Below, one piece after another: positions 1 through 64,000 of a DNA stretch of 64,000 bases (positions are counted from its first letter, which is position 1; each line of letters opens with the position of its first letter). Made by a program: the position numbers and the translations under genes. The DNA is from Albugo candida (lineage: Eukaryota), in contig JBDOQK010000023.1 of NCBI GenBank assembly GCA_040437565.1, positions 62,001 to 126,000 on the forward strand, read 5' to 3'. The notes under the pieces were generated by a model. It was given only the letters and a program-made list of their open reading frames with translations, was not told the origin of the DNA and searched no databases.

Positions 1-6
1 TTGATA

Positions 7-3000
7 ATGGCCATGACATAAAACCTTCCCAGAGACTGAGAGATAATCACCAAAGAAATCTACAGCAATGGCAATGTCTGACGTGAACGCGTTCGGAACA
101 CAAGTCGTGATCACTATATTACCAGAAGTCTCCCAGAGCATCTCGTACACCTATGTAGCATGTCGCTGGCGTACTATTGGATGTCATTTTGCCCATTTCG
201 TATTGGACTCAGTAGCATGCTTTGATCAATCAGTGCTCATGAAGCGCCGTCCCAATGCCTTTTGTCGACAGGATGCATTGCCAGTGTTACCTTTGGAATA
301 CTCTCCTCATCCCCAAATTGCGATAGGAATATAATTAAAGTATGAGGCATTTTCTTACGCCACAATCCATTGTGTTTCTATTAGACACCTCCATAAAAAA
401 ACAAAGCTCAAATCAGAATCTGCTTTCCGTCGACATGATCAAGGACAGATAACGCTTCACCAACACTGCACTTCAAAGTTACTTTATCAGTCGATGTATC
501 GCTTTTACGCAACCCTTTCAGTGATTTCCTGTGACATTCGCCGAAGAGAAAACTGCGTATTGAGGGCGGAAGAATGTCTTGAACCAATCTTCGGGATACG
601 CTCCAAAGAAAGACCAGGTTCCTCTTATTCTGACAAGAAGCATTACGACTAAAGTTGATTTGAGTTATCGAAAACTGCAGGATATGCCAGCATTCGAGTT
701 AAATAAAAGATGGTCGGAGGCCTTTCAATACTCAAACTCTTGCCGATGATCCACTCCCAAGACGCGAGAGCTAAATTGTACAACGTGTACTTTAGTACCG
801 TGAGTCCTGCAAATGTAGTGCTAGTTCATCAGAATAAACAGTGCAACCTTACGTCGCTCATGATGGACAGAAACCTTTTATCGGCTTTCGAGTATTCAGC
901 ATGACCGCAGGTAAAATCTCCATGCCATTCTTGTATTGTCTTGGGACTATGTTAAAATACGAAATGGATACTCAGTGTACAACAACTGAGCACATGGGAT
1001 GGGAGTGCACCGCTATCAGTCATCGATTTGGCTGACGTTCATTCCGCCCGTCGTAAATTTGATACTAAAAAACGTCAATATTATCGTTTACGTTGTTCTG
1101 CTGCTTGCTACTGAAATTTTGAGCCGGAAATGGAAATTGAATGTAACCCAAACAACGAAACGAATCTCACTGGGTCCAAACCTTTACCATTCATTGGAAA
1201 AGTCGACGTTCAATTCAATGTTTAAGAAAGCCTGCATGAAATGCGTGAGGAATTAATAAATTCGAGTTTTAAAGGCCATCTCATCATCATCATGTCCAAT
1301 GAAGCGAACTTCGTGATCAGCTTAGCCCGAAAAGGAGATAGCGAATAAGTATACAATCTCACTCCAATTTGACACAATCGTCTCTTTAGACCAGGAGACT
1401 CTGAGAAGCTCTTCTGTGCACTGAATCAATACTGAGATGCTTGTGGAAGATTTAGAATGGACGCGAAAGTATATATTGCCTCAGATAGAGGTAAAGGAAA
1501 TGGCCAGTGAAGCGGAAAAGCTGTTGTGTTTTGAGTAGTAAACAAAATGACTTCTAAAATACGACAAGGAGTGAACTGACAGTACAACAAGTAACGAGGA
1601 TGATGTGTCACCTCTCACTTGAGATATAAGAAAGCAGCAAACTTCGAATGCTNNNNNNNNNNNNNNNNNNNNNNNNNNNNNNNNNNNNNNNNNNNNNNNN
1701 NNNNNNNNNNNNNNNNNNNNNNNNNNNNNNNNNNNNNNNNNNNNNNNNNNNNATGGCCATGACATAAAACCTTCCCAGAGACTGAGAGATAATCACCAAA
1801 GAAATCTACAGCAATGGCAATGTCTGACGTGAACGCGTTCGGAACACAAGTCGTGATCACTATATTACCAGAAGTCTCCCAGAGCATCTCGTACACCTAT
1901 GTAGCATGTCGCTGGCGTACTATTGGATGTCATTTTGCCCATTTCGTATTGGACTCAGTAGCATGCTTTGATCAATCAGTGCTCATGAAGCGCCGTCCCA
2001 ATGCCTTTTGTCGACAGGATGCATTGCCAGTGTTACCTTTGGAATACTCTCCTCATCCCCAAATTGCGATAGGAATATAATTAAAGTATGAGGCATTTTC
2101 TTACGCCACAATCCATTGTGTTTCTATTAGACACCTCCATAAAAAAACAAAGCTCAAATCAGAATCTGCTTTCCGTCGACATGATCAAGGACAGATAACG
2201 CTTCACCAACACTGCACTTCAAAGTTACTTTATCAGTCGATGTATCGCTTTTACGCAACCCTTTCAGTGATTTCCTGTGACATTCGCCGAAGAGAAAACT
2301 GCGTATTGAGGGCGGAAGAATGTCTTGAACCAATCTTCGGGATACGCTCCAAAGAAAGACCAGGTTCCTCTTATTCTGACAAGAAGCATTACGACTAAAG
2401 TTGATTTGAGTTATCGAAAACTGCAGGATATGCCAGCATTCGAGTTAAATAAAAGATGGTCGGAGGCCTTTCAATACTCAAACTCTTGCCGATGATCCAC
2501 TCCCAAGACGCGAGAGCTAAATTGTACAACGTGTACTTTAGTACCGTGAGTCCTGCAAATGTAGTGCTAGTTCATCAGAATAAACAGTGCAACCTTACGT
2601 CGCTCATGATGGACAGAAACCTTTTATCGGCTTTCGAGTATTCAGCATGACCGCAGGTAAAATCTCCATGCCATTCTTGTATTGTCTTGGGACTATGTTA
2701 AAATACGAAATGGATACTCAGTGTACAACAACTGAGCACATGGGATGGGAGTGCACCGCTATCAGTCATCGATTTGGCTGACGTTCATTCCGCCCGTCGT
2801 AAATTTGATACTAAAAAACGTCAATATTATCGTTTACGTTGTTCTGCTGCTTGCTACTGAAATTTTGAGCCGGAAATGGAAATTGAATGTAACCCAAACA
2901 ACGAAACGAATCTCACTGGGTCCAAACCTTTACCATTCATTGGAAAAGTCGACGTTCAATTCAATGTTTAAGAAAGCCTGCATGAAATGCGTGAGGAATT

Positions 3001-3398
3001 AATAAATTCGAGTTTTAAAGGCCATCTCATCATCATCATGTCCAATGAAGCGAACTTCGTGATCAGCTTAGCCCGAAAAGGAGATAGCGAATAAGTATAC
3101 AATCTCACTCCAATTTGACACAATCGTCTCTTTAGACCAGGAGACTCTGAGAAGCTCTTCTGTGCACTGAATCAATACTGAGATGCTTGTGGAAGATTTA
3201 GAATGGACGCGAAAGTATATATTGCCTCAGATAGAGGTAAAGGAAATGGCCAGTGAAGCGGAAAAGCTGTTGTGTTTTGAGTAGTAAACAAAATGACTTC
3301 TAAAATACGACAAGGAGTGAACTGACAGTACAACAAGTAACGAGGATGATGTGTCACCTCTCACTTGAGATATAAGAAAGCAGCAAACTTCGAATGCT
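7..3398. repeat. Exact 1646-bp direct duplication (7-1652 = 1753-3398) across a 100-N gap; assembly overlap artefact
   Basis: Identical sequence and identical ORF translations at offset 1746; the copies abut the gap on both sides. Confidence 0.9.
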
Positions 3399-4795
3399 GC
3401 AGCGATGAAGCTGACTTCCTCTCACGAATGAGTAACGGCGCAGTGAATCCTTCTCTCGCAGATACCTGAACGTAATTACAATGATGTCGGACTCAGTGAT
3501 TATAGCAACTCCTTCAGATCCATCGATGCTGTCTAATGGCACGAAAACAAATAAAGGAGAAGCTTCATCGCCAGGAAGAAAAGGCCTACAAAGTGCAGAT
3601 GATCATGGGAACACAGCCATGGGATTGTCAAGGCCTTCGTAAATCCTCACATTATGCTAAATCAACATCTATTAGAGGAGATACAGGCTAGCACTTGATC
3701 CTTTGACTTCCTCAATGCTTGATTAGTCTGAATTGCACAGCACGAAAAGTAACATTCTCTGCTGCACTTTTCTTTTGTTGTTTTTTGGTCATATCAAACT
3801 GGTACGTTATCTTCATTAAATCGAGAAAGCCACTTGTGGTAGTCTACCGATCACGCTGCTTATCCTCAGTACATTGGTATTTTGCTCCTGACGCCATCAT
3901 ACAAACTTTCCAGTAAATGATCTGACGCACTTGAAGAGAGGGCTCTGACTCGAAACCTTGCAATTGGTATCGGACACATCATTCTTAGCGTAACAACTCG
4001 CTTCTAGCAAAGCGTCAGAATCTAACGGTAATGCGATATGCATTTTTGCTCTAGCTTCTTTTGCCACTTGAGTAGTCGTTATTGATACTTGAGCCATACA
4101 TTTCTTCACATGAAGCCCTACAGGCCGATATCTATATCGATCTTCTATCATACGGTGCTTGGGTCCATGGTTTCGCAGTAGAGAAAGGGACTTGTGTTCC
4201 TAAAACGGTATCAAAGTCGATGGAAGAAAATGATAAGAGGTTGAATAGAAATGACAGTATTGATGATTCGAAAACACTATGCACATCACATAGCAATCAA
4301 ATGGTCCTATACACTCATTACACACAAGTGCGCTGTAAGAGTTGAAGCTCTGCAGTCCTGCCATCTGAAGTCTTTATATCAGCGCCGTGAATTGTTCTGA
4401 CTGGATAGTTGGGCTATTATCACGACCACGAACTCCATTATTCGGAGTCGTCTCAGAAAGTCAGCCATTGTCAAATTGAATGCATCATAATCTTTGTAGG
4501 TCACACAGAGAACACTACCGCTGTTTTAACCTGTTTCTGATGCTTCAGTCGATACTCAACTCATTTGAAGCGTGTTCTTGCGACATGGAAGAAGAAAATC
4601 GCAGTACAAGCAGACATATCAAGTACGATATGGAGAAAGGTCTGTTACATGCAATTACCTAGGAAATAGGCTGATGCCAATTAGATCGGAGAAAAGGGGC
4701 TGTAGGTCAGATTGAAGCATTTGGAACATGGAGGTTTCACTACAACACGAGAACACTGGCTTAGTCATGGAATGGTAGAAGAAGACGCCATGATT

Positions 4796-5465
4796 TATCA
4801 TATAATCAGCCAAAATTTACTTTGAAGTGTGCTAGATCCATAGGTCCCGATCATACTACGAGTAAAGCACGTAAGTCGTTCAACCCTCAGGGACATCAAT
4901 GGCTGATGTCGAAAGTCAAGTTTCTGCGTATTTGAAATCACGAGGAGACACGATTTGGGGTTTAAGCGCAAACGCATCGTCTTTATGAATATTTCGAACC
5001 ACCAAGCTTGTTGATTAGCAGTTCACTGTGAATAGCGTGGAAGGCTGAGTCGTTTCGACAATTTCACAAAGAAAAAGTCTNNNNNNNNNNNNNNNNNNNN
5101 NNNNNNNNNNNNNNNNNNNNNNNNNNNNNNNNNNNNNNNNNNNNNNNNNNNNNNNNNNNNNNNNNNNNNNNNNNNNNNNNTATCATATAATCAGCCAAAA
5201 TTTACTTTGAAGTGTGCTAGATCCATAGGTCCCGATCATACTACGAGTAAAGCACGTAAGTCGTTCAACCCTCAGGGACATCAATGGCTGATGTCGAAAG
5301 TCAAGTTTCTGCGTATTTGAAATCACGAGGAGACACGATTTGGGGTTTAAGCGCAAACGCATCGTCTTTATGAATATTTCGAACCACCAAGCTTGTTGAT
5401 TAGCAGTTCACTGTGAATAGCGTGGAAGGCTGAGTCGTTTCGACAATTTCACAAAGAAAAAGTCT
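4796..5465. repeat. Exact direct duplication (4796-5080 = 5181-5465) across a 100-N gap; assembly artefact
   Basis: Sequence tatcatataatcagcc...gaaaaagtct occurs on both sides of the gap. Confidence 0.85.
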
Positions 5466-8400
5466 CGTCTATCCAGACTCAAGTAGCTCTCAAATGACAT
5501 GCAGTTGCTGGATGTCCTCCCTGCAAGTGAAGCGCTCAACCAGCTTCGCTTTGTAATCTTTTGCGAAAATAAGAAAGTCTTTTGAGGGTCTTGACGCAGC
5601 CTATGCTCCGTAGGATACTCTGATCAATCACATTGAGTCGAAGGAAAACATTCTTCTCGATCCGTTTGGGGGTATGATACATCGTCATCGTAACCTTGGA
5701 AAGTTGCCTCAGGCATAATCCTTGAACAGCACTCTTGGGCAGTTACCATAAGTCCCTCCTGTCTTTCAATGTCATCTACACAGTGAGCACGATAGGATAC
5801 CATGAGACTGTGATAAAAGCAATTATTTTTTTGATTTCACCACCACATTTGACTCCATTAGAGACAATTGAAAGCAATTGCTAATCGATATGTATATTTT
5901 GAAGCATCCCTATTAAATCCCCGCTATGGCGTTGGTTAAAGATTGAGTGGAAGCGGCTTTCTATATTACCGATGATAGAATCAGCTTATGACAATGTTAT
6001 CGCTACTAGTCTGTTCAAATACCTGACGACAATATCCGATCCAGTCTCATCTTGTAGTTGGGCGTTCTCTTCGAGACGCGCAAGTTATGAATGAGAATTT
6101 TTTAAGTATGCATTGGAAATCCGGTGGTCGCTAAGTTTCCGGCCCACACAAAGAATCCAACTTATGATCTCCGATCGCAGAGTCAGAAGTGCAGTGTCAA
6201 GTGAGATTTTCGAATTAGGCGGGGTGTTTCACTCCACTTCAGTTCATTCATTTGACAAGGGGTGTCTGTTCCCGTTTTAAGTGCTGATCGTTACACTCGA
6301 GCATCAATGGGGAATCTGCCGTCAACCTGTCAAATAAGTTGCGTTCGAAGCGGTGGCTATAACTCCATACAGATTTGCTGACGAGATGAAAATCAGGCAC
6401 TGGATCTCAACATTAATCATCAGTTATAGTACCGACAACATGAAGTAGAGCCCAACTAGGCTTTGCGAGCGCTGACTCCCTTACGCTGTTGTAGTTTTTT
6501 GTGTGCTCATATTTATATTGATCTGATAGATTGTATCCTTGACTATAGTTTGTTAGGAAGCTCCATTTTTGTGTGGGCTCTATGTGAACATTAATAGTCG
6601 TAAGTCTTTGTCGAGGGCTGCTGAGAGGACGGTAGATTTCGACCTCGGTAGACCGAAAGCATCATGCGCGTCGCAGTATCATGGCATGTTGATCTTTGCT
6701 GTTGTCGGCTGCAGGTGGCGAAAGTCGACCGAGATGCTTCCTCCTGTATCTGGAAAAGGTGCGTCGTAGTCGTGTCGTTCCGCATTGCTTACATTCGATG
6801 GGGATATCAACTGCAAAGATCAAATCACGTCATAGGCGGAGACGGTATTTAGCGGCCTTATCTTTCGCTTTGCAAGGAGTGAAATAGGTGGCATATTTGT
6901 ATGGCTGAAGGCGAAGTTAGCGTGATAAACCATCCGTGGGTCTATACCGTCAGAACTGTGTTACGAGAGTTTTTTAGCCGCTTGTGCAAGGAGAAAAACA
7001 CCTTATTACTTTCATACAATTGATATGACTATTTCTTTCGTAGCGCGTGTGATACCGAGTAGGGTTGTCAGCGTAGAGGCTTGATAAGCTAGGTGATGCA
7101 GTGATGACCCCATGATTGAGTTGTTCACACATACTTTGTGTTTCCTGCTCCACATGACGTGCTCACATGTCGTATTGGGTGCGACCACGAGATGAGTTTG
7201 AGAAGCGGGACTAAACGCGTTTTCAATTTGATTTCTTGAGATTTGTTTGGGACACGTCCATCCTAATCACCGATCGGACTATGGTGCTTGTGAAGGTCTC
7301 GATCTCTTACATACATGACAAAACCGACTTTTTCAGCCTATAAGATTTCTACCGGATGTTTTGCAGGAACAACTGTCGACGAAATCGCTAAATTGATACA
7401 TAGGTACAGGAGACAACTGCCACTGTACGTGAGAAAAAAAAGAAAGCCATTTCTATCTGAGTAGAAGCTCGACTTATTGCTCAGTGCGGTAGATTCTCTT
7501 TGCGGGGAAAAATTCTGGCCGTAGAAATGAAGTTACTACCTCTTTGTGTGATTTGATGTGTAGGCCCTATTAGATTCCTTCGTGAAAGCCGGTGTAGCAA
7601 GGGTATTGACTTTTCAACATGCCGAGCAGTATCGCCATCATTCAAGATGATTTTCGTTGATGGCAACATCAACACGAGATTTGTGATTGATTTTTCCACA
7701 TATCTTATTCGCTCTCGGGAAATTGTCCTAAAAAGGCTTCACTTCACTATACGATTGTCCGTACGCTACCGAGTTTCGTAAGCAGTGATTATTTCCTATG
7801 TAGTGTTTTTTGTCGTGAATGGCGTGCTTGTGGCGAAAACACCACGATTGCAACAATTTGTATGGACCGCTCGGGTGATTCAATGGCCCAAGTCAGCAGT
7901 CAATGGATACCTCCCATCTGCTGTGTACTTAAAATCAACTATTCGGTCAGGTGCTGCATTTTCGACAGGCAAGAAATGTTCGATTCGAAGGACGTTATCC
8001 ATGAGTCAGAAGAGAAAGATCCTCTCTCATCCCACTCAAGTACGAACGAGATGGCGAAAGAGATGAACGGTTGAATCCAAAAGTTCACAGATCGATCGCA
8101 TTAGTTTTCGTCGATGTGTAAGTACTTCCATTAGTGTATGTACGTCGATTGGAGCGTTTCAACAAAATTGGTGCTTTAAACAAAAAAAACTTGTTTGCGC
8201 GAGGAGGTCGATGCATATCACATCAGTCACCCAACTAATACTCAACGTAGAGAAGAAGCTTATGTATCACTGCTAAAATTTGACCTAAACTATCATGGAC
8301 GTGCAGCTAAGGATCAAGGAGAATGTTGCAATGATGGGCTGCATGATGTCACTCTGTTGTGACGAGGATAAAGTCCTCTCCGGGCTTGTGGCATCGCAGC

Positions 8401-9022
8401 CTGCAAAGCTGTATTTTGAGCGGTGCAATCAGTCCAGCAATTTATTGAGCGCGACAACGATCAGTGATGATATTATGTACACTTGAGATTGTGTTGCAGC
8501 CCATATAAGCAGGTTATCGTGTTCTGGATCGACTAGTAAGCGAAATTGTGTGATGATTTTGTCTTCAAGTACGACAACCGCAAGAGCAACCAGGATTTAG
8601 CTTAAACGGGGCCGATATAAATCGCTTAGTGTGAGATAAACTACTCTGGGATGAGAGTGCTCAAAAAAAAGAAACCCTTCGAATCATTTTCGAAATCGAT
8701 TCGAAATGTGTACTGTATATCTATCATAAGAATGCATAAAGTTAAAGACTGAACACCACAAGTTAAGATGTGCCTAATGCACATACAGTGTTAACTCTGC
8801 GATTTGACGCTTTATACCACAGATAGGTATCATGCTATGCAAGGTCGAACAAGACCGAATTCTCAGGATAAAAAATTTGTACAATTAGAAGCCATACTAC
8901 CCTCCATTTTACCCTGAGAAAAAAATATGGAAGTCCTGTAGAGGATGGTGACATTCTCAGTCGCTTAGGTACAATTTTAACGGAAGACTTTGTTGGGTGA
9001 CTCTATTCTCACTCGATTTCCA

Positions 9023-9037
9023 CTCATTTTCAAATTG
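9023..9037 (+). promoter_or_regulatory. Oomycete INR/FPR-like core promoter upstream of the signal-peptide ORF at 9061
   Basis: ctcattttcaaattg resembles the YCATTYY initiator plus flanking element, ~25 nt before the ATG. Confidence 0.4.
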
Positions 9038-9060
9038 TCAACCTGATACCAGCAAAGCCA

Positions 9061-11460
9061 ATGTTGTTGTACTCGGCTATACTACTGCTTGCTGGTGCAG
9101 CTCTAGGCAAGGAATTGAGATTCAGTTATCTCAAACACAACGAGACAAAGAATTATGGATCCACTTCACTACCGACCGGAGGCAATGTCGACATGTTGGC
9201 CTCTCAGCGTTCACTTGCTGGCAATAAATACTCTGAACCAACCCCGCAGAGTCGAGAAATCGAATCCTTAATTAAATAGTAGTACGACAAAAATGAAGGA
9301 AACGGATGGGAGCTAATTCTCTATTTGTAGTCCGGATGACGCTTTCAGTATCGTGGCAAGAGATGGAGCTAAGTACAAACTGAGGTTTCTTGGCAAAAAT
9401 AGTGAAGGAAATGTGATCTCACTTTTTTTGGCACAGTCGTCTTCTCGTACAAGGAGACATTGAGAAAATTCGCAGCGTGCTCTTTCAGTACCAAGGTGCT
9501 CACAGACGAGTTGATAAGAACCTTCAGATACCCACACTCTTGAAGTAAACAGAAAGCAAAGAAATTAGGGAAAGGAGGAATGACGTTTCTTGAGTAGGGA
9601 ATACGAGAACCTGAAAAAGGAGCGAAGAATAAAATTAATGCGGACGTAGTAGGCGAGCCCAATGCAATCACAGTCAACATTAAGGTGGATAACGCAATCG
9701 AAGTGCACTTGAATAAGGAGACGGATACAATCACAGTAGACACGAAAGCGGGTGATTCGTTGACGATGAGGTAAAAGAAAATGAGTACATCTCAAAACTG
9801 TGAGTCTTATTTTTCTTTCGCAAATCTAAGCACGATTTTGAGGTCAAATTACCCGACGGACCAATCCTGCAGTTTAGGAAAAGCAATACAGCAAATTGCG
9901 AGCACGTAAACCTGATCTAAATCTCATTCTTCAAAGGCTTAAATGGTCGGAATTCAAAACAGCGTCGGGAATATCAATCAAACGCAGGTAATCACGGAAG
10001 AAACTAGGAAACGGAATATGATCTCTCTGAAGTAAAGTAGAAAAGACGTTTAAGCTGGCATTAGAAGATCTATTGTTCAGAGCAAGGTATATCAGAGAAA
10101 AAAAAGATGAGAGGATACAGCTCATTTTCTATCCCACATGACCTACGACGTAGGAACATTGAAAATGAACACATAGTGCGAATTCCTGATCTACTCCGGG
10201 ATGCATACGAAAGGATTCAATCTAACCCTCCAATCATGCCTTTTCTTGTGGGAACACGCGTGGAAAATGCATCATCTTCAGGAGGAACTGGTCAACCAGT
10301 TGTGAAAAGCCATGTGGGAACATCTCTCCGCAAAGTATAGCTCTCCAGATCTTCTCACATGGAGCGTCATCGGAAGTTGATCAAAATGAGAAGCAACGGC
10401 GGCACTCAGAGGAAGAGATACGGAGGCTGAGATAAGTTGCGGATAGCTAACTTTAAGAGTATTTATCGCACATTAATGAAGATACTTTCTCGGCTTTTGT
10501 TTTGTCGCATCTATGGAGCAGGTAACGCCCTCAAATCGAGGGAGCCGCCTGTGATACTTTACTGATCAAGCTAGTTGATTTCGATAGAATACTTCTTTTG
10601 CCTGACGTCATTGCACAGAACTCTCCATCGGTGACAAGATTCACCAGACACACTATTTTAGCTCTGCCAAGACGTCAAACTCGGATGTGATGTACTATCC
10701 AATTAGAGTGCTTCCTTGCGTATCGTAATTGCGATAGTAATCGGTATACCGACGACGAGGAGCCGAAACTTAGGATCCCACTAATAACATATCTGACGAC
10801 AGAGGGCTTCGTTGTCGGAAAAACTCCGTTGGACGTCGCTGAAGCGATTAAAAAATACGTTATCGTCGAGTCAGAAACACTTTGCACAGCACATAGCAAT
10901 ATGCGGGGCTATACACTAACTTACCGTCGACATAAATGCACTGTGGCAACTCAATCGAGCTATGCAGTCTTGCAGTATTGTGTTTTATATCAGGGTCAAG
11001 TTGACGTTCTACTGTCAGGATCATTCATTGTTTGGTTTGTGACCCACGTGGTTATCGCGACCTCCTTCCAGAATCGACTACGGCATATGAGTCGTTTTCA
11101 AATTGTCTGAACATACGGAAACTGGTCATCTCTGTCTCACGCTGAAGGAAATGTTCGACTCTGAAGAGTGTGGTGGCGATATGGCACAAGCGAAACGGCA
11201 GTACAAGCAGACACATTTTGGCGACAAGAAGACGATATGCATTGATTTCTCCCACGATCAGTTGGTCACTTCTTCATCGAGAAAGAAGCTCGCACACATT
11301 ACATTCAAAACGCGGAATTAAAGGTCTTTTGATTGCGTGAAAGCATTTGGGAAGCATGAAGACCTCACGAGAACTTTGGCTTCGCGACAAATTATCGGAA
11401 AACCGGTTCATTCTCATTCGGAACCGTGTGTCACCGCTAATGAAGTGTATCGATAAAGAG
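9061..11460 (+). pseudogene. Probable decayed gene for a secreted protein (3' extent uncertain)
   Basis: ATG-initiated signal peptide MLLYSAILLLAGAALG, then protein-like + strand frames broken by stops and frameshifts (e.g. ...TFRYPHS*SKQKAKKLGKGGMTFLE*GIREPEKGAKNKINADVVGEPNAITVNIKVDNAIEVHLNK; 10107-10340; 11103-11321). Confidence 0.4.
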
Positions 11461-13086
11461 TATTTTCCACTGAGATTAATCGATCTCGTCGTCACTTTCC
11501 ATTACAACAAATGACAAGTCACACAATGCGTCATGAAGCTAGTTGCGCTGTTTGTGTGTCAGCTGGGTGTCTGGTCGACTACAATAAAGCTTACAATGGC
11601 TTGGAGGAAGCTGATATTAGACAACCCAACATACCACCATTCTTCAATGCATCGATAGAATTAGGCAAATACTAGGACACTCAGCGCTTCAGCCAAAATT
11701 AGAGTCCAATGGAATGCGTACATAAGACAAAGCCAAACCTTAGATACCGCATATGAAAATCAGTCCACCAATTGAAATGGTACATTTTTGGCGAAAGCGG
11801 AGCGCCTATGGTATACTGTCGTGTGTCCCCCGTCGAAAGAGGTCGTTGCAGCAATCGGTATCGTCGGTTGATCACCGAGAAGAAAAGAAGCTGATCTGCT
11901 TCGACGACATGCGCCTGGTTCAATCATTACCTCTCGATTCTAATAATTAGAGCANNNNNNNNNNNNNNNNNNNNNNNNNNNNNNNNNNNNNNNNNNNNNN
12001 NNNNNNNNNNNNNNNNNNNNNNNNNNNNNNNNNNNNNNNNNNNNNNNNNNNNNNCGCTGTCTCAATAATTCTCTTCAAACTGCTTAGCAAAATGTCTTTC
12101 TTGAAAACATACTTTGAGCTTTTTCATGGTGAGATATCACTTTCGCTTTCATCATCAAAGTACAATGATTTGTAGTCATATTACTCCTTCCCGTGATAAG
12201 AAACAGCGTTTTGACCCGAATGGAACCGAACGTATCGAAACATATGCAACGAAGAATCAGAACAAGACGCTCTCGCTCTCTGACGCCTCAACGCCCAACG
12301 AAACCAAATACGTTTCTCTCCCACTCAGTACAGCTCACTTTTCGCATATGCTGAGAGGAGAAAAAAGTAGAGCTACCGCTCAGTTGTACAATTGCCGCAT
12401 GCGACCAATTGCTCTCTTGCATTGTTTGTGCGTCATAGCGCCAATCTAAAATGAGAATCTCCAATACTCGAGATACACCACCACGTCACGCAAATCGGAA
12501 CAAATTGTAAACGCACAACGACCAAAAGTTTTCGCAGTCCCATGGCCGTGCGATATCGAGCAGGCGTAAATCTCCATCAACAAAGGGAAGACATCTCTTT
12601 CTGAATAAATTGAGCTTGAAACGCCACAGTACCCTGTAGCCACACTGGAAATTATTAACTTTTAAGCGGTGTTGAGTCAAATCCACATCCATCTTATTAG
12701 CTCCATGGAATGAGCAGCGTCGACTCTGCTTCTGCGCAAGACGTAAGACGCAAAAATCCCGGACCAAATTTGGGTTGTGTGCTTGACAGTCATTGATACA
12801 TTGAGCAGAAAATATCTCACTCTGTTTGTTCATTCTTACTTGAACAGACACATTGGCACATCAGCTCATGGAGCTCGTCATGGACGCAAAAATGTGGTCG
12901 ACAATGATAAACACTCAAGCAATCAGATGAGAAAAGCAGTTTTTATAGTCGCAACATCCATACATTTGGATCTCCTGGTGGCTGTAGCTGAATAGAAAGA
13001 AATCGGCGAGTTGCGCGCATCTTTGAGAACAAAAGCAAGAAATGGGTCACAATGTTACATTCAAGACAGCGTATACAAATCCACGA

Positions 13087-13699
13087 CTACATTAAATATG
13101 GACCGACAAGCGATTGGGCAGCAGCTGCGACATTTTGTGTGTATGTCATATGAGCCATTCCATTGAATCCATTCTGACAGACGGGATCTCCAAGAGCACA
13201 AAACGAAAATATTTTGTTTGGTGAGCTTACTGGCCATTGAGCGTTCATCGCTCGGAATGGATCTCCAAATGAAGCGATGCCAATACTTTTCTGCTGTAAC
13301 GTGGGATCAAGCTTCATGCCGTGAATGACCATAGCGCCTACAATGAAAATCTGAGCATCCTTCTACTATCGATAATAAATTTGTACCTTGCGAGTATCCG
13401 CCCAGAGCAAACATCGTGTTGGGACATTGCACTGCTCGACTTTGTATATGTCGAACTGCATCGGCAGTACCGACTGCAGCGCTTGTGAAAAAGTCAGCGG
13501 TAGCAGGGTACATCACAGCATACCCTTCCGTTCCAGGAACGAGTTGTTGCAACGCCGATAACAATGGCGTACCAACGATTCCAAGCCCAGGCATCTCCCC
13601 CGTTCCTCGAGCAAATATGAGCTCAAGCGGAGGACATGTCAAAACGATCACAGGATACAAAGCCATAAGCCATACAAAACGAATAGTCGGAGAATTCAT
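13087..13699 (-). CDS. Secreted cutinase (CE5), 2 exons (13699-13387, 13337-13087)
   Basis: Signal peptide; IFARGTGE motif; GYSQG nucleophile spanning a 49-nt GT-AG intron (13338-13386); FGDP; CALGDPVC (Asp); AHMTY (His). Confidence 0.93.
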
Positions 13700-13709
13700 A
13701 TTCCGCAGC

Positions 13710-13727
13710 GCAAGTTGGAAAATGAGC
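13710..13727 (-). promoter_or_regulatory. Oomycete INR+FPR core promoter of the cutinase gene
   Basis: Minus strand reads GCTCATTTTCCAACTTGC, close to the GCTCATTYYNNNWTT consensus, ~10 nt before the ATG. Confidence 0.6.
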
Positions 13728-14043
13728 TCATCGGAGATACTTTCTCAAAAAGATTTGATCCGAGGAGAAATTCGGAGGAATATCGTGGCGTCATACGATT
13801 TTCGTTTGATTTCTATTGAGACAAAATGCTTTGAAGAAAAAGAAGCGTTCTTTCGACCTCTTTCCACCTCATCAGAGAAAAGTTGGCGACAGAAACTGTA
13901 TTGTTTGCCATCTCACTATGTCTCCTTACGGCCATCCTTTACAATTTGCGTCATACGACATCGCTGCCAGTTGTAAGAAGCATCGAAATGGATGCGTTTT
14001 TTAACAAGTTATAATATAATCATAATACAAGACCCGTGTTTAC

Positions 14044-16463
14044 ATGCATTCGACTTTGGACGCAACGAAATCGTTCTCTTTGGATGTGAAACAGCCTTTC
14101 GATCCGAAAGAAGCAGAACGTATTGCTGACATTGCACGTCGTGCAGAAGAACGTGCTTCAAAACGCATTGAAACAGAAGGAAATGAAGAAAAACAACGCG
14201 ATTCTCGCACGTCACAAGCCAATCGAAAGACGTTACCTCGAAATTTGACTACTGCAAAATCGATCGATTCAGACACACAAAAAATACGCTTCCGATCGAA
14301 AGAAGAGCGCGAACGAGACGCACTCGAACGTCTCAACGCCCAACGTGTGCAGGTACGTGTCATTTTCACTCGATTTCTGCTCATTTTCACAATTTGTAGA
14401 AAGAATCCGACCGGAAGAAATCCCAGGAACTTCGTCGTCATTTTGTCCAATCGTCCCACACGACCAATCCTTCGACGGCGCGTCGCGGCACTTTGAAACG
14501 GGAAGCGTCTACTCGCGATACATTGCCACATGACGCGAATCGGAACCAAATGAAAGCGCTCCAAGCACTCAAAGACCAATATTTGGGCAAAAAAGTGAAT
14601 AAGAAGAAAATCGTCAAAGCCAGTGAGAAATTCGCGAAAATCTTCCAATTCGATTGGGACACTTCCGAAGACACATCTAATGATTTGAATCCGGTGTATG
14701 CGAATCGCTTGGACGTGAATTTGCTGTATGGTCGTGGGTATCGAGCAGGTGTGGATCTCCGTGAACAACGCAAAAAGAACTCTTTTCTGAACGAGTTGAG
14801 CTTGAAGCGACAAAAGGAGCATCATGCAGCAGATGCTGGGAATTTCAAGTTGACATCGGAGCAGGTGGAACAGCGTCAGCGCGAACGTGAACGTGAGCTT
14901 GAACGGATGAAAGCACGTGAGCGTCAATTGATCCAAGCAATGGCATCGAAAGAAGCTGAATTGACTGGAACGCATTGGAGTGAGAAGAGTTTGGAGGAGA
15001 TGAAAGAACGTGACTGGCGAATCTTTCGCGAGGATTTCGATATCACAATTAAAGGCGGACGTGCTTCCCATCCATTGCGTAATTGGAAGGAAGCGTCCAT
15101 TCTTCCAGAAGCTTTATTCCAAGCGATCCAAGAAATGGGATTTGAACGACCTTCTCCGATCCAAATGCAAGCGATTCCAATCGGTTTAGCAAAACGAGAT
15201 ATCATTGGAATTGCAGAGACGGGATCCGGGAAAACTGCTGCATTCTTAATCCCAATTATCGCGTATTTGTATCATCTACCTCCAGCAATGCTCGAGCGAA
15301 CTGGAGAACAAGGTCCTTTGGCATTGATTATGGCTCCAACGCGAGAATTAGCACTTCAGATCGAGCAAGAAGCGATCAAACTCTGTAAACACACACAAGT
15401 TGGCGCGATACACAGTCAGAATCGTATTCGAACCTTATCGGTGGTCGGTGGTCAAAGTATCGAAGATCAAGCGTTCAAGCTTCGTCAAGGCGTCGATATC
15501 ATCATTGGGACTCCAGGTCGACTGATGGATTGTATGGAGAGCCATTACTTGGTATTAAATCAGTGCAATTACGTGGTCTTGGATGAAGCGGATCGGATGA
15601 TTGATATGGGCTTTGAGCCTCAAGTGGTGTCGGTTCTGGAGAATATGGGATCTTTGTTAAAGTCGGAGAACGAGGAAGAGATGGAGCAGCAGTTGGAACG
15701 CGCCAATAACGCCCAAGAGTTTCGATACCGAGTGACGATGATGTTTAGTGCGACAATGCCGACAGAAGTCGAGCGATTGGCAAAGACATTTCTTCGACAT
15801 CCTGCGATCATCAAAATCGGAGACGAAGATTCCGGGAAGAATAAACGCATTGAACAGCGAGTTCTGTTCCTTAACAGCGGGAAGAAGAAAACGAGATTGC
15901 AACATCTTCTCCACGAGACATTGTCGAGTTCTGGTCAAGTGCGTATCTCGAGGAAAGAAAAGGTTGTGGATGGCCAGAAAGTAATGGTGTTTGTGAATAT
16001 CAAGAAGGAATGTGACGTGTTGGGTCGATACTTGGCGCAAGAAGGATTCCGAACGACCATTCTGCATGGAGGTAAGTCGCAAGAGCAGCGTGAAGAGAGT
16101 TTGCGTGGATTTCGTCAAGGTTTTTGTGATGTGTTGGTGGCCACTGATGTTGCTGGAAGAGGACTGGATATTCCTGATGTGACGCATGTTGTAAACTACG
16201 ATTTACCGTCTAAAATTGAGAATTATTGCCATCGAATTGGTCGTACAGGTCGAGCAGGTAAAGAGGGTGTTGCTATATCATTCTTGACCAACGAGGACGA
16301 AGAGATCATGTACGATTTGAAGCAGTATCTGATCTCAACCAATATGCCGGTGCCTCAAGAATTAGCGAGTCATCCAATGGCCAAAGCTGCTCCTGGAGCA
16401 CGTGACGAGAAGGGGAATATCATCGCGAAATCAAAGCGAGATACCGTCATCTACGCAAAGTGA
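14044..16463 (+). CDS. DDX23: DEAD-box RNA helicase Prp28/DDX23 (U5 snRNP 100 kDa), 2 exons (intron 14353-14399)
   Basis: FQFDWDTSEDTS, HWSEKSLEEMKERDWRIFRED, AETGSGKT, PTRELA, DEAD, SAT, HRIGRTGRAG; the intron joins the 14044 ORF in frame to the 14493 ORF. Confidence 0.95.
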
Positions 16464-16637
16464 ATAGTTGTGTGCCCCATATCGCTACTCTTGATACATT
16501 GCTTCAAAATCGTGAGTCTTTAATTGATTTTCAATAAGTGCTTCTCAACCGGCACATCCGTTTCATTTTGCGACCCCACGCGCACGAATTCCTTTGCGGC
16601 TTGTACGAGACATTGTCTGTTGTCATTGCGTGCTTTC

Positions 16638-18013
16638 ATGACCGATGATGCGTTCAAAATTAATCAGCATTGGGATGCTGCTACTATCCTTCTTTCCTAT
16701 GTCATTTCTGTGACAGGAAGCTTTTGCAGTAGGCTTTTGCATGCGATATAACGACATGTTTGTTGACAATCTGATGCGTTGCAGCGATTCAATTGATGGA
16801 ACAATGGCGATACGAACAGCGTCCACGGAAGAAACGGACCTTTTTGATCATTGCAGCTGTTGTTCTTGGAGGTGGTGGGATTTGGAGCATGCACTTTACC
16901 GGAATGAATGCATTGAAAATTCGGTTGCAGAATAAGCAGACTTTGGAGATAGACTTTGAAGGCTGGTTGACGATTCTCAGCTTCATCTTTGCAGTTGGTG
17001 GCGTTCTCGTGGGACTTTTGATTGCGTCGAGAGATCCATTCTTTCTCGAGTTGGAGCGTGAGAAACGAGCACAGCTTTTGGTTTGGTTTTCTGAGCTTAT
17101 TCTTCGATGAATGAGAGCTGAAGACTGCTTGTAGGCCGCAAATTTGCGTAAAATGAATATGACGCAATTGATGAAAAAAGAGAGCGCGGAACGGAATATC
17201 AGAGTATGTGCACAATTCCAAGTGAGTTGCCGATTTGATTTTGTGTGTGATAGTTCACAGCAATGTTTTCTCGACTGTGGCGAATCTGCTTTGGTGGTAT
17301 TTGGACCGCGTTGGGAGTGTTGGGAATGCATTACACGGGCATGTTGGCTCAACGGACGAATCTTCAGATGACGGTAATGGCCCCATTTGTCGTTCTGTCT
17401 TGCATCGTGGCATTTGTGACGGCAAATGCAGCGTTCTGGATCATATTTCGTCTGGTACAAGCACTTGATCTGAGTCTCATAATCATACCTGATGTACTGT
17501 TTTCGACAGCTTCCATTGTGGCCATCGAATGACAGTTTGCGTTTTGTTAGTGCGTTGATCATGGGTGTCGCTGTATGCGGTACACATTACAGCGGAATGG
17601 CTGCTGCAACGTACAGATACTCTTCTGTAAATACAGCCGACACGACGTGGCTTGTAGTGAAAGGATCGTCTGCTTCCACGGTTGCCTCTCACGGATCGTT
17701 GCTCATTTGTTTCTGGATTTCTGGATTTTACGTCATTCGACCATTACGAACAGTAGCGTCCAAATATTATGTGCTTCATCCTGGGGGCACGACACATTCC
17801 GATGGTGCGACTGTGGGTCCAGTTCCTTCTCAATCTAGCCGAGAGCCTTCAGAAGGGATGAGATCGAACACAGATCAAACGGGTCCACGATTCCAGAACG
17901 CACAGAATAGGACCGGAGATGGCTCACTAAGTCCCAGTGCCGCTGCTGTTGCTGCGTACCGTGCAAAGCGGAAGACTCCAGGCAATAATATGCAACAAAT
18001 CATGCCAAATTAG
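16638..18013 (+). CDS. MHYT-domain integral membrane sensor protein, 5 exons, no evident output domain
   Basis: Three MHYT-type repeats: GIWSMHFTGM, GMHYTGM, CGTHYSGM; N-terminal LLSYVISVTGSF; in-frame GT-AG introns 16729-16784, 17081-17134, 17204-17253, 17455-17509. Confidence 0.88.
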
Positions 18014-18123
18014 CGTCAGGCTCCTTTCCCAGTAGACATTGTAACGGACTTTTTTTGTGTCAAATATGAATTTCCATGCATATTCGATATAAAATGACTT
18101 AAAAGCGTGTTTGTTGGGTCTCA

Positions 18124-19351
18124 TTACGCTGTCCATCGAGAGTGAAGTGCGCCTTGTAAGAAATGGATAGCTTCCACATACGATTTTTGAGGTCGAACAT
18201 CATAATGTCCGCCTTCCACATGTAAGACTATTGATGGACCGCTGTATTGTGCTGCAAGCTCATGGCTGTGATGACTGGTAACATATCGATCATCCTTTCC
18301 AGTCATAAATAGAGCTGGAATATTGCAATATTGCACAAAATCAATAGGCCGAAGTAATTTCAAATCCACATTTGCCCGAGTTTGAACTGTTCTTCGAACA
18401 ATCGAACATCCCAATTTGAGGAGTGATAATGGGAATGCAAAACCTTCCTGTTGGATCTGCACCATCATCTCTTCGACCAGCGTTGTCATAGCACAATATC
18501 CTCCATCGATGACCAATCCTCTCACATGTTTCTTGGAATCAGAGTCCATAGAGACATCCATCTGTTCCTGGTGTTTCTCGCTTGCTTGAATGGTGCCTGG
18601 CGAGCGCTTGGAAGCTTCAATTAGCGCCGGATACACTCCCATACTGTGAGCATAAATGCAGATAGATTCCACACTGACATCAGTATCGAGATGCTTCAAC
18701 ACGCACTCTAGATCCCTGCTTTCATTCCATCCCATTGTGACGTACGCGCCGTCAGATTGACCGGATCCAGAAAAGTCAAAAGCCATAACTGATATATAAC
18801 ATCCTAACACGATATCACGGATTCGTAACACGTCAGCACGAGATCCGATGTTAGAGTGAAGGTACACCAAACAAGGCGTGCGATTTGGAATGGAGGAATT
18901 AGGNNNNNNNNNNNNNNNNNNNNNNNNNNNNNNNNNNNNNNNNNNNNNNNNNNNNNNNNNNNNNNNNNNNNNNNNNNNNNNNNNNNNNNNNNNNNNNNNN
19001 NNNCGTGCGATTTGGAATGGAGGAATTAGGATTCGTATAGATTTGCCAATGAGAACAAATCAATGACTCTGCGCGATCGTTCGTGACGGTAAATTGTTTG
19101 TGTCGAATCGTCAACATTAATGCGTTTTCAGAGTGTTTGCGATTACAAAGATGCTGAAATTCATCCGCGCCGAGCATTGAGACGTCGTACACACTGCGCA
19201 CAGGACGTATGACAGAGTTTATGATCGTATCGTATCCTGCTGCTAACAGTTTGAGAGCAGTACTGTCTCCCTCTCCGCCGTGTTTCTTCAACTCGAGTTC
19301 TAATTGTCCATCTTGAAAGACTTCAACGTCATTGGAAGCTCCGTTGCCCAT
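18124..19351 (-). CDS. Alpha/beta-fold serine hydrolase with N-myristoylation motif (interrupted by a gap with overlapping ends)
   Basis: MGNGAS start; VYLHSN; FDFSGSGQSDGAYVTMGWNE; AHSMG nucleophile; GKDDRYV (Asp); GGHYD (His); 27 bp repeated either side of gap 18904-19003 so the frame is probably continuous. Confidence 0.85.
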
Positions 19352-19404
19352 TTTTGGGCAGAATTACCGGTTTTTACTGTTTACAGAAGGTATTTCGAGG
19401 AGCT

Positions 19405-20136
19405 ATGAACTTTGCGCGTTGCTTGCGTCCAAACGCGCTCTTTTGCCGTAATTTACGAAATGAAGGAGCTTTTCACAGCAGTAGGACTTCTTGTATAATA
19501 TTTCGAGATGCAGAATACGTCAAGGAAAAGAAACAGGTCTTTGACCTCGAAAATGGAGCAATTGAAAGTCGGTAGGAATTTCATCGTAACGATACCGTCT
19601 ATTACGATGACCTCTTTTATCGCATATGCAGGCGATATTTATTACGATCCGATGGCTTTGGATTTTCAGTGCAACATGCGATATTACGTCAGCAACAATC
19701 AGCTACTTTGCGTTATCAGAATCATGTGGTGGCAGTAATGGTCACACAAGGAGAAGGAGAAATGCGAGTTATATCACCGCATAATAAAAAAAAAGCAGCT
19801 AGTCAAGAACATCCATCGTACAAGTTGTCTTCAGGGTCTTTTTTCGCGCTTAATGCAGCAGAAACTGTAGAAATTGAAGCAATGACGAAAGAGTTGCATC
19901 TTGTCAGGTATCAAATCGCGATCAATTATCCATCTCCTTCATAACACTCTTCTTGTAGCGTGCTAAATCCACCTCTTGTTGGACCTGAACAGCGCAATGA
20001 GAATGGGGTATTTACAATGATTGATGAGGATGGAGTAGAGAGGGAATCATACGATCACAATATCGTCCGAAGGCTTTTCGAACCGCCCGAATCGCTTCGT
20101 AGTGGTACCATAATGAAAGACGATCCGCTGTTTTGA
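19405..20136 (+). CDS. Ectoine synthase (EctC)-like cupin with putative mitochondrial presequence, 3 exons (19405-19571, 19632-19907, 19959-20136), 206 aa
   Basis: Spliced product contains ESRRYLLRSDGFGFSV, YQNHVVAV, GEGEM, SFFALN, LVSVLNPPLVGPE..NENG in the order of EctC signatures (SRRLLL.DDGMGFS, YKNHLEAV, GEGE, YALD, VFNPPL.G.E.HDE.G); both introns GT-AG and frame-preserving. Confidence 0.82.
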
Positions 20137-20220
20137 TACATTAACAGTTTAATAACGTGTTAAGAACAATCACGCTTCTAATAAAAGTACTTTTTATCGA
20201 AGCGGTCTTTCCTTTCCCGA

Positions 20221-23200
20221 ATGAATGTCGAAGGCAACTGCGCAACTTCAACTTTAACTTTCAAAGATCCAGAAAACATTCATTCTGCTATAAAGTCAAT
20301 CTTTGAAATCGACCGAAAGGCAACTTCAACTGATACCAATTATGCAAAAGTCGAATCATTTCCCAATTTGTCTCTCAATAAAGAGCTCCCGCGCGATAAG
20401 CTGGGCGGAAAGCTGACCTTTTATGCGGCATTAGGCGACGAGAGTGATCTCGAGGCGTACGAGAGGTACCTTCAGTCTAAAAGGAGCCAGGCAGCTGATC
20501 AAAGAGATGATTCGGAGACTGTATCTATGGATGCCTTTGCTTCTCTTACTCGACTTAAAAGAGAGGGAAAGAAGGCGACGTTGCAAAGGCTATCAGAATC
20601 GACAAATCAATGTGAAGATGTCAATTCACAGATAAGAGCGTCGTCGGATTTACCGCGTGAGGAGATTCGAAAGCAACGGCTAAAATGGATACAACCCCTA
20701 TCAAGAGATCAGAAAGATGTGGCCAGAATGCAGAAAAATACGATACAGAAATGGAAGCAAGTGAATGAGGAGTGGGAACAATTCAAAACGCGAATGGCAA
20801 AGAAGCTACAGAAACCCACCTCAAAACTTGTAATCAATCGAATGAATACGCATCGGGAAAAGGTGGAATTACATGAGGCGTTGGAAATCGCAACTCCTTT
20901 TATCGAGAAAGTCGGAAGTGATTTATGGTCTGTAAGTCTTCGAAATGATGCGACACGATACGTACCCGTGGGCAATATATTCAGCGGTTTGTGGTGTCCG
21001 ATACGTGAGCGTACAACGCTCGGTCCGAGTGTACGAAGACCGCTGGATCACACATCTTTGACGTCACATTTCTCTGATCAAATCAATTCTGAGAATAATC
21101 ATTCTCCCATGTCGATACTCGACAACAGGATGCAGAAAGCTGTCACCAGGAAGAAAAAGAAATTGAAGAAACAACTGGAGAAATTGCTAAAACACACGGT
21201 GGAACCGAGCAAGAGGTAGGTCGTTCTGTGAGACTGCATACACTATCAATAACCCTTCTCATGTAGCGGGAGAATGGTGGTCGGTACAATGGATCTTTTT
21301 GAATGGGCTCATTCGTCCAAAACGACGATGCAGTCTGAATCTTCTTATGGCCTGAATACCCCACAACTTGATATGGTAGAGGACGAGGTGGATCACAAAA
21401 TATTGGACAGCGACAGCAAAGATTTTCAGCCTAGTCTTCATCTGTATGTTTGTGGAAGTGAATTCAAAAGCAGACACATGCAACTGGAATTCTATACAGA
21501 CTGTAGAACATTAGAAACACAAACGGTGGTGCTAGAAAATGCTGGAAGCGTTGCTTACCACTTTGAATGGTTTCGTGATGATATTGTGGCCGATACTGAC
21601 GTATTGCATCATCTCAAAGACAATGGGGAGCAATCATGTGTTCATGGGGTTGTGCATCGGACGTTCATATCGTGCATGCATGGTCTCCTTCTACCCGATG
21701 AATGCATCGAATTCACATTTTTCTTTAGAGCAAGCACACCTGGGATGTACCTTGAGAATTGGTCGCTGACGTTGGATCCTCCACTCGTTCGCGAAGTACA
21801 TGATAGTACCAATAACAAGAATCCATTAAAAACCAGTACTTCGGATCAAGACTATACAATTCTTGGTGTATCCTGCTGCTGTATCGCTGTTGACAACGAT
21901 GTACCGATCAAGACCAGGCAACGGCTTCGAGATACAATTGACGGAAGGGCTACAATGCGCATGGCACAACAGCTGATATACCAGATTCTCGATTCAATCA
22001 AGTATGGGGAAAGCTCGGGAGCGTTGACAGCCGGAAGCACACCTGCAGATGTACATTTTCAAACAGAGCATAAAAACTCTCCTTACGAGAGTTTGTACTG
22101 CTATGAGGACGTCGCAAATAAAGCTCAATCAATCAATGCGGCAATTCGCCATCTTCATGAGGACATCCAAATCTTAGAAAAGGATAAAAATGTATTGGAA
22201 AATGTCATCGATGAAAATGGACGAAATGTCGAGGGGAAGATCAATTTTACGGATCTAGGAAACAAAATCGCTGCGACAGAGAAATCGCTTCAAAGCATAG
22301 CGTATTTTTCAGTGGATCGAGAAGGAACATTTTCAGATGAGAGCTCCACAGAGGAAGAGGAAAGGTCTTTAGATCATGAAAGTAGCACTGGAAGTGAGAA
22401 TAAAGATAACGACGAAAGTCTTCTCCATCAAAGAAATCTATTACACTTGGAAATAGCTGCTAAAATACGTAGAGACTTTGAATCTCTTGTCCGAGAAGCA
22501 ATGGTGTCTCCAGACGATCGTGAGTATTTCCATCGCCAGTTATCAAATGAGCTTTCAAAGGTACTAAGTGAGGTTCCTGTCGTGGATGAGATCGTCAAAC
22601 TATCTCAATATGTTGGAGAAGAGATGACAAGCTCCACATCATCACATGTATACAATGGAATATTGGCCGCAGTTGAGAAAGCAGTGAGATCCAATAGGAC
22701 ACACCAACTGTCTCGTCACACCCAACTTCAAAGACTCCAAAATGGCTGGCCTTTTGAAGCCTCACACTTTACAAATTTGGTGGAATCAAGCATACCTCAT
22801 GTGGTATTTAATTCGACAGAAGGCGAGAATGCAGAAATTCTTTTCGAAAACGTTCAACTAATTACAGATCTTGACATTGCCAATTGGTTTGGTTTGAAGC
22901 ATCTTCAAACAGATCAAAAAGCGACTTCTCCAGCTTTTTCTTTCCAATGGAAAGTAAATCCGGAACTCGCCAATTCTGAAAAGTATATTCCGAGAGAATT
23001 TCACTCGGCAGCGACTTCAATTTGTGATATCATACAATGGTATCAGCTGAGAAGAGATGAACAGGAGAAGAGACACGTGGCAGGAAGCCCTTTGCGACTA
23101 TTAGTTATGAGTGAACTATCATCACCTCCGATGCTCAACAGACAAGCGCGCCGAGAATTCGATATGGCATGCGCTTCTGGAGGCTACAGTACCGAAGTAT

Positions 23201-25682
23201 ATGTTGATGCTCTGATTGCAACACAGGACGATCACCTCTCCTTGGAAGACTGTGCTTCTATTTTCGAGCGAGCTTTGAAACGATTTTTGCCAAGAAATAT
23301 ACAGTGGACATTCCAGTTCTGCCAAACCATTGAAGAAGTCGAATCGATACCCGAACCAATGGACAGGAAGTCTGTCCAAATCCTTTTGCTGCAAAACTTG
23401 CACAAAGTAACTTCAGAACGTATCAATGTTGACGAGAGCAATTTGGGATCTTTCGAGCCTGTAGGATCGCATACTGGAACGAATGATCTACCTCATGAGA
23501 GAAGCATCCGACAAAGATCTTCTGACACGATCATTTTCGACACGTTTCCAAGCAAATTCGACAGATTCTCAGAAGAAGAAGCTGCTCTCTCACCCAGAGC
23601 TTTTCTGAGCTCCAAACTACATGAAGAATGGAAACTCTGGCTACATTCTCTCACACCTCAATCTGTCGGCTGTATGGAAACACGTAATATCGCCATCATT
23701 GGTGGTAGAAATTTATCTTCCAAAATTCATTTGATTGACACAATGATTGAAAGCTCCAAAGAGATTTACTTTGTCGGAAAAGTAGCAATAGAATTGTATT
23801 GCGCTCTATTTCTTCGACAACGGCATCTGCGCTCTGAAGAATTGATCCATGAAGCGCAACGTCGGGGAAGGAATAAGTCTGCTGAGAAGTTGCGTAGAAG
23901 AATGGAATGTGAAGAAGCACGCGATCTGGATGCAGTCTACATGATCCCCGCGGTCAATCGACTTCAGCAGAAAGCGTACTGTCGCGACACACAACTGTGG
24001 CTTCCTCGAGATTGGATTGTTGGAGAGGAACCATTACCAAGACATCCACAAACTTCATTACGCGACAGAGTTTTGATCGCTTTGGAAGACGATATTGTGA
24101 GCTCAGATGGAGAGGATATGGACGATGAGGATAGCAATGACGACGACGAAGCAAAGGAAATCAAAAAGTCTGACGATCCCGTGAAATCGCCTCCTCGTTC
24201 GTGTGCATGGGAGCCTTTTATGACCTATGAAGGCGAGACTGCTCATGTTGTTATATCATCGCGCGGTTCTAAGAGCACGAAATGGATTTCATTTGNNNNN
24301 NNNNNNNNNNNNNNNNNNNNNNNNNNNNNNNNNNNNNNNNNNNNNNNNNNNNNNNNNNNNNNNNNNNNNNNNNNNNNNNNNNNNNNNNNNNNNNNGCTTT
24401 TCTGAGCTCCAAACTACATGAAGAATGGAAACTCTGGCTACATTCTCTCACACCTCAATCTGTCGGCTGTATGGAAACACGTAATATCGCCATCATTGGT
24501 GGTAGAAATTTATCTTCCAAAATTCATTTGATTGACACAATGATTGAAAGCTCCAAAGAGATTTACTTTGTCGGAAAAGTAGCAATAGAATTGTATTGCG
24601 CTCTATTTCTTCGACAACGGCATCTGCGCTCTGAAGAATTGATCCATGAAGCGCAACGTCGGGGAAGGAATAAGTCTGCTGAGAAGTTGCGTAGAAGAAT
24701 GGAATGTGAAGAAGCACGCGATCTGGATGCAGTCTACATGATCCCCGCGGTCAATCGACTTCAGCAGAAAGCGTACTGTCGCGACACACAACTGTGGCTT
24801 CCTCGAGATTGGATTGTTGGAGAGGAACCATTACCAAGACATCCACAAACTTCATTACGCGACAGAGTTTTGATCGCTTTGGAAGACGATATTGTGAGCT
24901 CAGATGGAGAGGATATGGACGATGAGGATAGCAATGACGACGACGAAGCAAAGGAAATCAAAAAGTCTGACGATCCCGTGAAATCGCCTCCTCGTTCGTG
25001 TGCATGGGAGCCTTTTATGACCTATGAAGGCGAGACTGCTCATGTTGTTATATCATCGCGCGGTTCTAAGAGCACGAAATGGATTTCATTTGAAGACGTG
25101 ACTGAGGGCTTTCTCTGTGATCAATTTCAAGCTATAAATGAATCTCAGGCTGAAATACTCGAGCCGAAGACACAAGACGAGGAAGATGATTCCAACACAG
25201 ACAGAAGCATCGCCCCAAAAAAGAAAGTGTCTCCACCGCGATACGAATGGATCTTTAGAGCTTATGACGTTGGTCCCCAATCAATGGATTATCTCTGCAA
25301 ATATTTACAGGAATTTTGCGATACGAATGACAATTTCAATGTGTTTATAAATGGTGTGTGTGGAGTCGTCGAGTATCGAGAATTCAGTCTGGCAACTCGG
25401 CAGTTTCTCTCAGCTTGTTCCAGTCTCAAGGAGAAATACGAAACAATCAACATGTTTGTTGCCGGGCACACGACCGCCAAGTTGTTACAGTGGTTAGACA
25501 GTAAGACATCGCAATCGGAGATCCATTCTTGCATCACCATCAAGCACATCTCTCAAAATGTCTCGCCGCATTCATCTATCTCAGGCAATACAATCGGAGC
25601 AGCCACGATCATGAAACAGATTCTTTCAGGACGCACCAATCATATGATCACGAGTCTCCGAAATCTCCATGAAGCAAGTTGA
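20221..25682 (+). CDS. MYCBP-associated protein (MYCBPAP)-like flagellar protein fused to a degenerate phosphoglycerate-kinase fold; intron ~21216-21267; internal gap duplication
   Basis: RYVPVGNIFSGLWC, LENAGSVAYHFEW, GLLLPDE..FTFFFRASTPGMYLENW (MYCBPAP-like); IAIIGGRNLSSKIHLID, LWLPRDWIV, YDVGPQS, FINGVCGVVEYREF (PGK-like). Confidence 0.72.
23599..25092. repeat. Exact direct duplication (23599-24295 = 24396-25092) across a 100-N gap; assembly artefact inside the MYCBPAP-like gene
   Basis: Identical ORF fragments at offset 797. Confidence 0.9.
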
Positions 25683-25957
25683 TCGACGTGGCTATGGACA
25701 AACTGACGTTCAAATAGATAAGACACCTTGATACTCATTCTATATAGCTCTGACGTACGCTTGCCATGCCCAGATGCTCCCAATATACCATGGGCACTTA
25801 TGATTGCATCAGAGCATGTATATCGCTAGCTCGTGCATGAGAACGCGTCAAGTATCAACAGTACGCGTGATTATTTCATTATCGGATAAACGTCTCCTTC
25901 CAGCGGATCAATTCCTTATAACACAAGAAAGCTTCCCAATGAAGCGAAAATCCAAGA

Positions 25958-28900
25958 TCAGCGTTGCCACGACATTCTTGATTGTGGGCTGAGCGAAATA
26001 GTGCTCGGCTGTTTCTGTTTTGTCGATCGTTTTTTCACTTTGGCATTATTTCTGAGCTTCAAAAGAGATGCACTGACAGACGAAGGAAGGCGTTCAAAGA
26101 CTTTATGGCTCACGAGATTGACGTAATACAATCGTCCCGTCTATGAACGATACAATTAGTAAAATGACAACATTCTTCACATCGGAAACAAGACCTTTGG
26201 ATCTGTACGACGTTCCCATTCTACCGGCAACGCTCCTACCATCGACTTGGTAGTATGGCCAACCTTTCCACCTCCATTGCAGTTATGTGAGCTCACTTGC
26301 GGTTCTTGATTCTGCTCCAAGCTGTCTTCCGTACTTTGACTGGACATTTCATCGTACGATCGAGCTGGATGGATCCAAGATGTGACTTTATGTTTGGTGT
26401 CATAAAAGTATACACGACCGGTTTTCCCTTGCGTTTTGCGAACCCATCCTTTCGGTAGAGTCTCCTGCTTATCATGTACGTTCTCTGGTTGCACGGAATT
26501 ATGATTTGCAAGCTTGGATTTCATCTTTCTTTGTAACTTGTGGGTCGTAGCATTCGAAGCCATCTTGTGGTACTTTGTCAATGCGAGTTCCGAATCAGAG
26601 AATGGACCAGAGACAAATGCTTGACCAATGTGATTCAAAGCCGATGTCGAATGTGTCGAAATCAATAATGGATCTCTTCTCTCAGTATTCGATTCACGAC
26701 TGGTAACCCAACGCGACTGACTGTCTATAGAAGGAGTGTGAGTGCTGTCATTGCTCTGACGCTCTTGCTCATCTTCTGAGGAATCGTCATCCAACTTTTG
26801 AGCACGAGTGTCAGAAACGAGCCTCTCCATACTGTGGTCTTGTACGTGGATGACCTCAAGATCAGGATCTTCCTCCGATAATTGCAAATCCTCGCCTTTA
26901 CTCGTCGCTACATCGACACCCTCATCGACGTCGACGCTTTCAGGCTGACATTCGTCCTTGTCGTTGTCATCACCATCCACAATCGAATTCGGAGCCTGCT
27001 TTATCTCAGCGTCATGCGATAGCTCTGAAGCTCGTGCTGAAATCAAGCCAATGTTTGGTCCTTCCGTCGATGAATTGTCGCCAACCTTCAGCATACATCC
27101 AACTTCCTTCTGGATGAGACGCCGTAAATGCACCAAATCGCATTTTTCCTGCTCAAAATCAAAATCAAGTCTCTCATTGATGTCGTATCGCGGTGGTTCG
27201 CCCAACTGCTGCCGGATCTTGCGAAAGTATGGGTGTTGCAATGCTTCATGCGCGGTGATCCGCCGTCGAGGATTCACACAAAGCAGCCGTCGCAATAAAC
27301 TCAAAGCCTCTGAAGACGCTCGACCTCGAAATGTTTTGGCGAATGCGTCGGATGCACAGGCCGGAAGACTATGCAGAAACTTGAGCGCATCACCTTCGAC
27401 ATTGTACCCGAGCTTCTCTCGACTTGGAACCGGAATCAGTGCAAATACTCGCGTCAATTGATCAATGAAATCCTTCCCGGGGAAAAGAGGTTTTCTCAAA
27501 ATTATTTCTGCAAAGATACAACCGATCGACCACATGTCAATTGTGGCGTCATAGCATCCATTTGGAGCGAGCATTATCTCTGGAGGACGATACCATCGCG
27601 TGATCACATATTCGGTCATCATATGCTGTGTCTTGGCGGGCTTTTCAGCTTCTTTGTGAAGATCCTTTGGTACTTTGGGAATGATGCGTGAGAGCCCGAA
27701 GTCGGTGATTTTCACACTGCAATTTTTGCTGATAAGCACGTTTCCAGGCTTTAGATCCCGATGAAGCACTCCGTTCTCATGCAAAACTTGAGCCCCACAC
27801 AGAATTTGATATATGATCGCCCTATTGAACATACCAATCAGCCTGTCAAGCGGTTGCAAGCTACGGTATACGCACGCGATGTGGGCTTCTTCCAGCTTTG
27901 TTTGGCTTTGTATGAGTCGATGAAGATCCGTGTCAACCATCTCCATCATCATATAAAGCTCATCTTTGGCAAGACACGTGCTTAGATTCTGCAAACAAAC
28001 AATCTACAAATTGTATGTGAGCGTGTGAAGCGCTTGAAAGACGGCTACTTGCATTCGGATGTTTGCCAAAGTACCGCATCAGACGAATCTCACGCAATGT
28101 GTGTTTGGCATCCCATTCATCACCCGCCATCGGTGTGAGCTTTTTGATGGCAACCTTTTCATTCGTGAGAACATCGATGGCACCACTACACAGCGAACAT
28201 GTCAGCAAACCTCTTCCCGAATGAATTCATTCCCAGTACCACACGACGCCGTACGATCCTTCACCGAGCACTTGTGTTGGCTTATAATTGGAAGAGACAT
28301 TGAAATGACACGCTTTGATAGTGAATCCTTCTCCGACTTTGCAGTCATTCTGTTGAATTGCATCATCAGCTGAAACAGAACTCTGAGTTGTTGAAAGCGA
28401 AGCTCTTGGAAGCAATGCTGGAGTAGCCAAACCGGCATCTCTTGTGAGAGAATCAGATGCTGGATTTTGATTCTTAAACGCCCAAACTTCATCGCAAATG
28501 TATCGCCGAAGAGTCGACAGTGGCAACGAACCTTGATCGAATGAGAAATCAATGGAATGAGACAGCTTTAATGGCGGAATATCTCCCCATTCCTCGACCA
28601 CTCCTTGGAAGAACGGATGAGCCAATGCTTCCTGCACGGAAAATCGTTTCTTTGGATTGAATTGAAGCAAATTTTGGATCAAATCCAAAGCGTGTGGCGT
28701 TGTATTTACACAAACATCGGCTAATCCATTCGAAGACGCATTGGGAAGTGTCGCCAGAAATCTCGCAGCATCTTTATCAATATCGTATCCACGCTCGCCT
28801 TCGTTCGGGATGGGAACCACTCGAAAAATACGCGCCAATTGATCCATGAAATCATTTCCCGGGAACAATGGCTTACGCGTAAGCAGTTCACCGAAAATGC

Positions 28901-29616
28901 ATCCCGCAGACCACATGTCAATTGCTCCATTATAGCATCCATTCGGCGCCAACATGAGCTCTGGGGGCCTGTACCATCGAGTGATAACGTACTCCGTCAT
29001 AGGAGTCGCATTCGACGGATTCGCATGTTGTTTTGGTATCATTCGCGCAAGTCCAAAATCAGTAATTTTCAGCTCGCAATCCTTATTCAATAATATATTT
29101 CCAGGCTTGAGATCGCGATGAAGCACTCCATTCTCATGAAGCGCTTGGATGCCACACAGTAATTGGAACATGATGACGCGTACATGTCCATCCGACAACG
29201 GACACGAGCTCTGTATCAGACGATGGAGATCCGTGTCTGCCAACTCCATCATCATGTACAGCTCATCCTTGTCCTCGCACATGTCGAGATCCACCAGAGA
29301 TATCACCTGCAGCAAGCATTAATGGACGATACCGAACGATTCTCCAAATTACATTCTCATGAGCGCCAAGACAACGCATCAGACGAATCTCACGCAATGT
29401 GTGTGTGGCATCCCATTCATCTCCGGCCATGGGAGTGATTTTCTTAATGGCGAGCTTCTCTTTTGTATGGATATTCGTCACAGCACAAACGACTCCGTAA
29501 GATCCTTTCCCAATCGCTCGAATGGGTTTATACTTTGCATCGACATGGAACACACATCCGTTGATAGTAAACCCTTTGTCATGCACTACAGGCATTGCTG
29601 AACGCTCTTTCGACAT
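25958..29616 (-). CDS. Tandem double MAP kinase (two TEY kinase domains) with two C-terminal WW domains, multi-exon
   Basis: Domain 1: GKGSYGVV, AIKK, HRDLKPGN, DFG, MTEYVITRWYRPPE. No stop before domain 2: GEGSYGVV|CGAID (intron 28186-28239), HRDLKPGN, DFG, MTEYVITRWYRPPE. WW motifs LPKGW..GRVYFYD..TSWIHP and LPVEWE..|TGRLYYVN. Confidence 0.88.
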
Positions 29617-29842
29617 GAATCAGCGTGTGATACAATGCAGTTGGTGTACAAAGAATGGAAATGAATGCTCCGACGAAATTGCAGTTTCAGGAGCTTTATA
29701 TATATATCATCTCTGCTTATTGGATGCGCGTCAAAGCAGAAACCGGCACGGAGCAGTTTTAGAAATTGACAGAAAACGCTCATTATGACGTTCGAGCGCT
29801 TCTGTTGTCATTCCAGCGGCCCAATCATTAGAGCGATCACTG

Positions 29843-30457
29843 ATGGCCAACGATGTGCGTCTGTCAAAGAAACTATCGTACGCACTCCGTCATGGAGCAT
29901 TGAGCCTGCGACTCGACATGGCGGCTGACGGGTATGTGGATGCGTCACAATTGTTGGCAAAGAGCATGTTTGCGTCGTACACGATCTCCGATATCGAGCG
30001 CGTGGTGGAAACGAATGAGAAGAAGCGATTTGAAATGAGATGTGATGGAGAACTCAAATTAATTCGAGCGACTCAAGGTCACTCCCTCAAACAAGTTAAT
30101 GATGAGGATCTACTGACACTTATACGAAATGCCGATGAGATGAAAGATTGCATTCACGGCACTTTGGAGCGGAATTGGACACACATTAAAAGGTTGGGAC
30201 TGGCGAGCATGAAGCGGAATCATATTCACTTTACGACGCAAGAAATTGGCGAGAATGTCATTAGTGGTATGAGGAAGAATTGTGAGGTTATGATTCACAT
30301 TGATTTCAGACGCGCGATGAACGATGGGATCAAATTCTATCGGTCGAGCAACAATGTCATTTTGACGCGCGGAATCAACGACTCGGGAACGCTTCCGAGT
30401 GAGTACGTCGCGCATGTTACGAGAATTCGCGATGGCGCAATTATTTATCGCCGGTAA
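29843..30457 (+). CDS. TRPT1: tRNA 2'-phosphotransferase (Tpt1/KptA)
   Basis: LSKKLSYALRHGA, KKRF, IRATQGHS, HGT, RNHIHF, SGMR, SSNNVILT. Confidence 0.95.
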   Translation: MANDVRLSKKLSYALRHGALSLRLDMAADGYVDASQLLAKSMFASYTISDIERVVETNEKKRFEMRCDGELKLIRATQGHSLKQVNDEDLLTLIRNADEMKDCIHGTLERNWTHIKRLGLASMKRNHIHFTTQEIGENVISGMRKNCEVMIHIDFRRAMNDGIKFYRSSNNVILTRGINDSGTLPSEYVAHVTRIRDGAIIYRR

Positions 30458-30915
30458 TGGATTGAGGGTAGTGAGGGAAGAATCAGAACAATTTTGAGTG
30501 AAAGAGTGACGTGTATTGAGTACTTGAGGAAGTAATTGTATTGAGTGAAACTCAGCGTTCCGATTCGAATCATTACGGAATCCGACTTGCTATTGCAAAT
30601 TGACAGAATCGTTCATCCGAACGAGACCAAAAAATGGTACATCATCGTTTCTAAGAGCAAATTGAATTGTGATGAGGAAATTGAATGGAGCGCAAGGCTT
30701 TCGTTGGATTGGATCAGAGATTGTGTGGCGTACCACATAACGTTAGGATACCGAGATAGGTTAAGGAAGGGATCGGTAATGCTTTCGACATTGAANNNNN
30801 NNNNNNNNNNNNNNNNNNNNNNNNNNNNNNNNNNNNNNNNNNNNNNNNNNNNNNNNNNNNNNNNNNNNNNNNNNNNNNNNNNNNNNNNNNNNNNNGGTTA
30901 AGGAAGGGATCGGTA

Positions 30916-31464
30916 ATGCTTTCGACATTGAAAGAACACTCACAACGACTGCTCGATAACAATTTCGAAGCCGTCGATAATGCGGAAGCACAACCACAAG
31001 AAAACGTCACATCTTCATGGTGTAAGAGTCTCACGTACCAGGAGCGAATATTGGGTGGGGCCATTTGCCTTCTATTAGGATTCTTATTGTCACTTGGTTC
31101 CACGATTCGTTTAGCGCGCCTTGCACACGGTCATCCAGGTCCTTTTGCTGTGGCTTACACATTCGGAAACTGCTTATCATTATCATCGTCATGCTTCTTT
31201 GTTGGTCCATCGAAACAGCTCGAAACAATGATGCGGCCAAAACGACGCGTCTCGGCAATGCTTTACCTCTTCTTTATAGGTCTTACCCTAGTGTTATGTT
31301 TCGCACACCATATATACCATCGTATACTGTGGGTCCTACTTTCGGTTCTGTGCCAATTTTTGGCGCTCATATGGTACTGCTTGTCATATGTTCCTTACGG
31401 CCGCAGCATCGCGTTAGGATGCTGTCGAAGAATCTTTTTGGGTACTACAGATGACGAAGTATGA
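30916..31464 (+). CDS. SFT2: Got1/Sft2-family vesicle transport protein (start uncertain; gap-duplicated 5' end)
   Basis: LTYQERILG, FAVAYTFGN, FFVGPSKQLETM, QFLALIWYCLSYVPYGR; four hydrophobic segments. Confidence 0.9.
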   Translation: MLSTLKEHSQRLLDNNFEAVDNAEAQPQENVTSSWCKSLTYQERILGGAICLLLGFLLSLGSTIRLARLAHGHPGPFAVAYTFGNCLSLSSSCFFVGPSKQLETMMRPKRRVSAMLYLFFIGLTLVLCFAHHIYHRILWVLLSVLCQFLALIWYCLSYVPYGRSIALGCCRRIFLGTTDDEV

Positions 31465-31634
31465 GCACAGTTCAATGACACACTCAAATGTACCAATGAC
31501 CCGTCCCTATGTGATGTGTTACCGGATTAGCCACACTATAGGGGACCTGGAACGATTAGTAAACTTTCATTCCGAAGGCTCAATTTTAATGTTTTATTAT
31601 ACGTTATATAATTCACGAAATTTCAAAACTCATT

Positions 31635-32300
31635 TTATCCAATGCTTCTACGAGAAAGCCCACGATCTGTCCAATCCAATGATTCCGTTTCCGACAAAAG
31701 CGATTTACTGATCCCCATAAATTTGCTTCGATCTCGTGCGCGAATTTCGTGTTGCGTGGGAGTAACTTTCTTCAAATCATACTGCCGATCTTGTGCTGTG
31801 TTTGATACAAAGTCCAAGTACGCACGGCTGTAGGAAGCGGACGGGTTTTGCTCAATAGTATACAGTATCTTTTCAATCGCAAGTTGTTTTTTCTCAATTG
31901 CTTGTGGCGATTCGCCCCAAAAGAAATTGCGTAATGTGTTCTCGCGCGGTAAAACCGGTAGCGTACCACGCATAACAGACCCCACGGCGCTGTGTAAGAG
32001 CTCAAACTCATGAAACGAGCGATATATTGTGTACACGTTACATATCGTGATATTTCGCGTTTTCTCGTTTTCTATGGAATGTATTTCATGATGAGGAAAC
32101 GTTTGAGTGTCACCATGGTAGTTTTTCATGAGCGCTGGACTGAACATGTCGTCCATCCTACGTATTGTGCATTTGACTTCAATGATAAAATCTAGCGCTC
32201 CTTTGCGATGATTTTGTACGGCACCATGCACTCGGAATGAATGTAAGCGTTGAAAGCTTTCGTACGGCATCTCCTCGCCCAGAGAGCTGATTGGTTGCAA
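31635..32300 (-). CDS. PX (phox homology) domain protein; 5' end uncertain
   Basis: IYRSFHEFELLH..LPVLPRE..IEKKQLAIEKIL..YLDFV matches the PX pattern RRYSEF..LH..LP.LP..R...LE.YL..FL. Confidence 0.7.
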   Translation of the reverse strand: MQPISSLGEEMPYESFQRLHSFRVHGAVQNHRKGALDFIIEVKCTIRRMDDMFSPALMKNYHGDTQTFPHHEIHSIENEKTRNITICNVYTIYRSFHEFELLHSAVGSVMRGTLPVLPRENTLRNFFWGESPQAIEKKQLAIEKILYTIEQNPSASYSRAYLDFVSNTAQDRQYDLKKVTPTQHEIRARDRSKFMGISKSLLSETESLDWTDRGLSRRSIG

Positions 32301-33156
32301 TTTGGCTGCCCTGAAAAACTTGTCCAGACTGTAGTTGTCCCGTTTTTAAGCTTCCATACCCTCCCCTGCTTCTGTCCTTTCCTACACAGATCATTACCGG
32401 ATTCGGTACTTAACCGCGTTGAATACTGGTAGAATTGAAGTGTACAAACGATTCTGATACTGATGTTGACCACATTGTTGGCTGTTCATGCTCGTAGCGA
32501 TTTATACAAATGACATACATTTCGTGTCACCGACTCCGTTTCTGTGGAAAATACTGGATCAAACCGAAGTAGTGGAATGCATATCGACCGATAAGCGCAG
32601 CCACTCTGTCGAGATTAATCCATGATGCAAATATGCCGTTCGAGATTGCGTTGTTGCCGATTGACGCGTCGGTGAGTTAGCTACTTGTCGCTTATCGGTC
32701 TTAAGAGATTTTGGGTCGAAAATAGAAAGTCTCCTTGAAGTTGCTTAAGCTGTACCACTGTATCACATTCTTGTTGCGGTCGTGTGTACCATAGTTGCCC
32801 GGGCTGAATGATTGTGTAACACTGTCAAATATGATATCGATACGATTGCCTGAAGGTCCAACTCTTTTTCAGCTTCTAAATGATCTGATGTCCTAATCGA
32901 CTCTTCTTCAAACTGCGAATGTCCTAACCCTTTCGGACGGACAGTTGGGATAAAAAATAACTCCCTTATTTCTCGTAAAATACAGCTCAAGATCGCTTTC
33001 ATGTTTTAAACACTGTTTGTTTTCATTTTCCATACATTTAAAGACGATGTGTTTTTTTTAAGTTTTGCTTGTATTTCACAATCTGAATATAATACATTAG
33101 GAAAATGCGTCGACCAACAACGTTAGCATCAGCGCGGTACCTTCGCGAGTCTATTC

Positions 33157-34605
33157 ATGGAACTGTGCTTTAGTTGCTACCTCTAATCATTGATAGCGGA
33201 GACTTGATCATATCTGGCGATTGCGGAGGCACAAACACTCGACTTTCTATTTGGATCGTGCCTCACAACGCACATAAGTTTAAAGGTCGTGACTCTGATA
33301 AACTTTATATCCTTTGGCCGCTCATATTTCTATGAAGGAAACATTGCCCCTGGAGAGATTCTTTTTGCGAAAAAATATATCAATGAGAATCATTCCAGTT
33401 TCGCTGAAGTCGCGCATCTCTTCCTAAAAGAAGCAAATTTGGGCGATGAAGTACCTGTGGCGTGTGTGCTAGCTTGTGCGGGTCCGATCATGAACAATAC
33501 AGTCGAGTAAACTGCTCTTGTCTACCTCCACGTTGTCATTCACTCTAACACCTTATCTCTTAGATTCACGAATATCGAGTTTGGATGGCGCATCAATGGG
33601 AACGCTCTCGAGCGCGAGCTTGGAATCAAAACAGTCAAATTGATAAATGATTTTGCTGCGATGGGATATGGTCTCCTGACATTGAAGCCTCATGAATATA
33701 TCATTCTGAACGACGTAGAGCGCGAAGAAGGTGCTCCTATTGCAACCATTGGCGCTGGAACTGGATTGGGACAATGTTATCTGACTGCCGGAAACGATGG
33801 AAAGTATTCTTGTTTCGCTTGTGAAGGTGGCCACACGGATTACGCGCCCATCGATGAGATAGAGACCGAGTGCTACGAGCACATGAAGAAGAAGGTACAC
33901 TGTATACTTCTGATGGGCTACTCCTTACCGTTTTATATAGCTGGGTTGCCATAAACGGTTATCTGTGGAACGTATTGTAAGCGGTCCGGGTCTAGCCAGT
34001 GTTTACGAATTCCTTACCAAGAAGTTTCCGGAGAAAGTGAGTCCTGTGGTCCAGCAAGAGTTTGAAAAGGAAATTGCATTACAAGGAAAAGTAGTGGGAA
34101 TGCATGCGAAAACAGATGAACTTTGCAAGAATGCGATGGAGATATTTGTCGGGTACGTGCGTTGTGCGTTTCCCATACAAAAGCGATTTGGTTCACGTAT
34201 CGCTGTAATTCACGCAGCGCATACGGGCGAGAGGCTGGAAATGCAATTTTAAAGTACTTGCCACGTGGCGGATTTTATATTACGGGTGGACTTGCACCGA
34301 AAAATTTGGATTTTTTCACTCAGAGCGATATTTTCCTAAATGCGGTTTTTGACAAGGGACGGGTGAGTGATGCGGTCAAGTCCGTTCCGATTTATTTGGT
34401 TTTGACCGAAGATATTGGTGAACGTGGCGCCCACTATTATGCGTATGCGCTATTGCAGAATTACAAATGTAAGCATCTTTTGCATGCGAAACCGCTATGT
34501 TCGGCGTTAAATCCGGAGACGGAGGCAAAACTACTTTTGTATGGCGCGGCAGTGTCACTTTGCGCTGCAGTTGGGTGCTGCGCGCTTCTATTGCGAAAAA
34601 GATGA
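33157..34605 (+). CDS. Bacterial-type glucokinase (Glk family), multi-exon, with C-terminal hydrophobic tail
   Basis: GDCGGTNTRL, ACAGP, INDFAAMGYG, GAGTGLG, CEGGH, ERIVSGPGL, GGFYITGGLAPK; several short GT-AG introns. Confidence 0.92.
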
Positions 34606-35286
34606 TATACGAATTTCGGCTCAGGGAAGGTCGAGTTTGCGTTAAGCATAGCAGTTCTCCAATGGAATAAAATAAAGCTTGTGTGGGTGTGAATTCACAC
34701 ACTCGAGTGTATTGTTAACGTTGCGGAGAATCGACTCATTCGTACTATATCGNNNNNNNNNNNNNNNNNNNNNNNNNNNNNNNNNNNNNNNNNNNNNNNN
34801 NNNNNNNNNNNNNNNNNNNNNNNNNNNNNNNNNNNNNNNNNNNNNNNNNNNNCTCAGAGCGATATTTTCCTAAATGCGGTTTTTGACAAGGGACGGGTGA
34901 GTGATGCGGTCAAGTCCGTTCCGATTTATTTGGTTTTGACCGAAGATATTGGTGAACGTGGCGCCCACTATTATGCGTATGCGCTATTGCAGAATTACAA
35001 ATGTAAGCATCTTTTGCATGCGAAACCGCTATGTTCGGCGTTAAATCCGGAGACGGAGGCAAAACTACTTTTGTATGGCGCGGCAGTGTCACTTTGCGCT
35101 GCAGTTGGGTGCTGCGCGCTTCTATTGCGAAAAAGATGATATACGAATTTCGGCTCAGGGAAGGTCGAGTTTGCGTTAAGCATAGCAGTTCTCCAATGGA
35201 ATAAAATAAAGCTTGTGTGGGTGTGAATTCACACACTCGAGTGTATTGTTAACGTTGCGGAGAATCGACTCATTCGTACTATATCG
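34319..35286. repeat. Exact direct duplication (34319-34752 = 34853-35286) across a 100-N gap; the second glucokinase 3' end is an artefact
   Basis: Identical ORFs at offset 534. Confidence 0.9.
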
Positions 35287-35399
35287 AATGTAATTTTATA
35301 TAATGTTGACTGTACCGCATCTTCGGGAGAGATGATCTCTTCTTTGCCGAAGACGTTGTGATTCAAGCAAAGTGCATTGCGGCTTTGTATGCTGCAAAG

Positions 35400-35687
35400 A
35401 TGTCTCAAAGTCAAGACACGTTGGAGTATAAAGAGCGTGCGGAAAGTGAGGATAGCTATGAACGGATATCGACTGACGAAATTGTGTCCACATTCGCCAT
35501 TGATGAAGAGTGGGAAGGAATTCAATGTTTGCAGCCGAAAGGCGCTTCGGCCACTGAGAAGATAACGAAACAGTTGACACCCGACGAGAAGGCTCGTAGC
35601 GAACTTATCGAATTTTATCGACAACGAGCACGACAGAGCGCGGCAGCCGGAAAAGAATGCGAGAGTGAACCACTTGAACGCACATAG
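35400..35687 (+). CDS. Small acidic hypothetical protein
   Basis: ATG-initiated 95-codon ORF with charged, protein-like composition in the gene-dense region. Confidence 0.45.
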   Translation: MSQSQDTLEYKERAESEDSYERISTDEIVSTFAIDEEWEGIQCLQPKGASATEKITKQLTPDEKARSELIEFYRQRARQSAAAGKECESEPLERT

Positions 35688-35769
35688 TATTAGTTTGCAG
35701 AGTAGGTGACAAATTAGAGGAGCTTAACACGAATAGAGCGTGTTTTAACGGTTATCATTTGCATGCAAG

Positions 35770-36522
35770 ATGTGTCGAGCAATTCTACAAATCATTTGGT
35801 CAATTCAATTTTTGACGTTTCCGAATGGAAATGCGGAGGTAACGGTACACTCCAACGATATTCGGACTTCAGCGTTTCGGATTGATTCTCTTGCTTCGAC
35901 AAAAGAAACGCATTTAAGAGAATCGATTGCAGCTGAAGCTGATTTGTATCTGTACCAAGTCGTAAGGGCCGAACACTACCGATTCAACGACACTGTGTTA
36001 TATCATTTAAAGAATCTCGATCGTGCCAAAGTGTATATAGTCAAGATCTCCTATCCCGCTTCCATTCCGAGTTCTTTTAGTCTTGTGGAAATTAATTCAT
36101 CTGCTAAGCAATCACTATCAAATGTAAGAGGTCGAAGACTCAACACGGAAATATTTCCCGTCACGTTTGAAGATACCGATTCAAGCTTTGCAGCAAATGG
36201 ATTGGTTCAAAAGGATATACTGATACACATTCAAAGTGAAGGAGTGCTTCCAATTGGCGGAATAGTACCGTCCCATTGTCTGTATGATATCGCTGTAGAA
36301 GAGCTTCTCTATGGATTCATGCCATCCGCTACAATTCGTCTGATTCTGTGGGCAATATTTCTTTTAATCGTGTTGCGAGTATTTGTGTGGAATTACGTCG
36401 TGCAAACGATCTCTTTGGAAGCTGACGATGAACAAGTTGCGAGGAGAAAAGTCACACAGCCAAGATGCATGAAGGCGCTCAGCTCAAAGGCTACACACCA
36501 AATTGACTCAAAAGATCAGTAA
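35770..36522 (+). CDS. Uncharacterised type I membrane protein (signal peptide, lumenal domain, C-terminal TM)
   Basis: Hydrophobic N-terminus; YIVKISYPASIPSSFSL motif; TM LILWAIFLLIVLRVFVW near the C-terminus. Confidence 0.7.
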   Translation: MCRAILQIIWSIQFLTFPNGNAEVTVHSNDIRTSAFRIDSLASTKETHLRESIAAEADLYLYQVVRAEHYRFNDTVLYHLKNLDRAKVYIVKISYPASIPSSFSLVEINSSAKQSLSNVRGRRLNTEIFPVTFEDTDSSFAANGLVQKDILIHIQSEGVLPIGGIVPSHCLYDIAVEELLYGFMPSATIRLILWAIFLLIVLRVFVWNYVVQTISLEADDEQVARRKVTQPRCMKALSSKATHQIDSKDQ

Positions 36523-36864
36523 ATGTGTATAGTCGACGTATACAATTCGCCTACAAAAACGTACCCATCTTAACTTGAACGAAGAAAAACTCGGCCACAA
36601 AATTCCAGTTTATAAAAAATTAGGATCACTGCATCAAGGCTATATTTGAAATATCAATCTCACCAGATTCATCGGACTCCTGTTCCACTTTTTCTCACTA
36701 CTTTTATGTTTTCTCCTCCTCACGCTCCTCTTTGCCCTCAGAATCACTCGCAATTACTCGAAAGTCACTCAGTTTCGTTCTGTAAGCCTCCGACCTCACT
36801 CCCTCAAAATAACTCGATCTAATTTTACAGCGCGGATGGCGGTACTAAAAATGCCACAAATCCA

Positions 36865-39168
36865 ATGAAATCCACACGCGCATGCGTGTCTTCTCCAACT
36901 TCGAATGGCAAAACAGCTTTGTATCTTGCTCGAAACTCTTTCCACTCTTCCAACGTTTGCCTCAAACTCGCCTCCTCATGCCCTCAATCCCCTCATTCAC
37001 CTCAAGGAAACTCGTCACCAAAAAGCGATGCCAAGAGCCGATCACCGATGCATCCAGTGCTCATTCCTGTTTCTCGGAGATCGTCATCCCCCATCCATAT
37101 CGCTGGGATGAATATACGACCGAGTGTTGACCCCATCGCACCATCCCAACATCACGCTTTTCACGCACACAATTCGGATCAACTTTTAGAGCAAGTGAGT
37201 GTCCTCAAGAGTATGCTTGGACTCTCTGAGGATGAACTCCAGTGGAAAATCGATTCTCTCAAAGGGAACGCCTTCCTCATCGCAGAACACCAATTAGATC
37301 TCGCTGAAGAAAAATACGATCGCCTTCTATGCGAGCAGTCGCAATTGAATACAACCGCAACAAACAAACAATGCGATCGTCTCGAACGAATACTGACTGA
37401 ATGTATCACCTATCTTAAAGATGAAAGGCATCCTCCCAAACAAAGCCTCAGAAACGTGCTTGATGAGGCCATCCTCACTAAACTCGAGGATGAGGCAAAA
37501 GCGTGGACTCACTCAACTTGTATCCTCAATTTTCTCGCACCGAAATTGAGTCTCCAAAATTCCGTTTTGTTGGAATCGCTGCAAAAGCTTTTTGCCGATA
37601 CGGTCACAGAATCTCTCTTCCAATGCGAGAAAGCTGTTCAAGAGTGTGCAGACTTTGCTTCCGCGCGTACGTTGACGCTCCTCCACCAAGAACAAGAGAT
37701 TGCTGAGACGATGAAGACCATTGAGATTTGGAAATCACGACGAGAGAGTGCTAAAGAATACGCTTCAGAAATGCTCAAACGAGAGAGACTTTGGACGTTG
37801 CAACAGACAGATGTAAACGCGCAGTCATTGAGACTTTTACGAAGTCTTATTCCACTTGATATCCATTTCTTATCGGTGGAAGGGCTTATTGAGCGAGCGT
37901 ATGGCCTTGGTGTGTTGTATACTTACGACTTGGCCGCGTACTTGAAAACGAATCGATTTCTACATTGGGTCGTTCTTCACGAGAACGATATCGCTCGGGA
38001 TACTTTTTTGAGCGCTTTATCAGCTCCATTCTTCACCGATATCACAGCGTACGATATCCATGAATGTCGGGCTGTTTGGGCGGTGATGCCTGAGCATTTC
38101 GAGGCCGATAAAGATGAACGAAAAGCAGCTTGGAGGATCCAGTTCCGCAATCATTTGGAGATGATGGTCAAGCAGGACAGCGGACAAATGATTCGTGCAG
38201 GATGGGATCCAACTCGTCACGCGCGATGTGAAATACCACTTTATCCGCTGAGTGGTAAACAACTGCTGAATCCCATTTATACGTATCCGTGCGAAAGTGA
38301 GATTGACGCAAAATTGGAGAAATATTCGGCTCAGAACCAGCGACTTGCGCATAAAAAAGAGGCGATTTCCAAGTTGGAAATAGAGATTCCACAAGCAAAA
38401 GTGGAATATCTCGCGATCGCTGATGATGCTCGTTGTGAAGATATCCAGAAAAGAGTGTCCAAAGAAATGCTTGTACGACTTCGTGATCAAGCCAAAGCGA
38501 AATACCAAGGATTAGTCAAGTCTCGCGATACGCTTGTGCTCGATTTGAAGCACTTGGAACGGGTCATTGCGACATCGACACCTTCCTTGGAGCAATACAC
38601 AACCGAGATCGAAAGGATTCGTCAATTGGATGAGACGACTCGCTCGAGTCGAATTATCGGACCATTTCCTCAGACTCTCAATATTGAGCCTCGAGCGCGC
38701 GTCGCGTTTCGCAAAATGTCGGTGGAGGAAGAAATTCATGAACGTCGCGAGGAATTGAGCCACGCGATCGCCGAAAGAGAAAAAGAAGCCGAGATTTCGG
38801 ACGAGAGTTTAGTCGCTCCGAACAATGAGGATGAGACTCAACGTATTTTGAGTCCAAAAGCAGTGAGGATCGCTCCTCAAGTGTTGCAATTCCTCAAAAA
38901 TGCACATCAGCGAGTACATTCCTCACGAACTTTGCCGTGGCGAAGGTCTACGGAACCGGCGAAAAAAGCACAAGAGAATTGTTTGGAACGTGATGATGTG
39001 AATTTTTCGTGTTTAGACGCGATTCCACGCGCGAAATCGAAAGCTGTGTCGCGGTTGTTTGAGAATTGTACGGAAGTGGGTTTTGTTCTTGAGCCTGAGA
39101 GACCCGTTTCATTCTTGTTGGAACTTCAGAGTCGACATAAAGTTCATCAATCGATTGAGAAGATTTGA
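36865..39168 (+). CDS. Uncharacterised 767-aa coiled-coil protein
   Basis: Long intronless ORF; Ser/Pro-rich N-terminus and heptad-rich segments. Confidence 0.8.
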   Translation: MKSTRACVSSPTSNGKTALYLARNSFHSSNVCLKLASSCPQSPHSPQGNSSPKSDAKSRSPMHPVLIPVSRRSSSPIHIAGMNIRPSVDPIAPSQHHAFHAHNSDQLLEQVSVLKSMLGLSEDELQWKIDSLKGNAFLIAEHQLDLAEEKYDRLLCEQSQLNTTATNKQCDRLERILTECITYLKDERHPPKQSLRNVLDEAILTKLEDEAKAWTHSTCILNFLAPKLSLQNSVLLESLQKLFADTVTESLFQCEKAVQECADFASARTLTLLHQEQEIAETMKTIEIWKSRRESAKEYASEMLKRERLWTLQQTDVNAQSLRLLRSLIPLDIHFLSVEGLIERAYGLGVLYTYDLAAYLKTNRFLHWVVLHENDIARDTFLSALSAPFFTDITAYDIHECRAVWAVMPEHFEADKDERKAAWRIQFRNHLEMMVKQDSGQMIRAGWDPTRHARCEIPLYPLSGKQLLNPIYTYPCESEIDAKLEKYSAQNQRLAHKKEAISKLEIEIPQAKVEYLAIADDARCEDIQKRVSKEMLVRLRDQAKAKYQGLVKSRDTLVLDLKHLERVIATSTPSLEQYTTEIERIRQLDETTRSSRIIGPFPQTLNIEPRARVAFRKMSVEEEIHERREELSHAIAEREKEAEISDESLVAPNNEDETQRILSPKAVRIAPQVLQFLKNAHQRVHSSRTLPWRRSTEPAKKAQENCLERDDVNFSCLDAIPRAKSKAVSRLFENCTEVGFVLEPERPVSFLLELQSRHKVHQSIEKI

Positions 39169-39183
39169 GCTATAATTAAATCG

Positions 39184-41649
39184 ATGACGCTTGAGCATAA
39201 AGAGATCACGTGTGATCATCGTAAAGTGCTGTATCTGATCAGTTTGTACGCTGTGGCTGCTGAAACGAGCAAACAAAATGAACGTTGGATTCGTCAAGTC
39301 CCACTATTTGTGCTCATGTTTGAAGCGATTGTGCGTGGGAAATTGGACTTTGATTATGCTCCTGCATCTATCCGACTGTCCTATAAAGGGAAATCAATGC
39401 GTCGCTGGCTGAATATATCGCAGGAAGGGAAGACCGCCTTGGAAGATCTCTGGGACGATGGATTAGTGAATGGGATTAAGCTGTCAAGTGACGATTTTCA
39501 GCCTGTGACAGCGTACCAAGTCTCGTCCCTGGGACAGACGTATCTGTCCCAGATGTGTCCCAGCGAGCGAGAAGAAATTAACTCGTTTGTATTTCCACAA
39601 CCCTTAATTGAGCCGAAAGCACTCCAGGTTTCATACGATGGTTACCGATTTTACCTACGATCTGGTGCGTTTCTTCGAGCCAGCTCGGTTACAGACAGTG
39701 AAGATGTATCGTATGTATCATCTCCGTACCTTCCGCATTGCTTGCGGTCTCCTGGGTACTATCAAGTAACAGAAACTAGCAATGCTCATCGAGCTCAAGA
39801 ATGTTTTTCCGGTTGTAGTAACATCACGAAAAGCACGACAGAAGTTATCGCATTGGATACGGTGTACTCTCTTATTGGTGAATGGGTCCCATTTGGGTCC
39901 AATCAGATTGTCGCCTTAAATGAGCGAATTGGCGCATTGGACCGATGTCAAGGAGGAATTCTTACCAGTCAAATCGATGTTTCACCCACCGACGCGCATT
40001 TTAAAATGCCCGTGGGGCAAACACAAGTTCGTATTCTAGACTACGATTTCGTTCGCTGTATCAATCTGGAAGCGGAATCGCATTTCCCCGAAAGTCCTGG
40101 AATCGTCCAGATTGAGCATTTCGGTATGCATTTGAATTGTGATGGATGTCTGGTATACGGAATCAAAGTAGACGCGATCATGAACCGCGCTTCCAACGAC
40201 GTCCCAATTGATTATTTGGCACGATTGCTGGTTGATGTGCATCAGGATTCGTCCATTCTCATCAATGATTTGCTCTCACGGTACCAGTTGAGTATGCTGG
40301 ACATGATTTACCTGGGTGATTCGTTCCAACGTAATAAATATAATTGTATCATGGCGAAAAGTATCGTACCAAAAGTACCCGCACAAACTTATAAAACCGA
40401 CAAGAAATTAGCCAATGAGTTGGCTCAAGTGCTCGGAGACATCCAAGCATGTTATGACCTCACTCCCAATGACGTTCTTATACTCGGTCGGGCCGGATGT
40501 CTCTTAGTCGGTCCCAATAACGCTCGTTTCGAAGAAGAAATGACCGCGTACGTGGGACTGGTGAGTCGTGATCTGTTTTGTAAAAACTTTTTCGCTCGAA
40601 CTTTTGTTCTGGATGCAAGACTGAAGGATATTCGACAGCTTATCCATTTTCTTCAGAAAGAACCGAGTAAGGTGGCATTGGTCCGTCAGCGACTTACAAT
40701 TGTGTCGAAAGACACGATTTTGCTGGCAGAGACTTTGGAGTATTTGTTGGATTCCTTGGAAGATGTGGAGCTTGGGTTCACGGCCAGAACATTGGCGAAA
40801 AATCTGCGTGACATGGAACGTGACAGAGGAGGCACGGGGTTAGATGGGAAAATGTACAAGATCCTGTCACTTCAACAGCTTCACGGACAAATACTATTAC
40901 GGTGTCGAGATTCGGGCAAGCTGATGGACAACACCATGCAGCAGCTGGAGCAATTACAGATGATTGCGGAAAGTATGGCAACAAGTCAATTAGAGTCGGC
41001 GAGCTTGGACATGAGTTTGAACACACATATACTGAGTAAGGCAGTCCGATCACAGGAAAATGGGGAGTGCGTGTTACAAGCCCTTAAATTTTTGGTTGCT
41101 GGTGTCTTTTTGTTCGATCTGATTGATCATCTAGATGGAGGGACATGGCACACTGAGGTTCCACACTGGGTTCGAAAGTACTTGCTTGAGAATCTGTATG
41201 CGCATCCTTTCGTATGGTGGGGCGTAAATTTGGTACTTTTGGTATGTTCACAGATCGTATTGTACCAAATGGCAAGACGGATGGTTCGACAATATATGGG
41301 GTGGTACGCTGTCACATTAGAATTGAATGAGAAGATTTCTATCAAACAACTCAATCGATTTCTTGCATCGAAATGTATCATACAAATGGAAAAGCGGCAC
41401 ATTTGTCAATCAGTCATAGATGGCAACATGGGTGGGCAATTTATGTCAGTTCGATGGAAGGAACAACGGAAACAGAATACGGAAGCGTGGAACAATAAAA
41501 CTGTTGTGCAAGCAGTGGTGGATGTGAAGCATCAATTTTTACTCTATGTAACGATACATTTCCACGCACGAAAGAATATGCTGTCAAATTCTGAATGTTT
41601 GCAGAAATTTCGTCAACAAATGAAAAAAGCAAGCGTTCTTTCTTCATAA
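39184..41649 (+). CDS. Uncharacterised 821-aa protein with long helical stalk and C-terminal two-TM hairpin
   Basis: Long intronless ORF; motif-like blocks DFDYAPAS, NISQEG, SEDVSYVSSPYLP, GEWVPFGSNQIVALNERIG; TMs ALKFLVAGVFLFDLI and FVWWGVNLVLLVCS. Confidence 0.82.
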   Translation: MTLEHKEITCDHRKVLYLISLYAVAAETSKQNERWIRQVPLFVLMFEAIVRGKLDFDYAPASIRLSYKGKSMRRWLNISQEGKTALEDLWDDGLVNGIKLSSDDFQPVTAYQVSSLGQTYLSQMCPSEREEINSFVFPQPLIEPKALQVSYDGYRFYLRSGAFLRASSVTDSEDVSYVSSPYLPHCLRSPGYYQVTETSNAHRAQECFSGCSNITKSTTEVIALDTVYSLIGEWVPFGSNQIVALNERIGALDRCQGGILTSQIDVSPTDAHFKMPVGQTQVRILDYDFVRCINLEAESHFPESPGIVQIEHFGMHLNCDGCLVYGIKVDAIMNRASNDVPIDYLARLLVDVHQDSSILINDLLSRYQLSMLDMIYLGDSFQRNKYNCIMAKSIVPKVPAQTYKTDKKLANELAQVLGDIQACYDLTPNDVLILGRAGCLLVGPNNARFEEEMTAYVGLVSRDLFCKNFFARTFVLDARLKDIRQLIHFLQKEPSKVALVRQRLTIVSKDTILLAETLEYLLDSLEDVELGFTARTLAKNLRDMERDRGGTGLDGKMYKILSLQQLHGQILLRCRDSGKLMDNTMQQLEQLQMIAESMATSQLESASLDMSLNTHILSKAVRSQENGECVLQALKFLVAGVFLFDLIDHLDGGTWHTEVPHWVRKYLLENLYAHPFVWWGVNLVLLVCSQIVLYQMARRMVRQYMGWYAVTLELNEKISIKQLNRFLASKCIIQMEKRHICQSVIDGNMGGQFMSVRWKEQRKQNTEAWNNKTVVQAVVDVKHQFLLYVTIHFHARKNMLSNSECLQKFRQQMKKASVLSS

Positions 41650-41784
41650 CGAATCAATTCTTTATCGCTTCATATTACAACAGTGACCTTGTTAACTTTA
41701 AACACAAACGGAAGCTGAGTGCCTTACACTGACTAAAATTCTATTGACACACAACATTGACGACTACACCACACATACGTTTTT

Positions 41785-42288
41785 TCAATCCATGACGGCT
41801 GACTGTAAGAAAAAGAGCTCGTCATAAGAGAGATGACTCTGCATGGGATTTTGAAGAAGTAAGCTTTCTTCACTAAGGAGCCCATCCGATTGTGGAATAT
41901 CTTGCCAGACTTGCTCCAAGACGCTAGTATCACTATCGGATGAGAATCGAGAGGAATCAGTATCGGAACAGATATCAACATCTTGATTTGCAAAGACTGT
42001 GGAGGTATGCAAGTTGTACAAATGACTGGATGCTCGATAATGTATAATTTTCTGTTCAATTTTGCGACTTCGTGCCATTTCACGTTTTTGACGATCAAAT
42101 TTGCGCTGAATCTGATTCGCTTTATCGCGATGATAACGACATAACTGATGTGGCTGCCCATTCCGTTTCTGTGCTCGGTCATTGTGACATTTCCCAGTTT
42201 TGTACCGACATTTGATCGAGTCAGAAGCCGCCTTTAATTCTCCTTTACTCAAACATTCGGGGAAGAAGGAAATAGATGTAGCAACCAT
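41785..42288 (-). CDS. Oomycete-type small Cys/His basic-motif protein (putative Zn-binding regulator)
   Basis: CRYKTGKCHNDRAQKRNGQPHQLCRYHRDKANQIQRKFD followed by an acidic Ser-rich tail. Confidence 0.7.
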   Translation of the reverse strand: MVATSISFFPECLSKGELKAASDSIKCRYKTGKCHNDRAQKRNGQPHQLCRYHRDKANQIQRKFDRQKREMARSRKIEQKIIHYRASSHLYNLHTSTVFANQDVDICSDTDSSRFSSDSDTSVLEQVWQDIPQSDGLLSEESLLLQNPMQSHLSYDELFFLQSAVMD

Positions 42289-43265
42289 TAGTCGGATACG
42301 GTTCAAGTTTTGCTTCAATGAGTGGTATAAATCCGGTCTGTTAATTTTCTGAATGTGTGTCTGCGCGAAACAAAGAATTACCAAAACTGGCTGATTATGT
42401 TAGTCCTATATCTTGTATGCATTCTGATGTTACAAGTGACAGAATGTAAAGAAGAGGTTGCATAAACTGGCTTCAAGGAAACAGCAGTCCAGCTTTATTG
42501 CTTCCTGCTAAAATATTCCTAAACAAAAATCGGTTTGGATGTGACAGGTGTTTACTTTCCGCGTGCACAGGTCTATTGATGAATCCAGCCGGAGAATCAA
42601 AATATCTGGTCTGGGATTACTGATCAAACATCATAACCTTTTACATGTCATATTTCGATCGTGACTGTACGTATGAAAGAACATGATGACTCAAAGAAAC
42701 CTGATACAATTAATGGTAGTCGATAAATACGTATACAGTCATTTTATGACATAGGACAAAGAACGAACAGCAGGGACGGTGCAGTTACGGTCCTCATGTT
42801 TTAGTGATTAGAAAATGTAATCACGGCACCATTGCCGCAGATGATTGTAGAAAGCCGCGTGTGAAAATTTTGAAACTCGTTAAAAGTGACGACTTGTAGA
42901 AGAAATCTTACATAAAGCGCACTCAACGGAAGAAATGTGGAAATATCAACGCGTAGATGAAAGCCTGCATATATACGCTATTTTATTTCCAACTTCACAG
43001 TCGGGAGACTGCCTCAGGTACGGATGACGCGAGATAGAAAAGACGAAGAGGAAAGGGTTGATTGAACTTTACAGTACAGCGAAAAATTTGGGTTTACGAC
43101 GTTGCGAACTTNNNNNNNNNNNNNNNNNNNNNNNNNNNNNNNNNNNNNNNNNNNNNNNNNNNNNNNNNNNNNNNNNNNNNNNNNNNNNNNNNNNNNNNNN
43201 NNNNNNNNNNNGTACAGCGAAAAATTTGGGTTTACGACGTTGCGAACTTAATATGAAAAGTCAAG

Positions 43266-43865
43266 ATGGCACCAATGGTACGTACTCGTCCTAATATCCT
43301 AGTGACTGGTACACCTGGTACCGGGAAGACTTCGCTTTGTCATGAGCTCTCGGTGCACTCTTCACTGTTGTCTATTTGGTTGACAGTATTTTTTGACAGT
43401 ATGTTATAGGAACGCTCTGGCTTTCGTCACATTAACGTGGGCGAACTTATTCATGAACGCCATCTTTACTCTGAGCGAGATGAAGCATTTGAGTGCCTTA
43501 TTTTGGATGAAGATAAGGTACTCGATGAAATGGAAGAAATGTTGGAGCAAGGTGGTCAAATTATTGATTTCCATTCATGCGACTTTTTCCCCGAACGGTA
43601 TTTCGATCTCGTAATTGTGCTCCAGACGAGCAATACGATCCTATACGATCGATTAATGGCAAGAAATTACAATGAGAAAAAGCTGCAGGAGAATATACAG
43701 TGTGAAATCATGCAGGTTGTTCTGCAAGAGGCGATGGAAAGTTATCCGACCGAAATCGTTCAAGCTTTAAATAACGAAACAGTAGATTGCATGGAACAAA
43801 ACCTCCAGCGAATTTTACAGTGGATCACACTGTACTCTCAGCAAGCAACAACCGTAGAGAACTAG
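43266..43865 (+). CDS. AK6: Adenylate kinase 6 / Fap7 / hCINAP, 2 exons (intron ~43353-43409)
   Basis: PNILVTGTPGTGKT P-loop; IIDFHSCDFFPERYFDLV; LYDRL.ARNYNEKKLQENIQCEIM. Confidence 0.95.
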
Positions 43866-43878
43866 CGACATTGTACCT

Positions 43879-44811
43879 TTATGCATTTATAAAACCTCTG
43901 CAGCGTATTGGTTGTCTCACTTCTGTTACTGTTGTCACGTCAGCAATTTCGGGGCGTTCGATTCGTTGTGACTCCTGCAAACACTTTCGAGATACTTGGT
44001 CGTGCATCCGCTCATTCAATAATTGTCGCTGGGCAATACTTTGAATATAAAGTTTACGGCCTGCAAGTTTCTGTCGACCCACATCCGTGTGCATGTTGCT
44101 CGTATGTCCGCTATACACGTCCAATTGAGTCTTTCGATATCGAGATCCTCTTGAGGTCGCGTCCTCCGTTTGGATGTTGTGAGTTACTTTTTCAGCAAAC
44201 GAATTTTTCTGCTTCAAAAGTTTATTTCGCTCCATTATCTGTGACCAACAATCAGATCTTTCACAACAGGCAACCTATATAGACATTACCGCTGCAGGAC
44301 AGTGCTCTTTCATCGGATCTACGGGCAATACGCGCTTCATTCGAGCTGCATTCCAATTCAAACGAATAGATCCCTCAATATCATGAGTATCCGCCACATA
44401 TCCCCTCATTTTCCTCCACCAAAATGCGAGTCCCTCAGCATTCGGCCTCTGCCTCAAACGTGCGGTATGAGTGAGGACATACTTTTCCTCCTCATTTGTC
44501 ACTCGTTCCTCACGCCGTCGCATTAAAAGTTCCGAGCGCGTAAATGGACCCTTTCCGCTGCCAATTGGATTGGAGATTGTGAAATACGAGCCTGACGTCT
44601 GTAGGCAATCTCGTTCGAGTTTATTTACGTGCGCAAACGATCGATGTGGCGTTTCGAGACACTCTATTGCAAGTCGTTCGGCTCGTCTTTGCTCCAACAA
44701 TTCCGTCCGAGAACGCACATGCGGCTACAGACAATCCGTTCAGTATTCCCTGAGCATTCGACAGCAATCTCATACCTCATAAAGCCATTTCGACGGAATT
44801 GGAGGCTGCAT
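43879..44811 (-). CDS. Hypothetical basic protein, multi-exon (structure approximate)
   Basis: MQPPIPSKWLYE|GT..AG|PHVRSRTELLEQRR joins ORF 44275-44718; ORF 43879-44235 is a likely last exon. Confidence 0.5.
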
Positions 44812-44905
44812 AAAGCCTTATGACTCGTGAGAATGGCAAAGAATAGACAGAAATAAACACATTCAAAATAGCCGATGGCTTTCGTATTGATAGCATCACA
44901 TTACA

Positions 44906-46963
44906 CTACCAAGCAAGATCAGTCTGTCCGTTACTCGAAGTTTCTTTGGAATCGCAATTTCCACCTCCACAGCCGCCTTCTGTCTCTGCGTCATCGGCGT
45001 CCTGCACAGCGACACGGAATAAGCGATTGCCGAATTTCTTGTACAGCGGCATAATTCCACCACCGGCAAGCAGTCTTTCTTCGAAAATCGACATTTGGAA
45101 TCGAAAGGTTTTACCACCAATTTCGATCGTTCGGCCTTTCATATTGACAGTGATACTGCTTCCTTCAGTAGCCAATTGATAGAATTCTTCATCGGACAAT
45201 TGAATGCCAACGAGACTAAAGTTTTGGTAATTTCGTGAGAAAATGTACCCAAAGGATCTCGCGATAATCACTTGGACACCAGCGCCTTTGAGTGCGGTCA
45301 CAGCTTGCTCTCTGGATGATCCACAACCGAATCCGTGTCCAGCGACGATCACAGTCTGCCCATTTTTCACTTTGTCTCGGAAATCGGGATTTGTATACAA
45401 AAACGCCACTTTTCCAAGTTTTTCGATATCATTTTCAGTGAGATATTCACCCGGCAGAATCGCATCGGTATCGATATTGTCGCCAAAGACCTGGACGTGA
45501 CCGGTGATGGAGGCGGTGAATCCAGCTAAATCAGCACATTCATCGTTTTGCGGGGCATTTTCATTTTCCGGAAGCACAAGTTCAGGCTGAGGCTCCGTAA
45601 TGTGAATCTTATGAGCGACTTTTTTCGGCATCAGTGATCGAAATCGTTCTTGATCAATCATTTTCAAATAGGGTGTTGGGTCAGTAACTTGCATTGTGAA
45701 ACTGGACGCAGCGACAGTCACTGCTGAAGCTAAATTGGCAATGGAGCCTTTCCCCATTCGATTACGATAATTTCGATTCTGACTGCTAAGCCATACTTCA
45801 TCAGGCTGGGCGACATCTGCTGCAATTCCAAGACAGAAACTACATCCGGGTGCACCGACAGTGAATCCTGCTTTCTCGTAAAACTGAAGAAGACCTTCCT
45901 TTTTGAGCTTATTGATGATCATTTGGCTTCCTGGAGTCACTCGACGTTGACCTGTGGGAATTGGTTGGAGTCCTTGTGCTAAACACACTTCCAATACGAG
46001 CGCTCCCATAACCAGATCTTCTTCCGCTGTGGTACACGCTCCAATGAAACATCCATCCAATTTCATTCCAACGACTTCATGAACGGGTTTCACGTTATCG
46101 GGTGACGGGTACAATGCGATTTGGGGGACTAAATGATCCAAATGGATTTGGTGGGTAGCCACATACTCAGCGTCAGGATCCGCTCGAAAGTACATTGCTT
46201 CGTCTTTGTGTGACGAACGCGTGGAAATGTATTCAGCAGTGACTTCATCAGCAGGAAATACGCCAGCAATTCCACCAAATTCCGCTGTCATATTACTAAT
46301 CGCAAAACGAGCATCACACGAAAGCGCTTGGATGTTTCCTCCCCATTCCACGCATCTTCCGATAGCCACTGTATTACATTTCAATTCGCCCAATGTGTAC
46401 AGCATGACATCTTTTCCTCCCAAACCGAACGGAGGCGTACCAACAAATTCGATTTTCACGGTCTCTGGTACTTTGATCCAAGTCTCTCCGGTGACCAGAG
46501 GCATCACAACATCCGCTGCTCCCAATCCGATAGCAAATGCTCCAAGTCCTCCACTGCTACAGCTGTGACTATCAGCGCCAACAATGATCTGACACGGTAA
46601 CGCACGCTGACGGAAAAACTCGGTGTGTAAAATGGTCGTGTTGGCGGGTTGGAAATCGACCAAATCGGCTTCTTTGGCAAAGTCTTCACACACTTTGATC
46701 ATCATTTGCTGTTTTGGAAGGTGATTGACACGTGGATCGACAGTGTGGTCAACAGCGAGCCAGAATCGATCAGGACGCCAGATGCGTGGTCGACCCATGT
46801 CTTGATATGTCTTGTCCATGGATTTCCATGTGATCTCACAGGCTAAAGTCCATTGGACCTTCACACAGAGCATATCGTTCGGTTTTACGGATGGTTTGCG
46901 CAACCCAAGGCCCCAGTGGGTGAGGATCTTCTCAGGCAACGTCATAGGTCGGCGATTCTCCAT
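44906..46963 (-). CDS. Aconitase-family [4Fe-4S] dehydratase, fused large+small subunit (3-isopropylmalate dehydratase/homoaconitase-like), intronless
   Basis: MTLPEKIL, DHTVDP, GADSHSC, FIGACTT, PGCSFCLG, SSQNRNYRNRMG, GDNIDTDAILP, FGCGSSREQA. Confidence 0.92.
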   Translation of the reverse strand: MENRRPMTLPEKILTHWGLGLRKPSVKPNDMLCVKVQWTLACEITWKSMDKTYQDMGRPRIWRPDRFWLAVDHTVDPRVNHLPKQQMMIKVCEDFAKEADLVDFQPANTTILHTEFFRQRALPCQIIVGADSHSCSSGGLGAFAIGLGAADVVMPLVTGETWIKVPETVKIEFVGTPPFGLGGKDVMLYTLGELKCNTVAIGRCVEWGGNIQALSCDARFAISNMTAEFGGIAGVFPADEVTAEYISTRSSHKDEAMYFRADPDAEYVATHQIHLDHLVPQIALYPSPDNVKPVHEVVGMKLDGCFIGACTTAEEDLVMGALVLEVCLAQGLQPIPTGQRRVTPGSQMIINKLKKEGLLQFYEKAGFTVGAPGCSFCLGIAADVAQPDEVWLSSQNRNYRNRMGKGSIANLASAVTVAASSFTMQVTDPTPYLKMIDQERFRSLMPKKVAHKIHITEPQPELVLPENENAPQNDECADLAGFTASITGHVQVFGDNIDTDAILPGEYLTENDIEKLGKVAFLYTNPDFRDKVKNGQTVIVAGHGFGCGSSREQAVTALKGAGVQVIIARSFGYIFSRNYQNFSLVGIQLSDEEFYQLATEGSSITVNMKGRTIEIGGKTFRFQMSIFEERLLAGGGIMPLYKKFGNRLFRVAVQDADDAETEGGCGGGNCDSKETSSNGQTDLAW

Positions 46964-47104
46964 GGTTCAGTCTTGGAAAGAGCAAATTTGGTTCTTGAGG
47001 AAGGGAGAGGAATGAATGGCTCCGTAGAGGGAGATGTGGATGTGACAGGAAGGTCGCAGCAAGAAGTATGCTTTTTTACGCAAAAGTGCGATGAACGCGC
47101 TCTA

Positions 47105-48141
47105 TTAATGTCGCAACATTCGATATTCTTCATAAAGATGGTTTATTGCGACATTTGCATAAAGATCCGATCGAGTCGGCTTTCGATTATGGATTGTCTC
47201 AAAATTGATGCGCCAGGTATGGAGCTTTTCTTCGATTTGAACGAGTCTTTCCTTTTGGGTGAAAGTCTCTTCTGGCGCTTCTTTAAGCATTGGCTGACAA
47301 AAAACGCGCATGATTTCCTGCTCAGAGATATGTTTCCCACAAATTGATTTTGTCATCTGTGTGGGATGGGATTGGATCGTTAGTGGTTTGTTGGGCAATG
47401 TAGAGTCGGACAAACCTTAAGGAGGAGTTGTTCTTGGCCTTGCAATCCAATGGGAAGGAGAAGACCTCCGCCTGGTTTGAGTAGTGGGAGGAAATCCTGT
47501 CTGCTGGTTTTCGTCGGTAATGCGTAGCCAATATGAATACAATCAAAAGTGTTGGAAGAAAATGACGTCTGTCCATTGCTATTTAGAAATTGGAGGTCTG
47601 AGTCTGAGACTGAGTCGAAAAAAGTTTGGGCGATATATGACGATTTTTGTACGAGATTAGGAACAATATCGATGCCAACTACATTTCCCGTGGTTCCTAC
47701 GAGCTGTGCCATGCAGACGGAAAGGTATCCTGTCCCGCATCCAAGATCCAACGCCGAAGCTCCCGGCTTCAAATGCGGTTCGAGCGCACATAATATCTGA
47801 GCGTGATGCTGCGGCGTCGACATCGTAGCTATTTTGCCGATGGGAATTGGGCGGTTTTTATATACATCTTGCTTGGAGACGTTTTCAGGTGCGAAATGCG
47901 CTCGATCTACTCTCCGGAGTACAGTTTCAATGTTGGAGCCTTTCAGAATCAGATTGGTCCTAAGAAGACTATCGACGAGGGTTTGCTGACATGTGCCTCC
48001 AACTTCGTGCCCAATAATGGCACTACAGCCTGTTAGACTTTGTACTGATCAAGAAAGCCTTCCATACCTCAAAAGAAGTTCCGGAGAAACGTTGGCTACT
48101 CCGCTGAACAATCGTTTCGCGGCGATCCGTTGCGTAGCCAT
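47105..48141 (-). CDS. Protein-L-isoaspartate O-methyltransferase (PIMT)-like protein with C-terminal Sld2/RECQL4-N-like helical extension, 3 exons
   Basis: VDRAHF..YKNRPIPIG..TMSTPQHHA, ALDLGCGTGYLS, VVGID, FDCIHIG, LKPGGGLLLPIG; upstream exon MATQRIAAKRLFS; last exon LHTWRINFETIHNRKPTRSDL..LYEEYRML. Confidence 0.8.
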
Positions 48142-48283
48142 TCAAAATCAGATAATGGATCAGATCTGAGTCATTGCTGGCGTTGTGTGGTTCACCACTG
48201 TTAAGTGAATCGCTACATCCCTATAAGGAACTAAATTTTATTTATGTGAGTCGGAAGACACACTACATTCGCTCTAAATAAGG

Positions 48284-49619
48284 TCATTGTTTGCAATACA
48301 GCTTTTCTTCCGAATTTGCTTGTCGAAGTGCGCGCGTGTATTTGAGCAAAAGCTGTGATTGCGACGTATCAGAGCTTGCAAGTGATCTACTCAACATCCA
48401 ATCAGATTTCAGTAACTCCACTTTTCGTAAGAACTTACAGAATGTACGGTTCCAATTGGGTAAGAGTCCATTTCGATTGAAACGCGAATAACGCTTGGAA
48501 GCGAGATTTTGGATCAGCTGGAAGAGTATTCTCGGGAAGGTATACTGCGTAGTCGCGCTGTTTGATTGATTGGATGACAGCTAGTCCTCGAAGCATGTGA
48601 GTATCGACGTGAACTTGATCGGGAACTCGAATTTTCCATTTGTTCATAAAGGTGTCCAATGAGATGGAGACAAACGCATTCGGTCGAATTAATGTTCCAT
48701 CACCGAATTTAGTGGATGCAACTTCCTTAAATATTTGTTCCGCACAAAATAGCGCAATTTTATTTTTATCCAAGCAAAATGCTTGATCGATCTCGAATGT
48801 GTCGATACTTTGGCCATACATTCCGACACATTGTCGAAGGATCAAAAGCGATTCCTGGACGACAGATTGAAGCTGACGTAATGAGATACCGACATTGAAT
48901 GGATCCCAATCATTCTGAGAGATTGCGTGCAGAATATCTTCAAAAATACGTTCTTGAAAAGGAGGCTCCAAAATTGTCCAATTCCCTGAGATAAATTATT
49001 GCAATAAATTTTTGACCAAAGTCCAGATTTATTACCTCCATCCTCAAACGCATGCAACCGAGCTAAATGATGCCGTATTTCACTCTCGCTGGCTCTTAAT
49101 AGCAGCATCAAGTCTTTCATGCAATAGTGTCTGCCCGATTTACTCTGTTTTCCAGCCGATTTCCCGGTTAGCGGGGCTTCCATCAAAAGCGCTTGTAAAT
49201 GAGCGATATCAAGCTTCCTGCACTCAAGCTTTCAGGAATTATAATAAGTTCGGTAGTGCAACATGAATGATTTTCCTACCGCGTAATGAAAATTGGTACA
49301 ACTTTGAATCATTATAATATTACCAATTGTCAATTTTTTGTCGACATTCCAGTGGTTGTGCGATATCAAAAGACGTGCGTTAGATGTGGTCTCTTTGACA
49401 ATAGTGTATGAAGCTTTGGAGGTGCATAACACTGCGCGTTCTTCCGGCGCTCCAATGATAGAGACACTGAGCGCAACGATAGGATTACAATATGTTGGTT
49501 GTTGCCAGAACGAACCTTTCACCCGATAGAAGATTGACTTCCGTGTCAGGATCGAGTTCCAAAAGGCAAAAATCGCTGGAGGAGCATTTCGGCGCTGTTA
49601 CTAAAGTATCAATGGTCAT
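48284..49619 (-). CDS. DSCC1: Sister chromatid cohesion protein Dcc1, multi-exon
   Basis: FCLLELD; GAPEERAVLCTSKASYTIVKETTSNARL; RASESEI; LPADPKSRFQALFAFQSKWTLTQLEPYI; LLLKYTR. Confidence 0.88.
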
Positions 49620-49755
49620 GAGGTCGTTAAGTACGGAATGATGTCCAACACGATTGCATTCTCTTAATGAATTATATCTCGAAGGGTGCTAACAAAACAT
49701 TCGCTTAGGTACGTAAATGCTTCACTAAGTACGTAATGGGACGCTTCAGTCTGTC

Positions 49756-51251
49756 TCAGTTATCGAGTGAGCCGTAAGAATGTCCCGCAGGATCAATTCG
49801 TCTTCGGGCTTCTTGGTCGGCAATTGGCTGATACTCGGTCATATATTCCCGACGCACGCGATCGCGTTCTGTCTTGTTTGGTGTCCGCCGAGCGATCTCA
49901 GCCGCTTTTAATGCATTGCGAGTGATCAATGGGCTCTGTGATAGTGTGGTGGAAATCAAATTGACAGACGTTCGAATAGGTGTGAGAGCTTCTTCGATCG
50001 GTTCAAAGTACGCAAAGCAAGGCAGGCGGATTGTTCCATTATAAATAGCCGTGCCAGATAACAGTACCATCATTCCGAACAGTTGCAACCAGCTCCATGT
50101 GGTCCACGCTTCTCCAAAGAATCCATTTGTGAATGAATAAAATAACAACAGATCCGTTCCCCAAACTGTGATTGGCCGAAAATTGTCCAGGATCGCATGC
50201 CAAATGGAATTCAGTAAATATGTCACGGAGACTGCCAAAACGTTGAACGACAACACAAAGAGTAGATAGACCACGATCAATGTTTGAGCTAGAGAGCTGT
50301 TTGACAGCATTTCGAATGCATCGTCGAATCGCTCACAAGAGCCTAAATCAGATCCCGGAAGCAAATACGCGATTGGATAAACGATAAAAGTCGTGATAAG
50401 GACTCCCCAAATGCCTTCCATACCAACAACAACAAGAGGTGGGGCATTCTCTCCATCGTTCATAAGCTTTTCCTCGAAGACGTATTGGTACGCTTGCACG
50501 ACACAGCTCAGTATGATCATCAGCACACCAAATCCGGGTGTCTCGGTCCGAGTATTGATCTGATCTTCTGTATCTGCAAAGGATGTGATCCCAATTATCA
50601 GGGCCGCCACTGTATTCAAACCGACTCCAATCCACATATACCCATGCAACTTATCTTTGAGCATAAAAACTTTCAAAAGCGCCACAAAAATGATAACGGT
50701 GCATTTCAAAAGCTGAAAGACGCTCACTGTCACATACATGAGACCAATGTTGGCGAACCAAGTAGCTATGAGGTCGAATAAGGCTGGAAATGCCAGTAGG
50801 AAATATGTTCTACGAGGAATCCGATACCGAAATTTCACTGGAAGAAAATATTATTTCATAACAGCTGCATATCAGATAGGATACACGTTCGAACGTACAT
50901 GGCCTTGAAGACGGACGGCTCCATTTACGTTCGACGTGCCATCGATACACCCAGTGAATCGGTAGGGCAAACACCATTGCTAGAAACATAAGCCAGGTCT
51001 GGAAAATGGGTTTTTCAAACTTTTTCAATTCCCCACTGAGTCCGATAGAATCAATATTATATAAAACCTATCAGAAAGGTATCAGCAAAAACAATGGCCA
51101 CAGCGCGGCGTAACGTTACTTTAGCAATTCTACAAATTGATACAATCAGATACTGATTCGTAGAAAGCAGTGCATGCACTTACAGCGTGGTTCCAGTACC
51201 GGTGACCAAGCCGAGCCCAAACACAAGCGCTTCTTTAGCGCCACAAGACAT
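49756..51251 (-). CDS. SLC35F6-like drug/metabolite (nucleotide-sugar transporter superfamily) membrane protein, multi-exon
   Basis: LVTGTGTT; FEKPIFQTWLMFLAM; PALFDL; SVFQLLK; QYVFEEK; VVGMEGIWG; AILDNFRPITVW; multiple TMs. Confidence 0.85.
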
Positions 51252-51355
51252 CTTTCCGGTAAATTACGGAACGGCGTCTAAATAATCGATGTAAATCACT
51301 GGGAGGGAGTACCGTATCTGGTATATAAATTAACCGATATATTAACGGATACGAT

Positions 51356-52455
51356 TTATCGCTGCATATGGAATTGATACGAAGGAATGACGGTTGCGTT
51401 CGTGTAGGGCCCGATTCCGAGAATATTGCTGCTTGTATTGACGTTGGATAGCGTCACAATCTCCTCGTCAGAATATTCGGGAATAGCTTCGTATTTCTCT
51501 TTCACATTCGTCTCTCTATTTCCCCAAAGCGACAGCAATAAAGAGTACAGTACAGCTAATTCCAATAAGTGTTTGGAAGCCACAAGAAGCCACCACCATT
51601 TCGCTGGAAAAAAGAATCCAACATGAGTACATGTGCAGATTACATCGACGAGCGAATACGCTGTAAGCATTGAATTCCCAACCAAATAGAATGCGCAAAT
51701 AAAAGTTGCCCAAGCGATCGATTTGATCCGATCTGTTGTGTCGACTTGAGCCACTTCCAGAAATGCTCGCAAGACTTGTTTCATTCGATACGAATATACA
51801 ATCATTGCAATTAGTGAGCCAAATGAAAATAAGCAAATCAGAGTGTGGTTCATTGTTAATAAACCACAAGAATCAATCGAGTCGGTAAAGAACAATATCA
51901 GTGCGATAAGTTCGATTGTGAACATAGCGCCCACTATAGCGGAAAAGTATCGAAATGGGTATAATCGAATACTTTCATGCAACACGAGACGACGAAGCAT
52001 GTGCGCCCAATAGACCACAATCAGTATAAAGATACTGTACATGAGCATATTCCCCAGCATTTCCATCACTTCAGCTACCAGCGCTTCCACCCATCCGTGA
52101 TCGCCCACGTGTACTTTGGCAGGCTTATACGTGACAGAATGTACCCCATAAGGACTTGCAAACCACAGTGTCCGTACGAGCGATGTCAAGCACATAAGTA
52201 GATAGAAGACAATCGTAGCTTTCTGTCGCACAGCGGAATGATAATGAATTGTGAAGGCCCAAGCAGCAAATAAGCAAGCGATCGCATAGGTTATAGCTAA
52301 GATCGTATCGACTTGGCGGTACTGAAAATCAAGGTGTATTACCGGTACTACATAATGACGGTGACACGTGTACTTGATTCTTGTATCGAAACATGCGTAC
52401 CTTTTGCTTGCGTTTGATTTAAAGTTGCCGGTGACGCACTTTGCGCTGCATCCAT
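51356..52455 (-). CDS. Seven-TM protein of the TOM1/THH1/GPR137-like type (start uncertain)
   Basis: About seven hydrophobic segments; FYLLMCLTSLVRTLWF, YSIFILIVVYWA, HLLELAVL. Confidence 0.7.
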
Positions 52456-52551
52456 TCGTAATGTGTAAGTGTGGTAAAACGTAAAGCGAACTTACAAAAA
52501 ACAAGACATTGTTACAACTTAATAACGCCTAAGTGTTACATGTCCACACTG

Positions 52552-53415
52552 TTAAGTGTCCACAGCTTGACGGAGTACCTCTTTCCACGAATGGAAATCT
52601 CTGCTGTTTGAGGGGCGTAAGGTGACTTTACTTGTATGCTGTTTACCTTCCGAGGTTTCTATTACAAATGTGCGTTTCGCTTCATCAATTTCAATTCCGC
52701 TTACATAAACCCGTGACAGTGGGACGGCCCACGCGTCTTCCGAATCGTAAAACGTGATAAGGGTACCTTGTAACACACAATAATGTTTTTTCGCAGGTTT
52801 ATTGATCATAGAATTCACTTCCACCCAGCCACTTTTATCAATCAAGTTCGAGTGAAAATCAAGCTCAGAATCTGAGTAGCCAATTGATGACGACGCTGTG
52901 CTTGTCGAAGAATTGTTCATGGTTTCTTGTCGCTGGGCATATTGAGCTGCTTCCAAGAGTCGTTCTATCCATTGAGTACAAACTTGCTCGTTCTTGGCAC
53001 GCAAGTCGACAACTGTACCGGAAACTCCATACACCTTAAATGCGATTTTCGATTTTCGCGAACGCTCTACGTGAGCAACACGCACTACACCGGATGGTGT
53101 GGAATCGTCAGTACCGTTTAATAAACTCTCTCCTCCAAGTGGAACCAACGGCGAATCTGTGACGAATTGGCTTGCAGCAAATTTATCATAATACGATAAT
53201 AATACGCCTTCCAGTATGAAATGCTGGTTCTTCCATCGAGCTAATCGACCTGATTTCTTCCATAGCCAACCATGGAATCGGTCCGCACCACTTTTTCGCT
53301 GCCAGGCGACACTTGCGAAACTCTGTGTCGCCTGCACAAGTAGCTCGACCTCCACGTTCAACGCGTCCATACTGCTGTTCAGCTTGCGTGGCTCAAGCTG
53401 TTTGCTGGGACTCAT
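52552..53415 (-). CDS. Tandem PH-domain protein
   Basis: FHGWLWKKSG..WKNQHFILEGVLLSYY..WIERL and DKSGWV..KHYCVLQGTLITFY..WKEVL. Confidence 0.85.
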   Translation of the reverse strand: MSPSKQLEPRKLNSSMDALNVEVELLVQATQSFASVAWQRKSGADRFHGWLWKKSGRLARWKNQHFILEGVLLSYYDKFAASQFVTDSPLVPLGGESLLNGTDDSTPSGVVRVAHVERSRKSKIAFKVYGVSGTVVDLRAKNEQVCTQWIERLLEAAQYAQRQETMNNSSTSTASSSIGYSDSELDFHSNLIDKSGWVEVNSMINKPAKKHYCVLQGTLITFYDSEDAWAVPLSRVYVSGIEIDEAKRTFVIETSEGKQHTSKVTLRPSNSRDFHSWKEVLRQAVDT

Positions 53416-54022
53416 ATTGCCCGCACTTAACGAACGCTTTAGTGGAATGAATCCCCACTTGCTCGAAAGTATGAATGAGCGTGCTATAGTATGTTTGTAT
53501 AAGAGCCGAATTACGTGAACCGATTTTCAGTACAAATAGGTTTTTACTGACAACTTGTGGATTTTAAGCAAGTGGCAAACACGCAAGTCACAACACGTAA
53601 GATTACTGTGTAAACTATCATCTGATTGCTACATTTATTCCACATATCGTAAAACCCTAAGCGCACATAAACTTGACACAAAATAGAGCCTCCCATCTGT
53701 TAGTTCGTTCTTTTCCAGTAGAGCGTTGCCACTACGATTTTATACAAAACGTTGAAAACAAAGAGAGAGTTTGAGCAAATATCTTAATTCACACAATTGC
53801 GGCCTGTCCAATTACGGATTTATTCGGAGACTTTGTCAAGTTCAATGATAAATACTTGTGAATTGTATCAATTAAACAAAAACCTTGGGACTAGATACGT
53901 ATAAAGTCCCGTTGAAAATGTATAATCGTCGGAATGAAATCTTGTGGGAATTTATATGTAATGATCATTGCTCTTCAAAGTCAAATATGGCGCCGTTGAC
54001 ACCATCAAGCCCAGATTTGGTA

Positions 54023-54785
54023 TCATCGTCCAGTCGCGTCTACGAATAGTGTTGGATCTAGCCGTGTTTCAGTTGTAGAAGAGCTCACCTCGGAATTGAC
54101 TGTCAAGTTGGAAAACATGCCAATATGCGATTCTTCGATAAATTCTCGCAGGTCATCCTCAATAGTCGTATGTGATCGCTGAAAAGCAGACATTGCTGCC
54201 AAGGCTGGGGACGCGGCCAGATTTGATTGGTTTTTTCTATACACCATCTTTGTTGAAGGTTGTCGCATCGAGTCTCATACAAACGAACCGTAGTGGAAAT
54301 GCTGTTTGTTGTCGCATATAATTAAAACTCACAGGACAAGAGCTCGGAAACTTAATATGTGATGAGATTAGAATCGTGGTCATAGAATGTAACAAGCCTA
54401 CCTGAAGAACGGACTCTGCTGGTGAATGTCGTCGTGCTGGAGGAGGTAGCAAGAGCTCAGGCATAGGAGCTATATCATGCATGCTAGGTGCTGCTACAGA
54501 ACCAAGAGAAGGAGCTCTTGGTGCTTGCAAATTCGGTCGGGTCATTCTCTGCATGCGATGCATTGTCGAGTCGAAATGCCCATTTTCAGGGCACGATTGT
54601 GAGATGTTAAATGGAGCATTCGCTAGCGAGTCGCTTCGGTCGGCGGTCACATTTGATGTAGTTGATGCGTCAGAAATGCTGTGATCGTCTTCAGCTGAAT
54701 GAAGCGATTCTGAAGAGTGTGTTTCCCGTCGATATGAAGGAATCGGTCTTGAATCCGACATGAGATTCGGTTGTTGTGCATTCAA
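54023..54785 (-). CDS. Hypothetical low-complexity Ser/Pro-rich protein, multi-exon (boundaries uncertain)
   Basis: Overlapping minus-strand ORFs 54237-54785 and 54023-54268 with candidate splice sites; no recognised domain. Confidence 0.45.
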
Positions 54786-55152
54786 AAAGTACCATACAAC
54801 AGGTACAATGCTTGATCGAGTACCTCAAGGTCTTGAAGTACCGTAAGGTTACGTATCGACGTAACAGATATATCGAACACACCGAATACTGTGTCGGGCA
54901 AAATGAAGATTTTTATACCTTCGTTTTCATGAGGTAACAGGGTACATCCTTCCGATATTTCGATCGAAAAAAACGTCGTGAGAAGAATGCCCTTCTTTAT
55001 ATCAAGTTTCACGTCATATGAATTGGAATCAGATGCAAATTTGAAGCTTTTGCGCTGAATGGCTTTTTTTGTCACTTGACGGTAGTTCTATGACTGTACA
55101 CGAACCGACGCAGCGTTCCTTCTTTTAGACGCTTCAAGTGCTCCAATTCGCA

Positions 55153-56763
55153 ATGATCAGCGCCTTATTCTTACTCGGTCAAAAGGGAGAAATCGTGCTT
55201 CACCGATTCTATCGAGACGATGTAAGCCGACGTGCTGCAGATACATTCCGCATGCAAGTGATTGCCGCTAAAGAAACTGGATCATTACCACCCATCAAGC
55301 ACATTGACGGCTGCTCGTTTCTATACACCCGACACGAGAATCTCTATCTCGTAGCTGTCACGCGTGCAAATATCAACACGGGTACTTCGGCACTTACTAT
55401 CGCGATTCCCACTGAGCGCTTTATTTCGTAGCTCTCGTCTTTCAGTTTTTGTATCAGCTGAATGGAATCTTCAAAGAATACTTTGGCAAAAAGTATTCCG
55501 AGGTAACGTCCACTATTTAGGCGTTTAGCAGGTACCCACTCTGTAGTAGGAAAGCATTCGAGACAACTTCACTCTTGTGTATGAGTTATTGGATGAGACG
55601 GTGGACTATGGGTACCCACAAAATTGCTCGATCGATGTGCTCAAAATGTACATTAATTTGGGCTCGCTCTCGGTATTTGTATTCCTATTGGCTCGTGCTT
55701 GATCGTGAATGGTTGTGAACTAGAGCTCGGATGGACCTTTGGCCACTCAACCTTCCCAATTAACTTCTCAAATTACTGGAGCAATCGATTGGCGACGTGA
55801 AGGAATCAAGTACAAACGGAATGAAGTGTACCTGGATGTATTTGAAAGCGTAAACTTGCTCATGTCGTCTAATGGGACGGTGCTTCGTAATGAAGTCGCC
55901 GGTCAGGTTGTGATGAAAACTTCCTTAACCGGGATGCCAGAATGCAAGCTCGGTCTCAATGATAAGCTGATCATGCAAAAAGGGGATGCAGCTGGGAGTA
56001 AAATTCCAGGGCAGAAACGAGCAACTCGTGATGTGGAAATTGACGACTGCACATTTCATCGTTGTGTTCGTCTTGGAAAGTTTGATGCCGATCGAACCAT
56101 CACATTTATTCCGCCTGATGGAGAATTTGAGCTGATGAAATATCGTGTGACCGAAAATGTGAACCTCCCATTCAAAATTATGCCGGCGTACCAAGAGCAA
56201 GGTACCACAAGGCTTTCGGTGACACTTAAAATAGCAGCTACCTTTAGTCCTCGCTTATTTGCGACAAATTTGGTTATCAAGATCCCGGTAAGTAAAGTGA
56301 ATATTCAAGTGAATTAGCGCTCAGTCTTTCGGACTGCAGACTCCACCAAACACTGCTCGAGCGCGTATTAACGCACCTATTGGAAGGTACGCTTTTCTAC
56401 AAGACTACACTTAATGAGGATGACACATTCTGCAGAGCAAAACATGAGCCTGAAAATCATGCGATTGTGTGGCGAGTACGCAAATTCCAGGGTAAATTGG
56501 AGCGGATGTTGGACGCGGAAGTAGAGATGCTGAAAAGCACACGGGAAAAAGTGTGGTCGCGACCTCCGATTCAAATCGAATTTCAAGTACGTTCAGTGAT
56601 GTCATCGACAGAATTTTGACTTTTTCATGGCTGTAAGGTGCCAATGTTTACGTCCTCGGGACTACACGTACGCTTTCTCAAGGTATTCGAGAAGGGATCG
56701 TATCAGACGACCAAATGGGTTCGTTACGTAACGCGGGCCGGTCAATATCAACTTCGAATCTGA
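55153..56763 (+). CDS. AP2M1: AP-2 adaptor complex subunit mu, multi-exon
   Basis: MISALFLLGQKGEIVLHRFYRDDV; RDNFTLVYELLDE..DYGYPQ; QITGAIDWRREGIKYKRNEVYLDV; GMPECKLGLNDK; FIPPDGEFELMKY; WSRPPI; KWVRYVTRAG. Confidence 0.95.
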
Positions 56764-56822
56764 GCAGCATTTCCGTCGGAGGTAGTGACTTAATGTGATT
56801 GGTACGGTAGTTTGATAATTAC

Positions 56823-58137
56823 TTAACGGCGTTTGTATTCGCATGCTTTCAATTCGATGCGAACATTTGTGTCCTCTTTGCGATTCGATTTCTGGAATTC
56901 TAGCAGCACAAACATTTTATTGCGCTCATCTTTTTCTTGGTAATCGAAACCGAGCTTCTTCAATTGCGATATAAATCCCTACATAAAAGGATGTATCGAA
57001 ATACTCGCGAAGGTCAAAGCGTTGATTTACTTGAATGCCGCCAAGTTGTTTTGTTTCGAAACGCGATTTGACCTCTGCGATCTTCAGAATGCCTCCAGCT
57101 TTCATCACACGATGCGCTTCTCTCAAATACTCTGGTATCGTTGTTCCCATAAGCGCAAGACAATAAATGGCAATATCGATCGACTTGCTATTCAAAGGAA
57201 CCTAAAATAGTGCAACTAAGTTAGGATAAAAAAAGAGTAGCAAGTAGCAGTGTAAATCACAAACATGCGCAATGTTGCACGCGACCACATGATCATTAGG
57301 TGCAACGAGATCAAACGAGTGAACTCTATTGGGCACGCTCTGCGCTAGCCTAGCTTCTCCACATCCAAAGTCGGCAACGACCGCGTTTGGGTGCTTCCTA
57401 TACCACCATTAAGTGTGGACACCTTACGTAAGGTAATGACAAGATGTACTTGATGTAATCGATGAATATATCCAATGGATTTATAGGCCACTTGGTAACT
57501 TGTTCCCTGAATCCTTGATGATACTATAGAAGAGTCAGTGCNNNNNNNNNNNNNNNNNNNNNNNNNNNNNNNNNNNNNNNNNNNNNNNNNNNNNNNNNNN
57601 NNNNNNNNNNNNNNNNNNNNNNNNNNNNNNNNNNNNNNNNNACCGCGTTTGGGTGCTTCCTATACCACCATTAAGTGTGGACACCTTACGTAAGGTAATG
57701 ACAAGATGTACTTGATGTAATCGATGAATATATCCAATGGATTTATAGGCCACTTGGTAACTTGTTCCCTGAATCCTTGATGATACTATAGAAGAGTCAG
57801 TGCTCATCAATGTACCCGGCCGTGGTTATGTGCATACAATGTCAAATAGTTCTGGATCGTTCTGAAAAGTCTGAAAAGCAGCATCGCCGGTTTTGGTGTA
57901 CAGCTCTTCGTTTAACATGCGAAAGCGACTTCCATCTAGCCGCTTTCGCATCGCTTGCTGAAGTTTTGACAACGAGCATTTATCGGGTTCCATTGTACTC
58001 GTCTCGGACTTGATCCATGTAGTTTCACATTTCTGTTTCGATTTTCTCCTATTCTGTGCCTTTTTGCTAGTCTTTTTCCCAGAAGCGCTTTGCTTCGAAG
58101 ATTGCCTACTTTCTTGTCGCTGTCGTTGTTTACCCAT
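56823..58137 (-). CDS. RRP8: rRNA m1A methyltransferase Rrp8/nucleomethylin, multi-exon, with gap duplication 57380-57541 = 57642-57803
   Basis: [74 protein letters not shown]-terminus. Confidence 0.93.
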
Positions 58138-59925
58138 TGATCCTATTTCTATATTACGAATCAAAGTTGTGGTCGTCACACCATATTTGACAAGCCCTGT
58201 AATAAGGTGCAATCCTTGTACCCATTGACCGAATCGAATGAGCAAGTGATCAAGCGGTCGAAACATAGATTTTTCCATATCGTGCTCTCGTCGTCAAAAG
58301 TGTTTCTGCTTGTACCGCCATTTAGCTTCGTTCCTATCGCCAACACGCGCTTCAATGATTTGAGAATCATCTTCAGCATCAACTACGAGGTGAATCAGCG
58401 CTGTCATTCTCTTTGTGCCCTGCAACAATCTTGATGTCACAACTCGGAAGCTAATGACATGCCGTGAACGTCTCCTTATAAAGGAGTTCGTGGTACGAGC
58501 CCATGTCACTAGTCGAAACAATCAATGGCCTTTTAGGTTGTACGCCATCGTGACACTGATATAAAGAATCCAAATGCCAGAACTGAAGAGCTCCATAAAT
58601 AGCGTTTCTTGACACAAGAGACCTCTATCTGGCAGAACAGAAAATGAAGACATACGTTGGCATGAAAAATATGTGAACGATCTTTACGATAAACAAAAGC
58701 GATATATTGCATAATGCTTTCGTCATCATGATAGCTTACCAGCAAAAAGCTTACCTTCGGCTCCGTGTCGTCCGTTTACCGAACGCTATCACGGTGCCTT
58801 GGCGTTGTAGGCTTTTTTCGTGACCAGCAGATTAGACGTGATTTTACTGATTGACCATAGCAGATTACCCGTATGCAGGCTCAGAGGGTATGTTTACGCG
58901 GGGAGTTTGCATGGACGTGGGTGTTTCTTTCTAAATATTTCATCTTGCATCCGATAAAAGTCAAATTAGAGCGCACGTCTACTTCTCAAGATGCTTACTG
59001 AGTGGCGTCGTTTATTCGTGTCATACTGGACAGCTAAGCGTTAAGAGTCGATCACATAGTCTCGGAAAGCAATGAATGGTTTGATAGTATTATACTCTGA
59101 CTCGGGTACAAGTGCTTTGGAAGAGTGTCTAAAAACAAAAGCGAATGGAACTGATAGGAATGAAAAAGAGTACTATCCTGAGAAACTATGAATACGGAAA
59201 TCCAATTACTGAGCGACCGGTTGGATTCGGGAGAACAAAGCCAGTCTCTGTTAATTGCATGTAGCACAACCCGATGTATTTCCTCTTCGGTGAAATAAGA
59301 TACAATACAATCGATACGAAGATGCTTGGAGGTTGTTTGGTATACCTTTCTTCTTGGATTTGTGTTGGTTCATGGGAAGCTATTTCTCAAGGGAGCCATG
59401 TAACATAGTTGATGATTGTGTTTTACGGCATTGGAAACAAGCCAAGTGAGAAAAGTCGAAGTGATGCGAGATCCTCACAAAACGAAGCTTCAATGTGCCA
59501 CAAATCTTGGAACCTCGTAATTCGCAACTCAGGACATTTGACATCGATCCGTAATGTAATTCTCATACTACCATTGCTGTGCTATCAACGTATTCTCTAT
59601 AGTGCGCCTGACTAGTTGATTGTCCATACACTTGGAGCACCAAGGACGCGTTATAATGATTTCATTCTCTCGGAGAGAAACGTAAGTACTTAATACCTGG
59701 TTTATTTAATAACCTACCTTACTCGAACATATCAGATAATAGAAAAGATTAAGTGGGATAGCTTCATTCGAAAAAGGTGACTCGCTTCGCCGCGCACAGG
59801 TGATTGGAGGATCAAATGTTTCTAAAACGGAAGGAACAACTTGTTTGCTAAACCGTTAGAATTTTTTGATTCTATCGAATCGCCAAATAAACGGCTCTGA
59901 ATATCGATCCGTGTGTCAGATTATA

Positions 59926-59941
59926 TCTCATTTCTAATTCG
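59926..59941 (+). promoter_or_regulatory. INR/FPR-like core promoter (second copy at ~62662-62678)
   Basis: tctcatttctaattcg ~30 nt upstream of the ATG, conserved in both paralogues. Confidence 0.5.
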
Positions 59942-59970
59942 ACTGAAAGAGCTCTAACAAGAACAATCTG

Positions 59971-60444
59971 ATGAGAACAAGTCAGCGTGTATGGTTTATT
60001 GCGATTATGCATTTGATCGTATGGTTTCGGTTTGATCGGCTATTCGTGGAGTGTGTAGAAAAAAAAAAAGAACTAAACGAAGTCTGCGTTACGATAACTG
60101 TGCCTCAGCCGCCGGCTCAAGGACACTCATCAGCTCCGGTGACACAGCAGAAGCATATGACCGCAGCACACACGGAATGCATTAAGGATGTAAATTTGGT
60201 ATATCAACATTTTTACCTAGAGTTCAGCAGCGGCGTTTTGACACTTAATATTAAGACTGATGTCGAAAAGATGAATTCGCTATGGAGTACCGTTGGACGT
60301 AAGTGCCTAGAGGTTTCTACCGAATCTGAGCTTCTTGTAAAGATGATTAAAGGGAATACCGAAGAAACGGCTGAAACCAAGCAAATGAATGCCGTTGAGG
60401 GTGGTCCCCAACAGGCTTCTGCCGAATCTAAGCCTTGTGGGTAA
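59971..60444 (+). CDS. Small secreted Cys-containing effector candidate, paralogue A
   Basis: Intronless 157-aa ORF; signal-like N-terminus MRTSQRVWFIAIMHLIVWFRFDRLFVEC; gene-sparse context. Confidence 0.7.
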   Translation: MRTSQRVWFIAIMHLIVWFRFDRLFVECVEKKKELNEVCVTITVPQPPAQGHSSAPVTQQKHMTAAHTECIKDVNLVYQHFYLEFSSGVLTLNIKTDVEKMNSLWSTVGRKCLEVSTESELLVKMIKGNTEETAETKQMNAVEGGPQQASAESKPCG

Positions 60445-62707
60445 GTCGGGGATTCAAAGAATTGCGCTGATTGGAGTTACATTGGCGCTGATACGAATGA
60501 GCTTTCGTAAGAATTTGCAATTAGCCATGAAGCAATCATTCTAAAATGAATACTATGCCTAGGATATTTGCCATACTTTCAGTCGAGCTAAGATAACGCG
60601 TCTCCTTCTCTGGTATCCTCGTGTGGGTCTTTTGTTTGTTACGTTGACTCGATAGACATTCCTACAACATTTCTGGCATAGCAATTTTACTCGTGCTCGC
60701 CTGCGTTGAATACGCTACGCCGTTCTTTTAATTCAGTTCACAAGCGCAATTCCTTAAAATGTGAAAGCTTACGGGCATCAAATTGCCCAGAAGTAGCCAG
60801 AAGAAACCGTGAAAAACGTGCGTTCTCATTGATCGCGAGAATAACTTTGACGTAGGTATCCGACCTTGTTCAAGNNNNNNNNNNNNNNNNNNNNNNNNNN
60901 NNNNNNNNNNNNNNNNNNNNNNNNNNNNNNNNNNNNNNNNNNNNNNNNNNNNNNNNNNNNNNNNNNNNNNNNNNGAATAACTTTGACGTAGGTATCCGAC
61001 CTTGTTCAAGACAAGTGTTCATCATGTTCTTCAAACGGACAGAGCAAGTCCACTTTATCTGTCAAAGCGAATGACCGCGTATCTTTTATAATCACACGTG
61101 TCGTCAGGTCCTTTGTCAGCGTATATTCATTCCTACTGTTTCTGGTGTGACTGTTTTTCAATGCGTCTATTATTCTTTCTGGCTGTGCTCAATGTTTGAT
61201 CTCACTCACACGCTCGTCAGACCAAGTGAGTAACACCGTTCAGTTGCCTTGCTTAGTGCGAATATCACAATGTCATCCGGCCAATGCAATCATGCATTTT
61301 CCCGTCGTATTCCTCTGATACCATTTGAATGATCTTGACGTCATGGAACTATACTGCGGCCTGAAATCATGAGTGATAGTCTAGTACACAAGGAATACGC
61401 GGGCATCACTGGTATTGGAGTCATTATCGANNNNNNNNNNNNNNNNNNNNNNNNNNNNNNNNNNNNNNNNNNNNNNNNNNNNNNNNNNNNNNNNNNNNNN
61501 NNNNNNNNNNNNNNNNNNNNNNNNNNNNNNAATGCAATCATGCATTTTCCCGTCGTATTCCTCTGATACCATTTGAATGATCTTGACGTCATGGAACTAT
61601 ACTGCGGCCTGAAATCATGAGTGATAGTCTAGTACACAAGGAATACGCGGGCATCACTGGTATTGGAGTCATTATCGATATTCGGAATGAGCACGCACGA
61701 GACTAGCATTATGTCAAGACGCACTGAATGGCCGCGTTTTTACCTTCTACCCATGAGACGAAATGGTCGCTTTTTCCGCTACAGCAAAGCTCAACCCAAG
61801 CATGCTTCTTGGATCTATGAGAGTATAAAGAGGTCACCCATTTCGAGTTTATTTCTCAAGTAAGCAACGCTAAGGTATACAAATCATCTTGCCTCGGCGT
61901 TCGTCACCACAGATTGGTGTGCAATAGCTCCACACAGGCTCACATCCTTCTCCTCGGTGGCATCATTCTGCGAAGAAAAATTGCTCACTCGTCGATAGTG
62001 AGGCAATTTCAATTCATATATGAGTCGTCTCGGAGCTAATGTACTGAAATATCAAGCGAACAGCTTATCAATTAATGAAGTTCTCGGATAGAGGTGGTAT
62101 CAAGGAAGCAGTATACACATTCAGGAGCATACCATTTGATATCGCTGTTCGACCAGTATCAATTACTGCGGCTCGAATTCAAGCATCACGTCATCACTGA
62201 CTGCATCCTTTGCGGCGAGTTTTGGTCGGCTGATGATCAATGATCACTGCTGTGGACCGTACAAAGTCACATTCAGAGTCATGCTTCATCAGCAATATAC
62301 CCAGAATAGACCTGATGCTTCGCTACATTCAAAACGAATTTTGGAATACGCAAATAGTATNNNNNNNNNNNNNNNNNNNNNNNNNNNNNNNNNNNNNNNN
62401 NNNNNNNNNNNNNNNNNNNNNNNNNNNNNNNNNNNNNNNNNNNNNNNNNNNNNNNNNNNNCCTACCTTACTCGAAGATATCAGATAATAGAAACGATTAA
62501 GTGGGATAGCTTCATTCGAAAAAGGTGACTCGCTTTGCGCGCACAGGTGATTGGAGGATCAAATATTTCGACATCAGAAGGAACAGGTTATTTTCTAGAA
62601 TTTGCAATGGGCAGATCGCAAAATGAATGGCTCTGAATATCGATCCGTGTGTCAGATTATATCTCATTTTCTAATTCGACTGAAAGAGCTCTAACAAGAA
62701 CAATTCG

Positions 62708-63211
62708 ATGAGAACAAGTCAACGTGTATGGTTTATTGCGATTATGCATTTGATCGTATGGTTTCGGTTTGATCATCTTTTCGTGGAGTGTGGCGAAGAC
62801 GAAGAAGAAAAAGAACTACGCACGTACTGCATTACAGTAATTACGCCCGATGAAGAGATTAAGAGGTACGGTGAGCTTCTAAAGAAACAAAACCCCTCGC
62901 CAGAGCAGACAAAGTCGAAAATTTTGCACCTTTATCGTCAAAATTGCCTTCATTTATTTTTCAATGCACATTTAATGCCGTACTGCCTAACTGACACCGT
63001 CCACTTCTTGAAGGTTTCTGCAACTCACACAGGTCCTCAACTCCAACTCGACAAACACCCCAACATTGAAAATTGCAAAGAAATATCTATTGAAGATAAT
63101 CATTGTGAAGACCATGTTCCGCCTCTTACAAAACGTCCGTCATCGAGGGTTTCGGAAATGGTAGGTGATTACGAGAAGGAGATTGAAACTCGCCGTGAAA
63201 GACTCTATTAA
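62708..63211 (+). CDS. Small secreted Cys-containing effector candidate, paralogue B
   Basis: Intronless 167-aa ORF; N-terminal 28 aa differ from paralogue A at one position; mature region strongly divergent. Confidence 0.7.
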   Translation: MRTSQRVWFIAIMHLIVWFRFDHLFVECGEDEEEKELRTYCITVITPDEEIKRYGELLKKQNPSPEQTKSKILHLYRQNCLHLFFNAHLMPYCLTDTVHFLKVSATHTGPQLQLDKHPNIENCKEISIEDNHCEDHVPPLTKRPSSRVSEMVGDYEKEIETRRERLY

Positions 63212-64000
63212 GCAAGGAAGCATACATTTAACAGTAAATACTATGCGTGCGTTATTTGCCGCACTTTCAGTCGAGCTAAGACAACACATGTCCTTCTCTG
63301 GTATTCTCATGTGGAGCTTTTGCTTGCAAAAGTTCACTCGATAGACACTCCTACAAAATCTCCGGTATAGCAATTTCGATCGTGTTCGCCTGCGTTGAAT
63401 ACGCTACACCGTGCTTTTACCTCAACTCACAAGCGCTTTTTGTTGACATGAGAAAGCGTACGGGCATCAAAGTGCCCAGAAGTAGCCAGAAGAAACTGTG
63501 AAAAACGTGCGTTCTCATTGACCACGAGAATAACTTTGACGTAGGTATCCGACCTTGTTCAAGACAAGTGTTCATCATGTTCTTTAAACGGACAGAGCAA
63601 GTCCACTTTATCTGTCAAAGCGAATGACCGCGTATCTTTTATAATTACACGTGTCGTCAGGTCCTTTGTCAGCGTATATTCATTCCTACTGTTTCTGGTG
63701 TGACTGTTTATCAATGCGTCTATTATTCTTTTTGGCTGTGCTCAATGTTTGATCTCACTCACACGCTCGTCANNNNNNNNNNNNNNNNNNNNNNNNNNNN
63801 NNNNNNNNNNNNNNNNNNNNNNNNNNNNNNNNNNNNNNNNNNNNNNNNNNNNNNNNNNNNNNNNNNNNNNNNTGGCTGTGCTCAATGTTTGATCTCACTC
63901 ACACGCTCGTCAGACCAAGTGAGTAACACCGTTCAGTTGCCTTGCTTAGTGCGAATATCACAATGTCATCCGGCCAATGCAATCATGCATTTTACCGTCG

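Follow-up and report, generated by a model that had tools for sequence, protein, structure and literature searches.

In the white-rust pathogen Albugo candida, a gene on the forward strand at positions 19405-20136 of the window (the whole 64-kb stretch of DNA that was analyzed) encodes a true EctC-family cupin in which all three iron ligands of ectoine synthase are replaced. Ligand loss is common to all 25 oomycete-type sequences examined and is not Albugo-specific; the gene belongs to a family that has been inherited vertically and is found in each of the oomycete orders sampled. The aligned residues indicate that the ancestral catalytic centre has been lost in the oomycete family, and that the name under which the Albugo protein stands in databases, "L-ectoine synthase", is probably mistaken. 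We propose, with a probability of roughly one half, that the gene encodes a conserved, probably mitochondrial, dimeric protein derived from EctC, which would be non-catalytic and would no longer make ectoine.

For at least 30 oomycete entries, one source or more gives the name "ectoine synthase" or "L-ectoine synthase", which suggests that major crop and fish pathogens possess a compatible-solute pathway. The residues speak against such a pathway, and we therefore suggest that these entries be renamed "EctC-like cupin". The family also offers a case of pseudo-enzyme evolution, in which an enzyme acquired by eukaryotes would have gained a presequence and introns and lost its catalytic centre, and has nevertheless stayed conserved from the ancestor shared by the sampled oomycete orders onward. 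Among the sequences found here, the ligand-less form is confined to those of oomycete type, and it may therefore offer a handle on oomycete-specific mitochondrial biology. The finding opens no long-standing question. In the available portions of the literature cited here (PMC4987115, PMC5924519, PMC6344544, and PMC5796728), Albugo candida and six other oomycetes are listed as carrying "either EctA or EctC" (Harding et al. 2016), and our literature searches brought up no paper describing that oomycete EctC has lost its ligands; the supplementary trees S7-S10 of Harding et al. 2016 may show the residues.

Gene structure, fold, and predicted assembly

The gene consists of three exons on the + strand. 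Exon 1 (19405..19571) opens with the ATG at 19405, the first in-frame start following an upstream stop, and contains codons 1-55 and the first two nucleotides of codon 56; exon 2 (19632..19907) encodes the cupin core, residues 56-148; and exon 3 (19959..20136) encodes the lid region and the C-terminal extension, and ends with the TGA stop (20134-20136). Intron 1 (19572..19631, 60 nt) and intron 2 (19908..19958, 51 nt) are both in phase 2 with GT..AG ends, and each introduces an in-frame stop if read through, for which reason the ORF list gives three consecutive same-frame fragments. Once spliced, the exons form a 621-nt reading frame without internal stop, the 206-residue product of which is letter-for-letter identical to P0027, that is, Albugo candida CCI48113.1 / KAL0586549.1 / UniProt A0A024GP35. 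The gene is already present in public annotation, where it has been named automatically.

The two-intron model put forward in the original prediction is borne out both by this identity and by sequencing data, in which the two junctions were to be sought among transcripts. Of 14 listed sequencing runs, four were compared with the locus. Contigs of runs X1, X2, and X4 (one contig per run, all three runs belonging to one study, with their RNA nature only guessed) skip the 60 and 51 nt at the exact junctions with GT..AG ends, so that contigs free of introns are found in 3/3 of the compared runs guessed to be RNA; the X4 contig begins at 19385 and spans exon 1. The DNA-like run X9 has a 14,809-nt contig that retains both introns. 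The sole coding difference between X9 and the window is 19825 T>C, which is synonymous (codon read by eye), and in the 51-nt intron 2 the two differ by one substitution and a 2-nt insertion. Fragments of related proteins break at corresponding places: the Globisporangium-type fragments P0006 and P0007 at the residue of intron 1, and P0006, P0007, and P0072 after the residue of intron 2. A gene-prediction artefact was also considered, and is ruled out by the contig-supported junctions together with collinearity with the orthologues.

Membership of the EctC family, likewise proposed earlier, is seen at the levels of both sequence and fold. Pfam PF06339 (Ectoine_synth) recognizes the whole protein over positions 15-125 of its 127-position profile with an E of 1.3e-20 and 74.4 bits, where the cut-off is 27, and it recognizes exon 2 alone with an E of 1.2e-10. 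A better match to another cupin family is ruled out, since the next family, Cupin_1, reaches 13.1 bits against a cut-off of 22. An AlphaFold2 model of the protein has a mean pLDDT of 77.4, with a core at ~90. Solved EctC structures are its top matches in Foldseek (E 7.7e-10) and in VIA-align, where 5bxx_B superposes with a Z of 16.1 and an rmsd of 1.6 Å over 113/113 residues, 5onm follows with a Z of 15.4, and the next family after EctC is KdgF, with a Z of 13.1. The ESM Atlas returned generic cupin clusters only, with scores of 0.91-0.92 and 145-161 shared features, against a same-family mark of 170 shared features.

Modeled as a homodimer, the protein attains a score of 0.76 versus 0.01 for the best control, with at least 80% of contacts shared between the runs and a partner pLDDT of at least 68. 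The dimer mark was reached by 20/30 proteins solved as one-chain pairs and by 1/23 solved as single chains; for eukaryotes, these numbers are 17/29 and 0/30, respectively. We infer that the symmetric homodimer typical of EctC is probably retained, a prediction that may reflect the predictor's memory of solved EctC dimers.

The catalytic centre and its possible fates

[quoted passage not shown] 2019, PMC6344544). An alignment by eye had suggested that all three ligands are replaced in the Albugo protein, and the mapping obtained by phmmer alignment to 5ONM and reproduced with MAFFT gives the same result: the position of Glu-57 is occupied by Val89 (codon GTG, 19729..19731, + strand), that of Tyr-84 by Phe127 (TTC, 19843..19845, +), and that of His-92 by Val135 (GTA, 19867..19869, +). 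The altered residues extend beyond the metal site named in that prediction. Of the seven substrate and product contacts, S55, R57, and Y84 (equivalent to S23, R25, and Y52) are retained, and the other four are changed (W21 to I53, N38 to Q70, T40 to A72, and F106 to L150), which brings the number of altered catalytic-core residues to 7/10.

The pattern recurs across the family. None of the 25 oomycete-type sequences (0/25) has kept the canonical amino acid at E57, Y84, W21, or T40, and 1/25 has kept it at each of H92 and F106; in the canonical set, E57, Y84, H92, W21, and T40 are intact in 16/16 sequences, and F106 in all 15 that cover the position. The former metal positions carry mostly hydrophobic replacements that vary across species (Y/Q/C/F/V at 57, F/V/I at 84, and V/I/F/A/M/L/H at 92), and 13 positions at which canonical EctC is conserved have lost that conservation in the oomycete clade. 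The same separation is apparent with the NCBIfam ectoine synthase profile NF009806 (cut-off 128): the Albugo protein scores 79.6 bits and the oomycete proteins 72.5-90.4 (4/4 below the cut-off), versus 132-140 for eukaryotic fusions and 191-195 for short forms (4/4 canonical proteins above it).

These residues bear directly on whether the protein could still be an ectoine synthase with a compensated metal site, which would cyclize N-gamma-ADABA taken from the host plant in the manner of the solitary EctC from Pseudomonas syringae. The protein does belong to PF06339 and keeps Ser55, Arg57, and Tyr84, and a solitary ectC has a precedent in another plant pathogen (Czech 2018 review). However, exchanging a single ligand for Ala leaves the P. 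lautus enzyme with 5-15% residual activity in each case (PMC6344544), and here three ligands are changed along with W21, N38, T40, and F106. Moreover, bacterial orphan EctC proteins mostly retain the core residues (Czech et al. 2019), the NCBIfam score stays well short of its cut-off, and no oomycete is among the three protists, the only ones for which Harding et al. 2016 report bona fide EctB candidates. We therefore consider continued ectoine synthesis very improbable.

A different picture emerges if the site has been rebuilt for another purpose. At three positions, the oomycete clade has fixed a new residue in place of a formerly conserved one (H to Q70, T to E72, and C to S148), Arg57, Asn86, and His87 are invariant in the clade, and the N-P-P motif of the lid is retained. 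The protein could equally be a neofunctionalized mitochondrial enzyme acting on another amino-acid-like substrate by means of a metal-independent or differently liganded site composed of Gln70, Glu72, Asn86, His87, Arg57, and Ser148, a notion to which the suggestion that bacterial orphan EctC-type proteins may use substrates related to N-gamma-ADABA (Czech 2019) lends some weight. Nevertheless, a new catalytic centre at the former metal positions would be expected to be conserved, and these positions are variable; Albugo has Ala where 23/25 oomycete-type sequences have Glu72; and neither a candidate substrate nor a pathway partner was found in the window. On balance, we regard a new enzymatic function as possible, though doubtful.

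In the non-catalytic reading that we prefer, cyclization of N-gamma-acetyl-diaminobutyrate to ectoine would have been lost and the protein, once imported into mitochondria, would serve as a small-molecule-binding or protein-docking subunit. Such a module may use the kept Arg57, Asn86, and His87 and the newly fixed Gln70, Glu72 (Ala in Albugo), and Ser148, together with an invariant and probably flexible tail gained at the C-terminus.

Terminal extensions, conservation, and ancestry

Residues 1-30 (19405..19494, + strand) form a presequence-like extension that precedes the site corresponding to the bacterial Met1, and residue 31 of the model aligns to residue 1 of solved EctC chains. The extension contains 5 Arg/Lys and 1 acidic residue (Glu), has a pLDDT of ~44-53, and shows no signal-peptide-like hydrophobic stretch by eye; short bacterial-type EctC proteins lack it. 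The N-terminus that had been likened to a presequence is thereby confirmed as basic and almost free of acidic residues. In 19 named oomycete orthologues, the extensions are 14-31 residues long, 18/19 are devoid of Asp and Glu, and 17/19 contain an R-x-[FLY]-[HSAT] motif. Albugo departs from this pattern: its extension includes a single Glu, and the Arg that is otherwise a conserved part of R-x-[FL]-H is missing. R-2/R-3 motifs are the cleavage-site pattern of the mitochondrial processing peptidase. It is on composition and this cleavage-site pattern that the presequence reading rests, and they suggest that the 14-31-residue basic, acid-free presequence would direct import into mitochondria.

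The C-terminal extension comprises residues 169-206 (20020..20133, + strand), past the end of the Pfam EctC domain at residue 168, and has a pLDDT of 46-74. Up to residue 198 it is shared with the eukaryotic EctC-EctA fusion proteins. The protein ends with an oomycete-wide motif, M-K-D-D-P-L-F (20113-20133, +), in which all 25 sequences (100%) agree at M200, P204, L205, and F206, 96% at K201, and 92% at D203. It is tempting to assign a role to this tail in a more specific version of the preferred reading: an oomycete-specific mitochondrial pseudo-enzyme, in which a dimeric, metal-free cupin would sense or sequester an amino-acid-like metabolite and the M-K-D-D-P-L-F tail would dock a mitochondrial partner, which would make the protein an accessory or regulatory subunit of a kind not known from other eukaryotes. 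The metal site would have been lost stepwise, from a working EctC-EctA, through an intermediate resembling P0010, in which His-92 and Phe-106 are still there, to the ligand-less form. We consider this version tentative and, in all its particulars, rather unlikely.

Conservation of this kind also speaks to the idea that the gene is left over from a lost ectoine pathway, is decaying, and has no present function. The loss of catalytic residues and the relaxation of the 13 formerly conserved positions are what such decay would leave, as is the failure to find partner genes in the window. There, as originally stated for ectA and ectB, no ectA-, ectB-, or ectD-like sequence was found: tblastn of the 64-kb window with EctA halves and an EctD-EctA-EctC fusion matched only the EctC locus, and the 28 ORF pieces that are 180 aa or longer contain no GNAT, class-III aminotransferase, or PhyH domain. 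Yet Albuginales, Peronosporales, Pythiales, Lagenidium, and Saprolegniales all have intact orthologues of full length, 38 columns are invariant among 10 sequences, the C-terminal motif is newly fixed, and the gene gives rise to spliced transcript-like contigs. Furthermore, exon 2 of the window differs from P0005 at 1 of 79 residues, versus 5 of 12 for the intron read-through. We hold decay to be the most improbable of the explanations weighed here.

In the tree, the oomycete sequences form a clade of 24 rows with a support of 99/96, within which Saprolegniales are split from the Albugo, Pythium, and Peronosporales rows. This clade groups with the long eukaryotic EctC-EctA forms as against the 6 short forms (support 99/100). 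The nearest relatives found are the EctC-EctA fusions of a bicosoecid and of dinoflagellates, which have the same N- and C-terminal extensions; BLASTP to the bicosoecid fusion P0020 gives an E of 4e-31 over residues 31-198. We infer that the oomycete gene probably has a eukaryotic ancestor, an EctC or EctC-EctA gene already bearing a presequence, and does not stem from a recent bacterial transfer. This ancestry is tentative, because bacterial sampling in the tree is thin (7 short bacterial-type rows) and because P0025, a short bacterial-type sequence on a long branch, adjoins the ligand-less clade with a support of 86/88. Of the earlier suggestion that the protein may be a domesticated, bacterially derived cupin, membership of the EctC-family cupins is borne out; a direct bacterial origin is not established, since the closest relatives found are eukaryotic EctC-EctA fusions.

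Comparison with known systems

The bacterial EctC proteins of known structure (P. lautus 5ONM/5ONN/5ONO and S. alaskensis 5BXX/5BY5) share with the Albugo protein the PF06339 domain, the cupin fold (Z 15.4-16.1, rmsd 1.6-1.9 Å, 27-33% identity), the S-R-R, G-F-S, N-H-V, and N-P-P motifs, and the symmetric homodimer, which for Albugo is a prediction. Unlike them, the Albugo protein lacks the Fe ligands as well as W21, N38, T40, and F106, falls below the NCBIfam cut-off, and is encoded by a gene with introns; it also has a 30-residue N-terminal extension, a C-terminal extension of ~38 residues, and a loop insertion of ~11 residues.

The bacterial orphan EctC proteins, for example that of Pseudomonas syringae pv. 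syringae (Czech 2018, 2019), resemble it in occurring alone without adjacent ectA or ectB, in their association with a plant pathogen, and in carrying a Ser in place of Cys-104, as orphans frequently do (Czech 2019). However, orphans mostly keep the residues that bind iron, substrate, and product, whereas 7/10 are changed in Albugo, and the oomycete clade groups with the long eukaryotic forms (in a tree with 7 bacterial rows only).

Closer still are the eukaryotic EctC and EctC-EctA proteins of Bicosoecida sp. CB-2014, Biecheleria, Polarella, and Alexandrium, which have in common with the oomycete family a basic N-terminal extension, the loop insertion, a C-terminal extension to residue 198, and their place in the tree (99/100). 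In contrast to the oomycete proteins, these fusions keep every catalytic residue and pass the NCBIfam EctC profile, and their EctA domain passes TIGR02406; in the oomycete protein, an EctA portion is missing, and the C-terminus is a conserved tail of its own. The precedent cited originally for mitochondrial targeting also stands, in that all ectoine-pathway enzymes of Halocafeteria have predicted mitochondrial targeting signals (Harding et al. 2016).

Finally, the cupin dimerization domain of CENP-C (7X85, 6XWV), the third-ranked fold family (Z 12.9, rmsd 3.1 Å, 113 residues), is likewise a cupin barrel without a metal site, one that in the oomycete protein would similarly serve dimerization or docking. 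With 17% identity and no sequence relationship, it provides an analogy for a ligand-less cupin rather than a case of shared membership.

Gene model, family and fold of the EctC-like protein

The EctC-like gene (19405-20136, plus strand) is represented in the ORF list by three consecutive stop-to-stop fragments in the same frame (19255-19575, 19576-19944 and 19945-20136, all on the plus strand). Two plus-strand introns with GT..AG ends, of 60 nt (19572-19631) and 51 nt (19908-19958), each introduce an in-frame stop when read through, and their removal leaves a 621-nt reading frame without internal stops. The spliced 206-aa product matches letter for letter the protein P0027 (CCI48113.1 / KAL0586549.1 / UniProt A0A024GP35) from Albugo candida (Oomycota, Albuginales), which bears the UniRef name 'L-ectoine synthase'. 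The two-intron model that had been drawn by eye in the original prediction is therefore identical to the public annotation, and both junctions also have transcript-like support. Contigs from four of the 14 listed sequencing runs were aligned to 19200-20400; one contig each in X1, X2 and X4, runs of a single study that are presumed to be RNA, skips exactly 60 and 51 nt at both proposed junctions, the skipped stretches having GT..AG ends. The X4 contig (691 nt) spans 19385-20186, which makes 19405 its first ATG. The DNA-like run X9 retains both introns and carries the entire stretch within one 14,809-nt contig. In this Albugo-like contig a single coding position differs from the window (19825 T>C, synonymous), intron 2 has a substitution and an insertion of 2 nt (19915 among the differing positions), and two further differences lie downstream of the gene (20253 and 20255).

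Orthologues are collinear across both junctions. In P0006, P0007 and P0072, which are prokaryote-style ORF calls on Globisporangium-type contigs, homology ends at the same two residues, so both intron positions are common beyond Albugo; the second junction is read through without a break in Phytophthora-type and several other sequences (P0070, P0009). P0005 and P0078 likewise show a conserved exon followed by divergent intron read-through.

Pfam PF06339 (Ectoine_synth) is already matched by exon 2 on its own (E 1.2e-10), and the full protein covers profile positions 15-125 of 127 with 74.4 bits (E 1.3e-20; cut-off 27). The second-ranking cupin family, Cupin_1, reached 13.1 bits, under its cut-off of 22, and the predicted EctC relationship thus stands with no better family. 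The nearest solved structures by sequence are the EctC enzymes of P. lautus (5ONM, E 9.8e-14) and S. alaskensis (5BXX, E 3.7e-07). An AlphaFold2 model built from a 19-row alignment has a mean pLDDT of 77.4, with values of ~90 for residues 31-150, ~50 for residues 1-30 and 46-74 for the tail. Its top Foldseek match is to EctC structures (E 7.7e-10); VIA-align superimposes it on 5bxx_B with Z 16.1 and an rmsd of 1.6 Å over 113/113 residues, and on 5onm with Z 15.4, model residues 31-166 falling on chain residues 1-120. The next folds are KdgF (Z 13.1) and then the CENP-C cupin (Z 12.9). Since the family, sequence and fold matches all lead to EctC, the Albugo protein belongs to the EctC-type cupins, extended by 30 residues at the N-terminus and ~38 at the C-terminus.

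Catalytic residues in Albugo and across oomycetes

[quoted passage not shown] 2019, PMC6344544). Single replacements of the ligands by alanine left 5.4%, 15.1% and 12.7% residual activity, and that of Trp-21 left 9.7% (PMC6344544). Residue correspondence was taken from the phmmer alignment to 5ONM and from an independent MAFFT alignment, and both bear out the three ligand substitutions originally proposed. Seven of the ten catalytic-core residues are changed in Albugo, all three iron ligands among them (E57 to V89, Y84 to F127 and H92 to V135, together with W21 to I53, N38 to Q70, T40 to A72 and F106 to L150); S23 (S55), R25 (R57) and Y52 (Y84) are kept.

These changes extend well beyond Albugo. 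A profile search returned 48 proteins, including orthologues from Phytophthora (many species), Bremia, Plasmopara, Peronospora, Hyaloperonospora, Peronosclerospora and Nothophytophthora, as well as Pythium, Globisporangium, Lagenidium, Saprolegnia, Achlya and Thraustotheca. We compared 25 oomycete-type sequences (21 assigned to named oomycetes) with 16 canonical EctC sequences, all 16 of which keep W21, S23, R25, T40, Y52, H55, E57, Y84 and H92. None of the oomycete-type sequences keeps Glu-57 (Y 16, Q 4, C 3, F 1, V 1), Tyr-84 (V 12, F 10, I 3), Trp-21 or Thr-40 (E 23, D 1, A 1), and His-92 and Phe-106 each survive in one, in the case of His-92 P0010. Arg-25 and His-55 are present in 25/25, position 38 is always Gln and position 104 always Ser. 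In a conservation scan, 13 positions reached 90% conservation or more in canonical EctC and fell short of it in the oomycete clade, including seven of the ten catalytic-core residues, and three positions have switched (in Albugo numbering, H to Q70, T to E72 and C to S148). As these counts and the scan show, the former metal positions are now variable and mostly hydrophobic, which looks like loss of the site rather than its redesign. Other parts of the protein are clearly constrained, and the tail has clade-specific conservation at F188, P191, L194, K195, G197, S198, M200, K201, D203, P204, L205 and F206.

Against NF009806, the curated NCBIfam model for ectoine synthase (cut-off 128 bits), the Albugo protein (79.6 bits) and three further oomycete-type proteins (72.5, 85.0 and 90.4) all fall below the cut-off, whereas two eukaryotic EctC-EctA fusion proteins score 140.1 and 132.2, and two short bacterial-type proteins 194.7 and 190.9. 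More than two dozen oomycete entries (P0004, P0008, P0036, P0051-P0069 and others) are automatically named 'L-ectoine synthase' or 'ectoine synthase' without having the catalytic residues; these names are probably propagated over-annotation.

Targeting, quaternary structure and genomic neighborhood

In the alignment, 19 named full-length oomycete orthologues have 14-31 residues ahead of the bacterial Met1 column, with 2-6 Arg/Lys and, in 18/19, no acidic residue. An R-x-[FLY]-[HSAT] motif, mostly R-x-L/F-H-A-S, closes the extension in 17/19; the Albugo extension (5 R/K, 1 Glu) reads G-A-F-H-S-S, with F-H-S kept and the Arg absent. This composition, together with an Arg at the second or third residue ahead of the cleavage site, is characteristic of matrix presequences that the mitochondrial processing peptidase removes, and we infer mitochondrial import of the oomycete protein from it. 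In Halocafeteria, mitochondrial signals are predicted on all ectoine enzymes (Harding et al. 2016).

Residues 31-206 are predicted to form a homodimer, with a score of 0.76 against 0.01 for the best control. Of proteins solved as pairs of one chain, 20/30 reached this mark, as did 1/23 of those solved as single chains (in eukaryotes, 17/29 and 0/30). The runs agreed in at least 80% of contacts with a partner pLDDT of at least 68; in the model, strand 31-36 of one copy is paired with strand 124-130 of the other, and vice versa. Solved EctC dimers exist, so this result may reflect likeness to them rather than an independent prediction.

A divergent alpha/beta-hydrolase gene (18124-19363, minus strand; Pfam Hydrolase_4 and FSH1) starts about 53 nt away from the EctC-like start codon; it is broken by a 100-N scaffold gap (18904-19003) and begins M-G-N-G-A-S, which resembles an N-myristoylation start. 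X1 and X2 contigs extend from the EctC-like gene over the short intergenic stretch into the hydrolase region. Downstream, consecutive plus-strand ORFs (20185-25682) carry MYCBPAP-family (20185-21216, 21253-24295) and phosphoglycerate-kinase-like (about 23.7-25.7 kb) domains; they may together form a single long gene, interrupted by the N gap 24296-24395 and by either an intron or a change of frame. The absence of ectA and ectB from the window, claimed originally, held up: when three EctA halves and a PhyH-GNAT-EctC fusion of 722 aa were searched against it by tblastn, only the EctC locus matched (E 2.5e-18; next best 0.43), with no EctA or EctD elsewhere in the window, and Pfam scans of the 28 ORF pieces that reach 180 aa, which belong to ordinary eukaryotic genes, revealed no domain of the GNAT, class-III aminotransferase or PhyH type. 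Other genes in the window, of the housekeeping kind, encode aconitase (44909-46966, minus), protein-L-isoaspartate O-methyltransferase (47383-48048, minus), Tpt1/KptA RNA 2'-phosphotransferase (29789-30454, plus), a DDX23-like DEAD-box helicase (14400-16460, plus), two protein kinases, Dcc1, an adaptor-complex medium subunit and a Got1/Sft2 protein. The window has a GC content of 43.8% and thirteen runs of exactly 100 N (1,300 N), which are draft-assembly scaffold gaps.

Ancestry and relation to ectoine-pathway fusion proteins

A maximum-likelihood tree (38 rows, 195 columns) was computed without fragments, near-duplicates, the partial P0017, P0011 (apparent unspliced insert) and further Phytophthora and Peronospora matches. 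Its 24 ligand-less rows form one clade (support 99/96), in which Saprolegniales split from a group of Albugo, Pythium and Peronosporales, as would be expected for vertical descent. Together with the long eukaryotic forms, which are EctC-EctA fusion proteins of Bicosoecida sp. CB-2014, Biecheleria, Polarella and Alexandrium, this clade is separated from six short bacterial-type rows (99/100); the short, long-branched P0025 adjoins it (86/88). With only 7 bacterial-type rows in the tree, no bacterial donor can be named. BLASTP aligns Albugo residues 31-198 with the bicosoecid fusion protein (E 4e-31, 34% identity), running 30 residues beyond the bacterial domain end and including a shared loop insertion. 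The fusion partners are genuine EctA (TIGR02406 142.6 and 123.5 bits; cut-off 120.6). Most simply, these relationships would be explained if oomycetes inherited the gene from a eukaryotic EctC or EctC-EctA ancestor that already bore a presequence, with catalysis lost in the oomycete line. P0010, a 178-aa protein encoded on a contig of 974 nt, looks like a possible intermediate in metal-site loss, because it splits off basally in the ligand-less clade and still has His-92 and Phe-106, with Gln at position 57 and Phe at 84.

The likeliest interpretation is that the Albugo protein is a non-ectoine-forming EctC derivative, putatively mitochondrial and predicted to be dimeric, which may bind something, dock onto something or catalyze something new. 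The main points of the original prediction hold, with its novelty overstated: the gene is annotated, and its occurrence in oomycetes has been published. Harding et al. (2016) list protists with 'either EctA or EctC', including Albugo candida, A. laibachii, Saprolegnia, Phytophthora and Plasmopara, and bona fide EctB candidates in only three protists, all non-oomycete. Our literature searches returned no report of oomycete EctC-like proteins without the metal site, which the supplements of Harding 2016 might show; the whole-clade loss of the catalytic center, the link to the eukaryotic fusion proteins and the conserved C-terminal tail appear to be new. The solitary EctC-type proteins of bacteria are described as having an unknown role, with ligand and substrate residues 'mostly conserved' and often Ser at 104 (Czech 2018 review; Czech 2019, PMC6344544). 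A 722-aa protein from a JGI metagenome (P0082/P0022) has the order PhyH (EctD-like), GNAT (EctA-like), EctC, whereas in the dinoflagellate and bicosoecid fusions EctC precedes EctA; this difference suggests that ectoine-gene fusions arose more than once.
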